Positions 1 to 64,000 of a stretch of DNA of 64,000 nucleotides are shown piece after piece. The stretch covers positions 288,001 to 352,000 of the forward strand of contig JALWXN010000004.1 of assembly GCA_027078545.1 (NCBI GenBank). Direction: 5' to 3'. Position numbers and translations under genes: made by a program. Under the pieces are notes generated by a model that was not told where the DNA came from, searched no databases, and saw only the letters and a list, made by a program, of their open reading frames with translations. Every line of letters starts with the position of its first letter. The stretch's first letter is position 1. This stretch comes from Nitrososphaeria archaeon. GTDB lineage: Archaea; Thermoproteota; Nitrososphaeria; Geothermarchaeales; JDFR-13.

Positions 1-719
1 GCGGCTATAGCCTTTAGCTCTATCTCGTTGCGGTCGCTCATCTCCCTGTCTAGGAGTCCCGGGGTGTCTATTATCTGTCCCCTCACGGGCCCTACCTCGA
101 TGTGTCCCACGTGTATATCCTTGGTTGTGAAGGGATATGACGCGGTCTTGGTCTTGGCGGTTGATAGGGTGTTTACCAGTGTGGATTTGCCGGTGTTGGG
201 TGGGCCGGCAACTATGAATGTGGGTTTATCAGGGTCTATCGATGGTAGTCTCCTTGCATATTTATACAGTCTTATCACGTAGTCCATGTCCTCGGCCGCC
301 CTGTGTAGGAATGTTGATATCTTTCCCTGTCCCACCCTCCTCCACTTCTTCATCTCGTCTGGGTCTTCCTCCGACAATATCTTGTTGATGTATTCATCCC
401 TGATCTCTTCTATGGCTTTGACTATCCCTAGGAATCGTTTATGTATCCTCCTGATCTCCTTCTCGTCGAAGTATAGGTTTATGAGGTCACGGTAGAAGGG
501 ATCTGCCTCGAAGTATGCGTCTAGAATTTTTATCGCCCTGTTTATGTGTGTCAGGACGGTTCTAGCCAGTACGGATACCCTTGTCTTCTCCCTCTTACGG
601 GCGGTCTCCACCTTCCCCTTATATGGTATCTTGTTTGCTTCTCGGGAGGCTCTTTTGAAGGCTATGTCCTCCACCTCCCTCATCGGCTGTGGCGGTTTTA
701 GCTTCTCCCATGGATTCAT
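1..719 (-). CDS. NOG1-family GTP-binding protein (3' end outside window; absent from the ORF track)
   Basis: Manual translation of the minus strand from ATG at 719: MNPWEKLKPPQPMREVEDIAFKRA...FIVAGPPNTGKST...YPFTT...IIDTPGLLDR...RNEIE (G1, G2 and G3 motifs plus the Nog1 signature). Confidence 0.9.
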   Translation of the reverse strand, partial: MNPWEKLKPPQPMREVEDIAFKRASREANKIPYKGKVETARKREKTRVSVLARTVLTHINRAIKILDAYFEADPFYRDLINLYFDEKEIRRIHKRFLGIVKAIEEIRDEYINKILSEEDPDEMKKWRRVGQGKISTFLHRAAEDMDYVIRLYKYARRLPSIDPDKPTFIVAGPPNTGKSTLVNTLSTAKTKTASYPFTTKDIHVGHIEVGPVRGQIIDTPGLLDREMSDRNEIELKAIA

Positions 720-774
720 CTCCAAGCCCCAATTTATTTTATGTCTGGGGACTATTTGTTGGGGTGCCTGTGTA

Positions 775-1371
775 ATGTCGCAGTATGGTGTGGGGGGCAC
801 GGCTATTGGTCTTAGGACTAGGGACTCTGTACTCCTGGCTACGGATAAGCTTTATCTGGCGGGTAATATAGCTTTTAGCCAATCTGCTAAGAAGCTTCTA
901 CGTCTTACCGATAGGGTCTACCTCGCTGCTGCAGGGTTGATTGCGGATGTGCAGGGCCTGGTGAAGGAGGTTGAATATAACATCGGTACGAGGACCCTGC
1001 TTCTACAGAGGGAGATGAGTGTACGCTCCATAGCTAGGCTTGTATCGGTGATACTATATAGTAGTAAGGGTCTTCCATACTATACACAGGTCCTTGTCGG
1101 TGGGTATTCCAGGGGGCCCGAGCTATACTCATTAGACTCACTCGGATCCGTGATGGAGGATCAATATGTGGCTATAGGTACTGGTGCGGAGACTGCCCTA
1201 AGTATTCTGGATACTGGTTATAGGGAGGATCTGGGTAGGGATGAGGCTATAGACCTTGCCCTAAGGGTGTTTAGAGCTGTTACTAGGAGGGATGTCTTGA
1301 CGGGCTATACGATAGATCTCGTGTATATTACTAGTGAGGGTGCGGAGGAGTTCTCGAAGTCATTGATATAG
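775..1371 (+). CDS. psmB: 20S proteasome beta subunit (probably the non-catalytic type)
   Basis: GTAIGLRTRDSVLLATD, GLIAD, LDSLGS, GTG and RD motifs. ATG 775 is preferred over 544, which overlaps the GTPase gene. Confidence 0.9.
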   Translation: MSQYGVGGTAIGLRTRDSVLLATDKLYLAGNIAFSQSAKKLLRLTDRVYLAAAGLIADVQGLVKEVEYNIGTRTLLLQREMSVRSIARLVSVILYSSKGLPYYTQVLVGGYSRGPELYSLDSLGSVMEDQYVAIGTGAETALSILDTGYREDLGRDEAIDLALRVFRAVTRRDVLTGYTIDLVYITSEGAEEFSKSLI

Positions 1372-1389
1372 GTTTCTGGGTGGCCTGCT

Positions 1390-1998
1390 TTGAAGGGTCT
1401 TGCCGAGCTGCTTAGGGATAGTGTGGAGAGGCTTGGTAAGAGGTATGAGGAGGTGGATCCTCTCAGGGAGGAGGTTATCAAGAAGTGTAGGGACCTCCTC
1501 TCCACTGTGAGGAAGGGGTTTGGATACGCCTATAGGGGGGACTATGGAGGGCTGTCCGAGACTGTCTCGAAGGCGACTGGTATTGTGGGGGATATCCTCG
1601 GCTTGATAGAGGCGAATAGGGAGTATCGGGAATATCTTGTCCGGGTCGCGGGGGATGCTATGAGGGAGTATGTGGAGCTCCTCCTCCTTGACCGATGGCT
1701 TAGTGGCGGGGGTCTCGACCTCTCTCTCCTGGGTAGGATGGAGCCTACATGGATAATCGAGGGTGTGAGGGATTTTGCGGGTGAGGTTCGTAGGTTCTCC
1801 CTCTCATGGCTTATTAGGGGTAGGTGTGAGGATGTATATGCCTCTATAGAGCTGTTGGAGGAGTTGGTGGCGATCCTCTCCTCGTATATGGTGCCTAGCT
1901 ATATCTATTCCGGGTATAAGAAGGATCTAGACTTCGTCAAGAGGATGTTGGATAATCTGAAGTCGGAGTATATTGATGTGTGTGGTGGTGGTAGGTGA
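1390..1998 (+). CDS. Translin/Trax (C3PO)-family protein
   Basis: All-helical; REEVIK..R, EYVE and G..DFAGE.RR motifs typical of archaeal translin. Confidence 0.75.
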   Translation: MKGLAELLRDSVERLGKRYEEVDPLREEVIKKCRDLLSTVRKGFGYAYRGDYGGLSETVSKATGIVGDILGLIEANREYREYLVRVAGDAMREYVELLLLDRWLSGGGLDLSLLGRMEPTWIIEGVRDFAGEVRRFSLSWLIRGRCEDVYASIELLEELVAILSSYMVPSYIYSGYKKDLDFVKRMLDNLKSEYIDVCGGGR

Positions 1999-2675
1999 AT
2001 CTGAGGCTGGCCAGGACATACCTGGTGGATCTCTATAAGCTTGGGGCTGGTGAGAAGTATATCAAGGTTCCTACTAGTGAGCTCGCCGCCTTCTTCGGGG
2101 TTAGCCAGCAGAGTGCGTCTAGGATATTGCAGGAGCTTTTCGAGATGGAATTGATTGATAAGCGTAACGTGGATAGGACTCTCTGGGTTAGGCTTACTGA
2201 TAAGGGGCTTGCCGAGGTTGATGACTATATAAGGTATATTAATGATGCTTATGAGAGGCCTGGGAGGTTCTTCTTCAGGGGTGTCGTGGTTACTGGCCTG
2301 GGTGAGGGGGCTTACTACATGAGTAGGAAGGGGTATGTGATCCAGTTCGAGAGGCTATTGGGCTTCACCCCGTATCCAGGCACGTTGAATCTTAAGCTTA
2401 ACGAGCCGTACTATGTCTATCAGAATAGGCTTCTACGGAAGCTCCGGGGCCTGCATATAAAGGGCTTTAGGACGAAGGAGAGGGTGTTTGGTGATGTGCG
2501 GGCCTTCAGGGCGTTGATACAGTCTAAGATTGAGGGTGCCGTGATATATGCTGAGAGGTCGATATATGGGTTCGACATGTTGGAGGTTATCGCCCCAGTG
2601 TATCTGAGGGATGCCTTGAAGCTTAGGGATGGGGATGTTGTGGAGGTTGAGGTCTATATAAACGAGTCTCGGTAG
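1995..2675 (+). CDS. ribK: CTP-dependent riboflavin kinase with N-terminal wHTH (RbkR/RibK)
   Basis: SQQSASR HTH; GLGEGAYY, PYPGTLN, EVIAP.YLR..L.L.DGD motifs. Confidence 0.93.
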   Translation: MNLRLARTYLVDLYKLGAGEKYIKVPTSELAAFFGVSQQSASRILQELFEMELIDKRNVDRTLWVRLTDKGLAEVDDYIRYINDAYERPGRFFFRGVVVTGLGEGAYYMSRKGYVIQFERLLGFTPYPGTLNLKLNEPYYVYQNRLLRKLRGLHIKGFRTKERVFGDVRAFRALIQSKIEGAVIYAERSIYGFDMLEVIAPVYLRDALKLRDGDVVEVEVYINESR

Positions 2676-3253
2676 AGCTCGACTATCCTCCTCTTAATCT
2701 CAGTTGTCTTTACACCCTCGACCTCTAGGTTGATCCTAACTATCTTCCTGCCGCGTAGCACGTCTATGTCTATGCCTGGTGGGAGGGTCTGGTCATACCC
2801 CAGTATTATTATGTCTGGCTGGACTATCCTGATCGGCTTTGTAAAGTCTTCCTCGTCGCCCAGTATGGCTAGGTCTACATATCTGACTGCTGAGACCACC
2901 TCTCTCCTGTCCTCCTCACTGTTCACCGCCTTCTTCCCCTTTAGTTTGAGGACTGTGGCGTCTCTGGCAATGATTACTATTAGGGCGTCTACCAGCTTCC
3001 TCGCCTCCCTGAGGGTGTAGATATGTCCCTTGTGTAGTATGTCGAATACCCCTCCTATAACGCCTATCTGGATGCTTCTCCTCCCTTCTGGTGTGAGTCT
3101 TCCACGGTATAGGAGCCCCTTCTCCTCTAGGCGTGAATATACCTCGTTGTTTATGCTACATTGTGGCTGGTATTCTATCCCTAGCCTGTTGGCGAGGCTT
3201 TTGAGGTATATTCTTGCGAGGACGGTCTTCTCCTGCTGTGAGACGCTCTCCAT
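2654..3253 (-). CDS. ribL: FAD synthase (RibL, cytidylyltransferase fold) with N-terminal extension
   Basis: GGVFDILHKGH, ARD, PDIIILGYDQ; adjacent to riboflavin kinase. Confidence 0.85.
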   Translation of the reverse strand: MESVSQQEKTVLARIYLKSLANRLGIEYQPQCSINNEVYSRLEEKGLLYRGRLTPEGRRSIQIGVIGGVFDILHKGHIYTLREARKLVDALIVIIARDATVLKLKGKKAVNSEEDRREVVSAVRYVDLAILGDEEDFTKPIRIVQPDIIILGYDQTLPPGIDIDVLRGRKIVRINLEVEGVKTTEIKRRIVELYRDSFI

Positions 3254-3257
3254 TTGG

Positions 3258-4022
3258 TCAGTCCCTCAAGAGATACTCTATATACTCCATCTCCGTAAAA
3301 TGTGGCTTGGCTGTCACGATTATTATGGAGGGCTCGCTACCCATGTTGCTGGGTATGTTCCCCGGGTTTCTATATGCATCTATCCTCTGCCTAGCCGTCC
3401 CGAGGGAGGTTAGGACGATTATTATGTGTTCAGGCTTCTCGAGTAGGGAGGCCGCCTCGGGGTCTTGTAGGAGTATGTCTACCGCCTCTCTAGGCTGCAT
3501 CATGTATCCTGTCTCCGCGTCATACTCGAGGAAGTATAGTGTGTGTAGCCCCCTCTCGAGATTGGAGACGAGTATCTCTATGTTCCTCCTGTTCATCTCT
3601 AGCCCTCCCCTAACCAGTGTTCCTGAGGCCCCAACCCTGTATATGTCTAGGCCCGCCTCTCCAACAGCTGCTGTGTAGGATGATGCGTTGTGGTATACCC
3701 TGGTCTCGACACCGTTTCTCCTCGCCTCTATTAGGATTGCCTTATGGGTCGTGGCTATCAATGGGTCGCCGTAGACGAGTATGAGGATGTCTTCTTCCCT
3801 CGCCTCCTCGATTATATCCCTAATCCCATCCTCCAGGTCTCTCCTCCTTAGTGGTATGGGCCTCCTACCAGCTAGTAGCTTCTCTAGCTCATCATGGCTA
3901 TAGGGGAGGGGGCTTGTATATGTCTCTAGGTAGATCTTTGAATAGTTGTGGATCTCCTCAACCACCTCCCTTGGTAGTGTTGGTCTCTCTGATATCCCCA
4001 TGCCGGCCAGTATTAGTGTCAA
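3258..4022 (-). CDS. dph5: Diphthine synthase
   Basis: YLETYTS, GDPLIATTH, HNAS, N..RGLHTL motifs. Confidence 0.92.
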   Translation of the reverse strand: MTLILAGMGISERPTLPREVVEEIHNYSKIYLETYTSPLPYSHDELEKLLAGRRPIPLRRRDLEDGIRDIIEEAREEDILILVYGDPLIATTHKAILIEARRNGVETRVYHNASSYTAAVGEAGLDIYRVGASGTLVRGGLEMNRRNIEILVSNLERGLHTLYFLEYDAETGYMMQPREAVDILLQDPEAASLLEKPEHIIIVLTSLGTARQRIDAYRNPGNIPSNMGSEPSIIIVTAKPHFTEMEYIEYLLRD

Positions 4023-4080
4023 GGCCTGATCCCCCGTATAATCCTAAAATAGGTGGTTTGTGGTTAGTGATATTTGGTCG

Positions 4081-4233
<153 letters not shown>

Positions 4234-4375
4234 ATAACCGGTCTCCATAGTGTATCGTTGCTCAGGGTTTGTGGGGGTAAGATTTATATATTTACCCACC
4301 TTGTAAATTTATGACACCATGCTGGCATATCATATTAACTGGTTGGTGGGTCGTCCCTGGGGGGTGTAGAGGTAG

Positions 4376-4645
4376 ATGCCGTCCTCTGAGAATGAGCTTG
4401 ATGAGAAGCTTAAAAAGATTATTCTGAGCCATAGGCTCGTGCCTGAGCATAGGGTTCTCTCTAAGGAGGAGGCCCAGAAGGTCATTGAGAAGTATTGTGG
4501 TGGGGATAAGTATAAGCTTCCATACATCAGGAAGAGTGACCCGATCGTTAAGGCCCTCGGGGCGAAGAAGGACGACGTGATCATGATTATCCGTAGGAGC
4601 CCCACCGCCGGGGTATCTGTATACTACAGGTTGGTGATAGGATGA
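4376..4645 (+). CDS. rpoH: RNA polymerase subunit H (Rpo5)
   Basis: H.LVPEH, LPYI..SDP, R.SPTAG..YYR. Confidence 0.97.
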
Positions 4646-7600
4646 AGAGGCTGGACATCAATAGGTATCTGGTCTATAAGAAGCATGACTATGATACTTG
4701 GCCGGTTATTAAGGCTATGCTCAACGAGTTCGGCCTTGCTAAGCAGCATATAGATTCGTATAACGAGTTTGTCGATACGATCCTGAAGGAGATTGTGGAG
4801 GAGAATAGTACGATACGTGTCCCTGGTGAGCAGGGGGAGTGGATATTCCAGATTGAGGAGGTGTGGGTTGAGCAGCCCAGCACCAAGGATATCCGTGGGG
4901 CCTCGATCACTAAGCAGCATGGATATATCCCATCTGTCTGTAGGCTCCAGGGGTATTCATACTATGCCCCTATAAAGGCTAGGTTTAAGAAGATCACTGG
5001 TACCACGTCTACGGAGGAGGTTGAGCTTGGATATCTCCCTGTGATGGTAAAGTCTAAGATATGTTATCTACATGGAGAGTCTAGGGAGAACCTTATAAAG
5101 CTTGGTGAGGATCCTGATGATCCTGGTGGATACTTCATTATAAATGGTAGTGAGCGGGCCATCGTGGCTGTGGAGGATCTCGCCTCTAACACTATCATAA
5201 CCCGTGTGGATAAGTCGTCTAGTACGGTTACCTATTCCTCTAGGATGCTCTCGGTGAGGGGTAGTCTGAGGAACCATGTCGTCGTGACTTTGAAGAGGGA
5301 GTCTGCGGTCGTGACTATACCCTTCACGACTAGTGCTATCCCCTTCCCCATAGTGATGAAGGCGCTGGGTGTTGTTAAGGATGGCGATATTGTGGAGGCT
5401 GTCGCCCGTGGGGATCCTGATATCGAGGCTGTGATCCTCCCGATTGTGAGGAAGTTTAGGGAGATTAAGGATCAGGAGAGGGCCCTCCTCTACATAGGTA
5501 ATAGGACACAGGCTTCTCAGCAGCCTATGGATAGGAGGATTAATAGGGCTAGGCATATACTGGATAAGTATCTCTTCCCACACATCGGGATGGGACCTGA
5601 GTATAGGCTTAGGAAGGCCTATCTACTGGCGGAGATGGTTAGGAGGGCTGTTGAGCTTAGGCTTGGCTATAGGGAGCCTGATGATCGTGACCACTATGCG
5701 TATAAGAGGCTTAGGCTGGCTGGCCCCCTGCTGGGCCAGATATTCGCCAAGTCTCTCAAGTCGTTGATGAAGGATCTCCAGTATAATATACAGAAGAACG
5801 TCGTGAATAGGGGTAGGATAAACCTGAGGTATCTGGTGAGGGGTAACAAGATTACTCATAGGCTTACCCATGCACTGGCTACTGGTACGTGGTCTCAGAA
5901 GACTACTGGTGTTACCCAGATGCTGGATAGGACGAACTTCCTATCCACCCTTAGCCATCTCAGGAGGATTCAGAGCCCGCTTAGTAGGAGCCGTCCACAG
6001 TTCGAGGCTAGGGAGGTCCACGCGTCTCATCTCGGGCGTATATGCCCTGTGGAGAGTCCTGAGGGTCAGAACATCGGCCTGGTTAAGAACCTGGCGTTAT
6101 CGGCTGTGGTCTCTAATGAGCATCCGTCGGAGCTTATGACTGAGCTCCTCTTTAAGGAGGGTGTTATCCCTATCGAGGAGGCTCCTAGGGAGGCCTGGAT
6201 GAATGGTGCCAAGGTCTTCCTGAATGGCGACTTCATAGGGTTCGTTATGGATCCTGAGGAGTTTGTGGAGAGGATCAGGAGTTATAGGCGTAGGGGCGCG
6301 ATACCCCCTGATGTAAACATATCTCTTAGGAAGTTTGATAATGAGAAGATCCGGCCTGAGATATATGTTGAGAGTAGTAGTGCCCGTGTCTTGAGGCCTC
6401 TGATAAGGGTTGAGAATGGTAAGCCGCTCCTGACTAAGGAGCATATTGAGATGGTTAGGAATGGTACGTTGAAGTTCTCCGATCTCTTGAGGCAGGGTAT
6501 TATAGAGCTGATCGATGCTAATGAGGAGTTCAACGTCTTGACCGCCTTCTTCCCAGAGGAGTTGACGCCTGAGCATACTCATCTAGAGCTTGCTCCATAC
6601 TTCTTCCTGGGTATAACGGCGTCTATCATACCCTTTGCAGAGCATAACCAGAGCCCGAGGAACTCTTATGAGGCGGCTATGGCTAAGCAGGCCCTGGGTA
6701 TACCGGTCACTAATATCGCGCTTAGGATGGATAGTAGGGCCCATCTACTGGAGTATCCGCAGATCCCTATTGTCCAGACACGTATAACTGATATGATCTA
6801 TCTGAACGATAGGCCTATTGGTCAGAACCTCGTCGTCGCGATAATGTCTTATGAGAGCTATAATATGGAGGATGCGGTGATCATCAATAAGGCGGCTGTT
6901 GACAGGGGTCTGCTGAGATCGTTCTTCTACAAGACGTATGAGTCTGTGGCGAAGATGCATGGCGGTGGCGTGACGGATAAGTTTGAGATCCCGAGTAAGG
7001 ATAACCTCAACTATATGGGTGAGGATCACTATAGGTCCCTCGAGGATGATGGCCTCCCCTATGTGGAGGCTAGGCTGAAGAAGGAGGATGTGGTTATCGG
7101 TAAGACCGGTCCACCCAGGTTCCTTAGCGAGTTGGTCGGTAGGGAGGAGAAGAGGAGGGATAGTAGTATTACTCTTGACCAGTTCGAGGCCACTGTGGAT
7201 AAGGTTGTCCTGACCCTGAATAAGGATGGCGAGCTTACCGCGATGGTTAGGGTGAGGGAGTATAGGATACCCGAGCTGGGTGATAAGCTGGCGTCTAGGC
7301 ATGGTCAGAAGGGTGTTATTGGTCTACTTGCTAATCCCGAGGATATGCCCTACACCGCTGATGGTATCATCCCCGACCTGATCATCAATCCACATGCATT
7401 CCCCTCCAGGATGACTGTTGGCCAGTTCCTAGAGTCTATAGCTGGGAAGTATGGTGCCTTGGCCGGTAGGTTTATAGACGGCTCTCCATTCGTCTCCTTC
7501 AACTATGAGGAGCTGGCCGAGATGCTTAGGTCGGTGGGCTTCGAGTATAAGGGTACGGAGGTCATGTATGACGGTAGGACTGGGCGGAAGTTTAAGGCCC

Positions 7601-8016
7601 ACATCTTCATAGGGATTGTGTATTACCAGAAGCTGCACCACATGGTCGCTGATAAGATGCATGCTAGGGCTGTGGGGCCGATCCAGGTGCTTACCAAGCA
7701 GCCTACTGAGGGCCGTGCTAGGGATGGTGGGCTAAGGATTGGTGATATGGAGAAGGATGTCTTCCTGGCTTATGGTGCCTCCTCGATTGTTAAGGAGCGT
7801 CTCCTAGATGCGTCGGACAAGACTACAATCCTGGTCTGTACCAAGTGTGGGTTGGAGGGCTATCTAGATGCTAGGGAGAACAAGTTTGTCTGCCCTGTAT
7901 GTGGGCCTGATGCTCCGCTTGTGCCTGTAAACGTATCCTATGCCTTCAAGCTCCTTCTGGATGAGTTGAAGAGTATGACTATCTATCCCAAGCTTAATGT
8001 GAAGGAGGTGGTGTAG
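4642..8016 (+). CDS. rpoB: RNA polymerase subunit B (unsplit Rpo2)
   Basis: [43 protein letters not shown]. Confidence 0.99.
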
Positions 8017-8017
8017 C

Positions 8018-11000
8018 GTGTCCTTCGGTAGGGAGATTAGGAGGTATGAGGAGCAGGCGCATAGGTATGCCATCTCATCGATAAAGTTTGGCGTACTCTC
8101 TCCACAGATGATTAGGTCTATGTCTGTGGTGGAGATCACTAATGAGTCGCCCCGTAACGAGCTTGACGAGCCTATGCCTGGCGGTGTTCTGGACCCGAGG
8201 CTGGGTAATCCCGAGCCTAACTCATACTGCCCGACCTGTGGTAATGATAGGGATCACTGTCCAGGGCATTTCGGGCATATAGACCTGGCCCTACCGGTGA
8301 TCAACGTCCTCTTCGCAGAGTATATCTACCTGATCCTGAAGGGTGTCTGTCTAAACTGTTCACATATCAAGATTGATCCTAAGAAGAAGCCGAAGTATAT
8401 TAAGAGGGCCTGGGAGCTTAGGAAGAACCTCCCCTACATGTACGACCTCTTCGTGAAGAAGATTATCAAGGAGGCTTCAGAGGCTGAGAGGTGCCCCAAC
8501 TGTGGGAAGGAGAATATCAAGATCGTCTTTGAGAAGCCACATAAGTTCTTCAAGGTTACGAAGGATGGTGAGCATATAGAGCTGATGCCTAGTGAGATCA
8601 GGAGCGTATTTGAGAACATCCCTGATGAGGAGCTTATCCTGTATGGCCTCTACTGTGAGGCTGGTGCCCAGGCGTATGGTGCTGGGAGGAAGGCGGACTG
8701 CATAAGGCCTGAGTGGTTCATACTCCAGGCTCTGCCGGTACCGCCACTTACTGTTAGGCCCTCTATCCTGCATGAGGGTGGAGAGCGTAGGGAGGATGAT
8801 CTGACACATAAGCTTGTTGATATCGTGAAGGTTAACAGTAAGATTAGGAAGGATAAGACTGCCGGCTCTGTGGCGATGGCTCTGAAGAATGACTATGATG
8901 TTCTCCAGCTCCACGTCATTACATATTTCCATAACGAGTTGCCGGGTATTCCTCCGGCTACTCATAGGGGTGTGAAGAGGCTTAAGACCCTTGTCCAGAG
9001 GCTTAGTGGTAAGGAGGGTAGGTTTAGGAATAACTTGATAGGTAAGCGTGTAAACTTCTCTGCTAGGACCGTTATCTCGCCCGACTCGAACCTGGATATT
9101 AATGAGGTTGGTGTCCCAGTAGATATAGCTAAGATATTGACTGTGCCTGAGGTTGTGACTCCCTATAACATTGACTTCCTTAGGCAGCTGGTCCTGAATG
9201 GTGCGGATACGCATCCAGGGGCGAACTATATCTATAGGCAGAAGACGAAGAGTAGGCATAACCTGAGGTATGTGACGGATAGGAGCTTCCTCGCCAATAT
9301 GCTGGAGGTTGGTGATATAGTTGAGAGGCACCTTATGGATGGCGATATAGTCCTCTTCAATAGGCAGCCGTCGCTCCACAGGATGTCGATGATGGGCCAT
9401 ATAGCTAGGATACTCCCCTATAGGACGTTCAGGCTCCACCTAACGGTCTGTCCACCCTACAACGCCGACTTCGATGGGGACGAGATGAATCTGCATGTCC
9501 CGCAGAATAGTGAGGCCCAGGCAGAGGCAAGGTCCCTGATGCTGGTTGAGAACCAGATTATCAGTCCGAGGTATGGAGCCCCGATCATCGGCTTCACCAA
9601 GGACTACCTAACCTCCTCCTTCCTCCTGACTAGGGATGAGAAGAGGCTGGATAAGGCTAGGCTCTTCAACCTCCTCTCGATCTATGATGAGATACCGAAG
9701 ATGGATATGGTTAGGAACTGGGATAAGATGCATAGTGGGAGGCTCCTATTCAGTATCCTCCTGCCCAAGGACTTCACCTACTCATTGAAGAGTAGGCTGG
9801 AGGAGGACGTGATTATTAAGGAGGGTGTCCTGGTCAAGGGTGTCATAGATAAGAGGTCTATTGGTGCCGAGCAGGCCGATAGTGTCCTACATAGACTGGT
9901 GAGGGAGTATGGTAATAGGTTTGGTGGGGACTTCATCACGAGGTTCGCCTCGGTGCTGGATAGATACCTATTGTCCAGGGGCTTCTCCATAGGTATTGAG
10001 GATCTCAAGCTGCCTGAAGAGGTTGTGGAGGAGATTAAGGAGATTGAGAGGGAGGCCCATAGGAAGGTTGAGGAGGTTATTAGGCAGTATAGGGAGGGTA
10101 GGCTGGAGCTTATCAAGGGCCTCTCGCCCGAGGAGTCTCTTGAGCAGAAGATACATGAGATACTGGCCGATGCTAGGACTAGGGCTGGTCTGAAGGCGTT
10201 GGAGAGCCTGGATAAGGATAACCCGCTCTATGTGATGGTCATCAGCGGTGCACGTGGTACTGATATTAATGTGGCCCAACTCACGGCTATGCTTGGGCAG
10301 CAGACGATCAGGGGTGAGCGTATCTCCAGGGGCTATGGCAAGAGGACGTTGACCGTGTTTAAGGAGGGTGATATAGGTACGAAGGCTAGGGGCTTCATAG
10401 GCAGCAATTTCTACCGTGGCCTGAACCCTGTGGAGTTCTTCTTCCACGCGATAAGTGGTCGTGAGGGGTTGATGGACACAGCTGTGAAGACCCAGGAGAG
10501 TGGTTATCTCTATAGGCGTATACTATACTCTATGGAGCATCTCCAGGTTGACCACGACTTCACTGTGAGGACCTCGTATGGTAAGATTGTGCAGTTCGTA
10601 TATGGTGAGGATAAAGTAGACCCTGCCAGGAGTGACCATGGTAAGCCGGTAAATGTGGAGCGCCTGGTAGACTCTATATCGCTGCTCTACCCCAAGGGTA
10701 AGTATGCAGGGAGCAAGTATATCGATGAGATCCTCTCAAAGGTTAAGGATGAGATACCGCCCTCTCTCTATGAGGAGCTTAGAACAGTCCTGATGAGGAA
10801 GAGGGCTAATAAGGAGGTTGTTAGGGAGGCTGTTAGGCAGGCCGTCCTCAACTATAGGAGCTCAACCATCGATCCCAACACTGCCATAGGTGTGATAACC
10901 GCCCAGTCGATCGGTGAGCCTGGTACCCAGATGACTCTGAGGACCTTCCACTACGCCGGTGTAAAGGAGAAGAACGTGACTATTGGTCTGCCACGTATCA

Positions 11001-11920
11001 TAGAGATCGTGGATGCTAAGCAGAAGCCGTCGACGCCTAGGATGACGATCTACCTGGATGAGGAGCATAGGTATAGCCAGGAGAAGGCTGAGGAGATAGC
11101 TAATAAGATTAAGAGTACGAAGCTGAGGGATGTTGTCCTTGGCTATAGCATCGACCTGGCCAGTAGGAGGGTGGTGTTCAGGCTGGATATGGATGCCTTG
11201 GAGAAGGTTGGGTTGACTCCTAAGGATGTTAAGAGGGTCTTTAGCAGGAGGTACTCGACAGAGCTTAATGGTGACCTGCTCGCTGTGAAGCCGTCGATGA
11301 AGCTGAAGGAGGGTGAGGAGACGAATCTGGACATCATTGTTGAGAAGCTGAGGAAGGCTGCTGAGAGGTTCCTCGAGAGGCATATAGCTGGTGTCCAGGG
11401 TATTATGAGGGTCACGGTTGACCGTGTAGTTAATGAGGAGACTGGTGAGGAGGAGTGGGTGCTCTACACAGCTGGTAGTAATCTGAGGGAGGTCCTCACC
11501 TTCGAGGGTGTAGACCCGACTAGGACGGTTACGAACGATATATTCGAGATATATGAGGTCCTAGGTATAGAGGCTGCTAGGAACGCGATTATCAATGAGA
11601 TTAAGGCTGTTCTGGATGAGCAGGGTCTCGACATTGACTATAGGCATATCATGCTGGTGGCTGACCTGATGACTAGGGAGGGTGTGATTAAGCAGATGGG
11701 TAGGTACGGTGTCGTTGCTCTTAAGGAGAGTGTCCTGGCTAAGGCGGCCTTCGAGACTACTGTGCCTGTCCTAGTCAAGGCTGCCGTGAGGGGTGAGACC
11801 GACTATTTAAGGGGTCCGACCGAGAATATAATAGTTGGCTCTCGTGTACCCATAGGGACGGGTAGCGTCGATGTATACATAAGGGTGGGTAGCGATGGAG
11901 GAGACGGTAAGGAGGCTTGA
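8018..11920 (+). CDS. rpoA: RNA polymerase subunit A, fused A'+A'' (unsplit Rpo1)
   Basis: CPGHFGHI, catalytic NADFDGD, then AQSIGEPGTQMT and RHIMLVAD (A'' part) in one 1300-aa ORF. Confidence 0.98.
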   Translation: MSFGREIRRYEEQAHRYAISSIKFGVLSPQMIRSMSVVEITNESPRNELDEPMPGGVLDPRLGNPEPNSYCPTCGNDRDHCPGHFGHIDLALPVINVLFAEYIYLILKGVCLNCSHIKIDPKKKPKYIKRAWELRKNLPYMYDLFVKKIIKEASEAERCPNCGKENIKIVFEKPHKFFKVTKDGEHIELMPSEIRSVFENIPDEELILYGLYCEAGAQAYGAGRKADCIRPEWFILQALPVPPLTVRPSILHEGGERREDDLTHKLVDIVKVNSKIRKDKTAGSVAMALKNDYDVLQLHVITYFHNELPGIPPATHRGVKRLKTLVQRLSGKEGRFRNNLIGKRVNFSARTVISPDSNLDINEVGVPVDIAKILTVPEVVTPYNIDFLRQLVLNGADTHPGANYIYRQKTKSRHNLRYVTDRSFLANMLEVGDIVERHLMDGDIVLFNRQPSLHRMSMMGHIARILPYRTFRLHLTVCPPYNADFDGDEMNLHVPQNSEAQAEARSLMLVENQIISPRYGAPIIGFTKDYLTSSFLLTRDEKRLDKARLFNLLSIYDEIPKMDMVRNWDKMHSGRLLFSILLPKDFTYSLKSRLEEDVIIKEGVLVKGVIDKRSIGAEQADSVLHRLVREYGNRFGGDFITRFASVLDRYLLSRGFSIGIEDLKLPEEVVEEIKEIEREAHRKVEEVIRQYREGRLELIKGLSPEESLEQKIHEILADARTRAGLKALESLDKDNPLYVMVISGARGTDINVAQLTAMLGQQTIRGERISRGYGKRTLTVFKEGDIGTKARGFIGSNFYRGLNPVEFFFHAISGREGLMDTAVKTQESGYLYRRILYSMEHLQVDHDFTVRTSYGKIVQFVYGEDKVDPARSDHGKPVNVERLVDSISLLYPKGKYAGSKYIDEILSKVKDEIPPSLYEELRTVLMRKRANKEVVREAVRQAVLNYRSSTIDPNTAIGVITAQSIGEPGTQMTLRTFHYAGVKEKNVTIGLPRIIEIVDAKQKPSTPRMTIYLDEEHRYSQEKAEEIANKIKSTKLRDVVLGYSIDLASRRVVFRLDMDALEKVGLTPKDVKRVFSRRYSTELNGDLLAVKPSMKLKEGEETNLDIIVEKLRKAAERFLERHIAGVQGIMRVTVDRVVNEETGEEEWVLYTAGSNLREVLTFEGVDPTRTVTNDIFEIYEVLGIEAARNAIINEIKAVLDEQGLDIDYRHIMLVADLMTREGVIKQMGRYGVVALKESVLAKAAFETTVPVLVKAAVRGETDYLRGPTENIIVGSRVPIGTGSVDVYIRVGSDGGDGKEA

Positions 11921-12224
11921 GGCGGCCCTACCAGTGGTTGCCAAGACTGGGAAGATCCTCTTTGGGAGGAATAATGTGTTATGGGCGCTTAGGAACGAGG
12001 CTGATAAGATAAAGGTCATACTGGTGGCTAGGAATCCTCCGCCAGGCCTCCTAGAGGAGATAGGGCCTATGGCGGAGGAGAAGGGTGTCCCGCTTCTCAG
12101 GAGTAGGAGGACTAATCTTGAGCTCGGGGCTCTATGTGGGAGGCCCCACTCCGTATCGGTTGTGGCTATCTATGACTTTGGGAGTGCCCCGATAGAAGAG
12201 GAGACATTGTATGCCAAGCAGTGA
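11895..12224 (+). CDS. rpl30e: 50S ribosomal protein L30e
   Basis: KTGKILFG, ELGALCGRPH.VS; conserved position after rpoA. Confidence 0.93.
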   Translation: MEETVRRLEAALPVVAKTGKILFGRNNVLWALRNEADKIKVILVARNPPPGLLEEIGPMAEEKGVPLLRSRRTNLELGALCGRPHSVSVVAIYDFGSAPIEEETLYAKQ

Positions 12225-12705
12225 GGGCCTTAGCTTTACAAATGATGAGCTCGCCTTGATGAGCCTCTTCCACGGCATTACTGGTGAGAATCCCCTTGCC
12301 TGTAAGATCATCGAGGACTATGTATACTTCATCATTACTGAGGAGGCTCTCTACCGTATCATGGCCGACCCTGTGATGAGAGGGGAGCTACGTCGCAGGA
12401 TAGGTGGGAGGTTCACTAGGAGTAGGGTGTTGAGGGCCCTATCCTCCATTCTGACCGAGAATATAGGTTCCCCCACCTATGTAGCCGTCTATTACGATGA
12501 TCCTATAGAGTTTCTCAAAACCTTCTTCGGCCTGGACAGCTCCGCGAGGGTGGAGCTTAGGAATAGTGGTGGTAGGACCGTGGTGAACATATACGTCTCC
12601 CCAGAGAAGAAGGGGATCGTCATAGGTAGGAATGGTATCCGTGCCAGGGCTGGTAGGTTCTTCGGGAAGGCGCTCTACAACATCGACCAAATAAATATCA
12701 GGTAG
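12211..12705 (+). CDS. nusA: Archaeal NusA-like KH protein (divergent)
   Basis: Lies between L30e and S12; C-terminal KH motif KKGIVIGRNG. Confidence 0.8.
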   Translation: MPSSEGLSFTNDELALMSLFHGITGENPLACKIIEDYVYFIITEEALYRIMADPVMRGELRRRIGGRFTRSRVLRALSSILTENIGSPTYVAVYYDDPIEFLKTFFGLDSSARVELRNSGGRTVVNIYVSPEKKGIVIGRNGIRARAGRFFGKALYNIDQINIR

Positions 12706-12738
12706 GCCCGTCATAACGATTTTAGGTGGTGTTGGGGA

Positions 12739-13179
12739 ATGGGTAGGAAGAGCCCGAAGGGCATGTTCGCGGCTAGGAAGCTAGTTATGAAGAGGAAGAA
12801 GTTTAGGTGGAGTGACATCAAGTATAGGAGGCGGATGATGCGGCTCGATGAGAAGGCGGATCCACTTGAAGGAGCCCCGATGGCCCGTGGAATAGTTATT
12901 GAGAAGGTGGGTGTGGAGGCTAAGCAGCCTAACTCGGCTCTCAGGAAGTGTGTACGTGTCCAGCTCATCAAGAATGGTAAGCAGGTCACAGCCTTCCTAC
13001 CTGGGGACGGTGCCCTCAACGTTGTTGATGAGCATGACGAGGTTATGATAGAGGGTATAGGCGGCTCCCAGGGGAGGGCGATGGGTGATATACCAGGTGT
13101 TAGGTATAGGGTCTTCCTCGTCAATGGTGTCCCGCTAGACCTCCTAGTCAGGGGTAAGATTAAGAAGCCTAAGAGGTGA
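12739..13179 (+). CDS. rps12: 30S ribosomal protein S12
   Basis: [20 protein letters not shown]. Confidence 0.99.
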
Positions 13180-13183
13180 TCCT

Positions 13184-13765
13184 ATGGCGTCTAAGCAGCA
13201 GGTTGGGCTTAAGCTATTCGGCCGATACTCCTTCAAGGATGTGGAGGTTAGGGATATCAGTCTGAAGGACTATATCTCGTTGAAGCCTGTCCTCCTGCCC
13301 TGGAGTGGGGGGAGGCATGAGAAGAGGAAGTTTGAGAAGGCGAAGGTAAACATTGTTGAGAGGCTGGTTAACAAGCTTATGCGACCTGGGAAGATGGGTG
13401 GTAAGAAGCAGAAGGCGATCAAGATTGTAGAGGCGGCTTTCAGGATTATTGAGCTTGAGACTGGTGACAACCCTATACAGCTCCTGGTATATGCGATTGA
13501 GAATGCTGGTCCCTGTGAGGATGTAACGACGATTGCCTATGGTGGTGCGGCCTACACGGTCAGTGTAGATGTATCACCTCTGAGGAGGATCGATGTTGCC
13601 CTGAGGAACATTGTTATCGGGGCTAAGAACGCCGCGAGGAATAGTAGGATGAGTATTGAGGAGGCCCTCGCGAGGGAGATCATACTGGCGGCTAGGAACG
13701 ACCTTGGCAGCTACGCCATATCTAAGAGGGTTGAGATCGAGAGGATAGCGATGGCCAGCCGCTAG
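13184..13765 (+). CDS. rps7: 30S ribosomal protein S7
   Basis: IVERL.N.LM, VDVSPLRR.D.ALR, ERIAMASR. Confidence 0.98.
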   Translation: MASKQQVGLKLFGRYSFKDVEVRDISLKDYISLKPVLLPWSGGRHEKRKFEKAKVNIVERLVNKLMRPGKMGGKKQKAIKIVEAAFRIIELETGDNPIQLLVYAIENAGPCEDVTTIAYGGAAYTVSVDVSPLRRIDVALRNIVIGAKNAARNSRMSIEEALAREIILAARNDLGSYAISKRVEIERIAMASR

Positions 13766-13848
13766 CCTGGCTGGCGTGGTTTATAAATCCCATGCCTAAA
13801 TGCTTTATATATACCATCTCTGGAATTGATTGGAGATAGGTGAGAGCT

Positions 13849-15165
13849 ATGGCCAAGAAGAAGGAGCATATGAACCTGATAGCGATCGGCCATGTTGACC
13901 ATGGGAAGTCTACGCTGATGGGTCGCCTGCTATATGAGGCTGGTGTGATCGACCAGAGGCTTATCCAGCAGTATGAGGAGGAGGCTAAGAAGCTGGGTAA
14001 GGAGACATTCAAGTTCGCCTGGGTTATGGATAAGTTGAAGGAGGAGAGGGAGAGGGGTCTCACTATTGATCTCTCGTTCTATAAGTTCGAGACCCCCAAG
14101 TATGAGTTCACCCTTATCGACGCCCCCGGCCATAGGGACTTTATCAAGAATATGATTACGGGGGCTAGTGAGGCGGATGCAGCTATTCTCGTCGTCTCCG
14201 CACGTCCAGGTGAGTTCGAGGCTGGTATCTCTCCTGGTGGCCAGACTAGGGAGCATGCAAGCCTGGCTAAGATCCTAGGTATAAACCAGCTAGTAGTGGC
14301 TATCAACAAGATGGATGATCCCGGTGTGAACTGGAGTAAGGAGAGGTATGAGGAGATTAAGAACGAGATTGCTAGGCTCCTAAAGACCCTTGGCTACGAT
14401 GTGAGTAAGATCAGGTTTGTACCTGTCTCGGCCTGGACCGGTGATAATGTCCTTAAGAAGTCTGACAAGATGCCTTGGTACGACGGGCCTACGCTGATCG
14501 AGGCTCTAGACGAGTTCGTGCCTCCGCCTAAGCCTATCGACAAGCCTCTCCGCCTACCGATACAGGATGTATACTCGATCACTGGTGTGGGTACGGTCCC
14601 AGTTGGTAGGATAGAGACTGGTAGGATGAGGGTTGGTGACCGCGTCGTCTTCATGCCGCCAGGCCTTGTCGGTGATGTGAAGTCTATCGAGATGCATCAC
14701 CAGCCTCTGGAGGAGGCTGTCGCGGGTGACAATATAGGCTTCAACGTGAAGGGCGTCTCCAAGAAGGATATTAGGAGGGGTGACGTCGTAGGCCATGTAG
14801 ATAATCCTCCGACGGTTGCTGAGGAGTTCATAGCACAGATCTTCGTGATCTATCACCCGACAGCCATAGGAGTTGGCTATACACCAGTGATGCATGTGCA
14901 TACTGCCCAGGTGGCCGTAACTTTCATAGAGCTTCTGAAGAAGCTGGATAGGAGGACTGGCCAGGTTGTGGAGGAGAACCCGAGCTTCCTCAAGACTGGT
15001 GACGTCGCCATAGTGAAGCTGAAGCCTCTGAGGCCAGTGTCACTGGAGGAGTTCCAGCAGTTCCCAGAGCTGGGTAGGTTCGCAATCAGGGATATGGGTC
15101 AGACCATAGCTGCTGGTGTGGTCAAGGAGATTACTAAGAAGGCTGAGGTCAAGATTAAGGGTTAG
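13849..15165 (+). CDS. tuf: Elongation factor 1-alpha
   Basis: [30 protein letters not shown]. Confidence 0.99.
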
Positions 15166-15210
15166 TAGTTTTATATCCCTCCCCCATCCAACTATTTTTC
15201 CTGACTCGAG

Positions 15211-15525
15211 ATGATCAGGGGAACGAAGACTAGGATAATTGTATATGGAACTGACCATAAGGCCCTGGACAGTTTTATGGAGGAGGTTAGGGCCATAGCT
15301 GAGAAGACGGGTGCGAAGTATTCTGGCCCTGTATACCTTCCTACTAAGAGGGTTGTCGTCCCTACTAGGAAGAGTCCCTGTGGACAGGGGAGTGAGACGT
15401 GGGACAAGTTTGAGCTTCGTATTCATAAGAGGCTTATCGATATTGAGCAGAACGAGAACACTATGAGGCATCTCATTAGGCTAAGGGTTCCTGACAACGT
15501 CTTTATCGAGGTAAGGCTTACATAG
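15211..15525 (+). CDS. rps10: 30S ribosomal protein S10
   Basis: GPVYLPTK, RKSPCG.GS.TW, HKRLID. Confidence 0.97.
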   Translation: MIRGTKTRIIVYGTDHKALDSFMEEVRAIAEKTGAKYSGPVYLPTKRVVVPTRKSPCGQGSETWDKFELRIHKRLIDIEQNENTMRHLIRLRVPDNVFIEVRLT

Positions 15526-15533
15526 CTACAATT

Positions 15534-15962
15534 CTATATGTCCAAGACATACTCGATCACGTATCTATCCCCCTCCATATCAATCCTCATCTCATGGTAG
15601 GTCATAGCCTTTACATGTATCTTTGGTTCATGCTTGTTTAGGTTGAGGTCTTCGCCCCACATCTCGGCGTGGAGGACGTATCTACCATCCTCTCTATGAA
15701 TCCTAGTCTTGAAGCGTGAGTAGATCTTACCTTCTGAGTCGAGCCTCACTATCAGCTCCTCAATGAAGTTGTAGAGAAGCTCCTCTAGGTCGTCTCCATA
15801 GACGGTCAGCTCATCCTTCTTCTGTGGAGTGACGGTATTAATATCTACCGTGGTGTCTGTGAAGGCCTCCGCGGCCTTCTCGAAGGCCTCCTCCAACGTT
15901 TTTCCCCAGGCCCTAATCTTTATGTCAGCAGTGTGTGACAGGAATTCATATCCATTCATCAA
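15534..15962 (-). CDS. Archease
   Basis: HTAD at N-terminus, VKAMTYH and final DI. Confidence 0.93.
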   Translation of the reverse strand: MMNGYEFLSHTADIKIRAWGKTLEEAFEKAAEAFTDTTVDINTVTPQKKDELTVYGDDLEELLYNFIEELIVRLDSEGKIYSRFKTRIHREDGRYVLHAEMWGEDLNLNKHEPKIHVKAMTYHEMRIDMEGDRYVIEYVLDI

Positions 15963-16062
15963 CTTTCACCACAATTCATACTTTATCCATGGTTCACATG
16001 ATATATGAGTAGGCCGTCTGTAGAGGGAATCATATAAAGACGTGCCAATACAGCGTACATAT

Positions 16063-16088
16063 TTTTTAATACCGGTGAAAATATTTTC
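16063..16088 (+). promoter_or_regulatory. Putative TATA box and palindromic operator of the oxidase operon
   Basis: TTTTTAAT (16063-16070) followed by ACCGGT and the perfect palindrome GAAAATATTTTC (16077-16088). Confidence 0.4.
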
Positions 16089-16106
16089 TAACATAACCAA
16101 ATTCAA

Positions 16107-16745
16107 GTGGATTCACGTGTGGTGGTAATCGTGACCCACGGGATAGTGCTCCAGATACCCGGGGAACCAGCTGGGACATGGTACTCACTATTCAACTTGT
16201 ACTTCAGTCTGGGACTGCTAGTAGGCTCAGTAGTAATAGGGATGTTGTTGTATTTCGTCTGGAAGTACAGAGAGTCAGTATCAAACGAGAGTGACGACAT
16301 AAAGCCAGGGGTAGTGCCTGGAGAACGGAGTAACATGAAGCTCATAGTAGTATTCTTTGGGCTAACATCGATCATACTCTTCACACTAGCGTCATACTCC
16401 ATCTTAGTGACTAACTATGTGGAGAAGGTTCCCAAGGCAGACGACATATTCGAGGTAACGGTGCAGGGTTTCCAGTGGGGTTGGCGCTTCATATACCCCA
16501 ATGGAACGGAGGTCGTTGGTGAGGTTGTGGTTCCAAAGGATAAGATCGTCGTCTTCAGAATAACCAGCATGGATGTTTTCCATAAGTTCCAACTTATTGA
16601 GTTTAGAACAGGTGCAGACGCTCTTCCAGGAGCCTTTAACGTGATATGGATAAAGCCTACTGAGGCCGGCACATACACCATACAGTGCTATGAGCTCTGT
16701 GGAATTGGGCATTCCTTGATGGTCGCTACTCTGAGGGTCGTGTGA
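16107..16745 (+). CDS. coxB: Heme-copper oxidase subunit II (CuA)
   Basis: Two TM helices, GFQWGWRF, DVFH and CYELCGIGHSLM CuA ligands. The true start may be a few codons downstream. Confidence 0.95.
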   Translation: MDSRVVVIVTHGIVLQIPGEPAGTWYSLFNLYFSLGLLVGSVVIGMLLYFVWKYRESVSNESDDIKPGVVPGERSNMKLIVVFFGLTSIILFTLASYSILVTNYVEKVPKADDIFEVTVQGFQWGWRFIYPNGTEVVGEVVVPKDKIVVFRITSMDVFHKFQLIEFRTGADALPGAFNVIWIKPTEAGTYTIQCYELCGIGHSLMVATLRVV

Positions 16746-16762
16746 AGTGGGGGTGAGTATAA

Positions 16763-19096
16763 GTGGAGAACAAGAGTGGATTGATGAGATGGCTAACAAC
16801 TACGAATCATAAGGACATAGGGCTTCTATACTTAGTAACTTCGCTATACTTCCTAATGGTAGGAGGTACATTGGCTCTAACCTTCAGGCTACAACTAGCC
16901 TTCCCCCAAGCGGAGATTCTCAGCGCATCTGCCTTTAACCAAGCAATAACTATGCACGGACTTATAATGGTGCTATGGGCAATCTCTCCCTTCGCCTTCG
17001 CCTTCGCCAACTATATAGTGCCGATCCAGATTGGAGCTAGGGACATGGCGTTCCCTAGGCTTAACGCGCTTAGCTACTGGCTCTACTTATTTAGTGGCCT
17101 CCTAGCAGCATTATCGTTCTTCCTACCGGGTGGGGCCCCTGATGTAGGGTGGACCTACTACGTGCCATTGTCAACTCCCAAGTTTACCCCTCAGCCAGGT
17201 GTCACAGTCGCAGCTTTGGCATTAGCAATGCTGGTCGCTTCTGTGACCGTTGGTACGATAAACTTCATTGTTACGATTGCAACCTTGAGGGCACCGGGAA
17301 TGGGCTGGTCTAAACTACCCATGTTTACTTGGGGGATACTTTACACAGTGTTGCTTATGTTGTTCGCATTTGGGCCAGTGGCTGCAGGTTTCTTCCTACT
17401 AGCTATAGATAGAGTGTTTGGCACAGCATTCTTCACCTCTCCGGAAGGAGGAGCCATACTATGGACGCACATGTTCTGGTTCTTTGGCCATCCCGAGGTC
17501 TACATTGTACTCGCTCCTGCTATCGGTGTTGTTGGTGATGTGATAGAGACCTTTACCAGGAAGCCTCTCTTTGGAAGGAAGTACATACTGATTGCTTTCG
17601 GAATAGCCAGCTTCATCAGCTTCATAGTATACGTTCACCACATGTTTGCTACAGGAATCAACCCCATAATTAGAGAAGTGATGAGCATAACTACGGAGTC
17701 GATATCAGTCCCATTCGGCGTAATAATGCTGTCATTCATATTCTCGTTCTACAAGGCTAGGGTGAGGATCAGGACACCTCTGCTCTTCGCGATAGGATCC
17801 ATAGTACTATTCATTGTTGGAGGCATAACGGGTGTGTTCAACTCCTCAATAGCTCTAGACAGGTTTATCCGTGGCACCTACTGGGTAGTTGCTCACTTCC
17901 ACTACGCGATGGTCGGTGCGACACTCTTTGGACTTCTAGCAGCGATGTACTACTGGTATCCAAAGATAACTGGCAAGATGTACGATGAAAAGCTAGGTAA
18001 GATACACTTCGCCATAGCGTTCATCGGCTTTAACCTACTATACTTCCCAATGTTCGTTATCTACGAGATGCCTAGGAGAGTAAACACCTACTTCGTAGAG
18101 GAATGGATACCGATGAACCAGTTAGCGACACTAGGAGGTTATGTCTTCGGACTTTCATTCCTAATAATGGTCTACAACCTTCTAAAGAGCCTCAAAACAG
18201 GGCCACCAGCTGGTAATAACCCGTGGGGTGCCTGGACTCTAGAGTGGATGACAACCTCTCCCCCACCGCCACATAACTTCGACTTCGAGCCCATGATAAG
18301 TGGTAATCAGATCACCTTCTACACCAACGGAGGTGTGCCACATAAGCACATCGAGTATCACACCATGATGCCGATGTTGCTGTCTGTCTCACTGATGTTA
18401 TCGTTCTTCGGTCTTATGATGTATACACCACTGTTCATTATCGGTGCTGCGATGCTAGCAGCGGTATTGACCAAGTGGCTCATCGATGACATCTACGACA
18501 GATTCGTCATACCAGAGCCAGAAAACACTATGAAGTGGCCATTCGACCATATGAATAGGCTGAAGTTCGGTGTATGGATACTGGTAATTAGCGAGGCTAT
18601 GCTATTCGCAGCTCTATTCGGTGCATATAGCTTGCTTAGAATCAACCTGATAGGTGAATGGCCGTATGGACCAGCGGTTCACGATGTTAGGCTGGGCGGT
18701 GTCAACACAATAATCCTACTGACAAGTAGCCTAACGGTAGTACTTGCAGTCGCATATGCTAAGATGGGTGACCAGCGTAAGATGCTGTACTCACTTGGAG
18801 CGACCTATGTCTTAGGCCTAATATTCCTCGGCCTAAAGGGCTATGAGTGGATGAAGCTTTATGACGAGGGCTTCACACTGACTAGTGATCTCCCATCATC
18901 GCTATACTATGTCATGACGGGCACTCACGCAGCGCATATGATCGCGGGCATGATAGCGCTGTCATACATCATTGTGAAGGCATTGAGAGGAGTGTACAAT
19001 GAAAAGAACTATGACGGTGTAGAGGCGTTCGGAATCTATTGGCACTTCGTTGACATTGTCTGGATATTCCTATTTGCGATCTTCTACTTGATGTGA
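16763..19096 (+). CDS. coxA: Heme-copper oxidase subunit I fused to subunit III (A1-like)
   Basis: NHKDIG, WFFGHPEVY, HHMF, VAHFHY, MPRR; C-terminal subunit III motifs ISEAMLF, TGTHAAH, YWHFVD.VW. Confidence 0.96.
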   Translation: MENKSGLMRWLTTTNHKDIGLLYLVTSLYFLMVGGTLALTFRLQLAFPQAEILSASAFNQAITMHGLIMVLWAISPFAFAFANYIVPIQIGARDMAFPRLNALSYWLYLFSGLLAALSFFLPGGAPDVGWTYYVPLSTPKFTPQPGVTVAALALAMLVASVTVGTINFIVTIATLRAPGMGWSKLPMFTWGILYTVLLMLFAFGPVAAGFFLLAIDRVFGTAFFTSPEGGAILWTHMFWFFGHPEVYIVLAPAIGVVGDVIETFTRKPLFGRKYILIAFGIASFISFIVYVHHMFATGINPIIREVMSITTESISVPFGVIMLSFIFSFYKARVRIRTPLLFAIGSIVLFIVGGITGVFNSSIALDRFIRGTYWVVAHFHYAMVGATLFGLLAAMYYWYPKITGKMYDEKLGKIHFAIAFIGFNLLYFPMFVIYEMPRRVNTYFVEEWIPMNQLATLGGYVFGLSFLIMVYNLLKSLKTGPPAGNNPWGAWTLEWMTTSPPPPHNFDFEPMISGNQITFYTNGGVPHKHIEYHTMMPMLLSVSLMLSFFGLMMYTPLFIIGAAMLAAVLTKWLIDDIYDRFVIPEPENTMKWPFDHMNRLKFGVWILVISEAMLFAALFGAYSLLRINLIGEWPYGPAVHDVRLGGVNTIILLTSSLTVVLAVAYAKMGDQRKMLYSLGATYVLGLIFLGLKGYEWMKLYDEGFTLTSDLPSSLYYVMTGTHAAHMIAGMIALSYIIVKALRGVYNEKNYDGVEAFGIYWHFVDIVWIFLFAIFYLM

Positions 19097-19097
19097 G

Positions 19098-19391
19098 GTG
19101 AGAATGATGGCGAAGGAGCCAATAAACCTATATGTTGGTGTTTGGGGGCTGCTGGTAGGGCTCACGATACTTGAGATATTCATGGTACTGGTGGAGATGC
19201 CGATCATACTGCTAATAACAGGTGTGCTACTCCTAGCAGGTGTGAAGGCGGGATTCGTAGCACTATTCTACCAGCACCTAAAATGGGACGACGTAGCAAT
19301 ATCATGGTTCTACCTAATGGCCCTATTCTTTGCACTATTCATCGTAATGGTCTGGACAGGTGGATCGGCGGTCTGCCAGGTGGAAATATGA
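19098..19391 (+). CDS. Oxidase subunit IV family protein
   Basis: Three TM helices; LT..E and KAGFVALFYQHLKWD motif. Confidence 0.85.
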   Translation: MRMMAKEPINLYVGVWGLLVGLTILEIFMVLVEMPIILLITGVLLLAGVKAGFVALFYQHLKWDDVAISWFYLMALFFALFIVMVWTGGSAVCQVEI

Positions 19392-19870
19392 GGGGGGTCA
19401 TCATCACACTAGTAGCAATAGCTCTAATCATCGATCTAGCGATAATAGCGGTATTGGTATTCGATCTCCAACCACCACTCCGCGGAGGTGCAACCGTCAC
19501 AATAACCCCAGACTATGAGATAACGGTCTATGGAGGGGAGACCAACATAAATGGTCAAGTGGCGTACGCATATGGACTATCCCCCGACAACCTTACAGTA
19601 CCAGGCCCCTCATTCGAGTTTAAACGTGGCGATGTTGTAGGCTTCACTTTTGTGAATGTGGGGAACCTCCCACATACATTCTCATTAGTCCCCAGAGTTG
19701 ACCCTGCCAATCCAGAGATTATCGACGACTATGATACGGGACAGATTGAAGGAGGTGGTCAGGGGAGAGTTGTTGTACAGTTCAATCAGGTGGGTACACT
19801 GAACTATCAATGTGTGGTGCCAGGTCACGCTGCTCTGGGGATGTGGGGGAATATAACGGTAACTGAGTAG
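19388..19870 (+). CDS. Membrane-anchored blue copper protein (sulfocyanin/rusticyanin-like cupredoxin)
   Basis: N-terminal TM; type-1 Cu ligands PHTF...YQCVVPGHAALGM. Start ATG 19388 overlaps the subunit IV stop. Confidence 0.88.
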   Translation: MRGVIITLVAIALIIDLAIIAVLVFDLQPPLRGGATVTITPDYEITVYGGETNINGQVAYAYGLSPDNLTVPGPSFEFKRGDVVGFTFVNVGNLPHTFSLVPRVDPANPEIIDDYDTGQIEGGGQGRVVVQFNQVGTLNYQCVVPGHAALGMWGNITVTE

Positions 19871-19943
19871 TATTAACCAGTAAATACAGTAACATATCCC
19901 AACATCTTTTTATTCCTATACTGACTCTGGTGAGGGGAGAGCC

Positions 19944-21431
19944 ATGAACAAGTTTGTTTTGGTGGTTCTACTTCTGATCACTCTGATAGTTTCGACTGTT
20001 GTGGGTATAGTCTTAGTGTTCTTTCCACAGTACTCGCCCTTGACGGGTGGTTTTACCGGAAACCAGTACATAAACCAGCCTCCAGCCGCCGACTTCACCT
20101 TAACCATGATAAATGGCACTAAGTTCAGGTTGAGTGACTATGCTGGAAAGGTTATAGTCATCTCCTTCATCTACTCTCATTGCCCTGACATATGCCCAGC
20201 TATAACCTCTGGATTTGCAGAGATAGGTGATATTTTGGAGGCTGAAGGAATTCTGGGAGATGCCATCCTTGTTCTCATACCTGTTGACTACCCGGGTGGC
20301 TATGTTGTTGCCGCCACGACTGATAGTCTTTACTACTTGAATTATAGTGGTGTCCCCGAGTGGAAGATAGAGTTGGACTATATACCCATGGGGGTAGAGA
20401 TGTCCCAGGATGCAGGGAGGATTGTGACATGGAGCGATGACACGGTATACATATATGATAGAGACGGCTCTCTACTTACAAGGTTCCTATATCCAGATGG
20501 TATTAGCGACGTGTTCGTATCGGGTGCGGGTCTATTCATCGCTGTAGCATCAGGAAACGTTGTCGACATATATATAGAGGTTTCAGAGGGGCTTGAATAT
20601 TCATACAACAAGTATTCTTCGGTCATCCTAGATAGCGATGTAGTTGGTCTGGGAGCAACAACAAATGGCACATACATATACACTGTCACTACAGACGGAC
20701 TTCTATATAGGATATACAATGGTGAGGTGGATGCCAACATAAGTGTTATTAACAAGACTGTGGTCTGGGGGGATATTGCGTATAGCGGGTCTGTGGCGCT
20801 CCTAGCGACGAATGATTCGCTCTACATGTACAACGTACTTTCCAACTCACTGATAGAGCTTCCGTTTTCACCTGATACTGTGATTGACTATGATATATCC
20901 CAAACTGGAGACTATGTTGCCTTAGTAACAGTTGACGGGGTTTACCTACTAAACGACGACGGTGAGGAGGTTTGGGTTAGACCTACAAGTGCCTCTAGTG
21001 TGTCCATATCTGGTGACAATTATTTCGTATCTATATCCGAGGGAAATAGGGTGTACAGGCTGGATATTAACGGAACTGTTCAGTGGGAAACATCTATTGA
21101 AAGCGATGTCATGTTTGTGGATGTCACTATGGAGAGGGACTCGCCTAGAAGGCTGAAGGAGTGGAGTGAGATCTACGATGCGGAACAGACAATATTCCTA
21201 TATGGATCTTACAAGACATTGTCAAGGATTTGGTCGAACTACGGAATAGCTGTTGCATATGTCGATGTGGATGATCCAGCTACATCATATCTTGTGGCTC
21301 ATACTGGGATGGTATATATCATAGATAAGGAGTTTAAGGTTAGAATCTTCTTCATAGGGGCTCCACCGCAGTGGAGCGCGTCTGACGTGGTTAATGATGT
21401 AATGATACTTGTCAAGGAGGAGGTGGAATAG
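19944..21431 (+). CDS. Sco/SenC copper chaperone with an inserted beta-propeller-like domain
   Basis: DFTL, FIYSHCPDICP (CxxxC), VD...ERDSP and YLVAHT Sco motifs, separated by about 281 aa of repeated beta-strand blades (DISQTGDYVAL, SISGDNYFV, G..QW). Confidence 0.85.
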   Translation: MNKFVLVVLLLITLIVSTVVGIVLVFFPQYSPLTGGFTGNQYINQPPAADFTLTMINGTKFRLSDYAGKVIVISFIYSHCPDICPAITSGFAEIGDILEAEGILGDAILVLIPVDYPGGYVVAATTDSLYYLNYSGVPEWKIELDYIPMGVEMSQDAGRIVTWSDDTVYIYDRDGSLLTRFLYPDGISDVFVSGAGLFIAVASGNVVDIYIEVSEGLEYSYNKYSSVILDSDVVGLGATTNGTYIYTVTTDGLLYRIYNGEVDANISVINKTVVWGDIAYSGSVALLATNDSLYMYNVLSNSLIELPFSPDTVIDYDISQTGDYVALVTVDGVYLLNDDGEEVWVRPTSASSVSISGDNYFVSISEGNRVYRLDINGTVQWETSIESDVMFVDVTMERDSPRRLKEWSEIYDAEQTIFLYGSYKTLSRIWSNYGIAVAYVDVDDPATSYLVAHTGMVYIIDKEFKVRIFFIGAPPQWSASDVVNDVMILVKEEVE

Positions 21432-21454
21432 ATCCTTTCTTTCTTTATACTTTT

Positions 21455-22174
21455 CTATATCCTTACTTTCCCTGCTACATAGATCATTACAGCTATGTTG
21501 ATTATGATACCTATGACAAGTAGGCTGTTTAACAGGTTTACATATAATGCTGATACTCCTAAAAGGGTGCCTGTAGAGGATGATACTATCACTCCTGCCA
21601 CTGTCATTAGGGCTGTGAATCCACATGAAGGGCATGACACTGCTGCTGATGCCGCTGTGGAGACTCCCACTACGCTCAGTGTTGTGGCTAGTCCTGAGGT
21701 ACCAGCCTCGGCTCTACACTTACCCTTCATAGTCTTGTTATAGAACCATATTATTGTGAATACCATGGCTGATACTATCGAGACTGCTAATATAAGCGCC
21801 ATTGTAAGTGGGCTGAAGGTGACTAGCCAGTATGTCTTCCCAGTTAGGAATCCTGGATTGTTGTTCAGGAAGTAATCGTTGAACTCTAGGCCATACCATA
21901 TCAAGACGCCCCTAGGTATCTCCATGTTAGGCGTTGGGTATGTTATCTCCTTGGGAGGGTCTCCAAACCCATATATGACGCTAGTATTGCCTGTAAAGAT
22001 GATCTGCACGGCTAGGGGGGTCAGGAAATTGATTATGAAGAGTATGGATAGTGCTAATGCGAAGAAGCGTGGATGCCTAGTGAGGCTATGTACCAAAACG
22101 TTGAAGGTATGGATAAGCCTCCTCATCTCTCTAGTTATCGTAATCATAGGTGTAGGAATATTAATGTTTAGCAA
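21455..22174 (-). CDS. Multi-pass membrane protein with SCPSCG motif (possible copper/redox accessory factor)
   Basis: About four hydrophobic segments, GKCR and CPSC motifs, same composition as the oxidase genes. Start uncertain. Confidence 0.6.
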   Translation of the reverse strand: MLNINIPTPMITITREMRRLIHTFNVLVHSLTRHPRFFALALSILFIINFLTPLAVQIIFTGNTSVIYGFGDPPKEITYPTPNMEIPRGVLIWYGLEFNDYFLNNNPGFLTGKTYWLVTFSPLTMALILAVSIVSAMVFTIIWFYNKTMKGKCRAEAGTSGLATTLSVVGVSTAASAAVSCPSCGFTALMTVAGVIVSSSTGTLLGVSALYVNLLNSLLVIGIIINIAVMIYVAGKVRI

Positions 22175-22197
22175 TTCATGTATATGTATCCATGGGT

Positions 22198-22311
22198 GCC
22201 GGGATGCCCGAGTGGACCAAGGGGTCGCCGCATCGGCCTAGGCCTTGAGGGCTCTCGGGATAGCCGATGGGGCTCCGCCCCGCGTGGGTTCGAATCCCAC
22301 TCCCGGCGCCA
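22198..22311 (+). tRNA. tRNA-Ser(UGA) with introns at 29/30 (22228-22241) and 37/38 (22250-22261); CCA encoded
   Basis: GCCGGGA/TCCCGGC-GCCA acceptor, long variable arm; spliced arm TCGGC CT TGA GA GCCGA; BHB helices GGGT/GCCT and CTTG/CGGG. Confidence 0.9.
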
Positions 22312-22344
22312 GGTTCCTAACTCCCTCCTTTAATTCCACCTTTT

Positions 22345-23331
22345 GTGGAAAGATTATTCCTAATGAGCATGGTCTATCTGCTCGTCGTGGCTGCCTCGGC
22401 CCTATCTAGCCTGGTCCACTTCCTATACTTCCTGATGGCACGGGATAGGTTCGTGGCTAGGGATGTGTTCAAGCCTGAGGAGACCAGTGTGGTTGACTGG
22501 GGAGGTATTCCCCTATACTTTTCGGTATTATCATCGCTAATATTGTTCCATGTCTTCGGATTCTTGGATCTGGTTACTGTACTGGGGGTGTCTCTATCAC
22601 TTAGCATCGGCTTCATATCCGGCCTGGTGGATGATATACTGCCTTCCCTACCAGGGTATTTCAAGCCACTCACAACTGCTCTTGCCGCTGTACCCCTAAT
22701 CCTCCTAGGCCTATACACGCCCCAGCTCAGGATTTTCGACGGCTATGTATATAGCCTCCCCATCATATATCCACTCCTCATGCTGGGCGGCTTCGCGATC
22801 TCAGCCAATGCCGTGAACATGCTGGATGTCATCAATGGATCCGCCTTGATCGGGAGCTTCATAGTTGTCTATACTGCTTCGATGGCCGCCGCCCTGGCAG
22901 GTTCTACACCCGTGGTTCCTCTTATATTCCTCTCCTGTATGGTCCCCCTTGCATATCTAAATATGTATCCTGCTAGGATGTTCCTTGGGAATAGTGGGGC
23001 TTTGATGCTCGGCGTTATGATAGGCGTCTCGGCGGTGTTACTGGGTGTCGAGACTGTGGTGATGTTCTCGATGTATCCCTTCCTTGTCAACGGCCTGTTC
23101 TACCTGATAAGGTTTAGGGGGTTCCTAGAGAGGCGTAGGCATGGATACCGTGTCGCTGCTCTTGGTGGTGATGGGCTGATCCATGACATGTGTGAGGAGG
23201 GGGCTCCACTAGTTCTTCTCAAGTATCTAGTCGCCTCTAGGCCGAAGTCGGAGCTCAGGGTTTTGTACGAGATAATCCTGCTATTCATATTCTCCTCGTT
23301 GGTGGGCCTAGCTATATACCTCGGGATGTAG
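22345..23331 (+). CDS. Polyprenyl-phosphate GlcNAc-1-P transferase (AglH/Alg7/MraY family)
   Basis: Polytopic; GG, GLVDD, NAVNMLD.ING, N.YPA..FLGNSG motifs; upstream of glmS. Start uncertain. Confidence 0.85.
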   Translation: MERLFLMSMVYLLVVAASALSSLVHFLYFLMARDRFVARDVFKPEETSVVDWGGIPLYFSVLSSLILFHVFGFLDLVTVLGVSLSLSIGFISGLVDDILPSLPGYFKPLTTALAAVPLILLGLYTPQLRIFDGYVYSLPIIYPLLMLGGFAISANAVNMLDVINGSALIGSFIVVYTASMAAALAGSTPVVPLIFLSCMVPLAYLNMYPARMFLGNSGALMLGVMIGVSAVLLGVETVVMFSMYPFLVNGLFYLIRFRGFLERRRHGYRVAALGGDGLIHDMCEEGAPLVLLKYLVASRPKSELRVLYEIILLFIFSSLVGLAIYLGM

Positions 23332-23339
23332 GGTGGTGT

Positions 23340-23567
23340 ATGGTGTCTCGGGAAGTGTTGCATCTATCGGGTCTACTCATACTTATGGCGGCTATATTCG
23401 TGGCAAGTGTACCTATTCTCTGGAGCATCGCTAGGATGGAGCTACTCCCCCAGAGGGTCTTGGACCAGGCTGTCAAGGCCTTGATACACCTCCTATACCT
23501 CTACCTCTATGCCAGGCTCTTCAGCTTTCTCTATAGGCGTAGCTATGAGTCCCTATCGAGGTGCTAG
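23340..23567 (+). CDS. Small two-TM hypothetical protein
   Basis: 75-aa hydrophobic ORF with a GGTGGT RBS, filling the gap between aglH and glmS. Confidence 0.6.
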   Translation: MVSREVLHLSGLLILMAAIFVASVPILWSIARMELLPQRVLDQAVKALIHLLYLYLYARLFSFLYRRSYESLSRC

Positions 23568-23612
23568 CCTAATTTTAGGGCCTCCTCTATGATTATTCTG
23601 TAGGTGCCTATA

Positions 23613-25433
23613 GTGTGTGGAATAATTGGGATCATCGCCTCCCAGGGAAACATCGTGGAGGAGCTGTACCGAGGCCTAAAGCTCCTCGAGTATAGGGGTT
23701 ACGACTCTGCCGGCATGGCTGTTGTGAAGGATGGGGAGCTCCTGATAATCAAGGATAAGGGGATGATAGAGGAGATACATAAGAGGTATAACTTCCTCTC
23801 ACTCGAGGGGAGTGTGGGTATCGCCCATACGAGGTGGGCTACGCATGGCGCTCCGGACAAGGTGAATGCTCATCCCCATACAGACTGTACGGAAACCATC
23901 GCCGTCGTACATAATGGTATCATTGAGAACTACCTGGAGCTCAAGGAGGAGCTGATGAAGAGGGGCCACGTATTCAAATCTAGGACCGACACTGAGGTCG
24001 TGCCCCACCTTATAGAGGAGTATATGAGGAGTGGCCTCACATTCAGGGATGCCTTTATAAAGGCTGTTAAGAGGCTCAGGGGGGCATATGCTATAGCAGC
24101 TATCTCCGCTAATTCGCCGGATAAGATCATGTGTGCCAGGGCTGAGAGCCCCCTCGTCCTTGGCGTTGGTAATGGTAGGGGGTACTGCTCAAGTGATATA
24201 CCCAGCCTGGTAGCCTTCACCGACTCGGTCCTGCCACTGGGGGAGGGTGAGTATGCGGTTATAACTCCGGACTCGGTCTCGATAAGGAGGATATCTGACG
24301 ACAGCCCTGTGAGGAGGAAGTTTAAGAAGGTGAGTATGAGTGTAGAGGAGGCTAAGAAGGAGGGGTATCCCCACTACATGTTGAAGGAGATTCATGAGCA
24401 GCCCTATACGATCAAGTATGCCCTCGAGCTCCAGAGGAACTATCTCGACCTCATGTCCAGCTTCATTGATAGGGCTTCACGCCTATTCTTCGTCGCGGCT
24501 GGGACATCCTACCATGCAGGTATGGTGGGTAGCTATGTCTTCTCTAAGCTGGCTAGGGTGGTCGGCTTCCCGGTCATAGCATCTGAATTTGTATCACACT
24601 ATGGCGAGTCCGTCTCTGTTGATGATGCCGTCCTAGCGATTAGTCAGAGCGGGGAGACTAGGGATGTGCTCTGGGCGGTTGAGTATGCCAAGGCCAGGGG
24701 TGCCACTGTCCTAGCCATCGTTAATGTGCTCGCCTCCACACTCACGAGGATAGCTAGGGTGTATCTCCACCAGCAGAGCGGGCCTGAGATAGGTGTAGCC
24801 GCTACCAAGACCTATACCGGGCAGCTCGCCAGTCTATATCTTTTGGCCCTGACCCTAGCCAGGAATAGGGGTAAGCTTGGCCAGGATGAGCTGGATCACT
24901 ATCTGCAGGAGCTGTACCGTACCCCAGGGGTTGTGAGGGAGGTTCTTGGCCAGGTGGAGGAGGATGCGAAGAGGGTTGCGAAGCTCCTGAAGGACGCTAG
25001 ATACGTGATCTTTCTAGGTAGGGGTGTGAACACAGCCACTGCCCATGAGGGTAGGCTTAAGCTCATGGAGATAAGTTATATACCCAGCCTCTCATACCCG
25101 GCGGGTGAGAATAAGCATGGCCCCATCAGCCTTATAGAGAAGGATGTGCCCGTTGTGGCCCTTGTCCAGGATGATGAGACGAAGAAGTATATGCTTAGCA
25201 ATATCCACGAGGTCCGTACGCGTGGGGCTAAGACGATAGTCATATCCTCCTCAGGGGATGAGGAGGTGTCTGAGGTGGCGGATATACTGATTGAGGTTCC
25301 TAGGGTCGAGCCCCTCTTCACGCCTATAACCTATGTCGTGCCTCTCCAGCTCATCGCCTACTACACTGCGGTGCTCCGTGGTCTAGACCCTGATAAGCCC
25401 CGTAACCTGGCTAAAAGCGTCACTGTGATCTAG
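23613..25433 (+). CDS. glmS: Glutamine-fructose-6-phosphate transaminase
   Basis: GTG 23613 gives M-CGIIG (catalytic Cys1); EYRGYDSAG, HTRWATHG, SQSGET, PRNLAKSVTV. Confidence 0.98.
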   Translation: MCGIIGIIASQGNIVEELYRGLKLLEYRGYDSAGMAVVKDGELLIIKDKGMIEEIHKRYNFLSLEGSVGIAHTRWATHGAPDKVNAHPHTDCTETIAVVHNGIIENYLELKEELMKRGHVFKSRTDTEVVPHLIEEYMRSGLTFRDAFIKAVKRLRGAYAIAAISANSPDKIMCARAESPLVLGVGNGRGYCSSDIPSLVAFTDSVLPLGEGEYAVITPDSVSIRRISDDSPVRRKFKKVSMSVEEAKKEGYPHYMLKEIHEQPYTIKYALELQRNYLDLMSSFIDRASRLFFVAAGTSYHAGMVGSYVFSKLARVVGFPVIASEFVSHYGESVSVDDAVLAISQSGETRDVLWAVEYAKARGATVLAIVNVLASTLTRIARVYLHQQSGPEIGVAATKTYTGQLASLYLLALTLARNRGKLGQDELDHYLQELYRTPGVVREVLGQVEEDAKRVAKLLKDARYVIFLGRGVNTATAHEGRLKLMEISYIPSLSYPAGENKHGPISLIEKDVPVVALVQDDETKKYMLSNIHEVRTRGAKTIVISSSGDEEVSEVADILIEVPRVEPLFTPITYVVPLQLIAYYTAVLRGLDPDKPRNLAKSVTVI

Positions 25434-25495
25434 GCTTCATGGGATTAAGATATATATAGTGCAGGGGGCATAATATCAACCCGAGGCTTGGGAAG

Positions 25496-25945
25496 ATGTC
25501 CCAGGAAGCCGAGTTTAGGGCTATGATAAGGATGTTGGATACGGATATCAAGGGTGCCCTCCCAGCTGTGGAGGGTATCACGAGGATAAAGGGTGTGGGC
25601 CCTACGCTTGCTAGGGCTATTCTCCACAAGCTGGGCATACCCCTGAATAAGAGGATAGGCTTCCTAAGCGATGAGGAGCTTAAACAGATCGAGGAGATGA
25701 TTAAGAACGCTAATAAGTACTTCCCTCCATACCTCCTCAACAGGAGGTTTGACAGGTATAGTGGCGAGGATCTCCACCTAATAGGCTCGGACCTAGAGTT
25801 CGTCGTGAGTAGGGATATCGAGTTCGAGAAGAGTATTGGTTCGTGGCGTGGGCTTAGGCATGCCCTAGGCCTCAAGGTGAGGGGTCAGAGGACCAGGACT
25901 ACTGGTAGGAAGAGGAAGAAGCTGGTTGTTAAGAAGAGGAGGTAG
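25496..25945 (+). CDS. rps13: 30S ribosomal protein S13
   Basis: IKGVG, RGLRHALGLKVRGQRT. Confidence 0.98.
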   Translation: MSQEAEFRAMIRMLDTDIKGALPAVEGITRIKGVGPTLARAILHKLGIPLNKRIGFLSDEELKQIEEMIKNANKYFPPYLLNRRFDRYSGEDLHLIGSDLEFVVSRDIEFEKSIGSWRGLRHALGLKVRGQRTRTTGRKRKKLVVKKRR

Positions 25946-26494
25946 TTGGGTATGAGGAGGCTTAGGAAGAAGTATGAGGGCCCGTTTAAGCCGTGGGACT
26001 ATGAGCTCCTGATGGAGGAGCTCAGACTGGTGGGTGAGTATGGGCTTAAGAATAAGAGGGAGCTACGAAGGATGGCCACCATGTTGAGGAAGATCAGGGC
26101 TGTTGCTAGGGAGGCCTATGGACTGCCTGAGGAGGAGAAGAGGCGTGTGGAGAGGGAGCTTGTGGGTAGGCTCTACAAGATGGGGGTCCTGCCTGAGGAT
26201 GCCACGCTAGACGATGTTTTGAGGCTGGAGGTTAGGGATCTGCTTGAGAGGAGGCTCCAGACCCTTGTCTATAGGAAGGGCCTAGCCAAGAGTATCTACC
26301 AGGCTAGGCAGATGGTTGTCCATGGACATATAGTTGTGGGTGACCGTGTGGAGGACCGGCCTGGTAGGCTAATATATAGGGATGAGGAGGATAAGATTGC
26401 TATCCGGCCAACGAGTCCATATGCAAACCCTGATCATCCCCATTGGAAGGAGGTGAGTGGAGCTGTCGAAGGAGAAGCCTCAGAAGAAGGTTGA
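25946..26494 (+). CDS. rps4: 30S ribosomal protein S4
   Basis: [25 protein letters not shown]. Confidence 0.98.
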
Positions 26495-26873
26495 GCTCTG
26501 GGGAGTCGCCCATATATATAGTAGTATGAACAACACGATCGTCCATATAACCGATCTAACCGGTGCCGAGACCATAGCTATAGCCTCGGGAGGTATGTTT
26601 GTGAAGGCTGACAGGTATGAGGGCTCGCCCTACGCTGCTATGATGGCTGCTAAGAAGGCTGCCGAGGTTGCTAGGTCCAAGGGAATAGTAGGTGTACATA
26701 TTAAGGTCAGGGGTGTTGGTGGACACTTCTCACCCATACCTGGGCCCGGTGCACAGGCCGCTATTAGGGCCCTCGCTAGGAGCGGGCTTAAGATCGGTAT
26801 AGTCGAGGACGTGACCCCGATACCTCATGACAGGACCCGTAGACCTGGTGGCCGTAGGGGAAGGAGGCTATGA
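26457..26873 (+). CDS. rps11: 30S ribosomal protein S11
   Basis: [30 protein letters not shown]. Confidence 0.98.
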
Positions 26874-27670
26874 AGAAGCCTAGTATACAGGTTGTGGAGT
26901 ATAGTGACGAGGTCTTCAAGGCCATATTTAAGAATGTGCCTGTCGAGATCACCAATTCTCTCCGTAGGGTGATGATGGCCGAGGTACCCACTATAGCGGT
27001 TGAGGAGGTTATAATCTTCAAGAACGACGGCTTCCTTAACGACGACTCCCTAGCTCATAGGCTTGGCCTCATCCCGCTCAAGACCGATATAGAGACGGTC
27101 CGGAGGCTTAGGGAGGGTGATGGATACGTAACCCTGAACCTGAAGGTCGCTGCGCGCACCACTGAGCGGACAGTCTACTCGGGTGATCTGAAGAGTAGGG
27201 ATAGGGCGGTCGCCCCTCTGAGCGATAAGATCGAGATTGCTAAGCTGGCTCCTGGCCAGGCTATTGAGGCTGAGATGTGGGCCGTGCCTGGCACTGGCGA
27301 GGAGCATGCTAAGTGGTCACCGGTAACCGTTGCTGTCGCCCGTGGGGTTCCTAAGATCAGGCTTGCTAAGGATATTCCCCCTGATGTTGCCAAGGGGCTT
27401 GTTGAGGTATGCCCGAAGAACGTCTTCGAGGCTAGGGGTGGTGAGGTCAGGATAGTCGATATAACCAGATGTACTGTCTGTGGCATCTGTGAGGAGGAGT
27501 ATGGAGACTATGTCAAGATCGGGATTGATGAGGGGTCTAGCATCCTATATTTCGAGTCTGTAGGCCAGCTGACTACGAGGGAGATTTTAGACGAGGCTTT
27601 CAACATTCTTTTATCAAAGCTGGAGGAGTTTAAGAATAGGTTTATGGAGGTTGAGTTGGATGTCGCTTAG
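26870..27670 (+). CDS. rpoD: RNA polymerase subunit D (Rpo3)
   Basis: NSLRR...[20 protein letters not shown]; ferredoxin-like Cys motif CP...CTVCGIC. Confidence 0.96.
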
Positions 27671-28019
27671 ATATGTGAATAAGAGGAGGCTATACCTCCT
27701 GAACAGGCTTAGGCACTACTCCAACAAGTATGACGCGCCTGTCTGGAGGCGTGTTAGGGAGCTCTTGGACAGGCCTAAGAGGAGGAGGATAGTCGTCAAC
27801 ATATCTAAGATAAACAGGTATACTGAGGAGGGTGACCTAGTGGTGGTGCCGGGTAAGGTGGTGGGCTCTGGGAGTATGGATCATAAGGTTGTGGTAGGCG
27901 CGTTTGACTATAGCTTGAATGCCCGTGAGAAGCTTAGGGAGAGTGGGTGTGAGCCCCTCCTCCTCGAGGAGTTCCTCGAGAGGTATCCCGATGGTAAGGG
28001 GGTGAAGATAATAATATGA
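27660..28019 (+). CDS. rpl18e: 50S ribosomal protein L18e
   Basis: VNISKINR, VVPGKVVGSG. Confidence 0.95.
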   Translation: MSLRYVNKRRLYLLNRLRHYSNKYDAPVWRRVRELLDRPKRRRIVVNISKINRYTEEGDLVVVPGKVVGSGSMDHKVVVGAFDYSLNAREKLRESGCEPLLLEEFLERYPDGKGVKIII

Positions 28020-28480
28020 CTATGGAGGAGATCGTGGTAGACGCGTCTGGAGCTGTTGCTGGTAGACTCGCCTCTAAGATAGCGAAGCTACTACTCGAGG
28101 GTAAGAAGGTATATGTGGTTAACATTGAGAAGGCTGTCGTTACGGGTAAGAGGAAGAGGGTGATTGAGGACTTTAAGAGGAGGCTTGAGGTACGTTCCAA
28201 TGTGAATCCTAGGAGGCATGGCCCCTTCTGGCCCCGATCCCCAGAGGGTATCTTTAGGAGGATGGTTAGGGGTATGCTCCCTAGGAGGAAGCCTAAGGGT
28301 AAGGAGGCCTATAGGAGGCTGAGGGTGTATAGGGGCGTCCCCACAGAGCTTAGGAATAGGGAGGCTGTCAGGTTTGATGATGTGCTCTATAGGGAGAATC
28401 CCTATGGATATGTTACGATTGAGGAGATCGCCCGGGAGATCGGGTGGATACCTATTGAGGAGAGGCTTAGGGGTGTATAG
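28016..28480 (+). CDS. rpl13: 50S ribosomal protein L13
   Basis: GRLAS..AK.LL, R.VRGMLP. Confidence 0.97.
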   Translation: MTMEEIVVDASGAVAGRLASKIAKLLLEGKKVYVVNIEKAVVTGKRKRVIEDFKRRLEVRSNVNPRRHGPFWPRSPEGIFRRMVRGMLPRRKPKGKEAYRRLRVYRGVPTELRNREAVRFDDVLYRENPYGYVTIEEIAREIGWIPIEERLRGV

Positions 28481-28482
28481 AT

Positions 28483-28890
28483 ATGGCGAGGACGAAGGTG
28501 AAGGTATTCACTGGTAAGAGGAAGAAGGCTATTGCGAGGGCGTTTATCAGGGAGGGTAGTGGCAATGTGAGGATTAATGGCTATCCGGTGGAGCTCTGGG
28601 GCCATGAGATTGGGAGGATGAGGGTGATACAGACCCTGCTTCTAGCTAAGGACTATGCCATGAAGTATGACATCGATGTATATGTCCAGGGAGGGGGCTT
28701 TATGGGGCAGGCCGAGGCTGTAAGCATAGCTATTGCGAGGGCATTGGTGGGTGTAACCAAGTCTAAGAGGCTGGAGTCGATATATGAGGAGTTTGACAGG
28801 CGTCTCCTGGCGGGTGATCCGAGGAGGACCGAGCCTAAGAAGCCTCTCGGTCCAGGTCCTAGGAGGAAGAAGCAGACCTCCTATAGGTGA
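28483..28890 (+). CDS. rps9: 30S ribosomal protein S9
   Basis: GKRKKA.A, GGGFMGQA, Q.SYR. Confidence 0.97.
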   Translation: MARTKVKVFTGKRKKAIARAFIREGSGNVRINGYPVELWGHEIGRMRVIQTLLLAKDYAMKYDIDVYVQGGGFMGQAEAVSIAIARALVGVTKSKRLESIYEEFDRRLLAGDPRRTEPKKPLGPGPRRKKQTSYR

Positions 28891-28896
28891 TGCTGT

Positions 28897-29106
28897 ATGA
28901 TCATCCCGGTTAGATGCTTCACGTGTGGGAAGCTGATTGGGGATAAGTGGGAGGAGTTTACAGCTATGATAGAGGCTGGTATTGATCCTAAGGATGCTCT
29001 TGACAGGCTGGGCCTGGAGAGGTATTGCTGTAGGAGGATGCTTCTAAGCCATATAGAGGCTATCGATGACTTCATCCTCTTCCGGGGTATCGACTATGGA
29101 GATTGA
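28897..29106 (+). CDS. rpoN: RNA polymerase subunit N (Rpo10)
   Basis: [18 protein letters not shown]. Confidence 0.98.
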
Positions 29107-30355
29107 GGTCGCCCGTGTAGACGCGGTCATCACCTACGACTCCAGGGGTAGGCCCACCCTAGACATCATGATCATATCTAGTAAGGGTAATGTGGGTAGG
29201 TATGCATCGCCCTCCGGGGCTAGTGTCGGGGCCTATGAGGCTCCGCCACTCCCTGAGGGGGGTATCCTAGGGGCTAGGAAGCTGGTGGTGGAGGAGGTTA
29301 ACAGGATTCTCAGGGGTTTTAGATACTCCTCCCAGGAAGAGTTCGACTCCATGCTTAGGAGGATCGATGGGACGGGCCGCTACGAGAGGCTCGGCTCTAT
29401 TGTCAGCCTGGGCCTCTCCTTCGCAGCTGCTGATCTAGCTAGTAGGGAGCTGGGTATACCTATGTATCGATGGCTCAGGGGGCCTGAGAAGCCGGTCTTC
29501 CCAAGGCCGCTCTGCAACGTCCTTGGGGGTGGGAAGCACGCCCTGAACAGGTCTATAGATATCCAGGAGATACTGGTCTCCCCAGTCAACCCCCCATCCT
29601 ATAGGGATGCCTATGTCTCCGCTGTGGAGCTACATAGGGAGGTTGCAAAGGTCCTGGGTGAGAAGGACCACTTCTTCAATGGTGGGCGTAACGATGAGGG
29701 TGCCTGGGTGACCACACTGAGTGATGAGGAGGCCTTCGAGGCTGTCTGGGAGGCTGTGGATAGGGTTAGGAGTGAATTGGGTGTGAAGTTCGCTGTGGGT
29801 GTTGATATGGCTGCTTCATCGATGTGGGATCCTAGTGACAAGCTATACATCTATAGGAGGAACGGGCTATACATGGATAGGGAGGAGCAGATCGAGTATG
29901 TTATAGAGCTGGTTAGGAAGTATAGGCTCTCCTATGTGGAGGACCCGCTCCATGAGGATGACTTCCCCGGCTTCTCACTCCTGGCTAAGAGGCTGGGTAA
30001 GAATGTCCTGGTCGTGGGTGACGATCTATACGTCACCAACCTATCCCGTATCAAGCTGGGTGTATCGGAGAAGGCTGGTAATGGTGTCATTATAAAGCCT
30101 AACCAGGTGGGTGATATCACGCACTCGATGGAGTCTGCTCGTGAGGCTTCCAAAGCAGGTTTCGCTGTCGTGGTGTCACATAGGAGTGGGGAGACCCCGT
30201 ATCCCCATCTTGCCCATCTAGCCCTGGCTGTGGGGGCCGATCTATTCAAGGTCTCCCCTGTATATGGGGAGAGGGTTGTTAAGCATAATGAGCTGGTCAG
30301 GATGGAAGATTTATATGGCTCCGCGGGATTAAAGCCTATGAGGTGGGCTGGTTGA
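29096..30355 (+). CDS. eno: Enolase
   Basis: DSRG.PT, PSGAS.G, DEG, EDP, GDDL, KPNQ.G, SHRSGET. Confidence 0.95.
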
Positions 30356-30987
30356 GCGAGGAGGGTCAGGGTCAGGATGTTATTGAGTTGAATAAGGATT
30401 TCCTGATCCAGTACCGTGTACACTTCGGTAGGAATGTGAAGACCAAGTTTAGTGAGAAGTATATATATGGTGTACATCCGAAGGGCTTCTACCTTATAGA
30501 TGTGGATCAGACTATTGAGAGGCTTAAGCTGGCTGCTAGGCTACTCGCCAAGTATAATCCTGAGGACGTCCTTATCCACTCTGCTAGGGACTTCGCCTTC
30601 AAGGGGTTGGAGGAGCTGGGTAAGCTCACAGGCTTCAAGGTGGTTACAGGGCGTTTCCTCCCTGGTACGCTTACTAACTATATGCTTGAGAACCACGTCG
30701 ACACCATGATACTCCTGGTGGTCGACCACACCTTTGATAGGCAGGCCGTAGACGAGGCAGTGAAGATGAAGATCCCCATAATCTCGTTTGTAGACACGAA
30801 CTCCGACGGGTCCTTCATTGACCTGGCCATCCCGGGGAATAACAAGGGTAAGTACTCTATAGCAGCCCTTCTCTGGAGCCTTGGAGTGGTGTATCTTAGG
30901 GAGCGTGGCGTGCTTAGGGAGGATGAAGTGCTGGACATGACTGTCCAGGACTTTATGGTGTCCCCCGAAAATGTACCGGCGGGTTAG
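30343..30987 (+). CDS. rps2: 30S ribosomal protein S2
   Basis: VHFG, GRFLPGTLTN, IPGNNKG. Confidence 0.96.
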   Translation: MGWLSEEGQGQDVIELNKDFLIQYRVHFGRNVKTKFSEKYIYGVHPKGFYLIDVDQTIERLKLAARLLAKYNPEDVLIHSARDFAFKGLEELGKLTGFKVVTGRFLPGTLTNYMLENHVDTMILLVVDHTFDRQAVDEAVKMKIPIISFVDTNSDGSFIDLAIPGNNKGKYSIAALLWSLGVVYLRERGVLREDEVLDMTVQDFMVSPENVPAG

Positions 30988-31843
30988 GAGCCCTGCCGTA
31001 GCGGGTCTATTCTATCCCTCGGAGAGGGAGGAGCTGGAGAGTCTCATCAGGAAGCTATTCCTAGGTGGGAGGGGGCCAGGAGGCTTCTACATAGAGAGGT
31101 TTAGGGGTAGGCGTCTCCTAGGGCTTATACAGCCCCATGCAGGCTATATCTATAGCGGTGAGATAGCGGCCCATGGATATGCAGCCCTCCTCTCGAGTGG
31201 TTTGAGGCGGAGAGTAGTTATTGTGGGGCCGGATCACTATGGCCTAGGTGGTGTGGCCTCGGTATATCCGGGGGACGCCTGGCTTACACCGCTTGGGGAG
31301 GCTCCTATTGACCATGAGGTTGTGGATATACTCCTTGGCCATGGGGGTTATCTATCTCCTGGGGAGGAGGGGCATCTCAAAGAGCATTCCATAGAGGTTC
31401 AGCTACCCATCCTCCAGTACATATATGGGATGGAGGGGGCTGAGCTATTATTCACCCCTGTCTCTATGGGGCTTCAGACGATAAATGTGGCTGAGGATGT
31501 TGCACAGGCGTTGTATAGGGTTTGGGAGAGGCTCGATGGGGAAGTTGTCTTCATAGCCTCTACAGACTTCACCCACTATACCTCTGCGGAGGAGGCTCGT
31601 AGGAGGGATAGCTACTCATTAGAGGCTATATCCTCACTGGACCCGGATGGCTTGATGGACGCCGTCTATAACAAGGGCTCAACCATGTGTGGATATGGCC
31701 CAACAGCGGCCCTTCTATTCCTGGCTAGGATGGTAGGGGATGTTAGGGTGGAGATCCTGAGGTATGGCCATAGTGGCGAGGTGACTGGTGACGACTCTAG
31801 CGTCGTGGCGTATGCATCGATAGCCCTCTGGCTAGGTGGTTAG
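30971..31843 (+). CDS. MEMO1 / AmmeMemoRadiSAM protein B family
   Basis: PAVAG.FYP, PHAGYIYSG, EHSIEVQLP, STDFTHY, MCGYGP. Confidence 0.95.
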   Translation: MYRRVRSPAVAGLFYPSEREELESLIRKLFLGGRGPGGFYIERFRGRRLLGLIQPHAGYIYSGEIAAHGYAALLSSGLRRRVVIVGPDHYGLGGVASVYPGDAWLTPLGEAPIDHEVVDILLGHGGYLSPGEEGHLKEHSIEVQLPILQYIYGMEGAELLFTPVSMGLQTINVAEDVAQALYRVWERLDGEVVFIASTDFTHYTSAEEARRRDSYSLEAISSLDPDGLMDAVYNKGSTMCGYGPTAALLFLARMVGDVRVEILRYGHSGEVTGDDSSVVAYASIALWLGG

Positions 31844-32789
31844 TATGGTAAGTATCTTCGCGAGGACACCCGCGAAGCTGATACTCCTTGGTGAGCACTA
31901 CGTGGTCCATGGCGCCCCAGCGATATCCACGGCTCTAGACATGTTTATATATGGTAGGCTTGACGATGATGGGCAGGGCCTGGTCAGCCTAGCAACTGAC
32001 AGGGGTGTGAAGACTGTTCATTATGGTGTGGCTGCTGACCCGGTGGCTGGTTACTATAGATACCTGCTCGAGTCTCTTGGCGTTGATAGGCCTCCGTCGC
32101 TACACATCGAGTTTGAGTTCCCGGTATCAGCTGGTCTAGGCTCATCTGCATCCCTAGCCGCCCTGATCTACATACTCCTGTATCGATGGCTATACATGAG
32201 GGATCCACCTAGGGAGGAGATCTATAGATATGCCTCGGAGTTCGAGAGGATGATGCATGGTAACCCGTCTGGTATAGACCTGGCGACTGTGGTGGAGGGC
32301 GGGGTCATTCTTTATAGGAGGGATGCTGGGGTGTTGGATAGGATTGTTCCCGGTGAGATGGAGGGCTATGGAATCCTCATAGCCGATACTGGTGTGAGGC
32401 GTTCTACGGGCGAGCTTGTCAGTAGGGTTACCCAGAACCTCGGTGGTCTCCCAAGTGATATTAGGAAAGGCCTGGTCGATACTGTTGACAGTCTCGTGAT
32501 GGAGGCTTGGGGAGCACTTGGTGAGGGGAGGTGGAGGGATCTAGTCGGGTATATCCGTGCAAACCACTATCTCCTCAGGTATGTAGGGGTCTATATCGAC
32601 GCTGCTGATGAGGCGGTTAACAGGCTGGGTATGGAGGGTGTATATGGGGGAAAGGTGACCGGGGCTGGTGGTGGAGGCTGTATCTATGTCTTTGGGGATG
32701 GTAGGGAGCTGGATATAGCTAGGAGGGTTCTGGAGGGGTTCGGATTTAAGACCTATAGGCCGAATATATATCCATACAGCCTCTACTAG
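31836..32789 (+). CDS. mvk: Mevalonate kinase
   Basis: PAKLILLGEH.VVHG, P.SAGLGSSA, HGNPSGID, KVTGAGGGG. Confidence 0.94.
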   Translation: MVSMVSIFARTPAKLILLGEHYVVHGAPAISTALDMFIYGRLDDDGQGLVSLATDRGVKTVHYGVAADPVAGYYRYLLESLGVDRPPSLHIEFEFPVSAGLGSSASLAALIYILLYRWLYMRDPPREEIYRYASEFERMMHGNPSGIDLATVVEGGVILYRRDAGVLDRIVPGEMEGYGILIADTGVRRSTGELVSRVTQNLGGLPSDIRKGLVDTVDSLVMEAWGALGEGRWRDLVGYIRANHYLLRYVGVYIDAADEAVNRLGMEGVYGGKVTGAGGGGCIYVFGDGRELDIARRVLEGFGFKTYRPNIYPYSLY

Positions 32790-32812
32790 CCGTATAGGTG
32801 GGTTGTTGGGAG

Positions 32813-33907
32813 ATGCCCTTTGAGGATGATATAGACCTGGATAGTAGGAAGATGGAGCATATCGATATAGTCCTCCATGAGGATCCGAGCTATAGGAAGA
32901 CCACCTGGTTCGAATATGTACATCTCATCCATATAAGTCTGCCCGAGGCCTCTCTAGACGATGTGGATACGTCTGTCGAGCTGTTTGGGAGGCGGTTTAG
33001 CTATCCGATACTTATCGATAGCATGACTGGGGGCTCCTCTGGGACTGAGAAGATTAATAGGCTTCTCGCCGAGCTTGCACATGAGTATAATGTCCCGGTC
33101 TCATGTGGTAGTCAGAAGGCTATTCTGAAGGATCCTGAGACCCTTAAGACGTATAGGGTTATGAGGGATGTTGGGAGTGATGTGTTCATAATCGGGAATA
33201 TTGGTGGCCAGGACCTACGTGCTGATCCCAGGGGTGTTGCTGAGCAGCTTATATCGTCTATTGAGGCGGATGCACTTGCTATCCATCTAAACCCCCTCCA
33301 GGAGCTTATACAGCCAGGTGGTGAGAGGGACTTCAACAATGTTATGGAGGCTATCCAGGAGGCTGCGTCGTCGCTGGATGTCCCTGTGATTGTTAAGGAG
33401 ACTGGGGCGGGTATTGCTCGGGAGGTGGCCATGGTTCTTGAGAGCCTTGGTGTGGATGCTATCAATGTATCTGGTAGTGGGGGGACGAGCTGGTCAGCTG
33501 TGGAGACTATTAGGAATGAGAGGAGGGGGGATGTGGAGATGGCTAGGATAGGCCGGCTCTTCTGGGACTGGGGAATACCCACAGCGGCCTCCCTCCTAGA
33601 GGTGGTTACCGCTGTGAATATCCCGGTTATTGCCTCTGGTGGGATTAGGAATGGTATAGACATTGTGAAGTCTCTTGTGCTTGGGGCGTCGATGGCTGGC
33701 CTGGCGAGCCCCTTCCTGAAACATATGGATAATGGCTATGAGGGTCTGAAGAGCTTCATGGAGAGCCTGATACTCGAGGTAAAGATGGCTATGCTACTTA
33801 CCGGGTGTGACGATGTAGATACTCTTAAGCGTATCCCCCGTGTGATAACCGGGCCCCTACGTGAGTGGTATCTACAGAGGTGTGTAGCCCGTGGAGACCT
33901 CGAGTAG
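32813..33907 (+). CDS. fni: Type 2 isopentenyl-diphosphate isomerase
   Basis: RK.EHI, MTGG, GSQ, HLNPLQE..QP, KETG.G, GGTSW. Confidence 0.96.
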   Translation: MPFEDDIDLDSRKMEHIDIVLHEDPSYRKTTWFEYVHLIHISLPEASLDDVDTSVELFGRRFSYPILIDSMTGGSSGTEKINRLLAELAHEYNVPVSCGSQKAILKDPETLKTYRVMRDVGSDVFIIGNIGGQDLRADPRGVAEQLISSIEADALAIHLNPLQELIQPGGERDFNNVMEAIQEAASSLDVPVIVKETGAGIAREVAMVLESLGVDAINVSGSGGTSWSAVETIRNERRGDVEMARIGRLFWDWGIPTAASLLEVVTAVNIPVIASGGIRNGIDIVKSLVLGASMAGLASPFLKHMDNGYEGLKSFMESLILEVKMAMLLTGCDDVDTLKRIPRVITGPLREWYLQRCVARGDLE

Positions 33908-34880
33908 GGAGTGGTTCCAACAGAAGTATTCCGAGTATAAGGCGGCTGTGGACAGGTATATAGAGGAGGTGTCTGCCAGGGACGGCCTCCCAGAGGATCT
34001 GAGGTCCTCCTCCTTCCACCTAATCCTATCTGGTGGTAAGCGTATCAGGCCTGTCCTCCTCCTCTCCACCCTTGAGCTGCTTAGTGGTGGGTATGAGGAG
34101 GGCTTACCCGCAGCTGCCTCCGTCGAGCTCCTCCACAACTTCACCCTCATCCATGACGATATCATGGATAGGGATGACTATAGGAGGGGTGTCAAGACGA
34201 CCCATGTACTCTTTGGTGAGTCCCTGGCAATATTGGCTGGTGACTATCTCTTCAGCCTCGTCTTCAGCGAGGTCTCTAGGAACTATGAGGGTGAGACGGC
34301 TAGGATGCTTGTCAAGGTGCTCTCAGAGGCCTCGGAGAAGGTATGTATCGGGCAGACCATGGATATAATGCCGGAGAAGTATGTGAAGAGTGTGGAGGAC
34401 TACTTCGAGATGGTGTATTACAAGACGGGGGCATTGATAGAGGCTTCGATGGTCTCTGGAGCCATAGTGGCTGGTGGCCGTGAGGAGTGGCTCCGGGACT
34501 TTAGGGAGGTGGGGAGGAGGATCGGTATAGCCTTCCAGATCGCTGATGACCTCCTCGGCCTTATAGGCGATCCTAGCAAGACTGGTAAGCCTGTTGGGAA
34601 TGATATTAGGAATGGGAAGAGGACCCTCCCAATACTATATGCCCTTGAGAGGATGGGGAGGGATGAGCTCGACCTATTCAATAGATACTTTGGTAGGGAG
34701 GCTGAGGACTATATTGAGGCTGTGGAGCTGATCAGGAGTAAGGGTGGGATAGAGTATGCCCGCCGGACCATGTATGAATATGCGGGTGAGGCCCTCTCTA
34801 TCCTTGATAAGTATCCCGACTCCTCAGCCAAGAGGTTCCTCTCAGAGCTGATTAGATACATTGTTGATAGGGATAGGTAG
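33891..34880 (+). CDS. Geranylgeranyl-PP / polyprenyl synthase
   Basis: GGKRIRP, LIHDDIMD.D..RRG, KT, FQIADD. Confidence 0.95.
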   Translation: METSSREWFQQKYSEYKAAVDRYIEEVSARDGLPEDLRSSSFHLILSGGKRIRPVLLLSTLELLSGGYEEGLPAAASVELLHNFTLIHDDIMDRDDYRRGVKTTHVLFGESLAILAGDYLFSLVFSEVSRNYEGETARMLVKVLSEASEKVCIGQTMDIMPEKYVKSVEDYFEMVYYKTGALIEASMVSGAIVAGGREEWLRDFREVGRRIGIAFQIADDLLGLIGDPSKTGKPVGNDIRNGKRTLPILYALERMGRDELDLFNRYFGREAEDYIEAVELIRSKGGIEYARRTMYEYAGEALSILDKYPDSSAKRFLSELIRYIVDRDR

Positions 34881-34889
34881 GGGGGAGGG

Positions 34890-36590
34890 ATGGCGGAGAT
34901 AGATCGTGACCTCATCCTGAGGTATGCCGCTAGGAATAGGGTGAAGTTTGGGAAGGCCTCTCCTAAACCGGTACTGGGTAAGGTGATGGCGGAGCATCCA
35001 GAGTATAGAGCCATTGTGAAGGAGGTTATCAAGGAGGTTGAGAAGGCTGTTGAGCAGGTCAATAATATGCCTATGGAGGAGGTCCTGAAGCTAGCCCCTC
35101 CGGAGGAGGTGGAGGGGAGGAAGGAGGCCGCAATACCTAGGCTACCCCCATTGGAGGGTGCTAGAGAGGGGGGTGTGGTCACGAGGTTCGCCCCGAACCC
35201 AGACTTCGTCCTCCACCTGGGCTCGCTGAGACCCCTCATACTCTCCTATGAATATGCTAGGATGTATCGTGGCAGGTTCTACGTCAGGTTTGAGGACACG
35301 GATCCCAAGACGAAGCCTCCAAGGGAGGAGTTCTACAGGGGGATTATGGAGGATATTGAGTGGCTCGGTATTAAGCCTGATGCCTATGTCTATCAGAGTG
35401 ACCGTCTAGAGCTATACTACTCCGTTGCTAAGGCCCTCCTAGCTAGGGGGGAGGCCTATGTATGCCTATGTGGGAGGGATGAGTTTAAGAGGTATGTATC
35501 TGAGTCTAGGCCCTGCCCCCATAGGGACACGTCTCCCGAGGATAATCTCGAGCTATTCGAGAAGATGTTGGCCGGCTTCTTTGGGGAGGGTGAGGCGGTG
35601 CTTAGGATAAAGACTGACCTGGAGCATCCTAACCAGTCTGTCAGGGACTGGGCGGCTATGCGTATAATAGATACGTCTAGATATCCACATCCACGTAAGG
35701 GTAGTAGGTATCTCGTCTGGCCCCTATACAACTTCTCCTGCGCCATCGATGACCACTACATGGGGATTACCCATGTCCTGAGGGGTGCGGAGCATAGGGT
35801 GAATGAGGAGAAGCAGAGGTATGTCTTCGAGGCGATGGGCTGGGAGCCCCCGATATATGTCCATCACGGTAGGGTGGCTATACCGGAGGGGATACTTAGC
35901 AAGTCTAAGATCCTCAGGGGTATTGAGGAGGGGGTCTACACGGGTATCGATGATCCTAGGCTGGCTACTATAGCCGCCTTTAGGAGGAGGGGGTTTAGGC
36001 CGGAGGCCCTCTACAACACCATATTGAAGACGGGGCTCTCATCCTCGATAACCACTATCGACATGTCTATGCTGTATAGTGAGAATAGGCGGTTGATAGA
36101 CCCGGTGTCCAACAGGTACTATGCTGTTAGGATGCCCCTCGAGGTGGAGGCTGAGATTACTGTGGATGAGGCGGTTGTCTCTCTTAGGAGGCATCCAGAC
36201 CATCCTGAGAGGGGGTCTCGAGACTATGTCTTTAGACGGGGGGTCCACAGGCTATATCTAGACTCTGGGGATAGGGATCGGCTGGTATCAGGTATGGTCA
36301 GGCTTATAGGGCTGGGGAACTTCAGGGTTGTGGATGGGAGTAGGCTGGTCATGGTATCCACATCTGTGGAGGAGGCTAAGCGTCTGGGGATACCCTTTAT
36401 ACACTGGGTACCTGTGGATCAGTCGGTAGAGGCTAGGCTCATCTATCCCGAGGGGGTTGTGGAGGGCTATGCCGAGCGATACGTGCTTGACGAGGAGGTT
36501 GGCTCCACGATACAGTTTGAGAGGCTTGGATACTTCAAGATAGAGTCTATGGATGGAGAGGCTGTAACAGTTATATTCACCCATCCATAG
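34890..36590 (+). CDS. gltX: Glutamate-tRNA ligase
   Basis: TRFAPNP...HLGS, RFEDTDP, THVLRG, LSKS, QFERLGY. Confidence 0.97.
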   Translation: MAEIDRDLILRYAARNRVKFGKASPKPVLGKVMAEHPEYRAIVKEVIKEVEKAVEQVNNMPMEEVLKLAPPEEVEGRKEAAIPRLPPLEGAREGGVVTRFAPNPDFVLHLGSLRPLILSYEYARMYRGRFYVRFEDTDPKTKPPREEFYRGIMEDIEWLGIKPDAYVYQSDRLELYYSVAKALLARGEAYVCLCGRDEFKRYVSESRPCPHRDTSPEDNLELFEKMLAGFFGEGEAVLRIKTDLEHPNQSVRDWAAMRIIDTSRYPHPRKGSRYLVWPLYNFSCAIDDHYMGITHVLRGAEHRVNEEKQRYVFEAMGWEPPIYVHHGRVAIPEGILSKSKILRGIEEGVYTGIDDPRLATIAAFRRRGFRPEALYNTILKTGLSSSITTIDMSMLYSENRRLIDPVSNRYYAVRMPLEVEAEITVDEAVVSLRRHPDHPERGSRDYVFRRGVHRLYLDSGDRDRLVSGMVRLIGLGNFRVVDGSRLVMVSTSVEEAKRLGIPFIHWVPVDQSVEARLIYPEGVVEGYAERYVLDEEVGSTIQFERLGYFKIESMDGEAVTVIFTHP

Positions 36591-36648
36591 TAAACTGGTT
36601 TTTAAGGCGGGCTATGGATAAGGTTAATAAGGTGTGGGGGTGAGGCAG

Positions 36649-37029
36649 ATGGCCACGCTACCATTCGAGACGTTCGAGCTTCCAAAGGAGTATCTAGACG
36701 CTGCCTATGAAGCCCTTGAGAAGGCTTTGGAGGTCAAGGGTCTGAAGAGGGGTACGAACGAGACTACCAAGGCTGTTGAGAGGGGCCTCGCCAAGCTGGT
36801 CTACATAGCCCTTGATGTCGACCCGCCCGAGATAGTTGCTCATCTACCGCTGCTATGTAAGGAGAGGAAGGTGCCATACATCTTCGTACCTAGCAAGGCC
36901 GAGCTTGGTAAGAGGGCCGGCCTAGACGTTGCTGCGGCCTCTGTAGCCATTATCGACCCTGGTGAGGGGGCCGACCTGGTCAACGAGATTATAGACTATC
37001 TGAAGAAGAAGGGTTATTTCCAGGGCTGA
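36649..37029 (+). CDS. rpl7ae: 50S ribosomal protein L7Ae
   Basis: [30 protein letters not shown]. Confidence 0.98.
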
Positions 37030-37032
37030 TGA

Positions 37033-37260
37033 GTGATGTCTGAGGAGAAGTATAAGATGCGGGAGGACATCACCCCGGCAGAGGTTATACAGATCGTGGG
37101 CCGGACAGGTATGGCTGGTGAGGTGACACAGGTAAGGGTGAAGATCCTGGCTGGGAAGGATAAGGGTAGGGTGATTACTAGGAATGTCCTCGGCCCAGTG
37201 AGGGAAGGCATGATCATAATGCTTAGGGAGACTGAGAGGGAGGCTAGGAAGCTTAAGTAG
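37033..37260 (+). CDS. rps28e: 30S ribosomal protein S28e
   Basis: GRTG..GEV.QV, RNV.GPVR.G, ETEREA. Confidence 0.98.
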
Positions 37261-37268
37261 TGTAGGGG

Positions 37269-37475
37269 GTGTCTCCCATGCCCAGCACACATACCTGCAG
37301 CTTCTGTGGAGCCGAGATCCCGCCTGGTAGGGGAGTGATGTATGTACGTAATAATGGCGTGATCCTCTGGTTCTGTAGCAGGAGATGCAGGGTGAGTATG
37401 CTGGAGTTTGGGCGTGACCCTAGGAAGTTTAAGTGGACAGCCAAGTATGTGAAGGGAGGTATTAGGAGGAGATGA
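37269..37475 (+). CDS. rpl24e: 50S ribosomal protein L24e
   Basis: CSFCG..I.PG.G, FCS.RC, PRK.KWT. Confidence 0.97.
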
Positions 37476-37885
37476 GTGAGAGGACACTGGTCTTCCTGAA
37501 GCCGATAGCCGTTGAGAGGGGCCTGGTGGGGGAGATAATATCTAGGTTTGAGAGGAAGGGCCTGAAGATACTGGCCCTCAAGAGCATCGTTGTGACTAGG
37601 GAGTTGGCGGAGGAGTTCTACTCTGTTCATAGGGGTAAACACTTCTTCGAGGAGCTCGTCTCCAGCCTGGATGGTAGGATGATCGTGGCGATGATTCTTG
37701 AGGGGAGGTCTGCTGTGAAGGTGGTTAGGAAGCTTATAGGGGCTACCGACCCTGTGGAGGCGGAGCCCGGGACTATCAGGGGGGACTATGCCCTCGACAT
37801 TACGGAGAATATGGTGCATGCCTCCGACTCCCCCGAGAGCTTCATCCGTGAGGCTAGGATACTATTCCCGGAGCTCAACCTCTAG
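37472..37885 (+). CDS. ndk: Nucleoside diphosphate kinase
   Basis: ERTLV.LKP, PGTIRGD, N.VHASDS. Confidence 0.97.
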
Positions 37886-37981
37886 CCCTGGGTAGGGACT
37901 AATATATCCTATCCATATACCCCTTTTATCGGGTCCTCTCCTGGAGGGGCCGGCTACACATACTGGGCTAGGGTGCTAGAG

Positions 37982-40213
37982 ATGCCTGGTGAGAAGGTTA
38001 TTAGGCAGCCTATAATAACTGTCCTAGGCCATGTCGATAGCGGTAAGTGTGTGGGTGGGGATCACTATGTCGATCTAGAGAGGTATGTGACTGTTGAGGA
38101 TCTCTACTATGGGGGTGGGTATGTAGAGTCTCTCGACGTCTCTATCCCGGGCTTTGTGAGGAATAGGGTGGGTAGGGTTGTTAGGGAGGAGGTTGATAAA
38201 TGGGTATACGTCTCCCTCGATTCTGACAGCTATGTAGAGTCCTCCTTTGAGCATAGGTTTCTAGTCCGTCTAGGGCCTGGACTGTATAGGTATACCCCTG
38301 CCCATAGGCTGAGGCCTGGCGACGAGGTTGTGGGTCGTCTGGGTGATCCCGGCCCCGACGGCCTCTCTACCGTTAGGGTTCGACGGGTTGTTAGGCACTA
38401 TACCCCCCGTATCCTCTATGATCTGGAGAGCCCTGGGTATAGAAACTTCGTCGTGAATGGTGTCGTCGCCCATAACACGAGCCTCCTCGATAAGATTAGG
38501 GGGACAGCTGTACAGCTTAGGGAGGCCGGTGGGATAACCCAGCATATTGGGGCCAGTATGTTCCCGCCTGAGACGCTGCGGGAGATATGTGGCCCCCTAC
38601 TCGAGAAGTTCGGCTTCGAGATTATTGTCCCAGGTATACTGGTTATCGACACGCCTGGCCACGAGGTCTTCTCAAACCTTAGGCGGAGGGGGGGCTCCGC
38701 CTCGGACATAGCGATCCTCGTAGTGGATATCACGAAGGGTTTCCAGCCCCAGACCCATGAGAGCCTACAGATACTTATGCAGAGGAGGGTCCCCTTCCTA
38801 GTCGCTGCTAATAAGGTTGACCTTATACATGGCTGGAGGCCCTCCGGAACCCTATCGATCATCGAGGCATTGAAGAGGCAGAGTAGTGAGACGCTTATCC
38901 ATCTGGAGGAGAGGATAGGCTATATAATCTCCGCCCTCAACACCTACCGCTTCGATGCGGATCGCTTCGACCGTGTGAGGGACTTCAGGAGGACCGTTGC
39001 TATAGTACCTGTATCGGCCAAGACTGGGGAGGGTATACAGGAGCTGTTAACGATCCTCATCGGCCTAGTACAGAAGTTCCTGATCAATAGGCTTGAGGTC
39101 GATATTAATAAGCCGGGCTCCGGCACGATCCTGGAGGTCAGCTCTGAGCATGGACTGGGCAAGGTCGTGAAGGCCATACATATTGACGGTACCGTCAGGG
39201 TGGGTGATACATTCATAGCCGTCGGTAGGAACGGGGTTGTGGAGAGGCGTATAAGATCCATATTGATGCCCGCCCCCCTCGATGAGCTCAGGGATCCGAG
39301 GAAGCGGTTTAGGCAGGTTGAGACGAGCTATCCGGCTGCGGGTATAATCATCGTTGCCCCCGACCTGGACGAGGTGTATGCTGGTTCGCCCTTCTATAGT
39401 GTCCGGCCTGGTATGGACGCCTCGATCCCAGACCTTGCGAGGGAGTTGGAGGAGGAGGTAGCCAGTATAAAGATTGATACGGATAAGGTTGGCGTCGTGG
39501 CAAAGGCAGATACCCTGGGTACTTTGGAGGCCATGATAGCCCAGATGAATAGGAAGGGGATCCCGATCAGGAAGGCCGATGTGGGGGATGTCTCGAAGAA
39601 GGATGTTATCGAGGCGGGTATAGTGAAGGAGAAGGATGTTATCAGGGGTGCCGTACTAGCCTTCAACGTCGATGTCCTCCCCGATGCGGAGGAGCTTGCC
39701 AGGAGTAAGAAGATACCGATCTTCCGGGGAGAGATACTCTACAGGCTCATCGACGACTACCTGGCATGGGTGGAGGACTATATCAGGAGGAAGAGGGAGC
39801 GCCTATTCCAGAGCCTCGTCAAGCCTGGTAAGATACAGGTGCTCGAGGGGTATGTGTTCAGGAGGAGTAAGCCGGCCATAGTTGGTGTGCGTGTAGAGGC
39901 GGGTGAGATCAGGCCTAGGTATAGGCTTGTAAGGGGTGATGGAGAGGTTGTCGGGACTATACATCAGATCCAGGATCGTGGGAAGCCGATTGATAGGGCT
40001 ACCCGTGGGATGGAGGTGGCGATAAGTATTAGGGAGGCCGAGGTGGGTGACGACTTTGAGGAGGGTGACTACCTCTATGTCTATGTACCCGAGGAGGATG
40101 CCAAGACGCTTATGAAGGAGTTCCTGGCTGATCTTCCAAGTGATTATAGGGAGACTCTGGAGGAGTTCCTAGAGATTATTAGGAGTAGAAACCCCCTCTT
40201 TGCACGTGGCTAG
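37982..40213 (+). CDS. infB: Translation initiation factor aIF5B/IF-2 precursor containing an intein
   Basis: RQPI..VLGHVD.GK[intein]TSLLDKIR, GGITQHIGA, IDTPGHE, NKVD. Confidence 0.97.
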   Translation: MPGEKVIRQPIITVLGHVDSGKCVGGDHYVDLERYVTVEDLYYGGGYVESLDVSIPGFVRNRVGRVVREEVDKWVYVSLDSDSYVESSFEHRFLVRLGPGLYRYTPAHRLRPGDEVVGRLGDPGPDGLSTVRVRRVVRHYTPRILYDLESPGYRNFVVNGVVAHNTSLLDKIRGTAVQLREAGGITQHIGASMFPPETLREICGPLLEKFGFEIIVPGILVIDTPGHEVFSNLRRRGGSASDIAILVVDITKGFQPQTHESLQILMQRRVPFLVAANKVDLIHGWRPSGTLSIIEALKRQSSETLIHLEERIGYIISALNTYRFDADRFDRVRDFRRTVAIVPVSAKTGEGIQELLTILIGLVQKFLINRLEVDINKPGSGTILEVSSEHGLGKVVKAIHIDGTVRVGDTFIAVGRNGVVERRIRSILMPAPLDELRDPRKRFRQVETSYPAAGIIIVAPDLDEVYAGSPFYSVRPGMDASIPDLARELEEEVASIKIDTDKVGVVAKADTLGTLEAMIAQMNRKGIPIRKADVGDVSKKDVIEAGIVKEKDVIRGAVLAFNVDVLPDAEELARSKKIPIFRGEILYRLIDDYLAWVEDYIRRKRERLFQSLVKPGKIQVLEGYVFRRSKPAIVGVRVEAGEIRPRYRLVRGDGEVVGTIHQIQDRGKPIDRATRGMEVAISIREAEVGDDFEEGDYLYVYVPEEDAKTLMKEFLADLPSDYRETLEEFLEIIRSRNPLFARG
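38048..38476 (+). mobile_element. Mini-intein (143 aa, no homing endonuclease) in the aIF5B P-loop
   Basis: Starts with C after GK; block B SFEH; block F YDL...NFVVNG; ends HN followed by Thr+1. Removal restores GHVDSGKT. Confidence 0.95.
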
Positions 40214-40277
40214 GGACTAGGCCTTATAATACATACTGCTCCATATAGATAGTTGATTCCCGGGGGTGTAGGTATAG

Positions 40278-40637
40278 ATGGTCAAGTTCAAGCTGGTCAT
40301 ATCCAACCCTAAGGATGGGACCGCAAAGTCGGTGGAGGTGGATGACCCGGTTAGTAGTAACTTGATTGGGAAGAAGATTGGTGACGTGATTGATGGTAGC
40401 CTCATAGGGATGGAGGGTGTTAAGCTCAAGATCACTGGGGGTTCTGACAGGTCCGGCTTCCCCATGAGGCCTGATATCCAGGGCGGTGTCAAGAAGTATA
40501 TCTTGACGGGGCCCGGTATTGGGCTGAGGACGATTAAGGGGAAGACTAAGAAGGGTTATAGGCGTAGGATCCTCGTGAGGGGGAACACAATCACGCCTGA
40601 CATCTATGAGATTAATATGGTGATTGTGGAGGAGTAG
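40278..40637 (+). CDS. rps6e: 30S ribosomal protein S6e
   Basis: ITGGSD.SGFPM, G.RRR..VRG..I. Confidence 0.97.
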   Translation: MVKFKLVISNPKDGTAKSVEVDDPVSSNLIGKKIGDVIDGSLIGMEGVKLKITGGSDRSGFPMRPDIQGGVKKYILTGPGIGLRTIKGKTKKGYRRRILVRGNTITPDIYEINMVIVEE

Positions 40638-40639
40638 AG

Positions 40640-41890
40640 ATGGCGACCGAGGAGGTGTATAGGGAGGTAGAGATTCCTAGGCAGCCGGAGCTTAACATAG
40701 GCTCCGCGGGGCATGTTGACCATGGTAAGACGACGATTATCCAGGCCTTGACGGGCCGGTGGACGGCTACGCATAGTGAGGAGCTTAGGAGGGGTATCAC
40801 GATCAAGATCGGCTATGCCGATATGCCTATCTATAGGTTTAGGAGGGGTGGGGAGGAGCTCTACTGGTCTAGGCCTAGGTATGACGGTTTGGAGGGTGAG
40901 CTGGTAAGGGTTGTGAGCTTCGTAGACTGCCCCGGGCATGAGAGTCTCATGGCAAATATGCTCTCCGGGGCTGCTGTGATGGATGGGGCTATGCTCGTCA
41001 TAGCTGCTAACGAGCCTGTGCCTAGGCCCCAGACTAAGGAGCATGCAGTTGCCCTCGATATACTCGGGGTTAGGAATGTGGTCGTTGTCCAGAACAAGAT
41101 TGATCTGGTCTCGAAGGAGGAGGCCCTGAAGAACTATGAGGCTATACGTGAGTTCCTATCGACGACATCCTTCAGCGACGCCCCCATAATACCTGTCTCG
41201 GCTATCCATAGGGTCAACCTCACCTATCTTGTTGAGGCCCTCTACAAGTATATCCCCCCTAAGGAGCGCGACCCCTCCAAGCCCCTCATGATGTTCATAA
41301 TAAGGTCTTTCGACGTGAATAAGCCTGGAACCCCATATAAGGATGTGGTGGGCGGCGTCCTGGGCGGGTCTATCCTCGAGGGTAGGATCAGGGTGGGTGA
41401 TGAGATAGAGATCCTCCCGGGCTATCTATACAAGGCTGATGGTGGGATTAGGCATGAGCCGCTCTATGCCGAGGTGACATCCCTGAGTAGTGGGAGGCTA
41501 TCCCTTGAGGAGGCTCATCCCGGTGGTCTCGTGGGTGTACAGACCGACCTGGATCCCAGCCTGACCAAGTCGGACGGTATGGTGGGTAATGTGGCTGGTA
41601 AGCCTGGGACGCTCCCGGAGGTCCTCTATGAGCTCTCCCTAGAGGTGGAGCTCTTCCAGTACGTGATTGGTACTGAGGAGAGTGTGGAGGTTAGGCCTAT
41701 ATCTAGGGGTGAGCCTCTACGCCTGAACGTTGGGCCGGCTACTACCCTGGGTGTCGTGACGAGTATATCGGGTGATACTATCCATCTGAGGCTCTCTAGG
41801 CCGGTCGTGGCTAGGGAGGGTTGGAGGGCGGCTATTGCGGCTAGGTATGATAATAAGTGGCGCCTGGTGGGTGTAGGCACCGTTGTATAG
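40640..41890 (+). CDS. eif2g: Translation initiation factor aIF2 gamma
   Basis: GHVDHGKTT, RGITIKIGYA, DCPGHE, QNKID. Confidence 0.97.
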   Translation: MATEEVYREVEIPRQPELNIGSAGHVDHGKTTIIQALTGRWTATHSEELRRGITIKIGYADMPIYRFRRGGEELYWSRPRYDGLEGELVRVVSFVDCPGHESLMANMLSGAAVMDGAMLVIAANEPVPRPQTKEHAVALDILGVRNVVVVQNKIDLVSKEEALKNYEAIREFLSTTSFSDAPIIPVSAIHRVNLTYLVEALYKYIPPKERDPSKPLMMFIIRSFDVNKPGTPYKDVVGGVLGGSILEGRIRVGDEIEILPGYLYKADGGIRHEPLYAEVTSLSSGRLSLEEAHPGGLVGVQTDLDPSLTKSDGMVGNVAGKPGTLPEVLYELSLEVELFQYVIGTEESVEVRPISRGEPLRLNVGPATTLGVVTSISGDTIHLRLSRPVVAREGWRAAIAARYDNKWRLVGVGTVV

Positions 41891-42257
41891 GTCTACCCTC
41901 GAGGTGGTGTGTGACACTAGCTTCCTCCTCGAGTCTATTAGGAGGAGGCTCCTCACAGACCTCCTGGAGCGGTATAGGCCTGTGAAGATATATTTACCTA
42001 GGCAGGTCTATGACGAGCTTCTCAGGCTGTCGAGTAGGAACCCCCTGGCAAGGGCTGCCCTCGAGGTGGTTAGGGGGATGCCAGACGTTTTTGAGGTGGT
42101 GGAGGTCGATGAACCCAATGCTGATGAGGCTGTTCTTAGGCTTGCCTGTGATGGGGGGTATGTCGTGGCCACGACGGATTCCCGGGTTAGGAGGGAGGCC
42201 CGTAGACTGGGCTGTAGGACACTGTTTATAAGGGGTTCCTGGCTCCACCTTGAATAG
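41883..42257 (+). CDS. PIN-domain protein (Fcf1/Utp24-like)
   Basis: DTSFL, V..EL, AD, ATTD acidic PIN residues; conserved position after aIF2g. Confidence 0.85.
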   Translation: MYRSTLEVVCDTSFLLESIRRRLLTDLLERYRPVKIYLPRQVYDELLRLSSRNPLARAALEVVRGMPDVFEVVEVDEPNADEAVLRLACDGGYVVATTDSRVRREARRLGCRTLFIRGSWLHLE

Positions 42258-42307
42258 ATATATATTTGGTGCCCAACAGTCTATAATTTGATTTTGGTGG
42301 TCGGGGG

Positions 42308-42907
42308 ATGTTCTATAAGACCAAGGTCCAGGACATTGTAAACATTAAGCCGAGTATGTTCAAGATGGATCTCCAGGAGGCTGCTTGGAGGCAGCTCCTG
42401 GAGAAGTATGTGGGGGTGCCTGTGGATAAGCTTGGATACGTGATTATGGTTAGTAAGCCTAAGGTCGACCCCCTGGGCAAGGTTGTCTCTGAGGATGGTT
42501 CGTCAAACCATAAGGCTGAGTTCTATGTATACTCCTTCCTCCCTAGGAGGGGGGAGATTGTCGAGGGTGTGGTGGTGGAGATACAGGACTTCGGGATATT
42601 TGTAAGGATAGGTAATGTCGACGCCTTCGTCCACAAGTCGTGGATAATGGGTGATGATAGGGTTGTTATAAACAAGTTTGAGAAGGTTGTGATTGGGGAG
42701 AAGACCAGGAAGACCCTTAGGGTCGGTGATGTTGTTAGGGGTAGGGTGGCCGACGTGGCTATCCCGAGGAAGAATATGTTGATGAAGATTGCTCTTAACC
42801 TGAAGGATAGGTATCTGGGTAAGCTTGAATGGATATATGAGGAGTTGGGTGAGAAGCCTAAGGGTGGTGTGGATGAGGCGGGAGAGAAAGAGGTTCAAGG
42901 CGTGTAG
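42308..42907 (+). CDS. rpoE1: RNA polymerase subunit E' (Rpo7)
   Basis: EIVEG.V, FG.FV..G..D..VH.S, YLGKLEW. Confidence 0.95.
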   Translation: MFYKTKVQDIVNIKPSMFKMDLQEAAWRQLLEKYVGVPVDKLGYVIMVSKPKVDPLGKVVSEDGSSNHKAEFYVYSFLPRRGEIVEGVVVEIQDFGIFVRIGNVDAFVHKSWIMGDDRVVINKFEKVVIGEKTRKTLRVGDVVRGRVADVAIPRKNMLMKIALNLKDRYLGKLEWIYEELGEKPKGGVDEAGEKEVQGV

Positions 42908-43076
42908 GAAGTGTAAGGCCCTTAACAGCCATGACGCTCAGCAGTGCTGGAACTGTGGAGGAAATATATTCACCATCCATTGGGACGGCTTCGTCATGAT
43001 CCTCTCTGAGGAGTCGGCGGTTATGGAGGTACTGGGAGTGGATAAAGTGGGCTACTATGCGATTAAGATTATTTAG
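42873..43076 (+). CDS. spt4: Transcription elongation factor Spt4 (RpoE'')
   Basis: ACRKC...CWNCG zinc ribbon, W.G, G.YA. Confidence 0.92.
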   Translation: MRRERKRFKACRKCKALNSHDAQQCWNCGGNIFTIHWDGFVMILSEESAVMEVLGVDKVGYYAIKII

Positions 43077-43596
43077 GGGGGCTAGATATGTATCCCCCAC
43101 GCCTAGGGCGAGGGAGTATCTCTCCAGGCCCCTAGGGAGGCTATACAGACCGGAGGAGCTGGAGGATCTGAAAGAGCTGGTAACAGGACTGGCTAGGGAT
43201 GGCACCCCAGTGGCTAGTGTGGGTGACCGTGTAACCCATACCCTCCTGGAGTGGGGCGTCGTACCAGATATAGCAGTGGTGGACTGTCTCGAGAGGAGGA
43301 GCCCGGTCAACCTCGTGGATCATAGGCTGTTCAGGCTCGTAGTCCTGGCTGAGAATCTACGTGGACGGGTGAACACGGCTATCCTCGACCTACTGGGCGA
43401 TGTCTGGCCTGAGAGGCCTGTCTTGATAAGGATTAGTGGGGAGGAGGACTTGGTGGGGGTTCCAGTCATCCTATTTATGCCTGAGTCGGGACATGTTTTA
43501 TACGGTCAGCCCCTGGAGGGGGTTGTCGACGTGGTTGTCTCGGCCCCCCTCAAGGAGGAGCTCCGTAGAATAGTCTTGGGTGAGGAGGGTGTTTGA
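43057..43596 (+). CDS. GTP-dependent dephospho-CoA kinase (DUF359)
   Basis: VGDRVT, VVD...R, GEEDL, YGQP..G. Confidence 0.9.
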   Translation: MRLRLFRGARYVSPTPRAREYLSRPLGRLYRPEELEDLKELVTGLARDGTPVASVGDRVTHTLLEWGVVPDIAVVDCLERRSPVNLVDHRLFRLVVLAENLRGRVNTAILDLLGDVWPERPVLIRISGEEDLVGVPVILFMPESGHVLYGQPLEGVVDVVVSAPLKEELRRIVLGEEGV

Positions 43597-44302
43597 GGCT
43601 CTGGGTAGTAGGGTAGTGATCAGCTATGACTCGGTTCTACAGGCTGGTATAAAACGTATATTGACCAAGGCGATGGTCTCTAAGGGTTTTGAGAAGGTCT
43701 TCGAGCTGGCTAAGATACTGGAGGAGATCGCTAATGACTCTGGCCTCAAGTATTACCCCCCGGTTATCGTACTGCCTGAGGCCCGTATCGTTGAGCATAG
43801 GGAGGAGGCCATCGCCATCCTATATGCGAATGTGACCTATAAGGTGTGGGGGGATAGGCTACAGCCGGTCATCGAGACCTATCTACCCCTACTCCTCTAT
43901 GGTAAGGCCCAGGTTCTTAGGGCCATATTTGTCCATGAGTTTCTCCACTATGTCTACCTCGCGATTAAGTATCTGAGGGAGGAGCATCTGGTTACCCTGG
44001 ATATATATACCTCGAGCCTCTCTGGCAAGGTCTTTATAGACGAGGTGTATCAGGTGAGGCCTGAGATGGTCTTCTCCTCTCCTAAGTATGTCAGGCTGAT
44101 GAATGACTATGACAAGATAGTTAATAGGTCGAGGATCGCCTACTCGATTAGGAGGAACTGGATAGAGAAGGGTAAGCCTACCAAGACGCTTGGGCCTAGG
44201 GATATGAGGGTGAATCTAAGTATGGAGGACTGGGCCTCGATATATTTCCCTGAGACCGTCTTGGCAAGGGTTAGGGAGTATATAGATGAGTATGTCGGGT
44301 GA
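43580..44302 (+). CDS. Hypothetical protein with HExxH zinc-binding motif
   Basis: AIFVHEFLHY; overlaps both neighbouring genes. Confidence 0.65.
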   Translation: MRRVFEALGSRVVISYDSVLQAGIKRILTKAMVSKGFEKVFELAKILEEIANDSGLKYYPPVIVLPEARIVEHREEAIAILYANVTYKVWGDRLQPVIETYLPLLLYGKAQVLRAIFVHEFLHYVYLAIKYLREEHLVTLDIYTSSLSGKVFIDEVYQVRPEMVFSSPKYVRLMNDYDKIVNRSRIAYSIRRNWIEKGKPTKTLGPRDMRVNLSMEDWASIYFPETVLARVREYIDEYVG

Positions 44303-45884
44303 CCCCACCCTAGAGGAGCTTTGGTCAATAGTTGGTCGTAAGCCCTATGCGGTTGTCCAGTATGGGAGTAGGGTGGCTGGCTACGCCACGGAGACTAGTG
44401 ATTACGACTATATCTATGTTGTAGATGGATATAGGGATGGGATTAGGTATATCTATAGGGATGTTAGGGGGCTCAACACCTCTATCCTCGTTGTTGATAA
44501 GCAGTTCTTCGAGGAGGATGTCCTCCTGGCTAAGCATGGGGAGTTCGTGGCTGGCAGGCTCTATGGGGTCTATAGGCCTATACATAACCCAGGCTATATA
44601 CGTAGGATGGAGGTCCTGCTTAAGAGGAGGGCGGTCCTGGAGGAGCTTAGCCTCCTTAAGATGCGTTATGGAGGCTTCCTGGCCTATATGGAGATACCGC
44701 TTAAATACTTCCTCCTGGCCAGGCTCTGGAAGAGGATAATGGCGTATCCCCCGGTCAGGTATAGCTACTACAAGATGTTCTATGGGCCTAGGGGGAGTGA
44801 GAATACCGAGGCTAGTCTCAGGGGGTTTGAGGAGGCCTGTATAGAGTTTGCTGACGAGGGCTTCTTTAGATACAGCTCAGGAATAGTCTCTGAAGTGGAT
44901 TATGAGAGGATACCATCCAACTTCCTAGACGTTGTTAGGCTCGGTCTACGCGGCGTCTCGATGTACTATACCCATGGCCGCTCCGCCTCTGTGGGTGTCG
45001 AGGTATTCCTTGAGGAGGTTAGGAGTAAGATTAGGCGGGGCGGGGAGAGTATGCGTATACCCAGGGAGCTGGAGAATCCCGACATCCTCCTCCGTCTAAG
45101 GGGATGCTTCTTCACGGTGGAGGATATAGACCTTGAGACCCTCGTCAAGGTCCTATATGGGTCTGACGCAGAGGTTGTGGGGCAGGAGCATGGGGGCCTC
45201 CTGAGCAGCCTTGACATAGTGGAGGTTGCTCGTGGCTCTGAGCGTTTCAAGGTCGTTGTTAAGAGGTTCCCCCTCTACAGCACATTGCTGAAGTGGATCT
45301 GGATCTATACATGGCTTCTGGGCTACAAGTCCTTTGAGGTGGAGCCCGGTGCAAGGATGTTCCGTGAGTTCCACGGCCTAAACATACTTAGGAGGCTGGG
45401 GATAAGGGTTCCCCGGGTATACGCCGTCCTATGGTCGGAGAAGATGTTGGTGGAGGAGTTTATCGAGGGTGAGAGGCTGGACAGGACTGGTGACTATAGG
45501 TTCTTCTCGGAGCTTGGGCGTATACTGGCGAGGATACATTCCAGGCTGGGCGTGTCGGTTGGAGATACGAAGCCCCAGAACATGATAGTGAGTGGTGATG
45601 ATCTCTACATAATCGATCTCGAGCAGTTCGCCACCGATGATAGGATGGAGTGGGACCTGGGGGAGGCGATCCTATACAGCTTTATACTTGGTAGGCGTAG
45701 GGGTGAGGAGGAGCGGATAATGGGGGCGATCCTGAGGGGATATCTGGAGGAGTGTGGAGAATGTATGGATAATGTGAAGAATATCCTTAACCCCAGGATC
45801 CTACTCGCCTTCCTACCAATCGTCCCGGTTACGGTCTTCCTAAAGCTTAGGAGGGTTATACATAGCCTCGTGACTAGGACTTGA
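44286..45884 (+). CDS. Pol-beta nucleotidyltransferase fused to an atypical (RIO/Bud32/Kdo-like) kinase
   Basis: N-terminal YGSRVAG...SDYD; C-terminal VVKR, EEFIEG, GDTKPQN, IIDLE. Confidence 0.8.
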
Positions 45885-46065
45885 ACTCTGTATAGCCACA
45901 CTTTCCACAGCTATATCTGTCGGGGTGCTCAGCCATGAACACGCCTCTCCCGCAGCGGGGGCAGAAGCGGCGGAGCCTCTTCAATGTACCGTCGCTGACT
46001 GTGTAGAAGCTCCAGACCTTTGGGCTGGGCCTCTTCCTCCTAGGCTTGGGATTCTTCTTCGCCAA
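45874..46065 (-). CDS. rps27ae: 30S ribosomal protein S27ae (not ubiquitin-fused)
   Basis: [22 protein letters not shown]. Confidence 0.97.
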
Positions 46066-46351
46066 GGCTGATCACCTTCCCCCTCTTGGTAGGCTCTATC
46101 GTAGACCAATCAATCCCGCCTGGATAGTAATAAATCAGGGCCTCCGACCTATTCGTCCCTGTATAGGTCTTTATCCAGGCTATAAATGTCTTCTCTGGCT
46201 CGAGGCCCAGCCTCTCGACTAGGAACTTGGCTATCTCCTTCCTACCTGGTGTAGCCTCGCCTGTATGTTCTATCCGGAGGAGTATCTCACGCCTATCGAT
46301 GAATGGGTTATCCCTCTCTATAGCCACCTCAATATTCATTTCAAAAATCAT
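46040..46351 (-). CDS. rps24e: 30S ribosomal protein S24e
   Basis: NP.I.RRE, ATP.R, I.T..G; adjacent to S27ae. Confidence 0.9.
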
Positions 46352-46435
46352 GTGTATCCAGCGCTACCTATATAAAATATCCTGGGTGGTGTGACTGTCG
46401 GGTGACACAGAGGGGTAATACAAATTGTACCTAAC

Positions 46436-46445
46436 CCTTAAATAC
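46436..46445 (+). promoter_or_regulatory. TATA box of the S-layer-like gene
   Basis: CTTAAATA about 55 nt before ATG 46498; GGGGTGA RBS at about 46482. Confidence 0.5.
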
Positions 46446-46497
46446 TCCGGGAGTCGAATTTACGAGTACAACTATCTTGAAGGGGTGATCATGCCCA

Positions 46498-49400
46498 ATG
46501 AATAGGCTGATAATACTGGCTGTCTTCACAGCCATACTCCTGCTCGGAGCACCGTTCTACAGCGCAGTCAACGTCTCAGCAGCGTCTAACCCCAATCCTG
46601 ATAAGGCAAAGGCGTGGTTCTACCCTGCAGCGGATCCAGTACCTTTAAATCTAGGTGACCCAGCGTCACAGATCAATCTATGGATCATGGAGACTAAGCC
46701 TGACAATAGTACGCTGGGAGGTCAGGGCGACTATATAAATAGGATAGAAGTGCTGCAGCCATTGGACACACCTTATACACTAGCAGGTGCAGAGATATAT
46801 GGATTCGACAACGAGACCAATACCTGGACACCAGTGTCAGGAGCTGGTGCGAATCTATGGCAGGTGACCACTATACTATCACTAGGGAATGTGCAGGGAT
46901 TCAGGTTCGATCTCCTAGGTTCACCTGGCTATCCATTTAACGGTTCACTAGACAACAGCACAATCGATGTATCATTTTACCCAGATCCGATATATGTGTT
47001 CGACGTGATTGTAGTGTCGATCCAGGTCCAGGGATATAACGATCCAGCGGCAGCATTAGCGGGTACTGTTGAGGAATGGATAGTAACGGTAAAATGGAAC
47101 TTCGGCGATTCAGCAGTTATCAGGGTTGATCACATAGTTGATAACAGCCCTGCTCAGGTACAGTTGACACCATACACCCAGAACCTCCTGAGCGCCGCCT
47201 GTATATCGACGCTGCAGTTCACCTTTAACGTATCAATAACCGACAATGTAGCGCAAGAGGGTATAAACGAGGCCTTCTACGGTTCCTATGCGTTGAATGG
47301 ATCACAGCTAAGATGGAACTTCCCCGCAGGCCCGATCACACTAGAGGACTTCACCGACCCCGTCAACTGGACTAGGGAGAACAGACCAATACTTTTCTGG
47401 GAGATAAACGCGTCATTGAAGAATGGCTATGACGCAACAACATGGCCTAACGGCCCATTCGACTTCGAGCCTAATAAGCCTCTTGGAGCAGGGACTGATC
47501 GGCGTGGAGCCAACCACTTCGTTACAGGGGACCAGCCAACTGACGTGACGTCACCGATCAATGAGTCAACTGAAGGGGAGGTAGGATATATCTGGGCGAT
47601 CTTGGTGGTGTACATCGAGGCATATACCTTCACTTATGGGCAGGTGAATTATACATGGATGAACAGGACTTACTATAAAGGATCAGGAATATTCGAGGCC
47701 AACATTAACCTAAACTTTGCATTCAAGGCTTCTGGTCCTGGTGGAGCACCAGCGACATTTGGAGGTCTATTTGGCCTGAACGCTGAGCTGATCTATGCGG
47801 ATCTTACATTCATACTGGCGGTCTACGATGGTACCCTAGACTATCATAGGGACTGGCCAATGTCTGATGGTGCGATTGGACTTCCTAATGACTATAATGA
47901 TACGGTATCCGCCCCGATAAGCCTGCTATCCCGTGATTGGTACAACTTCCGGCTAGAGATGTGGACAGCGAAGCTAGATGTGGAGAAGAATCCGATACAG
48001 GTCTGGCTAAACAATAATGCGATATCATCCAGCCCACTCCACACGATTGAGCCAGCACCAATACCTCCAGCACCTGCGCATAAGAATTACAGAACAGCAT
48101 TCTTTAATCTTACATGGATCTGGGATCCAGCGTATGGACCTGACCCAACGTTCCAGCTATGGAACGTCACTATACAGAGATGGGACGGCAGTAACTGGGT
48201 GACCGTGATAAGCCAGGTGGACACATTTGGACCAGCATCAGGACCGTTCACATTCCTCTTCGACATCATGAACTTTGGTACTGGTAACTACAGCATACAC
48301 ATCTTAATGCTCGACTGTGGCGGATGGGACTATGCGTATGACAATATTAAGTCTGCGTTCTTCCTCTCACCACAACATCAGAGATGGGAGTTCAACGTGA
48401 CATACTTCATGGTCGTATTCATTAACAACAATCCATATAGCCTATGGCGTCTAGGACCAGGTGCTTGGGAGGAGTTCTATCAGGACGAGTCCTTCCAGAT
48501 CAGTATCATGACCTTCGGCAATAAGAAGGATGGCTCACCACTAGACTGGACACAGTACGATGTCAATGCAACCATATCCCTGCAGATAGGTGCACCACCG
48601 GCAGTCGGTTCAACACCAGTATATACAATCAACATGGACAACCCAGTGGCTACGACACCGACCTACGCATGGTGGAACTTCACGGTGAATGCTACTGCTG
48701 ACCTAGGACAGGTGATAGGGATCTACAACGTGACAGCCTCATGGATGAATGTATCCACCACACCAACAAGTGTGGTAGACGACAACTTCAGTATACCGCC
48801 GCCACCACCGAATGAGGAGTCCACATTCATAATCAAGGCCAGGATCTTCCTACACTTCTGGGTATACGACGACATGTACTCCACTGGTGAGACAGCAACG
48901 TTCTTCGCTCACGTAGCGAACATTAACTGGCCAGCACCAGGCAGTGATGTGCCTGGCGCCCTAGTGGCATATGACGTCTATAGGGACGACAATGGTGTGC
49001 CGATGGCTACAGGCTTCGGCGTGACTAACAGCAGGGGCTTCGTGGTGCCATCGCTATACGGTGAGATAGTATTTGGTACCGAGATAGGTGATGACTGGGC
49101 TCCAGGCCTATACAACGTGAACGCCACTGCGTACTACACCCACTCACCAGGCTTCTGGTATGACCCGTTTATAGCTGGCTGGGTTAGAGTAAACGCAACA
49201 TCCATTGCAAGTGCGACTGACCAGTTCGAGGTATGGGTATTCAGAGATGAGAATATCACCGAGGGCTTCGACGACATATTCGCGGCATTGACAGGCCTCT
49301 CTGACGACATCGCCACACTGGCTGGGTCAGTCAACGACGTGCTAGACGTACTCAACAACGACGTGCTACCAGCGCTCAACGACATAATGGATCAGCTAGG

Positions 49401-49989
49401 CGGCCTATCCGACACCATCGCTGACCTCAACAATGCAGTGGCTGACCTACAGGACGCTGTGGCTAGCCTACAGGACACGGTCTCAGCACTCTCAGACATA
49501 CAGAACACCCTTGACGACCTGGTCGGCCAGGTAGGCGACATATCCAATGCTGTGGGTGACATACAGGACAGCCTAACAGATATACAGGGTATGCTAGGTG
49601 AGATATCCGACGCTGTTGGCGGTGTCTCTGACCAGCTAACAGCACTAGCTGGTGACGTGGCAGCACTCGCAGATGCTGTGGCCGATGTACAGGGTGCACT
49701 CGACGACCTAAGCGGAGCAGTTGACGGCATAGCTGGCGCCATTGACGACCTAAGCGGCGCTATCGACGACCTATCCGGCGCTATTGACAGCCTAGCAGGC
49801 GACGTGGCCGATGTCAGCAGCAAGGTTGACGACGTCAACAACAAGCTCAGTGATGTGGAGGCCAACCTTGGCGACAAGGTTGACAAGGCATTCGGCGACC
49901 TCAACAGCATGGCAATGATAACGATGGTACTGATCATCATAGCACTGGCAGTCTCAGCACTCACAGCCTTCAAGGTCTTTAAGTCCTAG
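46498..49989 (+). CDS. S-layer-like surface glycoprotein with coiled-coil stalk and C-terminal membrane anchor
   Basis: Signal peptide; about 900 aa beta-rich region with many NxS/T sequons; about 210 aa acidic heptad repeat; C-terminal TM plus KVFKS; own promoter and terminator. Confidence 0.8.
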   Translation: MNRLIILAVFTAILLLGAPFYSAVNVSAASNPNPDKAKAWFYPAADPVPLNLGDPASQINLWIMETKPDNSTLGGQGDYINRIEVLQPLDTPYTLAGAEIYGFDNETNTWTPVSGAGANLWQVTTILSLGNVQGFRFDLLGSPGYPFNGSLDNSTIDVSFYPDPIYVFDVIVVSIQVQGYNDPAAALAGTVEEWIVTVKWNFGDSAVIRVDHIVDNSPAQVQLTPYTQNLLSAACISTLQFTFNVSITDNVAQEGINEAFYGSYALNGSQLRWNFPAGPITLEDFTDPVNWTRENRPILFWEINASLKNGYDATTWPNGPFDFEPNKPLGAGTDRRGANHFVTGDQPTDVTSPINESTEGEVGYIWAILVVYIEAYTFTYGQVNYTWMNRTYYKGSGIFEANINLNFAFKASGPGGAPATFGGLFGLNAELIYADLTFILAVYDGTLDYHRDWPMSDGAIGLPNDYNDTVSAPISLLSRDWYNFRLEMWTAKLDVEKNPIQVWLNNNAISSSPLHTIEPAPIPPAPAHKNYRTAFFNLTWIWDPAYGPDPTFQLWNVTIQRWDGSNWVTVISQVDTFGPASGPFTFLFDIMNFGTGNYSIHILMLDCGGWDYAYDNIKSAFFLSPQHQRWEFNVTYFMVVFINNNPYSLWRLGPGAWEEFYQDESFQISIMTFGNKKDGSPLDWTQYDVNATISLQIGAPPAVGSTPVYTINMDNPVATTPTYAWWNFTVNATADLGQVIGIYNVTASWMNVSTTPTSVVDDNFSIPPPPPNEESTFIIKARIFLHFWVYDDMYSTGETATFFAHVANINWPAPGSDVPGALVAYDVYRDDNGVPMATGFGVTNSRGFVVPSLYGEIVFGTEIGDDWAPGLYNVNATAYYTHSPGFWYDPFIAGWVRVNATSIASATDQFEVWVFRDENITEGFDDIFAALTGLSDDIATLAGSVNDVLDVLNNDVLPALNDIMDQLGGLSDTIADLNNAVADLQDAVASLQDTVSALSDIQNTLDDLVGQVGDISNAVGDIQDSLTDIQGMLGEISDAVGGVSDQLTALAGDVAALADAVADVQGALDDLSGAVDGIAGAIDDLSGAIDDLSGAIDSLAGDVADVSSKVDDVNNKLSDVEANLGDKVDKAFGDLNSMAMITMVLIIIALAVSALTAFKVFKS
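49702..49800 (+). repeat. Imperfect 21-bp tandem repeat encoding (A[IV]DDLSG)n heptads
   Basis: gacgacctaagcggagcagtt / gacgacctaagcggcgctatc / gacgacctatccggcgctatt. Confidence 0.8.
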
Positions 49990-50003
49990 ATATCCCACCC
50001 ACC

Positions 50004-50018
50004 CTCTTTTTCTCTTTA
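50004..50018 (+). terminator. Pyrimidine/T-rich archaeal terminator
   Basis: CTCTTTTTCTCTTT immediately after the S-layer stop. Confidence 0.55.
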
Positions 50019-50131
50019 TATAAAATCCTCATATCGAAAAGCTTGTTCCCTAGATTGGATCTTCCTGTCTCATTAGGTATGGTGCCTAGGCACACCCCTT
50101 TTATTATCCTCCTGTTAGGATTCATGTTTAT

Positions 50132-50362
50132 ATGACTCCGAGGACTGCATACACGATAGTTGCGTTGATAGGCTTCATTATCGGGGTTGCGATATATCTA
50201 TTTGCTGCACTGGCAATCCCATACATTATTGAGGTGTTGCCACAGTTGGCGGAGATCTTCAGTAGGTATCATCACATCATCGGTGCTCTTCTCTCAGGGT
50301 TTGTCGGGAGTCTCGTGGCTGTATTGCTAGCCTATGTATGGGCTAGTAGGTCTGAGTTTTAG
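50132..50362 (+). CDS. Small two-TM hypothetical protein
   Basis: 76-aa hydrophobic ORF preceded by a TATA-like TTTTATTA. Confidence 0.65.
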   Translation: MTPRTAYTIVALIGFIIGVAIYLFAALAIPYIIEVLPQLAEIFSRYHHIIGALLSGFVGSLVAVLLAYVWASRSEF

Positions 50363-51669
50363 CCCCTCCTATAGTATCTCGATACCTTTATTACACCCTC
50401 CACATTATCCCTGGTCACCAGTCTCAGTGCGGTTCTATACCCATTCATCCTTAGCTCGTGGTCTATGCATACTAGGTATGGGTGTGGATAGTTGCTAAGC
50501 CTCTTAATAGTCCTGTCCAGCCCCTTCCTCGCCTCCCCATCCTCCCTTATCGTCAACTGTATGTGTACCATTCCTCCATAGGTGTCGGGCGTGATGTCTA
50601 GTGTTATGTTTGGGAGGAGGCTCTCCAACAAAGCCTTATAAAGCTTAAGCTTCTCCATGAGGGTGAGCCTGTCATAGTCTGTGAAGATCTGTTTGAGGAC
50701 CTTTGTTGTGGAGTCGTATACCAGCTTGTCGCCATCGCTATAACTTTCTAGGGCCGTCTCCGTCATGGTCTCCAACATCCTGTTAAGTGTCGCTAGTTTT
50801 CTGAGGGGTGTGAGTGGAGCCTCCAAGGGTATCTTGTTCGTTGCGTCGTAGAGGTCTATATAGTGCTTCAGTGGTGAGGAGTAGGTCCTGAAATTCTTTA
50901 TCAGTGTCTCTATGGTCTCGGCCACCCTCTGGTTTGTGAAGTGCAACGCCCTATCCTCGTCTAGGACTATCCCTTCCCGCTGGTCTGAGACCACATAGGT
51001 CTTTGTTATGGGGTCTGAGTCTGTTATGGAGAGGTCTGTATAGTAGTCTAGTTTTGCGTGTTGGAATAGGCCTCCCTCTATCATCCAGCTGACGAGCTGG
51101 ATCTTCACATCCTTTTTACTCACCTTCTTAATAACATCCTTCATCTCCCCGCCGCTGAAGAGGTCTATGTGGTGTGGTGATACTAGGAGGATGAGCTCCC
51201 TCTTACTGTTGGAGATTATTTCTCGGAGCAGCTCCTTCCTATCCTCGTTACCCACCTCCCATAGACTTATCTCCTTCTTCTCCCGTTTGAGGGAGGCCTC
51301 TGTATATCTCTTGTGGAGCTCCTGTATGGCTAGCTCCTGCCTCTGTATCCGGTTCTTACTCTCCTCTATCCTCTTGTAGAAGAGTTTTAGTGGGTCCTCC
51401 GCCCTCCACCTCCTCGGGTTCCCCTGTATCATCTTCGCGAATCCCTTATCCACCAGTGACTTCAGTATCCGGTATGTCTTCTCCCTCGCCACTCCTGATT
51501 CGCGTGCCACGTCGCTGGCCTTCGCCTCCCCAAGGGTTACCAGTGCGAGGTATACCTTCGCCTCATTCTTGGATAGCTGTAGCTCCTGGAGACGGGCGAC
51601 AATCTCCTCTTTTGATGTGGCGTCTCTAGCGTCTTCCAAGCCTCCTCCCCCCTCCAAAGGATATTTCAA
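50359..51669 (-). CDS. TrmB-family transcriptional regulator
   Basis: LS.NEAKVYLAL...AS.VA..SGV.R.K.Y.IL..L..KG wHTH followed by a PLD-like effector domain and an extra C-terminal region. Start may be about 10 codons later. Confidence 0.88.
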   Translation of the reverse strand: MKYPLEGGGGLEDARDATSKEEIVARLQELQLSKNEAKVYLALVTLGEAKASDVARESGVAREKTYRILKSLVDKGFAKMIQGNPRRWRAEDPLKLFYKRIEESKNRIQRQELAIQELHKRYTEASLKREKKEISLWEVGNEDRKELLREIISNSKRELILLVSPHHIDLFSGGEMKDVIKKVSKKDVKIQLVSWMIEGGLFQHAKLDYYTDLSITDSDPITKTYVVSDQREGIVLDEDRALHFTNQRVAETIETLIKNFRTYSSPLKHYIDLYDATNKIPLEAPLTPLRKLATLNRMLETMTETALESYSDGDKLVYDSTTKVLKQIFTDYDRLTLMEKLKLYKALLESLLPNITLDITPDTYGGMVHIQLTIREDGEARKGLDRTIKRLSNYPHPYLVCIDHELRMNGYRTALRLVTRDNVEGVIKVSRYYRRG

Positions 51670-51782
51670 GGGTGTGTGACTAAGATGCTTGTGTAACGGG
51701 ACACTGATGAAATAGGCACATGGCCTTAATAAATCGGCTCCACCCCCATCTAGTAGAATCTATTATCGCCGAGGTGTCCGGG

Positions 51783-52448
51783 ATGGTCGACTTTAGGGAT
51801 CTCTGGACCGGGAAGAAGGAGGGATTCGCCGACAGTATGAAGCGTGGACTGAAGCCGCAGCGCAACATCAGGCCGAAGATCGACAGCGCTATCAAGCTCC
51901 TCAACAAGCAGATCAATAAGCTCGACGCCTCCATAAGGAATCTGAAGCAGAAGGACCAGATCTACTTCGCGAAGGTTGTCCAGGCTATCAAGGATCACGA
52001 CAAGACTATGGCCACCCTTTATGCTAATGAGCTGGTCGAGATTAGGAAGGCTATTAGGACTCTTAAGCAGGCTAAGTATGCCCTGCAGAGCGTGGTTGTG
52101 AGGCTGCAGACTGTGCAGAACATAAGCGACGCGGCTGCCGAGGTACTGCCCGCTATGCAGGTGCTTAAGAATGTTAGGAGCATGATCTCCGTGATCATAC
52201 CCACTGTCGATGAGGGCTTCGCCCAGATCAACGATGTCTTTGAGAACCTGATATGGGAGGCTAGCCAGAGCAGCGACACAACAACATCTATAGCCACGGC
52301 TAGTGACGAGGCTCTGAAGATCATCCACGAGGCTGAGAAGAAGGCTAAGGAGGAGATGAGGCGGGAGCTGCCCGGTATACCTGAGGCTGTTGCCGAGTCT
52401 GAGGAGGGCTACGGCGAGAGTGGTGAGTATGGCGGCTTCCGCTTCTAG
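51783..52448 (+). CDS. ESCRT-III / CdvB paralogue (Snf7 domain, no wHTH)
   Basis: A.LYANEL.EIRK, L..V.VRLQTV, EA.KII.EAE, MIM2-like RELPGIP; GAGGTG RBS before ATG 51783. Confidence 0.9.
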   Translation: MVDFRDLWTGKKEGFADSMKRGLKPQRNIRPKIDSAIKLLNKQINKLDASIRNLKQKDQIYFAKVVQAIKDHDKTMATLYANELVEIRKAIRTLKQAKYALQSVVVRLQTVQNISDAAAEVLPAMQVLKNVRSMISVIIPTVDEGFAQINDVFENLIWEASQSSDTTTSIATASDEALKIIHEAEKKAKEEMRRELPGIPEAVAESEEGYGESGEYGGFRF

Positions 52449-53109
52449 ACCCCACCCCTCATCTTTTTACCACTTGATTGGTAGGAATGTTGTTGAGAGG
52501 TATGGACGTTTCAGGGGGCGTGTAGTCTCCTATAAGGTCACCTCGGATGGTGAGCTGGATAAGGTCTTCATCTCGAACGACGGCTTCATAATGTATAAGA
52601 CCCCGTCCTCCCTCATCCTGGATGGGAAGGTCGTGATGATCGTCCCCCCGCCCATTAAGAGGGCGAGGGAGGTCTTGGATGAGCTTGAATACATATATCT
52701 CCAGATGAAGACCCTCAACAACATCTTCTCCATAGACTCCCGCTGGGGGTATGTGGAGAAGTATTACCGCATGTTCAGGACCCGGTTCGAGTCACTCCTG
52801 AAGGAGGTTAACCGGGTCCTGAGGAGCCTGGAGAATAGGAGGCGTAGGCTCAACGAGTTGATAGCCGAGTATAAGGAGGGGCTCTTCACCCTCCAGCTCG
52901 CCCAGGAGTCTGGGCGGGTGGATCCAAACATCTATAAGGCATGCTACGCGGAGGTCTCTGAGGAGATCCTCCGCCTAAGCAATGAGCTTGAGGAGGTTGA
53001 GAACATCATATCCGACATCTCAACCTCCCAGAACCAGATACTCGAGATCATGAACTCGATTGAGGAGAGGTTGAAGGAGGTGGAGGGTTATGAAGTTGAG
53101 GAGGTTTAG
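52429..53109 (+). CDS. cdvA: CdvA-like protein (PRC barrel plus coiled coil)
   Basis: IG..V...YGR..G.VV PRC-barrel start, long coiled coil with L.L....G.V....Y; upstream of cdvB-cdvC. Confidence 0.78.
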   Translation: MAASASRPHPSSFYHLIGRNVVERYGRFRGRVVSYKVTSDGELDKVFISNDGFIMYKTPSSLILDGKVVMIVPPPIKRAREVLDELEYIYLQMKTLNNIFSIDSRWGYVEKYYRMFRTRFESLLKEVNRVLRSLENRRRRLNELIAEYKEGLFTLQLAQESGRVDPNIYKACYAEVSEEILRLSNELEEVENIISDISTSQNQILEIMNSIEERLKEVEGYEVEEV

Positions 53110-53974
53110 GTTTGGGGAGATTATCCAGGTTTATGATCAGATGGGTAGGCAGCTATACGTCTACAGGGGACGCCTATCGATGGAGCTGGCCAAGGTGAAT
53201 AATAGGCTGGAGAAGCTGCAGGAGTACATGGATCTCTATAAGGAGCGTGGAGACCTTGAGATGGCGGCTATCTATGCTAGGGAGTATAAGGCCCTCTACG
53301 TTGTGAGGGAGATTCTCTGGCACATGATCCTACGCCTAGACGGTGTGATGGCTAGGATCGACACGGTTAAGAAGCTGGCCTCCGGCTTCGACGGTATGGG
53401 CGACACATTGAAGGCTGTGAGTGACGTGATTAAGGTTGCCGGCCCAGCTGTCTCGGGCTTCGAGGAGCTGGCCAGGAATCTATACACCGGCTATACTGAG
53501 CTGGTGGTAGATGCATCTGTCCCCGTGACTAACATGTATGTAGCCCCTGTGGAGGATGCTAAGGAGATCCTACGCAACATAGAGAAGGATGTTGTGAAGG
53601 AGTTGGCTAAGAAGTTCCCAAAGATCCCCAGGGATATAGAGGTGAGTCCAGAGGCGATACCAAAGCTTGTGAATAGGCTCTACGAGGCCATAGCCACGGA
53701 TGGCGGTGTGGCCGAGGTCATGGTGAAGCCGAGGGATGAGGAGGTTGTGGGTATTGTCAGGGTCTCCCTGAATAGGGAGGAGCTCTACAGGGTCTCTATG
53801 CACAGGCTGGAGAGGCTTGAGAGGGCGGTCCTCAACTACCTCCTGAAGAACTATAGGGGTGGGGAGGTTTCACTCAACCTCTTCAGGTTTGCCAGGGCCT
53901 ATAGGACCACGCCTATGAAGGTTCTTGACGCGCTATACTCCCTGAGTGAGATAGGGTTGATTAGGTTTGGGTAG
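53090..53974 (+). CDS. cdvB: ESCRT-III CdvB with C-terminal winged helix
   Basis: A.IYARE, RL.GV..RI.TV core, FPKIP MIM2-like motif, C-terminal VLNYL...V..AL..L...GLI wHTH. Confidence 0.82.
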   Translation: MKLRRFRFGEIIQVYDQMGRQLYVYRGRLSMELAKVNNRLEKLQEYMDLYKERGDLEMAAIYAREYKALYVVREILWHMILRLDGVMARIDTVKKLASGFDGMGDTLKAVSDVIKVAGPAVSGFEELARNLYTGYTELVVDASVPVTNMYVAPVEDAKEILRNIEKDVVKELAKKFPKIPRDIEVSPEAIPKLVNRLYEAIATDGGVAEVMVKPRDEEVVGIVRVSLNREELYRVSMHRLERLERAVLNYLLKNYRGGEVSLNLFRFARAYRTTPMKVLDALYSLSEIGLIRFG

Positions 53975-53985
53975 TGTGGTGTGGC

Positions 53986-55164
53986 ATGAGGAGCCTGAGA
54001 GACCCTGAAGAGATACGGTTGATGCGGGATCAGGCGGCCCAGTACGCCAATATGGCGGTCCAGGCCGATAAGAGGGGGGTGACCTCCCTCGCCATCAGCT
54101 ACTATAACAAGGCGATCGACCTCCTCACGGAGCTCATCAATATCGAGGAGTCGCCGGAGATACGTAGGATGTATAGGAAGGCCCTTCGCCAGTATAGGGA
54201 TAGGGTTAACTATTTGAGGGGGGTCTCCTCAGGCTCCGTTAGGAATGTCTCGAGCCTCGGTGTGAGGGAGGGCGGCCCCTCTGGCCAGGAGCATGGGAAG
54301 GAGGATGTATTAGTCCCCTTCAAGTCCAGCATTACGTGGGATGAGATTATTGGTCTTGAGGAGGCTAAGAAGACTATTCGCCAGTCCATCGTATACCCTG
54401 TGAAGAGGCCCGACCTCTTCCCCCTAGGCTTCCCTAGGGCTATACTCCTCTACGGCCCGCCTGGATGTGGTAAGACCAGTATAGCGGCGGCCCTCTCCAA
54501 CGAGATCGAGGCTGAGTTCTATCCAGTCGACGCGACGATGATCATGTCTAAGTGGCTGGGTGAGAGTGAGAAGAGGGTTGCCAAGATATTCAACTATCTC
54601 AGGGAGAGGGCCCGTGAGAGGCCCGTCATCCTCTATATTGATGAGGTGGACTCGATACTCAGTGTTAGGAATAGTGAGGTGGGTGGTGAGCTCAGGGTTA
54701 GGAACCAGTTCCTCAGCGAGATGGATGGCCTTAAGACTAAGGAGATGTCTGACCTCCCACTCTTCATAGTGGCGAGTACCAATAGGCCTTGGGACCTGGA
54801 CATGGGTTTTATCAGGCGTTTCCAGAAGAGGATCTATATTCCTCCTCCTGATAAGAGGACTAGGAAGCAGCTCTTCCAATACTTCCTATCGAAGGTCTCC
54901 CACTCCGACGATATAGACCTAGACTTCCTCGCAGACTATACCCGTGACTATACCCCGAGCGATATTAGGGATGTTGTCCAGACTGCTGTCATCGAGGTTG
55001 TCTCCGAGCTCTTCGAGAGTGGCCGTGCCTCAGACCCGAATGCCAAGCCGAGGCCCCTGACGATGGATGATCTTAAGCATGCCTTGAAGAGGGTGAAGCC
55101 CAGTATATCCAGGACCCTGCTCAACGCCTATGAGCAGTGGACGAGTAGGTTCAAGAGTATATAG
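53986..55164 (+). CDS. cdvC: Vps4/CdvC AAA+ ATPase with MIT domain
   Basis: AV.ADK.G...AI..Y.KAI MIT domain; GPPGCGKT, YIDEVD, TNRPWDLD, RRFQKR. Confidence 0.95.
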   Translation: MRSLRDPEEIRLMRDQAAQYANMAVQADKRGVTSLAISYYNKAIDLLTELINIEESPEIRRMYRKALRQYRDRVNYLRGVSSGSVRNVSSLGVREGGPSGQEHGKEDVLVPFKSSITWDEIIGLEEAKKTIRQSIVYPVKRPDLFPLGFPRAILLYGPPGCGKTSIAAALSNEIEAEFYPVDATMIMSKWLGESEKRVAKIFNYLRERARERPVILYIDEVDSILSVRNSEVGGELRVRNQFLSEMDGLKTKEMSDLPLFIVASTNRPWDLDMGFIRRFQKRIYIPPPDKRTRKQLFQYFLSKVSHSDDIDLDFLADYTRDYTPSDIRDVVQTAVIEVVSELFESGRASDPNAKPRPLTMDDLKHALKRVKPSISRTLLNAYEQWTSRFKSI

Positions 55165-55166
55165 GG

Positions 55167-56441
55167 CTAGGGGGTAACCGTCTCCGGGTCCCTCGGGTAG
55201 AGGACGACCTCCCTGATGTTCTCCGCCCCCGTTATCAGCTGTACCAATCTGTCGAGGCCTAGGCCGAACCCTGCGTGTGGGGGCATCCCGTACTGGTAGT
55301 ACCTTATGTGGTACTCGAAGCTCTCTATGTTGAGGCCCTTGTCCACTATGTTCTTCCTGAGCTCGGTGTATCTATGCTCCCTCGTCCCGCCGGAGGCTAG
55401 CTCTAGGTTGCCGTGCATGAGGTCGAAGGACTGGGTGTAGTCGCCCACCCTGTAGATGTAGAAGGGCTTGGTGTCCCATGGCCAGTCTACTATGAAGTAG
55501 AAGCCCCTATACTTCTCCGCTATTATGTTTAGTGCCTCGCTGTCGAAATCCTCACCCCATTTAAGCTCCTTCCCCCTACTCCTGACGAGCTCGAGTAGGG
55601 TGTCGTACTTCACCCTCTCTATCCTGGCTGGTGGTGCTGGTGGCTCCCTACCTATGATCCTGAAGAGCTCCTCCTCTTCCCTTATCCCCTCCAAGACGTG
55701 TCTGATGAGTCTCTCCAGTATGTCCATCGCCTCGTTATAGTCTATATAGGCTCCCTCGAAGTCTACCGAGGTGAACTCGGTGAGGTGTTTCCTGGTGTGG
55801 CTCTTCTCTGCGCGGTAGAACTGGGCTATCTCGAATACGTAGGTCAGCCCCATAACCGCCTGCTCCTTGTATAGCTGTGGGCTCTGGGCTAGGTATGCCT
55901 GCCTCCCGAAGTAGTCTACCTTGAAGAGCTCCGCCCCACCTTCTGAGGCAGTGGCTATAATCTTGGGTGTGTCTATCTCCACCGCCCCTATGCTGTAGAA
56001 GTAGTCTCGTATAAGTCTCTTAACCTTGGCCCTTATCCTGAAGATCGCGTTTATCCTCTCTATCCGGAGGCTCAGCGGCCTATACTCTATCAGTGTTGGT
56101 AGGCTGGCCGGTGTCCTGCCTGTAGGGTCTATGGGTAGTGGGTGGTTGGCCTGGGAGACTAGGAAGTATTTGGAGGGTATCACCTCGTACGTGTCTTTAT
56201 ACCTGTTCACCCTCCCGACAACGCTTATCACGCTCTGCCTCTGGGTGGCTAGGGCCCTGTTATAGATGCTCGGGTTCCCATCCTTCTTTATCGTTAGCTG
56301 CACCCTACCCCATCCATCCCTAAGTGTTATGAACATTATGTTTCCGAGGATACGCTTATCCTCCACCCATCCATAGAGCTTGACCTCTCTACCCTCATAC
56401 TTGGGGATGTCGACCGTCCTAATCTTCTCTGGCTGTGTCAT
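55167..56441 (-). CDS. aspS: Aspartate-tRNA ligase (archaeal type)
   Basis: OB fold, EGGAELF, QSPQLYK, RAEKS.T..H..E, GMPPHAGFGLG.DR, YPRD. Confidence 0.92.
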   Translation of the reverse strand: MTQPEKIRTVDIPKYEGREVKLYGWVEDKRILGNIMFITLRDGWGRVQLTIKKDGNPSIYNRALATQRQSVISVVGRVNRYKDTYEVIPSKYFLVSQANHPLPIDPTGRTPASLPTLIEYRPLSLRIERINAIFRIRAKVKRLIRDYFYSIGAVEIDTPKIIATASEGGAELFKVDYFGRQAYLAQSPQLYKEQAVMGLTYVFEIAQFYRAEKSHTRKHLTEFTSVDFEGAYIDYNEAMDILERLIRHVLEGIREEEELFRIIGREPPAPPARIERVKYDTLLELVRSRGKELKWGEDFDSEALNIIAEKYRGFYFIVDWPWDTKPFYIYRVGDYTQSFDLMHGNLELASGGTREHRYTELRKNIVDKGLNIESFEYHIRYYQYGMPPHAGFGLGLDRLVQLITGAENIREVVLYPRDPETVTP

Positions 56442-56557
56442 ACCAATCCTATTGTTGGGTATTGGTTATATTGGTTTTGGTCCCCCCTTATATAGCCGGT
56501 GAAGAGTATCTGTTAATTCAACGTGGCCCCGGTGAATGGGTCTGTGGGGTGTATATA

Positions 56558-57685
56558 ATGTTCCTGTTGGAGCATGAGGGGAAGGAGATACTGAGGAGGT
56601 ATGGGGTTAGGACTCCTAGGGGTGTAGTGGTTACTAGGGATGATCTTGATAGGCTTGATAGCATGGTGGAGGAGTATCCCGTCATCGTGAAGGCCCAGTT
56701 CCTATTCGGTGGTAGGGGGAAGGCTGGGGCTGTGAAGAAGGCTGACAACCCCAAGGAGCTCCGAGAGGTTGTTGAGAAGCTCTTCCAGCTCGAGGTGAGG
56801 GGGGCTACGCCTGAGCGCCTATTGATCGAGGAGTTCGTCCCCCATGAGGAGGAATACTACATAAGTATCATGGCCTCTAAGTCGGATAAGTCCCTCCTCC
56901 TCCTAGCCTCTAGGTATGGAGGTGTAGATGTGGAGGAGCTGGCCCGTATGGGGAGGCATATACTAAGGATCTCCCTATCCCCTGACGAGGCCCCCATGGA
57001 TAACGTGTATAGGGCGGTGGCAAAGACCTTCTTCGGCTCCGTCGACAGGGATCTCGTATCCAAGGTTGCCGGGCTTGTTAAGCCACTCTTCGACGCTGTC
57101 CTGGGTGAGGATCTCCTACTCGTGGAGATAAATCCCCTCGTATTCCTGGGCGACGGCTTCATGGCCCTGGACGCGAAGGTAATCATTGATGACAACGCTG
57201 GTTTCAGGAGGGATGTAACGGGCTTCTACGAGTATAACAGGTCGATGACGGAGGGTGAGAGGATAGCCCGTGAGACGGGCTTCGCATATGTGCCGTTGAA
57301 GGGTGATATAGCCGTTATAGGTAATGGCGCGGGCCTAGTCATGGCCACTCTGGACCTGGTGAAGTATTATGGTGGTGAGCCGGCCTGCTTCCTAGACGTT
57401 GGTGGAGGGGCCTCTGCCGATAGGATTGCGAAGGCCCTGGAGGTTGTGTATAGGGAGGTCTCCCCCAAGAGGATATTCATCAACATATTTGCTGGCATAA
57501 CGAGGTGTGACGAGGTGGCTAAGGGTATTGTGGAGGCTGTGGATAGGGTTGGCATACCCCCGGAGATGTTCGTCATCAGGCTTGTGGGGACGTTGGAGGA
57601 TGTCGGCAGGGAGATCCTGGAGTCCCGTGGGTTCCGCGTCTATAAGGATATGGATGAGGCGGCTAAGGAGGTGGTGAAGATATGA
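56558..57685 (+). CDS. sucC: Succinyl-CoA synthetase beta subunit
   Basis: LLEHEGK, GGRGKAG, EINPL, GNGAGLVMAT.D, GITRCD. Confidence 0.95.
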   Translation: MFLLEHEGKEILRRYGVRTPRGVVVTRDDLDRLDSMVEEYPVIVKAQFLFGGRGKAGAVKKADNPKELREVVEKLFQLEVRGATPERLLIEEFVPHEEEYYISIMASKSDKSLLLLASRYGGVDVEELARMGRHILRISLSPDEAPMDNVYRAVAKTFFGSVDRDLVSKVAGLVKPLFDAVLGEDLLLVEINPLVFLGDGFMALDAKVIIDDNAGFRRDVTGFYEYNRSMTEGERIARETGFAYVPLKGDIAVIGNGAGLVMATLDLVKYYGGEPACFLDVGGGASADRIAKALEVVYREVSPKRIFINIFAGITRCDEVAKGIVEAVDRVGIPPEMFVIRLVGTLEDVGREILESRGFRVYKDMDEAAKEVVKI

Positions 57686-58566
57686 TCCTGCCAGGCATAA
57701 TAGATAGGGAGGTTAGGCTCCTGGTACAGGGGATCACTGGGAGGCAGGGACGGTTCCACACTGAGCAGATGCTTAAGTACGGCACGAAGGTAGTGGCTGG
57801 CGTTACTCCTGGAAAGGGTGGCCAGGAGGTGCATGGCGTACCTGTATATGACACTGTGGAGGAGGCTGTTAGGGAGGCTGATCCAACAGCATCGATCATA
57901 TTTGTACCGGCCCCATATGCCCTCGACGCAGCTGCCGAGTCTATCCTGAATGGCCTGAGCCCAGTAGTCGTGATAACGGAGGGTATCCCGGCGCTGGACA
58001 CTCTAAGGATGGTCTCCATGGCTAGTAGGAGGGGGGTGAGGATCATAGGGCCTAACACGCCGGGGGTCATCATCCCGGGCTATACAAAGATCGGTATCAT
58101 GCCTAACCAGTACTTCTCGGAGGGCCGCGTAGCGATAGTCTCGAGGAGTGGGACGCTTACATATGAGATTTCTAAGCAGCTCCTTGATAGGGGGCTGGGC
58201 CAGAGGATAGTCGTGGGTGTGGGTGGTGACTACGTGATTGGGACGAGCTTCGTCGATGTGTTGAGGGCTCTCAAGGATGATGAGAGGACTGATGCTGTGG
58301 TCATAATCGGTGAGATCGGTGGTGATGATGAGGAGAGGGCTGCCCGATACATTAGGGAGAGCGGCTTCGACAAGCCTGTCGTCGCCTATATAGCTGGTAG
58401 GACCGCCCCTGAGGGTAAGAGGATGGGGCATGCGGGGGCTATAGTCTCTGAGGGCTCTGGCACGGCTGAGTCGAAGATACAGAGTTTTAAGGATGTGGGG
58501 GCATATATAGCGTATAGGCCTTCGGAGGTTGCCCAGATAGTGGCGGAGGTGCTAGGTGTTGAGTGA
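57682..58566 (+). CDS. sucD: Succinyl-CoA synthetase alpha subunit
   Basis: [30 protein letters not shown] (phospho-His). Confidence 0.97.
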
Positions 58567-58729
58567 GGACGTCGCCATAGATAAGAGGGCCTTGGCCCAG
58601 AGGTATAGGCTATACTACAAGATATGCCGTAACTGTGGCGCTAGGAACCCGCCGAGCGCGGTGAAATGTAGGAAGTGTAAGAGTAAGAATCTGAGATGGA
58701 AGAAGAGGATGAAGGGTATGAAGAAGTAG
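58559..58729 (+). CDS. rpl40e: 50S ribosomal protein L40e (below the ORF-track cutoff)
   Basis: Manual translation [56 protein letters not shown]. Confidence 0.95.
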   Translation: MSEDVAIDKRALAQRYRLYYKICRNCGARNPPSAVKCRKCKSKNLRWKKRMKGMKK

Positions 58730-58731
58730 CT

Positions 58732-58807
58732 TGGTGGGCCCGCCCGGACTCGAACCGGGGACCTCCGGCGTGTGAGGCCGGCGTCATAGCCTCTAGACCA
58801 CGGGCCC
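58732..58807 (-). tRNA. tRNA-Val(CAC), intron-less, CCA encoded
   Basis: Reverse complement GGGCCCG...CCGGC CT CAC AC GCCGG...TTCGAGT...CGGGCCC ACCA. Confidence 0.95.
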
Positions 58808-58862
58808 ACTCGACACTATATATTTTTCTATCCCGGGGGATGATTTAAGCCTTTACAGTGGA

Positions 58863-59426
58863 TTGGGGATGAGGCTGGGTATTACTGGCACGCCTGGCAC
58901 TGGTAAGACAACGATATCGAGGCTGCTTGGCGAGGCATTGGGGCTCCCAGTCATCCATCTAGACGACGTCATTATTAGGGAGGGGCTTGTAGAGGGGTTT
59001 GACGAGAGGCGTGGGAGCCTCGTAGCTGATGTGGAGCGGGTTACAGAGGCCGCCCCTAGACTAGTCAGTGTCGACGGTGTGTATGAGGGCCTATCAATAA
59101 TCTATATAGAGGATCCAAGCGTCTTCGACTGGATTGTTGTCCTTAGGTGTAGCCCCTACGTCTTGGAGGAGCGGCTTAGGGCGAAGGGCTTCCCCGAGGA
59201 GAAGGTTAGGGAGAACGTTGAGGCTGAGATCCTGGATATAGTCTATTCCGAGGCACTCAGGATATATGGTGGGAAGGTTCTCCAGGTAGATAATACCGGG
59301 GATCCCCGTGAGACTGTGGAGCGGATCATGGATAAGCTGGGTAGGGGTGACGCTAGGTGCGACTCTGTGGACTGGCTGGGCCTGATATATGAGAGGGGTG
59401 ATTTCCAACGCTTCTTCCGTGGCTAG
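58863..59426 (+). CDS. AK6/Fap7-type adenylate kinase
   Basis: ITGTPGTGKTT, VLRC.P..L..RL..KG....KV.EN..AE. Confidence 0.92.
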   Translation: MGMRLGITGTPGTGKTTISRLLGEALGLPVIHLDDVIIREGLVEGFDERRGSLVADVERVTEAAPRLVSVDGVYEGLSIIYIEDPSVFDWIVVLRCSPYVLEERLRAKGFPEEKVRENVEAEILDIVYSEALRIYGGKVLQVDNTGDPRETVERIMDKLGRGDARCDSVDWLGLIYERGDFQRFFRG

Positions 59427-60919
59427 GCGTTGGGCTCTATCCTGACAGGGAATGGTAGTGGGTTCCTACTATCCTTTACCAGTGCCTCCCCAACGCCTAG
59501 CTGCTTCACATACTCTATCTGCTCCTCATTCATAGAGACGATGTTCCTGATGTATGTCAGGTCCTCCCACCCTGTTAGGCGGTGGATTATGACTAGCCCT
59601 GCGTTCTTCAGTGGGGCCTTCGCTATCTGGGAGGGGAACTGGGTTATAATTGCTATGGCCTCCCCGAACTTACGTATCTCATCCATGATCTTCTCCGCCA
59701 CTGTTGGTGGGTCGTACTCTCTACGGGCTGGTATTAGGTAGCGGGCCTCCTCGAGTACTGTTACGTGGCTTAGGCTCTTCATACCGCTGAGCCTCTGGTG
59801 GTTAAAGAGCCTCTTGAGTAGTATGTATCCGAATATCTTCCTGAGGTTAACCTCGTGTATATGTCCAAGCTCTATCACGGTGTTCCTCTGGACTATATCC
59901 TCTATCCTTATGGTCTCCCCCTGGCCGAATATCTTGGCTCCTTGGCCCGCCACTAGTTGTTTCAGCCTCCTGAGTAGGGCTGCCTTGGTCTCGTGCTCGC
60001 TATAGGATTTTATGGGGAACTGTTCTATGATGCTTATCAATGCCCTTATGTTGGGCTCCTTCTCGCCTACTAGGTGGTATCTCGAGTATGTCGCCTCTAG
60101 TGCGGTCTTGAAGAAGTATTGCTGTGGATGGGTGAATCCGTAGACCTCGCTGAATATGTCGGTGATTATGGATGCGCTGTCCTCTATGTCCCCCTCATCC
60201 TTTATGGGGTTGAGCACCGCCTCCCCTAGTCCAGGCCTTATGACTAGGTCTAAGTTCTTGAGCTTCGATGCATACTCGTTGTGGTAGTCTAGGACTAGGT
60301 ATGGGGTGTCCCTTGGGAGCTGGTTGAGTATGGTGGCTATCGTGGTGGTCTTGCCCATCCCTGTGGAGCCTATGCATGCTATGTGGCTGGATAGCTGGTC
60401 TATGGGTATTACGTAGTCCTCACCCGTGTCTACCAGTCTGCCCAGCCTTATAGTAGCCTTACCAGGCCTGCTCTGGACGGGTAGTTTGAATAGTCCCCTA
60501 GGCTTGACCAGCTGTAGGTCTCCCCCGGACTCGAACCTTATGTAGTGCTCCCCCCTACCACCATTCCTCAGTCTCCACCTGTATATCGTCGATATCTCTC
60601 CATCACCTACTAGCTCCACCTCGTAGTCTGGGAATGCTGTTAGGACTATATTCCTTATTGCCTGTGCCTTTGAGAGGGCGGCCTCCCTAGAATCTCCCCT
60701 GGTGACTATGTATAGGCCTTCGTGCCTCCCGTCGACGTAGTGTATTATCTGTACTGGTATGTGGAGGTTCTTGAAGGCCTTGATCATGTTCCTATAGGCT
60801 GTGACGTGTTGATAGGCCTTCACCCTCCCCTCATCTATCTCTGGGCTGCTCCCCAGTATCTTCACCCCGGCCATATACTCCCTCTTCGACCCGTTTAGCC
60901 TAGGGATTAGCCTCTTCAT
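59423..60919 (-). CDS. HerA/VirB4-like (DUF87) P-loop ATPase
   Basis: HIACIGSTGMGKTT, LDYHNEY, VLEEAR, E.RKFG, ITQ.P. Confidence 0.88.
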   Translation of the reverse strand: MKRLIPRLNGSKREYMAGVKILGSSPEIDEGRVKAYQHVTAYRNMIKAFKNLHIPVQIIHYVDGRHEGLYIVTRGDSREAALSKAQAIRNIVLTAFPDYEVELVGDGEISTIYRWRLRNGGRGEHYIRFESGGDLQLVKPRGLFKLPVQSRPGKATIRLGRLVDTGEDYVIPIDQLSSHIACIGSTGMGKTTTIATILNQLPRDTPYLVLDYHNEYASKLKNLDLVIRPGLGEAVLNPIKDEGDIEDSASIITDIFSEVYGFTHPQQYFFKTALEATYSRYHLVGEKEPNIRALISIIEQFPIKSYSEHETKAALLRRLKQLVAGQGAKIFGQGETIRIEDIVQRNTVIELGHIHEVNLRKIFGYILLKRLFNHQRLSGMKSLSHVTVLEEARYLIPARREYDPPTVAEKIMDEIRKFGEAIAIITQFPSQIAKAPLKNAGLVIIHRLTGWEDLTYIRNIVSMNEEQIEYVKQLGVGEALVKDSRNPLPFPVRIEPNA

Positions 60920-60933
60920 CTATCCTGTCCCCT

Positions 60934-61113
60934 CTATAGGAATGGGAATAGTGTGTCCCACCACCACTGTACCGCGTCGAAGAAGGTCTGGATAGCCTCC
61001 TGGATCTTCTCGTAGATCATGTTGGCTGCCCCCATAGCTATCCCGATCCCTAGCAGGGCCACTATGATTAGTAGGCCCTCCTCGATGATCTGGGCTCCAC
61101 GCCTCCTCCTCAT
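60934..61113 (-). CDS. Flp-like type IV pilin with class III signal peptide (59 aa; missed by the ORF track)
   Basis: Manual translation MRRRRG|AQIIEEGLLIIVALLGIGIAMGAANMIYEKIQEAIQTFFDAVQWWWDTLFPFL: basic leader, Gly-1, Glu+5, hydrophobic helix. Confidence 0.85.
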   Translation of the reverse strand: MRRRRGAQIIEEGLLIIVALLGIGIAMGAANMIYEKIQEAIQTFFDAVQWWWDTLFPFL

Positions 61114-61186
61114 GGTGCATCCCCATCCATTAGGGGTTGTGGCAGTGTTAAAGGTGGTGGAGAGGGTTGTGAAACTATTCCCACCA

Positions 61187-61693
61187 CTATCCCAGTAGTG
61201 GTCTTGTGAATCCGGTTCCCAGGATGGTTGCGAATATGTATATCACTATGTTCCTGAGTAGACCTCTCCTGTCTGGGCCGTGGAAGATCCATGTGATTAG
61301 TGCTGTCTGTAGTAGGCCGAAGAGCCTGTATATCAGTGTGTCTCCCCCTCCAAATGTTATTAAAAGGTTCTCGGTTATCGTTATCCCGCTGATAACTTCT
61401 AGGACGGGTATCGTCGCCCCGAGTGTGAAGGCCGCTGTGGCTGATAGTATAGATAGCCTCCTCATTATCTGCCGCTCCTTGTTCCTCAGCCTCCCTAGGA
61501 ACTTCTCCTGGAGTATAACCGTCTTTGTGTAGCCGCGTATAACCTCGGTCCTCCTAGATATTGCCTCTAGGTCTGTCTCCACCTCCCTATTCCTGATGTA
61601 GTTTCTCAGCCTCTCTAGCTCCCCCTCCTCGTAGAGTGCTCTGGCCACTGATCTTCCTTTGAGTATCTTGTCGAGTATCTCTATCAGCCCCAT
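61187..61693 (-). CDS. Membrane protein, possibly a TadC-like platform fragment
   Basis: Soluble helical N-terminal half plus about three TM helices; in operon after the Tad ATPase. Confidence 0.5.
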   Translation of the reverse strand: MGLIEILDKILKGRSVARALYEEGELERLRNYIRNREVETDLEAISRRTEVIRGYTKTVILQEKFLGRLRNKERQIMRRLSILSATAAFTLGATIPVLEVISGITITENLLITFGGGDTLIYRLFGLLQTALITWIFHGPDRRGLLRNIVIYIFATILGTGFTRPLLG

Positions 61694-62161
61694 CTACCTC
61701 GCCACCCTTGTAAGTATCCTTGTTAGTAGGGCCTGGAGTATGGGTATTGGTAAGAGTATCCAGGGGCCTAGTGGGATCGTGGCTATCAGTGCGAGGAGGG
61801 GTGGGAAGACTGTTACTGCGCTTATGAGTGCTGCCTTGACGTCCAGGTTCTCCACCTCCCTCTCCAGCCTGTCTATCTCTAGCTCAATGTCTGATGCCGC
61901 TGTCTCGACCACTATCTCAGGGTCTTCAGCAACTTCTACCCCACCTACTCTGTCTATATCCTCGAACAAGAGGTTCTTCTCCAGGTCTCCACTGGATATT
62001 AGGGCTGCTCTTAGCGGGCTACCCGAGACTATGTATTCGGATAGCTCCATGAACCTGGTGGCTATACCCGAGCCACTTAGGGCTTCCCACACCCCCCTCC
62101 CCATAGCCAGTGCCGCGGCTATGTGGCTTAGTATTAGGAGGGTTATTAGTACTGCCTCCAC
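61694..62161 (-). CDS. Membrane protein, possibly a TadB-like platform fragment
   Basis: SGSPLRAAL segment (T2SSF-like G.PL..AL) and C-terminal TM hairpin; overlaps the ATPase stop. Confidence 0.55.
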   Translation of the reverse strand: MEAVLITLLILSHIAAALAMGRGVWEALSGSGIATRFMELSEYIVSGSPLRAALISSGDLEKNLLFEDIDRVGGVEVAEDPEIVVETAASDIELEIDRLEREVENLDVKAALISAVTVFPPLLALIATIPLGPWILLPIPILQALLTRILTRVAR

Positions 62162-63342
62162 GCTACTAATCCCTCCTCCAACTCTTCTGAGAGGTATATG
62201 TCTCTAAGGTATCTCCTCCCCGTGTGGAGGTCCCTTGCAGTTATTAGTACCAGGCCTACCTGTTTCAATGCTGCTTCGTATCCCTCTCCGAAGCCTCTTC
62301 CCAGCCTCATTATGAGGCTCTCTATATCGCTGGCGTGGATGGTGGCCATGACCCTTATACCCATGAGCAGGGTCTCGAGCATGTGCTGGATATCGTTGTT
62401 GGTTATGACCTCTCCATATACTACGTAGTCGGGGCTCCTCCTCAGGTTGAATAGGGTCTGTATCCCCCTCTTCTCAGACTCCACTATTCCCGACTGTCTA
62501 TAGTAGATGTGGTGGTAGCCGTGTGGCCTTAGGTCCTCCGTCTCCCTAGCCTCCTCTAGTATGAGTATCCTTAGGTGTCCAGGCATCTCCTTCAGTATGG
62601 CGTTTAGGAGGGTTGTCTTACCGCTGTTGGGCTCACCCATGATGAGTATCGATGGATACCTCCTCAGCTGCTCCAGTATGGTGATCCTCTGCTCATCGTC
62701 CATGAAGCCCCTCTCCACGAGGCCCTCCAGGGTGTTCCCACTCCCCATGTGCCTCCTTATGACGGCGTAGGTCTCTCCATGGGTTAGTGGGAATGTGTCT
62801 AGGACTATTCTGAACCTATCCCTGACTGTTGATATGTCGGCCTCTATCGAGCCTCCCCTCCTTGATACCCCCTCTGCAACTATCAGCTCGAGGATGCGTC
62901 TCAGGGCTGTTAGGCCGTCCTCCCCGATATACATGTTTGTCTTGTAGCTGGTCCCGTCCATCCTCCTAACCCTGATCTCGTTATCGCCCCCGAGAATGTA
63001 GATCTCCTGGTTCTCGGGGTCTGTCATCAGTATGTGGAGGGGTAGGAGGCCTATCGAGTCCCAGAAGGCTATCTCCCCTATCTCCTCATTCGCATCCTCT
63101 GAACCGCTCAGCCTCTCCAGTGCTTCGTGGATATTCCTCCTGAGGATCTCCTCCAGGGTTGGGTATCTACTTAGCCCACTGAATACTGGTAGCTCCCTCG
63201 ATAGTTCCTGTATATGTGTAGACGCCTCGAGGATCTCTGGTGTAAAGCCGTAGTACAGTGTTCCGCCCCTCCTCGTGAGGGCTATGTACCTGGTTATCCT
63301 AGCCTCCCACTCCTCCAGGATAGGTATGGAGCCAAGCCTCAT
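62146..63342 (-). CDS. Tad/VirB11-family pilus assembly ATPase
   Basis: DP...EIYI, GEPNSGKTT, LEE..E, LRRSPDY...GEV, ATIHA. Confidence 0.9.
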   Translation of the reverse strand: MRLGSIPILEEWEARITRYIALTRRGGTLYYGFTPEILEASTHIQELSRELPVFSGLSRYPTLEEILRRNIHEALERLSGSEDANEEIGEIAFWDSIGLLPLHILMTDPENQEIYILGGDNEIRVRRMDGTSYKTNMYIGEDGLTALRRILELIVAEGVSRRGGSIEADISTVRDRFRIVLDTFPLTHGETYAVIRRHMGSGNTLEGLVERGFMDDEQRITILEQLRRYPSILIMGEPNSGKTTLLNAILKEMPGHLRILILEEARETEDLRPHGYHHIYYRQSGIVESEKRGIQTLFNLRRSPDYVVYGEVITNNDIQHMLETLLMGIRVMATIHASDIESLIMRLGRGFGEGYEAALKQVGLVLITARDLHTGRRYLRDIYLSEELEEGLVAWRQY

Positions 63343-63433
63343 CCCGAGTAGGGATTGGCCCGGAGGAGTGGTAATAAATTATTTTCACTCATCACATCCC
63401 AGTTATAAGCTGCTGGAGAGCGGTATTAACGGG

Positions 63434-63559
63434 ATGAATAGGGTTCTGAGGCTGTTTGGAGACACTGCTCTGAAGGCTCTTATGCTTGGACTGGCTATAC
63501 TCGGCTTTCTCCACTTGGTGGGGGTGGTTAGGGATTGGATAGGTATGCTGCGACCCTGA
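63434..63559 (+). CDS. Tiny single-TM protein (41 aa)
   Basis: MNRVLRLFGDTALKALMLGLAILGFLHLVGVVRDWIGMLRP; first gene after the TATA-like TTATAA. Confidence 0.5.
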   Translation: MNRVLRLFGDTALKALMLGLAILGFLHLVGVVRDWIGMLRP

Positions 63560-63717
63560 TACTCGAGGTTGTATTGCTGGTTGTTCTCTCGGGGATCGCT
63601 CTGTTGATCGGTGGTCGTTTACTGGAGATTCTAGGCGTGGCTGTCTGTAGGCCTGAGGAGGTGGTTGTGGATAGGGGTCTATACCATGTCGTGTATAGGG
63701 TGGGTGTGAGGTGCTAG
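63535..63717 (+). CDS. Small single-TM protein (possible minor pilin)
   Basis: RYAATLILEVVLLVVL hydrophobic N-terminus with Glu; two Cys in the short tail. Confidence 0.5.
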   Translation: MDRYAATLILEVVLLVVLSGIALLIGGRLLEILGVAVCRPEEVVVDRGLYHVVYRVGVRC

Positions 63718-63830
63718 ACGACTTTATAGATACCCTGTTGAGCCTGGCCCTAGCCAGTGTATTTCTCCTGGTCCTCTCCCTAGTTGCCCTTGTCCTCCTC
63801 CTATTCCTGGGGGTGTTGCTTGGTGCTTAG
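63711..63830 (+). CDS. Tiny hydrophobic protein (39 aa)
   Basis: GTG-start ORF MLDDFIDTLLSLALASVFLLVLSLVALVLLLFLGVLLGA overlapping both neighbours. Confidence 0.45.
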   Translation: MLDDFIDTLLSLALASVFLLVLSLVALVLLLFLGVLLGA

Positions 63831-64000
63831 TAGGGTCTTGGCCCTTGTCGTGGGTGTCTCGGTACTGGTTATGAGTATTGGGAGTATCGTCCTCCTCCTG
63901 GTGGATTATGTCTCCTTCAGGCCTGTCCTCGACCCTTGTGAGGAGTTGTTGGCTGATGTTGGCCTGGGTAGGGTGGGCGTGGATGGTGTGTGGCGTGAGG
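63823..64000 (+). CDS. N-terminally anchored protein (partial, runs off the window)
   Basis: GTG-start MLSRVLALVVGVSVLVMSIGSIVLLLVDY..., open to the end of the window. Confidence 0.45.
   Translation, partial: MLSRVLALVVGVSVLVMSIGSIVLLLVDYVSFRPVLDPCEELLADVGLGRVGVDGVWRE

Follow-up and report, generated by a model that had tools for sequence, protein, structure and literature searches.

The window analyzed here, a stretch of 64,000 nucleotides from a Nitrososphaeria archaeon, encodes a Sco copper chaperone that is split, within its conserved VDPERD loop, by a nested segment of 281 residues predicted to fold as a complete seven-bladed β-propeller. Few copper chaperones have been studied as thoroughly as the Sco proteins, whose thioredoxin fold of about 170 residues is usually treated as one compact unit. 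In the present protein the copper ligands are intact, the segment was acquired once, and it is kept under purifying selection. We propose, with somewhat better than even confidence, that the protein would be a working CuA chaperone in which the Sco fold has closed around a rigid, co-adapted propeller pedestal following one insertion. It would serve as the membrane-tethered Sco of a heme–copper oxidase operon in an uncultured archaeon of the Geothermarchaeota type.

Gene Anatomy and Position of the Insertion

The features of the gene and its neighbors are collected in Table 1. When the whole protein was scanned against Pfam, SCO1-SenC (PF02630) scored 68.7 bits, above its cut-off of 22.8. The match falls into two stretches, the first covering aa 49–112 (profile positions 2–63), with weak propeller-type matches lying between the two. 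In the genome search, the stretches spanned profile positions 2–64 and 56–132 of 134. A profile built from the six members of the family, compared with the solved Bradyrhizobium ScoI (4wbj), aligned query residues 46–114 with chain residues 6–74 and query residues 388–472 with chain residues 68–150; its middle part aligned to propeller repeats, both designed and natural. The initial annotation held that all copper ligands had survived the insertion of a propeller into the VDPERD loop, and this is borne out, since C80, C84, and H453 show no variation when 73 sequences are aligned. The split-motif residues D115 and D399 are invariant in the same alignment, and R398 is also kept. Judged by profile, ligands, and gene context, the protein belongs to the SCO1/SenC family, and its gene is the only one of this family in the 1.24-Mb, 92%-complete assembly. 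The N-terminal anchor should leave the remainder of the protein outside the cytoplasmic membrane, as far as topology can be read from the sequence.

Table 1. Features of the Sco gene and the surrounding oxidase operon (window coordinates)
Feature	Position	Strand	Basis
Whole gene, 495-aa Sco copper chaperone with nested propeller (P0001)	19944–21431	+	Single ORF
N-terminal membrane anchor, hydrophobic helix, aa 1–26	19944–20021	+	AF2 helix aa 3–26, sequence
Sco N-terminal half, aa 49–115, ending in V114-D115 of the split VDPERD	20088–20288	+	Pfam, 4wbj alignment
CPDIC copper-binding motif, C80 and C84	20181–20195	+	Invariant, 73 aligned sequences
Predicted nested seven-bladed β-propeller, aa 116–396, 281 aa	20289–21131	+	AF2, Foldseek, VIA-align
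Sco C-terminal half, aa 397–495, beginning with E397-R398-D399	21132–21428	+	Profile and alignment
H453 codon, distal copper ligand	21300–21302	+	Invariant, 73 aligned sequences
CoxB, oxidase subunit II, complete CuA motif (H..., CYELCGIGHSLM)	16107–16745	+	
Fused CoxA/CoxC (777 aa; COX1 and COX3 domains)	16763–19096	+	Pfam
CoxA/CoxC followed by subunit IV (97 aa)	16763–19391	+	
Cupredoxin (blue-copper protein) with membrane anchor, immediately upstream of Sco	19283–19870	+	
239-aa membrane protein with CPSC in a hydrophobic stretch, convergent with the Sco gene	21455–22174	−	

The exact junction was obtained from a joint alignment with seven uninserted orthologues, three from the same genus (G001, G003, G004) and four from the same family (G012, G005, G011, G007). 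One clean gap was found, VD / YPGG...VDV(T/A)M / ERD, which confirms to the base the previously annotated split of the Sco domain at 20288/21132 by a 281-residue insert. The Sco proteins of these relatives have about 212–216 residues and match the query through residue 115 and again from about residue 390, with no match between. Their translations read through a contiguous ...VSVDPERDTP..., so the insert lies exactly between VD and ERD, with the proline replaced. In the present protein, the loop is therefore non-contiguous, divided between D115 and E397, with a methionine in place of the proline. An unbroken VDPERD is a conserved motif of the SCO1/SenC family, though membership is not formally defined by it. 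The uninserted orthologues (loci L005–L011; P0008) share 45–55% identity with the query over both halves and have the same anchor, ligands, and operon position; they differ in their contiguous VDPERD and at six Sco-half positions where the inserted clade has fixed another residue.

The gene order coxA/C, cox4, cupredoxin, Sco, an opposite-strand membrane protein with a CPSC motif, and GT4 is common to inserted and uninserted genomes. The inserted and uninserted Sco genes are therefore true orthologues. In the same-genus uninserted orthologues, coxB, coxA/C, cox4, cupredoxin, and Sco occupy the same operon positions.

Compared with canonical Sco/SenC proteins, such as B. diazoefficiens ScoI (4wbj/4wbr), B. 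subtilis BsSco (1xzo), and human SCO1, the protein shares the anchor, the thioredoxin-like domain, CxxxC with a distal His, the conserved D...ERD, and a gene located beside a heme–copper oxidase. Conversely, the canonical proteins have about 200–215 residues as opposed to 495, and only here is the β4–α2 loop opened by a propeller with loss of the proline.

It is hardly credible that the insert is an artefact or a removable element, that is, an assembly chimera, an intein, or an archaeal bulge-helix-bulge intron. The unusual architecture is the one point in favor of such an origin. Against it, six independent and diverged sequences from different sources share the same in-frame build, the residues at the junction are invariant in the inserted proteins, and selection acts on the insert at the protein level. 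The diverged copies rule out an assembly chimera, which had been named as something that would undo the original reading. An intein is ruled out as well: as first noted, intein termini are missing, the insert beginning with Y116 and ending with T395-M396, followed by E397, a set of residues that provides no intein chemistry. For an intron of the bulge-helix-bulge type, cofolding of the junctions gave −17.0 kcal/mol against a mean of −23.7 kcal/mol for shuffled sequences (z +2.0), i.e., weaker pairing.

Predicted Structure of the Propeller

An AlphaFold2 model was calculated from the 73-row alignment. Its mean pLDDT was 95.8, and all five models reached at least 95.1. The insert contains 28 strands in this model (aa 121–394), arranged as three strands, then six groups of four, and then one. 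Blade 1 is composed of the last strand (aa 389–394) together with the first three (aa 121–143). Because the last strand pairs with the first three, the two ends of the insert emerge side by side. A loop insertion requires such adjacent ends, and in the model the Sco fold is able to close around the graft. In the remainder of the protein, helices and strands follow one another in an order consistent with the Sco fold, with pLDDT above 90.

The initial annotation described the insert as a whole propeller, and the model agrees, indicating a complete seven-bladed β-propeller. The best Foldseek match was 7bid, a seven-bladed designer propeller (E 2e-17, TM 0.74 normalized to the target). VIA-align superimposed the insert on 7bid with Z 25.9 and an rmsd of 3.4 over 270 residues, and on the archaeal YVTN propeller 1l0q with Z 23.7. 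Among the Foldseek and VIA-align matches listed, all were propellers and none was a Sco chain. In profile scans of the insert alone, DUF5711 reached 29.1 bits against a cut-off of 26.3, but each single stretch fell below the cut-off; matches to PQQ_2, Beta-prop_ACSF4, and the COPA propeller were all below their own cut-offs.

The repeats are probably of the WD40/PQQ-like/YVTN kind. Archaeal extracellular propellers of this kind (1l0q; the free-standing P0029, P0061, and P0096) likewise have seven four-stranded blades of about 40 residues, and the S-x-D-G and D-G turns are common to them and the insert. The sequence matches between the insert and P0029, P0061, and P0096 are weak. These propellers occur free-standing or in tandem with other domains, whereas the one in Sco is nested.

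By the WD40 convention, the chain leaves after the inner A strand and re-enters at the B strand. Together with the strand order, this implies that Sco replaces the A–B turn of blade 1 and is therefore attached on the side of the propeller away from the face that normally binds ligands. Both the packing of Sco against this side and the placement of the copper site would follow from the strand order and the loop convention. The pTM of 0.88 across the two domains suggests that Sco and the propeller are packed in a fixed arrangement.

Distribution and Origin of the Insertion

A search of 5.8 billion clustered proteins recovered only six proteins with the Sco-propeller build, sharing 52–93% identity, and an HMMER scan of 1.84 billion representatives added no further cluster. 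A member at 52% identity is encoded on a 230-kb metagenome contig that carries the same operon. In all six proteins, the insert is 281–283 residues long and the frame is kept.

When the Sco halves were placed in a tree, all six proteins grouped as a single clade (support 100/99) on a long stem branch (0.45), sister to the uninserted same-genus forms. The simplest reading is that the insertion happened once. The survey of related genomes gave the same picture: the insertion was seen in this clade of six, and the seven relatives of the same genus and family named above are uninserted. Among 59 relatives, the insert was found in none except G002. The propeller would thus have entered the β4–α2 loop, between VD and ERD, in the ancestor of this small clade.

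No second copy of the insert is present in the genome, and a word-indexed search for a free-standing relative of 154–492 residues returned none. A donor or close sequence relative was not found, generic repeat propellers giving only weak matches. Insert and Sco halves alike have a GC content of 44.7%; therefore, the insert is no recent foreign arrival. The initial annotation knew of no described Sco with this architecture, and in the literature searched we likewise found no description of a Sco with a nested propeller or insertion. The build is new, a rare and lineage-specific domain insertion.

Selection and Conservation of the Insert

Between the window gene and its 93% orthologue (dS 0.7–1.1), dN/dS was 0.053 for the insert and 0.024 for the joined Sco halves. 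Ratios this low point to strong purifying selection on the insert at the protein level. Such selection is no proof of added function, since misfolding of the insert would cost the organism its single Sco, and a requirement for foldability could be enough to account for the low ratio. By itself, it does not distinguish a pedestal from a tolerated passenger.

The latter possibility assumes that the propeller landed by chance in a permissive surface loop and added no function. It would have persisted due to its adjacent ends, its independent folding, and the fact that any change unfolding or partly deleting it would eliminate the single Sco of the cell; later co-adaptation would then have locked it in. 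The insert does evolve much faster than its host, with 37–39% identity at the deepest split (P0005, P0006) compared with 64–78% in the Sco halves. The top face and the distal blades 4–6 are almost unconstrained, no metal ligands are present, and close relatives with the same operon manage without the insert. On the other hand, dN/dS is about 0.05, and the length has stayed within two residues over deep divergence. The invariant non-glycine residues of the surface loops (SQD, SGAG, TN, SQ) exceed what turns need, and 281 residues are costly in a streamlined genome of 1.24 Mb. We consider a functionless insert, the main alternative to the pedestal, unlikely, though it deserves serious weight.

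The pattern of conservation is uneven, as far as six sequences in two deep groups, a weak basis for such statistics, allow it to be read: 41% of positions are invariant in the A strands, 53% in the A–B loops, and 28% in the C–D loops, as opposed to 5% in both the B–C and D–A loops. By blade, the values are 38, 31, 26, and 22% for blades 1, 2, 7, and 3, and 13–15% for blades 4–6, so that invariant positions cluster at the junction and in blades 1, 2, 7, and 3. The conserved loops would thus belong to the face and blades assigned next to Sco, and the usual partner-binding face would be free to vary. Part of this asymmetry may be structural, because the A–B and C–D turns (S-x-D-G, D-G) carry the signature of this repeat type. 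The inserted clade has fixed different residues at six positions of its Sco halves, including T to S78 beside CxxxC and LTG to LYG. These changes fit co-adaptation of the Sco sequence to its insert.

We therefore return to the pedestal reading, in which the propeller is most likely a rigid, tightly packed body lacking copper ligands and co-adapted with Sco. It would fix the position or orientation of Sco outside the membrane, and it may add surface beside the copper site. A more elaborate arrangement, which we regard as improbable, is a composite machine in which the conserved propeller face would have the copper site at its rim or mouth; the propeller would then gate the access of client or copper donor, or protect the copper-thiolate outside a cell that has no periplasm.

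A role in metal handling was also considered. The initial annotation listed a metal- or cofactor-binding module among the possible functions, and a very acidic propeller could collect or buffer copper or another cation and feed it to the Sco site. The insert has a pI of about 4.05, with 40 Asp and Glu against 10 Lys and Arg, and M153 and M396 are invariant. However, it contains no Cys and either no His or a single unconserved one, so a usual copper site is unlikely. The Sco halves are of similar acidity (pI 4.4–4.6), and the acidity looks protein-wide. Pfam and NCBIfam revealed no known metal-site motif in the insert. We judge this role to be very unlikely.

Operon and Copper Delivery

The Sco gene lies on the same strand as coxB, coxA/C, cox4, and the cupredoxin gene and downstream of them, in association with a CuA-bearing oxidase. 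CoxB, which carries a complete CuA motif, is the client expected for this Sco; it is about 80–95% identical across the inserted genomes and nearly unchanged between the deepest members. A PCuAC gene is located on the same contig outside the window (G000:C4:735770-736087, minus strand; 70.2 bits, cut-off 29.4), far from the oxidase operon. Sco is presumably still needed in this organism, given that the genome has only this Sco gene, the ligands are invariant, the CuA motif of CoxB is complete, and PCuAC is present.

In Bradyrhizobium, Sco and CoxB form a copper-bridged complex through two cysteines of each protein, which PcuC resolves (PMC6669012). A pathway of this type is assumed here by analogy. 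C80, C84, and H453 most likely continue to serve the Sco module as copper ligands, and Sco and the PCuAC of this genome are predicted to prepare the CuA site in CoxB and to load it with copper.

We also considered whether the propeller replaces a missing PCuAC. This was rejected, as PCuAC genes occur in the inserted G000 and G002 and in the uninserted G003.

The 239-aa membrane protein with the CPSC motif adjoins Sco in inserted and uninserted relatives, and scans against Pfam and NCBIfam gave no family for it. It could supply Sco with thiol reductant or carry copper to it. As listed, the cupredoxin ORF shares 109 nt with the subunit IV gene; the true start may be an internal Met near position 19388, immediately ahead of the hydrophobic anchor. 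The oxidase-Sco module, at about 15500–22000, has a GC content of 43–49%, compared with 51–54% in its flanks. Since its gene order is conserved across the family, any transfer would be old.

The alternative proposed in the initial annotation is that the propeller is a docking platform, which would recruit a partner to the copper site and thereby speed or direct copper transfer. Candidates are the CuA domain of CoxB, the neighboring cupredoxin, PCuAC, and the CPSC membrane protein. Propellers are common protein-binding modules, and in the thioredoxin-fold topology the loop after β4, where the insertion occurred, lies on the same sheet edge as the CxxxC loop. Sco must approach CoxB closely, as one Cu is shared through four cysteines (PMC6669012), and the conserved loops are assigned to the face beside Sco. 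The conservation pattern nevertheless does not favor docking: the loops of the top face, which is the canonical binding face, are 5% invariant, as opposed to 53% in the A–B loops on the Sco-bearing face, and CoxB, the suggested partner, is almost unchanged across the same genomes. In addition, relatives without the propeller have the same candidate partners. A docking role appears quite improbable.

Relation to Other Nested and Tandem Proteins

A thioredoxin-like domain and a propeller also occur in one chain in human NHLRC2 (PMC6107167). In that protein, the two domains stand in tandem, with a six-bladed NHL propeller and a thioredoxin that is not a Sco, whereas here the propeller is nested, seven-bladed, and carried by a Sco. 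Pfam gave no match to NHL repeats in the Sco-propeller protein. Bacterial redoxin-NHL proteins (Atlas leads, scores under 0.8) may combine a thioredoxin-like domain with a propeller in tandem as well.

Another near analogue is a nested "SCO family protein" of the Poseidoniales (P0162, P0070, and relatives), which is also archaeal, also has a large nested domain, and has kept its ligands. It is unrelated to the Sco-propeller insertion: its insert, which is not a propeller, occupies the loop immediately preceding the ligand His, the protein has a C-terminal helix, and it is far more widespread. P0162, P0070, and P0158–P0173 have about 505–510 residues, and P0066, P0084, and P0175–P0178 have about 370–400. 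Their inserts of 160–270 residues, from clusters of up to about 300 member sequences, consist of two repeated β-rich units with an SWWW...WN...WEES motif and a Cys-rich piece; there was one DUF4430 match. An AlphaFold2 model of this protein had a pLDDT of 82, and its Sco part matched solved Sco structures. A further variant, P0013 (394 aa), has two complete Sco domains in tandem, seen as four matched stretches.

Implications

The protein carries a nested domain larger than its host, in a conserved loop beside the active-site edge, and selection has maintained this domain in the sole Sco of a streamlined genome. The organisms are uncultured, and the practical value of the finding is limited. 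As close orthologues lack the insert, nature has provided an experiment with and without it. Comparison of these orthologues can show what role an accessory surface plays in CuA assembly outside the archaeal membrane, and the family offers a clean case for how nested domains arise and become locked in. If the composite arrangement were true, CuA assembly would work differently in this lineage. Taken together with the nested Sco of the Poseidoniales, it would make Sco a recurrent host of accessory domains in marine archaea.

Follow-up and report, generated by a model that had tools for sequence, protein, structure and literature searches.

We put at roughly one in two the probability that a minus-strand locus near the end of the window (the whole 64,000-nucleotide stretch analysed) specifies a small type IV filament machine of Tad/Epd-like kind that shares its operon with a hexameric ATPase of the CedD family. 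Its most likely function, given the same even odds, would be to import or exchange DNA with the aid of the pilus. Each of the three core pilus parts was identified (assembly ATPase, split platform and pilin), and 34 loci, spread over several classes, keep the order ATPase, memA, memB, pilin, CedD-like ATPase.

Gene content and host genome

The host is a heat-loving archaeon represented by a Geothermarchaeota/Nitrososphaeria MAG, and not a crenarchaeon. An earlier, sequence-only reading of the window had its gene calls right, as all five minus-strand ORFs are present at the coordinates it gave (Table 1). The pilus ATPase and memA genes overlap by 16 nt, memA and memB abut, and the CedD-like gene starts 14 nt past the pilin stop. 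A TTTAA element lies ~37 nt before the pilin ATG, inside the gap upstream of this gene, and pilin transcription may start from an internal promoter here. The divergent intergenic region is AT-rich (AAATAATTTATTA on the minus strand) and is a putative promoter region.

Table 1. Features of the pilus locus and its immediate flanks (window coordinates)
Feature	Position	Strand	Details
T2SSE pilus assembly ATPase (family F5)	62146..63342	-	398 aa; Pfam T2SSE 1.6e-15
memA, platform half 1	61694..62161	-	155 aa; hhalign to T2SSF set
memB, platform half 2	61187..61693	-	168 aa; hhalign to T2SSF set
Gap upstream of pilin gene	61114..61186	-	73 nt; read from sequence
Flp-like class III prepilin (family F4)	60934..61113	-	59 aa; conserved N-terminal motif
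CedD-family VirB4/HerA-superfamily ATPase (family F3)	59423..60919	-	498 aa; Pfam DUF87 5.3e-15
Fap7-like 'putative kinase' (family F2)	58863..59426	+	Pfam AAA_18 9e-18; NCBIfam PRK03839 6.6e-31
Divergent intergenic region, ATPase operon / small-gene string	63343..63534	.	read from sequence
First divergent small gene	63535..63717	+	60 aa, mostly one hydrophobic helix
Second divergent small membrane protein, start	63784..64000	+	101 aa, extends past window end

The locus has a GC content of 0.52-0.54 versus 0.52 for the contig, in keeping with the host-like codon usage and core-gene setting described before, and its core-gene flanks are conserved. An integrase and a prepilin peptidase, not seen in the window by the earlier reading, were not found in the 1.24-Mb assembly (92% complete) either: searches there for a tyrosine recombinase (PF00589), VirB4, CedB and an A24 prepilin peptidase were all negative. 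The A24 peptidase is present in other genera of the same family; it was found neither in this assembly nor in a congener (each about 90% complete), which counts against the proposed machine.

Pilus components and the CedD-like ATPase

The pilus ATPase carries a Walker A motif (GEPNSGKTT), a Walker B/Glu region (PDYVVYGEV) and a His box (ATIHA). Its NCBIfam matches are near-ties (TadA family 62 bits, FlaI 60, TrbB 59), all far under the cut-offs. Thirty members of its family group together in the tree on one side of a branch with support of 100, the other side of which holds every Sulfolobaceae and Staphylothermus pilus ATPase as well as the host's other pilus ATPase.

The two short membrane proteins had been described as platform-like, and profile comparison identifies them as T2SSF-type halves. 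memA consists of one N-terminal and two C-terminal hydrophobic helices flanking a cytoplasmic helical region, and by itself has no match in Pfam. Against a reference set of 18 Pfam-verified single-domain T2SSF proteins, for which unrelated controls gave <1% in hhalign, the memA family profile (A2) reached 96.3% (E 1.5e-9, 139 columns) and the memB profile (A3) 88.3% (E 2.9e-6); the two halves are also homologous to each other (83.5%, E 8e-6). memB has an N-terminal cytoplasmic helical domain with a G-x-S-x-x-R-A-L motif followed by 2-3 transmembrane helices. Direct Pfam T2SSF matches occur in 2/18 memB orthologues (best 9.9e-5), and the G031 orthologue scores 23.5 bits. The AF2 model of memB is all-helical (pLDDT 83), with unspecific matches in the fold search.

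The class III pilin assignment is borne out by the Flp-like N-terminus, MRRRRG/AQIIEEGLL (slash, predicted cleavage), as the motif [KR][KR]G/[VAS]Q[LI][IV]EE is conserved in 31 orthologues, and E11, E12 and L15 are invariant in the family alignment (A4). Cleavage after RRRRG would leave a mature protein of roughly 53 aa with Glu at +5 and +6 and an aromatic-rich tail (WWW...FPF). Pfam Flp_Fap matches 1/20 family members (0.0034). The best real PDB profile match is the N-terminus of Geobacter PilA (E 0.1, aligned on the pilin motif), and the same search did not return the CedA1 and TedC pilins.

The locus is not as minimal as it had seemed, since it contains 3-5 divergent, pilin-like genes with an N-terminal hydrophobic helix, as does every related locus, and relatives also have a TFB paralogue. 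In the host, the 60-aa divergent protein (MDRYAATLILEVVLLVV...) has a homologue in the related locus L001 (38% identity, 1.8e-6), as does a 109-aa protein with a class III-like start (RRNG/Y) encoded beyond the window end (33% identity, 1.5e-12). The divergent small genes had no Pfam matches.

The second ATPase has a Walker A motif of GSTGMGKTT and a Walker B motif of VLEEA. Its top NCBIfam match, over the ATPase domain only, is CedD (1.9e-48, 165 bits), followed by HerA (64 bits), CedB (32) and VirB4 (19.5). The curated CedD model has a cut-off of 600 bits, and a score this far beneath it counts against the proposed machine. A CedD-like superclade in the tree (SH-aLRT 95) leaves out CedB and the host's three HerA-like paralogues; it is composed of crenarchaeal CedD and a sister clade (99) with 31/31 pilus-linked proteins, including that of the window. 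The phylogeny upholds the proposed HerA/VirB4-like ATPase, and the grouping with repair HerA that had been named as one result to speak against the earlier reading was not observed. In VIA-align comparisons, the AF2 model (pLDDT 84) matched the C-domain of VirB4 (4ag5; Z 32.0, rmsd 2.6, 330 residues), HerA (4d2i; Z 28.2) and the coupling protein TrwB (Z 24.7), making the VirB4 C-domain the closest structure to the modelled ATPase domain. The N-terminal domain, predicted to be soluble and alpha/beta (about residues 15-120), is covered only by full-length TrwK/VirB4 chains; HerA chains align only from about residue 133, so this domain is without counterpart in HerA. By its sequence and predicted fold, the protein is a member of the VirB4/CedD-like translocase family and not a repair HerA. 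In CedD the ATPase is preceded by an N-terminal domain and a pair of N-terminal transmembrane helices, an architecture common to the pilus-linked orthologues outside the host's class. The window's protein has no transmembrane helix, an observation that counts against the proposed machine.

A conserved chromosomal slot in three states

The pilin and CedD-like genes are adjacent in 20/20 related loci of the same class, and 18 of these 20 have the full gene order, with one cut by a contig end and one rearranged. The arrangement is far beyond chance, and the linkage first seen in one window is conserved across several classes. The slot consists of LSM, a TFB paralogue, the module and the Fap7-like kinase, and the module occupies it in Geothermarchaeales, Conexivisphaerales, Methanosuratincola, Brockarchaeota-labelled and Nezhaarchaeales genomes. 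The TFB paralogue flanks the locus in most lineages. The kinase gene is convergent with the CedD-like gene, with a 4-nt overlap, and is the convergent neighbour in 22/22 class-level loci and most phylum-level loci; it is probably a conserved flank marker outside the machine.

Three states of the slot were found: pilus genes with the CedD-like ATPase (34 loci), pilus genes only (8 loci, in Culexarchaeia, some Nezhaarchaeales, a Thermofilum-like MAG and f65), and CedD only, in crenarchaea, with a short TFB3-like gene nearby in Sulfolobaceae. Crenarchaeal cedD occupies the same slot as the pilus-linked module. In Caldisphaera, Pyrolobus and two other genomes it has the Fap7-like kinase as its convergent neighbour; in Staphylothermus the gene upstream of it is LSM; and LSM, a short Zn-ribbon TFB, thermosome and CedD occur together in 12/12 Sulfolobaceae, with the TFB about 2 kb from cedD. 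The linkage is therefore not obligatory and the two parts can exist apart, and both the 8 pilus-only loci and crenarchaeal CedD without pilus genes count against a single machine. Adjacency may reflect co-regulation.

The groupings agree between the trees of the two ATPases. Since one core-gene slot is conserved across Thermoproteota, the module looks ancient and vertically inherited, and the earlier description of a domesticated hybrid does not fit genes that co-diverge with their hosts.

Proposed pilus-assisted DNA import and its alternatives

The known systems nearest to the locus are CedD (Saci_0667 / SiRe_1715) of the Sulfolobales Ced DNA import system and TedD of Thermoproteales, with the kinship, slot and two-helix architecture in other classes set out above. 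The differences are the missing anchor, the low score, and a gene encoded with type IV pilus genes instead of CedA, CedA1, CedA2 and CedB, in a genome where CedB and VirB4 were not found. Compared to Tad/Flp and archaeal Epd-like pili (Denise et al. 2019, PMC6668835), the locus shares a TadA/FlaI-type ATPase, two contiguous single-T2SSF platform genes and, as the major pilin, a very short Flp-like protein with Glu at +5; however, the platform halves are 155 and 168 aa versus about 290-320, the ATPase gene comes first, and a CedD-type ATPase is present instead of a TadZ/FlaH-type second ATPase, none of which was seen in the operon. In Sulfolobales the Ups and Ced systems, which form a DNA-exchange regulon induced by UV and under the control of TFB3, likewise bring together a type IV pilus and a CedD-family ATPase, with a TFB paralogue nearby. 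Here the parts form a single operon; those of Sulfolobus are dispersed, and T4SS-like CedA and CedB join them. The pilus ATPase of our locus is not close to any from Sulfolobaceae, and its pilin is Flp-like and not PilA-like. The TFB paralogues can be equated by position only, since the profile alignment covers just the Zn ribbon.

The 'unusual' T4P-like loci of subclade 4D from the Pyrobaculum-Thermoproteus group, of unknown function (Makarova et al. 2016, PMC4858521), are similar by description: a short pilus ATPase is encoded together with a TFIIB homologue and a TadC-like membrane protein that is small and highly diverged, adjacent to core transcription genes, but no pilins or HerA-type ATPase are reported for them. 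The best Thermoproteus uzoniensis ATPase found scores 205 bits on our pilus ATPase profile versus >=304 for family members. Filament capture is combined with a DNA motor in bacterial competence (Com/T4P pili with ComEC and ComFA) and in Thermus transjugation (T4P and the HerA-like TdtA). The proposed machine would work on the same principle, a type IV filament that captures DNA paired with an ATP-driven translocase (discussed in PMC11868833). The likeness is one of analogy only: between these systems and ours the motors are at most distant relatives, if their families are related at all. The parts identified here do not include a membrane channel of the CedA/VirB6 or ComEC kind, which counts against the proposed machine.

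We hypothesize that the prepilin is cleaved after its Arg-Arg-Gly leader and that the pilus ATPase, acting on the split platform, polymerises it into a thin filament or pseudopilus, with the divergently encoded pilin-like proteins priming polymerisation. The filament would touch a partner cell or free DNA, and a CedD-like ring at the cytoplasmic face would use ATP to pull DNA through the membrane, as suggested by the requirement for CedD in Sulfolobus. In most lineages the motor would be anchored by its own two N-terminal transmembrane helices. The anchor is lost in the window's lineage, so here the motor would need some other membrane component to dock on, the platform being the simplest choice, and no candidate partners besides the pilus genes were found in a genome with no detected CedB or VirB4. 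Gene content, homology, co-inheritance and synteny are observed; that a filament forms, that DNA is the cargo and in which direction it moves, and that both ATPases are physically coupled to one platform are predictions. DNA uptake, exchange or secretion had been proposed before. The link to DNA import is now stronger because the closest characterised relative, CedD, is essential for import and dispensable for aggregation (PMC11823120, PMC11868833), although the function itself is still inferred. The promoter of cedD (SiRe_1715) is bound by TFB3 (PMC6101594).

The strongest alternative, which we consider unlikely, is that the operon encodes two co-regulated machines, an Ups-like adhesion or aggregation pilus and a distinct CedD-type import complex, sharing a regulon with no physical coupling. 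The pilus-only and CedD-only slots, the TFB paralogue beside most loci, and the distinct yet cooperating Ups and Ced systems, in which CedD is dispensable for aggregation, all favor it. Against this, the genome yielded no CedB, VirB4 or other T4SS-like partner, the 14-nt spacing accompanies a tight order kept across classes, and the loss of the ATPase's own anchor in this lineage implies that it needs a membrane partner. Less likely still is a second pilus motor without a DNA role, serving retraction, pilin extraction or protein secretion in place of PilT. Archaea lack PilT (PMC4858521), yet their pili can retract (cited in PMC11823120), and the CedD-like gene is part of the pilus operon, immediately following the pilin gene. 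However, CedD is required to import DNA, whereas pilus-dependent aggregation does not require it, the fold is of the VirB4/HerA/TrwB type (DNA or substrate translocases) and not the PilT type, and the pilus-only loci show that the module can do without this ATPase.

We find it highly improbable that the locus is the remnant of an integrated conjugative element. Thaumarchaeal elements, also within Nitrososphaeria, do mix similar parts: FlaI, TadC, prepilin peptidase, pilins and TFIIB occur alongside VirB4/VirD4, and HerA/FtsK-superfamily ATPases are a common feature (Krupovic et al. 2019, PMC6563490). Here, though, no integrase was found in the whole assembly, there is no VirB4/VirD4 pair or ParB at the locus, and no VirB4 or CedB was found in the genome; GC equals the genome's, the core-gene flanks recur in several classes, and the gene trees match host groupings. 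Equally improbable is a repair-type HerA helicase beside pilus genes by chance, which is favored by the DUF87 domain and by HerA structures ranking among the top matches in both sequence and fold, but is contradicted by the model scores, the extent of the alignment, the tree, the pilin-gene adjacency conserved across classes, and neighbors that include no NurA, Mre11 or Rad50 genes.

Our literature search found no paper describing a linkage of pilus and CedD genes. The arrangement recurs at one chromosomal position in many uncultured relatives, which suggests a pilus-linked system of DNA exchange, undescribed and probably ancient.

A five-gene pilus operon with a CedD-like ATPase gene

The sequence-only reading described five minus-strand genes with pilus components followed by an ATPase gene, and this description of the layout is correct; the genes, here P0001 to P0005, are tightly packed. 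The coordinates are collected in the table, and the GC content of the operon equals that of the contig. Carriers of P0005 orthologues with the same gene order and in the same class are labelled Candidatus Geothermarchaeota, Conexivisphaerales or Nitrososphaeria, and therefore the source organism is, strictly speaking, no crenarchaeon.

Features of the operon, its surroundings and related sites. Coordinates are those of the window (G000:C4:288001-352000) unless contig C4 of the source genome (G000) or a fetched locus (L number) is named; in the P0004 entry the slash follows position -1.
Feature	Coordinates	Strand	Remarks
Operon P0001-P0005	59423-63342	minus	five genes
P0001, T2SSE-domain pilus ATPase, 398 aa	62146-63342	minus	Pfam T2SSE 1.6e-15, above gathering score
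P0002 (memA), platform protein, 155 aa		minus	overlaps P0001 by 16 nt
P0003 (memB), platform protein, 168 aa		minus	abuts P0002
P0004, pilin, 59 aa		minus	73-nt gap before it; MRRRRG/AQIIEEGLL
P0005, CedD-like ATPase, 498 aa		minus	14 nt after P0004; DUF87 5.3e-15
TTTCAC-containing box, ATAGTTTCAC	61150-61175		upstream of pilin gene, beside TATA-like AT-rich elements
Related box, ATTTTCAC	63375-63400		divergent intergenic region, adjoining TATA-like AT-rich elements
tRNA-Val (CAC)	58732-58807	minus	just upstream of Fap7-like kinase gene; no signs of an integration site seen
Cdv cell-division operon	51720-55164	plus	Snf7/ESCRT-III, CdvA-like, unassigned 294-aa protein, Vps4/CdvC
TrmB-family regulator, 436 aa	50359-51669	minus	head-to-head with Cdv operon
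141-aa ORF	L162:1376-1801 = G000:C4:352376-352801	minus	376 nt past window end, in the place of relatives' 260-346-aa TFB paralogue
Second divergent TFB paralogue, 267 aa	G000:C4:61890-62693	plus	outside the window; 45.7 bits on locus-linked TFB profile
Canonical TFB of source genome	C4:580824-581804		
Second pilus system of source genome	C4:375855-377955		canonical T2SSE/T2SSF pair
Pilus ATPase of Caldisphaera lagunensis, 416 aa	L131:1574-2824		about 5 kb from a lone cedD
CedD-like gene of G414 (labelled Nitrososphaerota)	L143:8233-10058		two ORFs, 205 + 320 aa

The translation of P0001 has intact Walker A, Walker B and His box motifs, and its scores on the NCBIfam TadA-family, FlaI and TrbB models are nearly tied. 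In a tree with crenarchaeal comparators only, P0001 and its relatives (family F5) form a single, well-supported clade (100) that includes neither any pilus ATPase of Sulfolobaceae or Staphylothermus nor the other pilus ATPase of the source genome. The Caldisphaera ATPase listed in the table falls outside this clade and groups with ordinary crenarchaeal pilus ATPases. By profile score, F5 ATPases occur in 85 of 401 genomes sampled from Thermoproteota; members reach at least 304 bits and the next proteins at most 228 bits, which leaves a clear gap.

Neither memA nor the pilin had a match in Pfam or NCBIfam, and memB of the window had no Pfam match by itself. Using orthologues gathered from 20 related loci, we found that the memA and memB families are mutually homologous (hhalign, 83.5%) and that each aligns with T2SSF (memA, 96.3%, E 1.5e-9 over 139 columns; memB, 88.3%, E 2.9e-6). 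The reference here was a clean set of 18 aligned T2SSF proteins of relatives, all single-domain and verified with Pfam, and four control families of the same loci, unrelated to these, all stayed below 1%. Part of the memB orthologues also match Pfam T2SSF directly. Together, memA and memB supply the T2SSF platform that a type IV filament machine requires, and the source genome also encodes a 540-aa TadC. For the AF2 model of memB, Foldseek returned nothing from the PDB at E ≤ 0.001, and VIA-align against representative chains gave generic helical matches only (Z at most 8.2).

P0004 shows the features of a class III signal peptide, namely a basic leader, Gly at -1, Glu at +5 and a hydrophobic helix. 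The motif [KR][KR]G/[VAS]Q[LI][IV]EE is kept in 31 orthologues with an invariant Glu pair at +5/+6, and is followed across the family by a hydrophobic helix and then an amphipathic C-terminal helix rich in aromatics. Matches of the family to Pfam Flp_Fap (1 of 20 members, 0.0034) and of its profile to the Geobacter PilA N-terminus (E 0.1) were weak, and the profile search returned no match to the VirB2-like CedA1 or TedC pilins. Opposite the P0001 gene, every locus has three to five divergent genes, whose products are about 60-270 aa long and have a hydrophobic helix at the N-terminus. Some of these proteins carry RRG-type class III starts, and ten of them gave no match in Pfam or NCBIfam; it is plausible that they are minor pilins. 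The A24 prepilin peptidase (PF01478) was not detected in the source assembly (92% complete) or in that of a congener (89%), and tblastn, a family profile and a motif scan found nothing credible as a divergent version; PF01478 was found in three other genera of the family. Denise et al. (PMC6668835) name as hallmarks of Epd-like/Tad machines a very short pilin and a pair of platform genes with a single domain apiece; the locus has in common with this subtype neighbouring platform genes, each encoding one T2SSF domain, and a short major pilin (about 50 aa).

Family placement of P0005

The best family for P0005 is CedD (NCBIfam NF053655; 1.9e-48, 165 bits), the ATPase of the Sulfolobales DNA-import (Ced) system, and the match spans model positions 215-519, the ATPase domain only. 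NF053655 is an equivalog model with a curated cut-off of 600 bits, and at 165 bits P0005 is CedD-like as opposed to a CedD equivalog. Only Sulfolobaceae, 15 of 401 genomes, passed that cut-off; the Desulfurococcales and Acidilobales proteins named CedD in papers score 220-270 bits. On the other NCBIfam models P0005 scored 64 (HerA), 32 (CedB) and 19.5 bits (VirB4), and three other HerA-superfamily proteins of the source genome reach 38-65 bits on the CedD model.

The sequence-only reading had asked how the ATPase would place against CedB/TedB, VirB4 and HerA. In an IQ-TREE phylogeny of 62 sequences (LG+C20), P0005 groups with CedD, inside a well-supported CedD-like superclade (SH-aLRT 95) that leaves out CedB and the HerA-like paralogues of the source genome. 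This superclade splits into crenarchaeal CedD (support 80), which unites the above-cut-off Sulfolobaceae proteins with those of Staphylothermus and Caldisphaera, and a well-supported sister clade (99) that includes all 31 pilus-linked proteins, P0005 among them. The division of the CedD-like gene of G414 into two ORFs could stem from a frameshift or a faulty assembly, or the gene may truly be split.

A two-helix membrane anchor is present in many, not all, CedD. Pilus-linked orthologues of other classes (Methanosuratincola, Brockarchaeota-labelled genomes and others) have two N-terminal transmembrane helices like Sulfolobaceae CedD, and neither P0005 nor any of its 22 Nitrososphaeria-class orthologues has a hydrophobic N-terminal segment. 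In the AF2 model of P0005 (pLDDT 84), an alpha/beta N-terminal domain precedes the ATPase domain at the C-terminus, and the latter aligns with DndH-C (Z 32.3), the VirB4 C-domain (Z 32.0, rmsd 2.6 over 330 residues), HerA (Z 28) and TrwB (Z 24.7). The N-terminal domain is covered, loosely, by full-length TrwK/VirB4 chains only (412-418 residues aligned across model residues 1-498, Z 21-23, rmsd about 14). A complex prediction combining memA and memB with the first 175 residues of P0005 scored 0.00, with the mark at 0.32, and is evidence in neither direction. Despite the fold shared with HerA, we rejected a repair role of the HerA-NurA type as very improbable: P0005 has 64 bits on the HerA model against a cut-off of 800, its N-terminal domain is predicted to be alpha/beta in place of a HAS barrel, its alignment with HerA chains does not start before about residue 133, and its neighbours are pilus genes and a kinase, not NurA, Mre11 or Rad50.

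In the Ced and Ted systems (Ted being the Thermoproteales counterpart), CedD acts with CedA and CedB (TedA and TedB), whereas no CedB was detected in the source genome. Searches there found no VirB4 either, and CedB was not found in the sampled non-crenarchaeal carriers of the module; among 201 genomes, its occurrence was confined to Sulfolobaceae and a single other crenarchaeal family.

Conservation of the locus and its chromosomal slot

Of 301 genomes sampled from the class, 33 have a P0005 homologue, and none was found in the 181 genomes of the large mesophilic family f6. The coupling of pilin and ATPase genes proposed from the sequence is conserved, with the pilin gene immediately preceding the ATPase gene in 20/20 fetched loci and the complete order kept in 18/20. 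Clustering of all ORFs gave a conserved order of LSM, a divergent TFB paralogue (Zn ribbon plus TFIIB repeat), small divergent genes, the five-gene operon and a convergent Fap7-like kinase gene. The same neighbourhood recurs in other classes, including Methanosuratincola, Brockarchaeota-labelled genomes, Nezhaarchaeales and further Thermoproteota. The Cdv operon and the TrmB-family regulator gene beside it form a block that is syntenic with the pilus locus across the whole family. In G452, a genome of family f52 labelled Thermoprotei archaeon, the module is dispersed over two contigs (L212/L145), with the TFB paralogue and an F5 ATPase on one and a CedD-like gene of the pilus-linked clade on the other.

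The position between LSM and the kinase gene, here called the slot, occurs in three states. Pilus and CedD-like genes occupy it together in 34 of the loci examined. Eight loci have pilus genes only, and the pilin gene then directly faces the kinase gene; the carriers are Culexarchaeum, Culexmicrobium, some Nezhaarchaeales, a Thermofilum-like MAG and family f65. Crenarchaea have CedD only. There, cedD converges with an adjacent Fap7-like kinase gene in Caldisphaera, Pyrolobus and two more genomes, Staphylothermus has LSM about 1 kb upstream of cedD, and all 12 Sulfolobaceae examined have the order LSM, TFB paralogue, thermosome, CedD. A search for a pilin remnant upstream of crenarchaeal cedD found none.

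From the cross-class synteny, the single F5 clade and the failure to find a tyrosine recombinase (PF00589), we conclude that the module is old, chromosomal and vertically inherited. The suggestion of a domesticated hybrid is therefore not borne out, as the core-gene flanks recur across classes and no PF00589 was found in the assembly. Thaumarchaeal integrative and conjugative elements (ICEs) do mix T4P and T4SS parts (Krupovic et al. 2019; PMC6563490), but their defining features are absent from the window locus, and we discarded an ICE remnant, at a few per cent, on scores, domains and neighbours: P0005 has 19.5 bits on VirB4 TIGR00929 against a cut-off of 643, the 1.24-Mb, 92%-complete assembly yielded no PF00589 match, and the flanks are conserved core genes.

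The TFB paralogues of the slot differ between groups. In Sulfolobaceae, the slot paralogue has 166-202 aa with a Zn ribbon as its sole recognisable part, and looks like TFB3, which binds the promoter of SiRe_1715 (cedD; PMC6101594). The proposed equivalence of the locus TFB paralogue and this short protein is one of position and not of sequence, because the profile of the former aligns with the short protein over the Zn ribbon only. In the source genome, the 141-aa ORF had no match in Pfam, NCBIfam or the profile of the locus-linked TFB family (F6), and it is without a Zn ribbon. A weak pairwise alignment (26% identity, E 0.001) relates it to the first cyclin repeat of a neighbour genome's TFB paralogue. 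Because it matches that repeat only and is without the ribbon, the ORF is probably a shortened TFB remnant, as judged from its sequence. The source genome also encodes a second divergent TFB paralogue and a canonical TFB.

Readings of the locus and their possible meaning for archaeal DNA exchange

The evidence best supports the reading that one operon encodes a Tad/Epd-like type IV filament machine together with a CedD-family translocase. We hypothesize, at roughly even odds (about 0.5), that the two serve DNA import or cell-to-cell exchange assisted by the pilus, on the indirect evidence of the CedD homology, the VirB4/TrwB-like fold, the TFB paralogue nearby and the slot that crenarchaeal cedD shares. 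Several observations count against a single integrated machine: the pilus and CedD-like parts are separable, no channel was among the genes identified, the P0005 lineage is missing the membrane anchor, and the prepilin peptidase was undetected in the genus. The separability of the parts suits an alternative in which pilus and ATPase are separate machines that are merely co-regulated; with the common operon on the other side, we consider this unlikely. Archaeal type IV pili are without PilT, and the CedD-like ATPase is a possible motor partner for them. That it is purely a pilus motor, independent of DNA, seems to us quite improbable in view of the arguments for a DNA role.

Published work places this operon in context. 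CedD, recognised only in 2025, is essential for DNA import and not for aggregation, and its homologues were traced within Crenarchaeota only (PMC11823120, PMC11868833). The catalogue of archaeal T4P loci by Makarova et al. 2016 (PMC4858521) reports TFIIB homologues in many loci, and a HerA-type ATPase in such loci goes unmentioned in its main text. Its enigmatic subclade 4D, which combines an ATPase with TFIIB and a small TadC-like protein and is without pilins, can be likened to the window module by published description only. In the literature covered, including the main text of PMC4858521, PMC6668835, PMC9905601, PMC11823120, PMC11868833 and PMC6563490, no pilus operon with a CedD-type ATPase is described.

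What is understood of DNA transfer in archaea comes from only a few crenarchaea, namely from the Sulfolobales Ups pili with Ced and from Ted. The locus extends the CedD family across Thermoproteota, and outside crenarchaea the CedD-like gene typically comes last in a distinctive Flp-like type IV pilus operon. It thus offers, for large groups of thermophilic archaea that are uncultured, a concrete candidate system of DNA uptake or exchange that can be tested. Genomes labelled Methanosuratincola and Conexivisphaerales carry the module too, and since cultured members of both groups now exist, experiments on it should be feasible.

We further speculate, as a rather doubtful possibility, that the slot preserves an ancestral Thermoproteota DNA-exchange locus that held a TFB3-type regulator, an Flp-like pilus and CedD jointly, that the short TFB and cedD of Sulfolobales are its remnant, and that pilus DNA import predates the T4SS-like Ced machinery. 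The locus suggests a possible origin of the Sulfolobus DNA-damage regulon (TFB3, cedD). If the ancestral slot is real, pilus-dependent DNA import would be widespread in uncultured TACK archaea, including the methanogenic Methanosuratincola.
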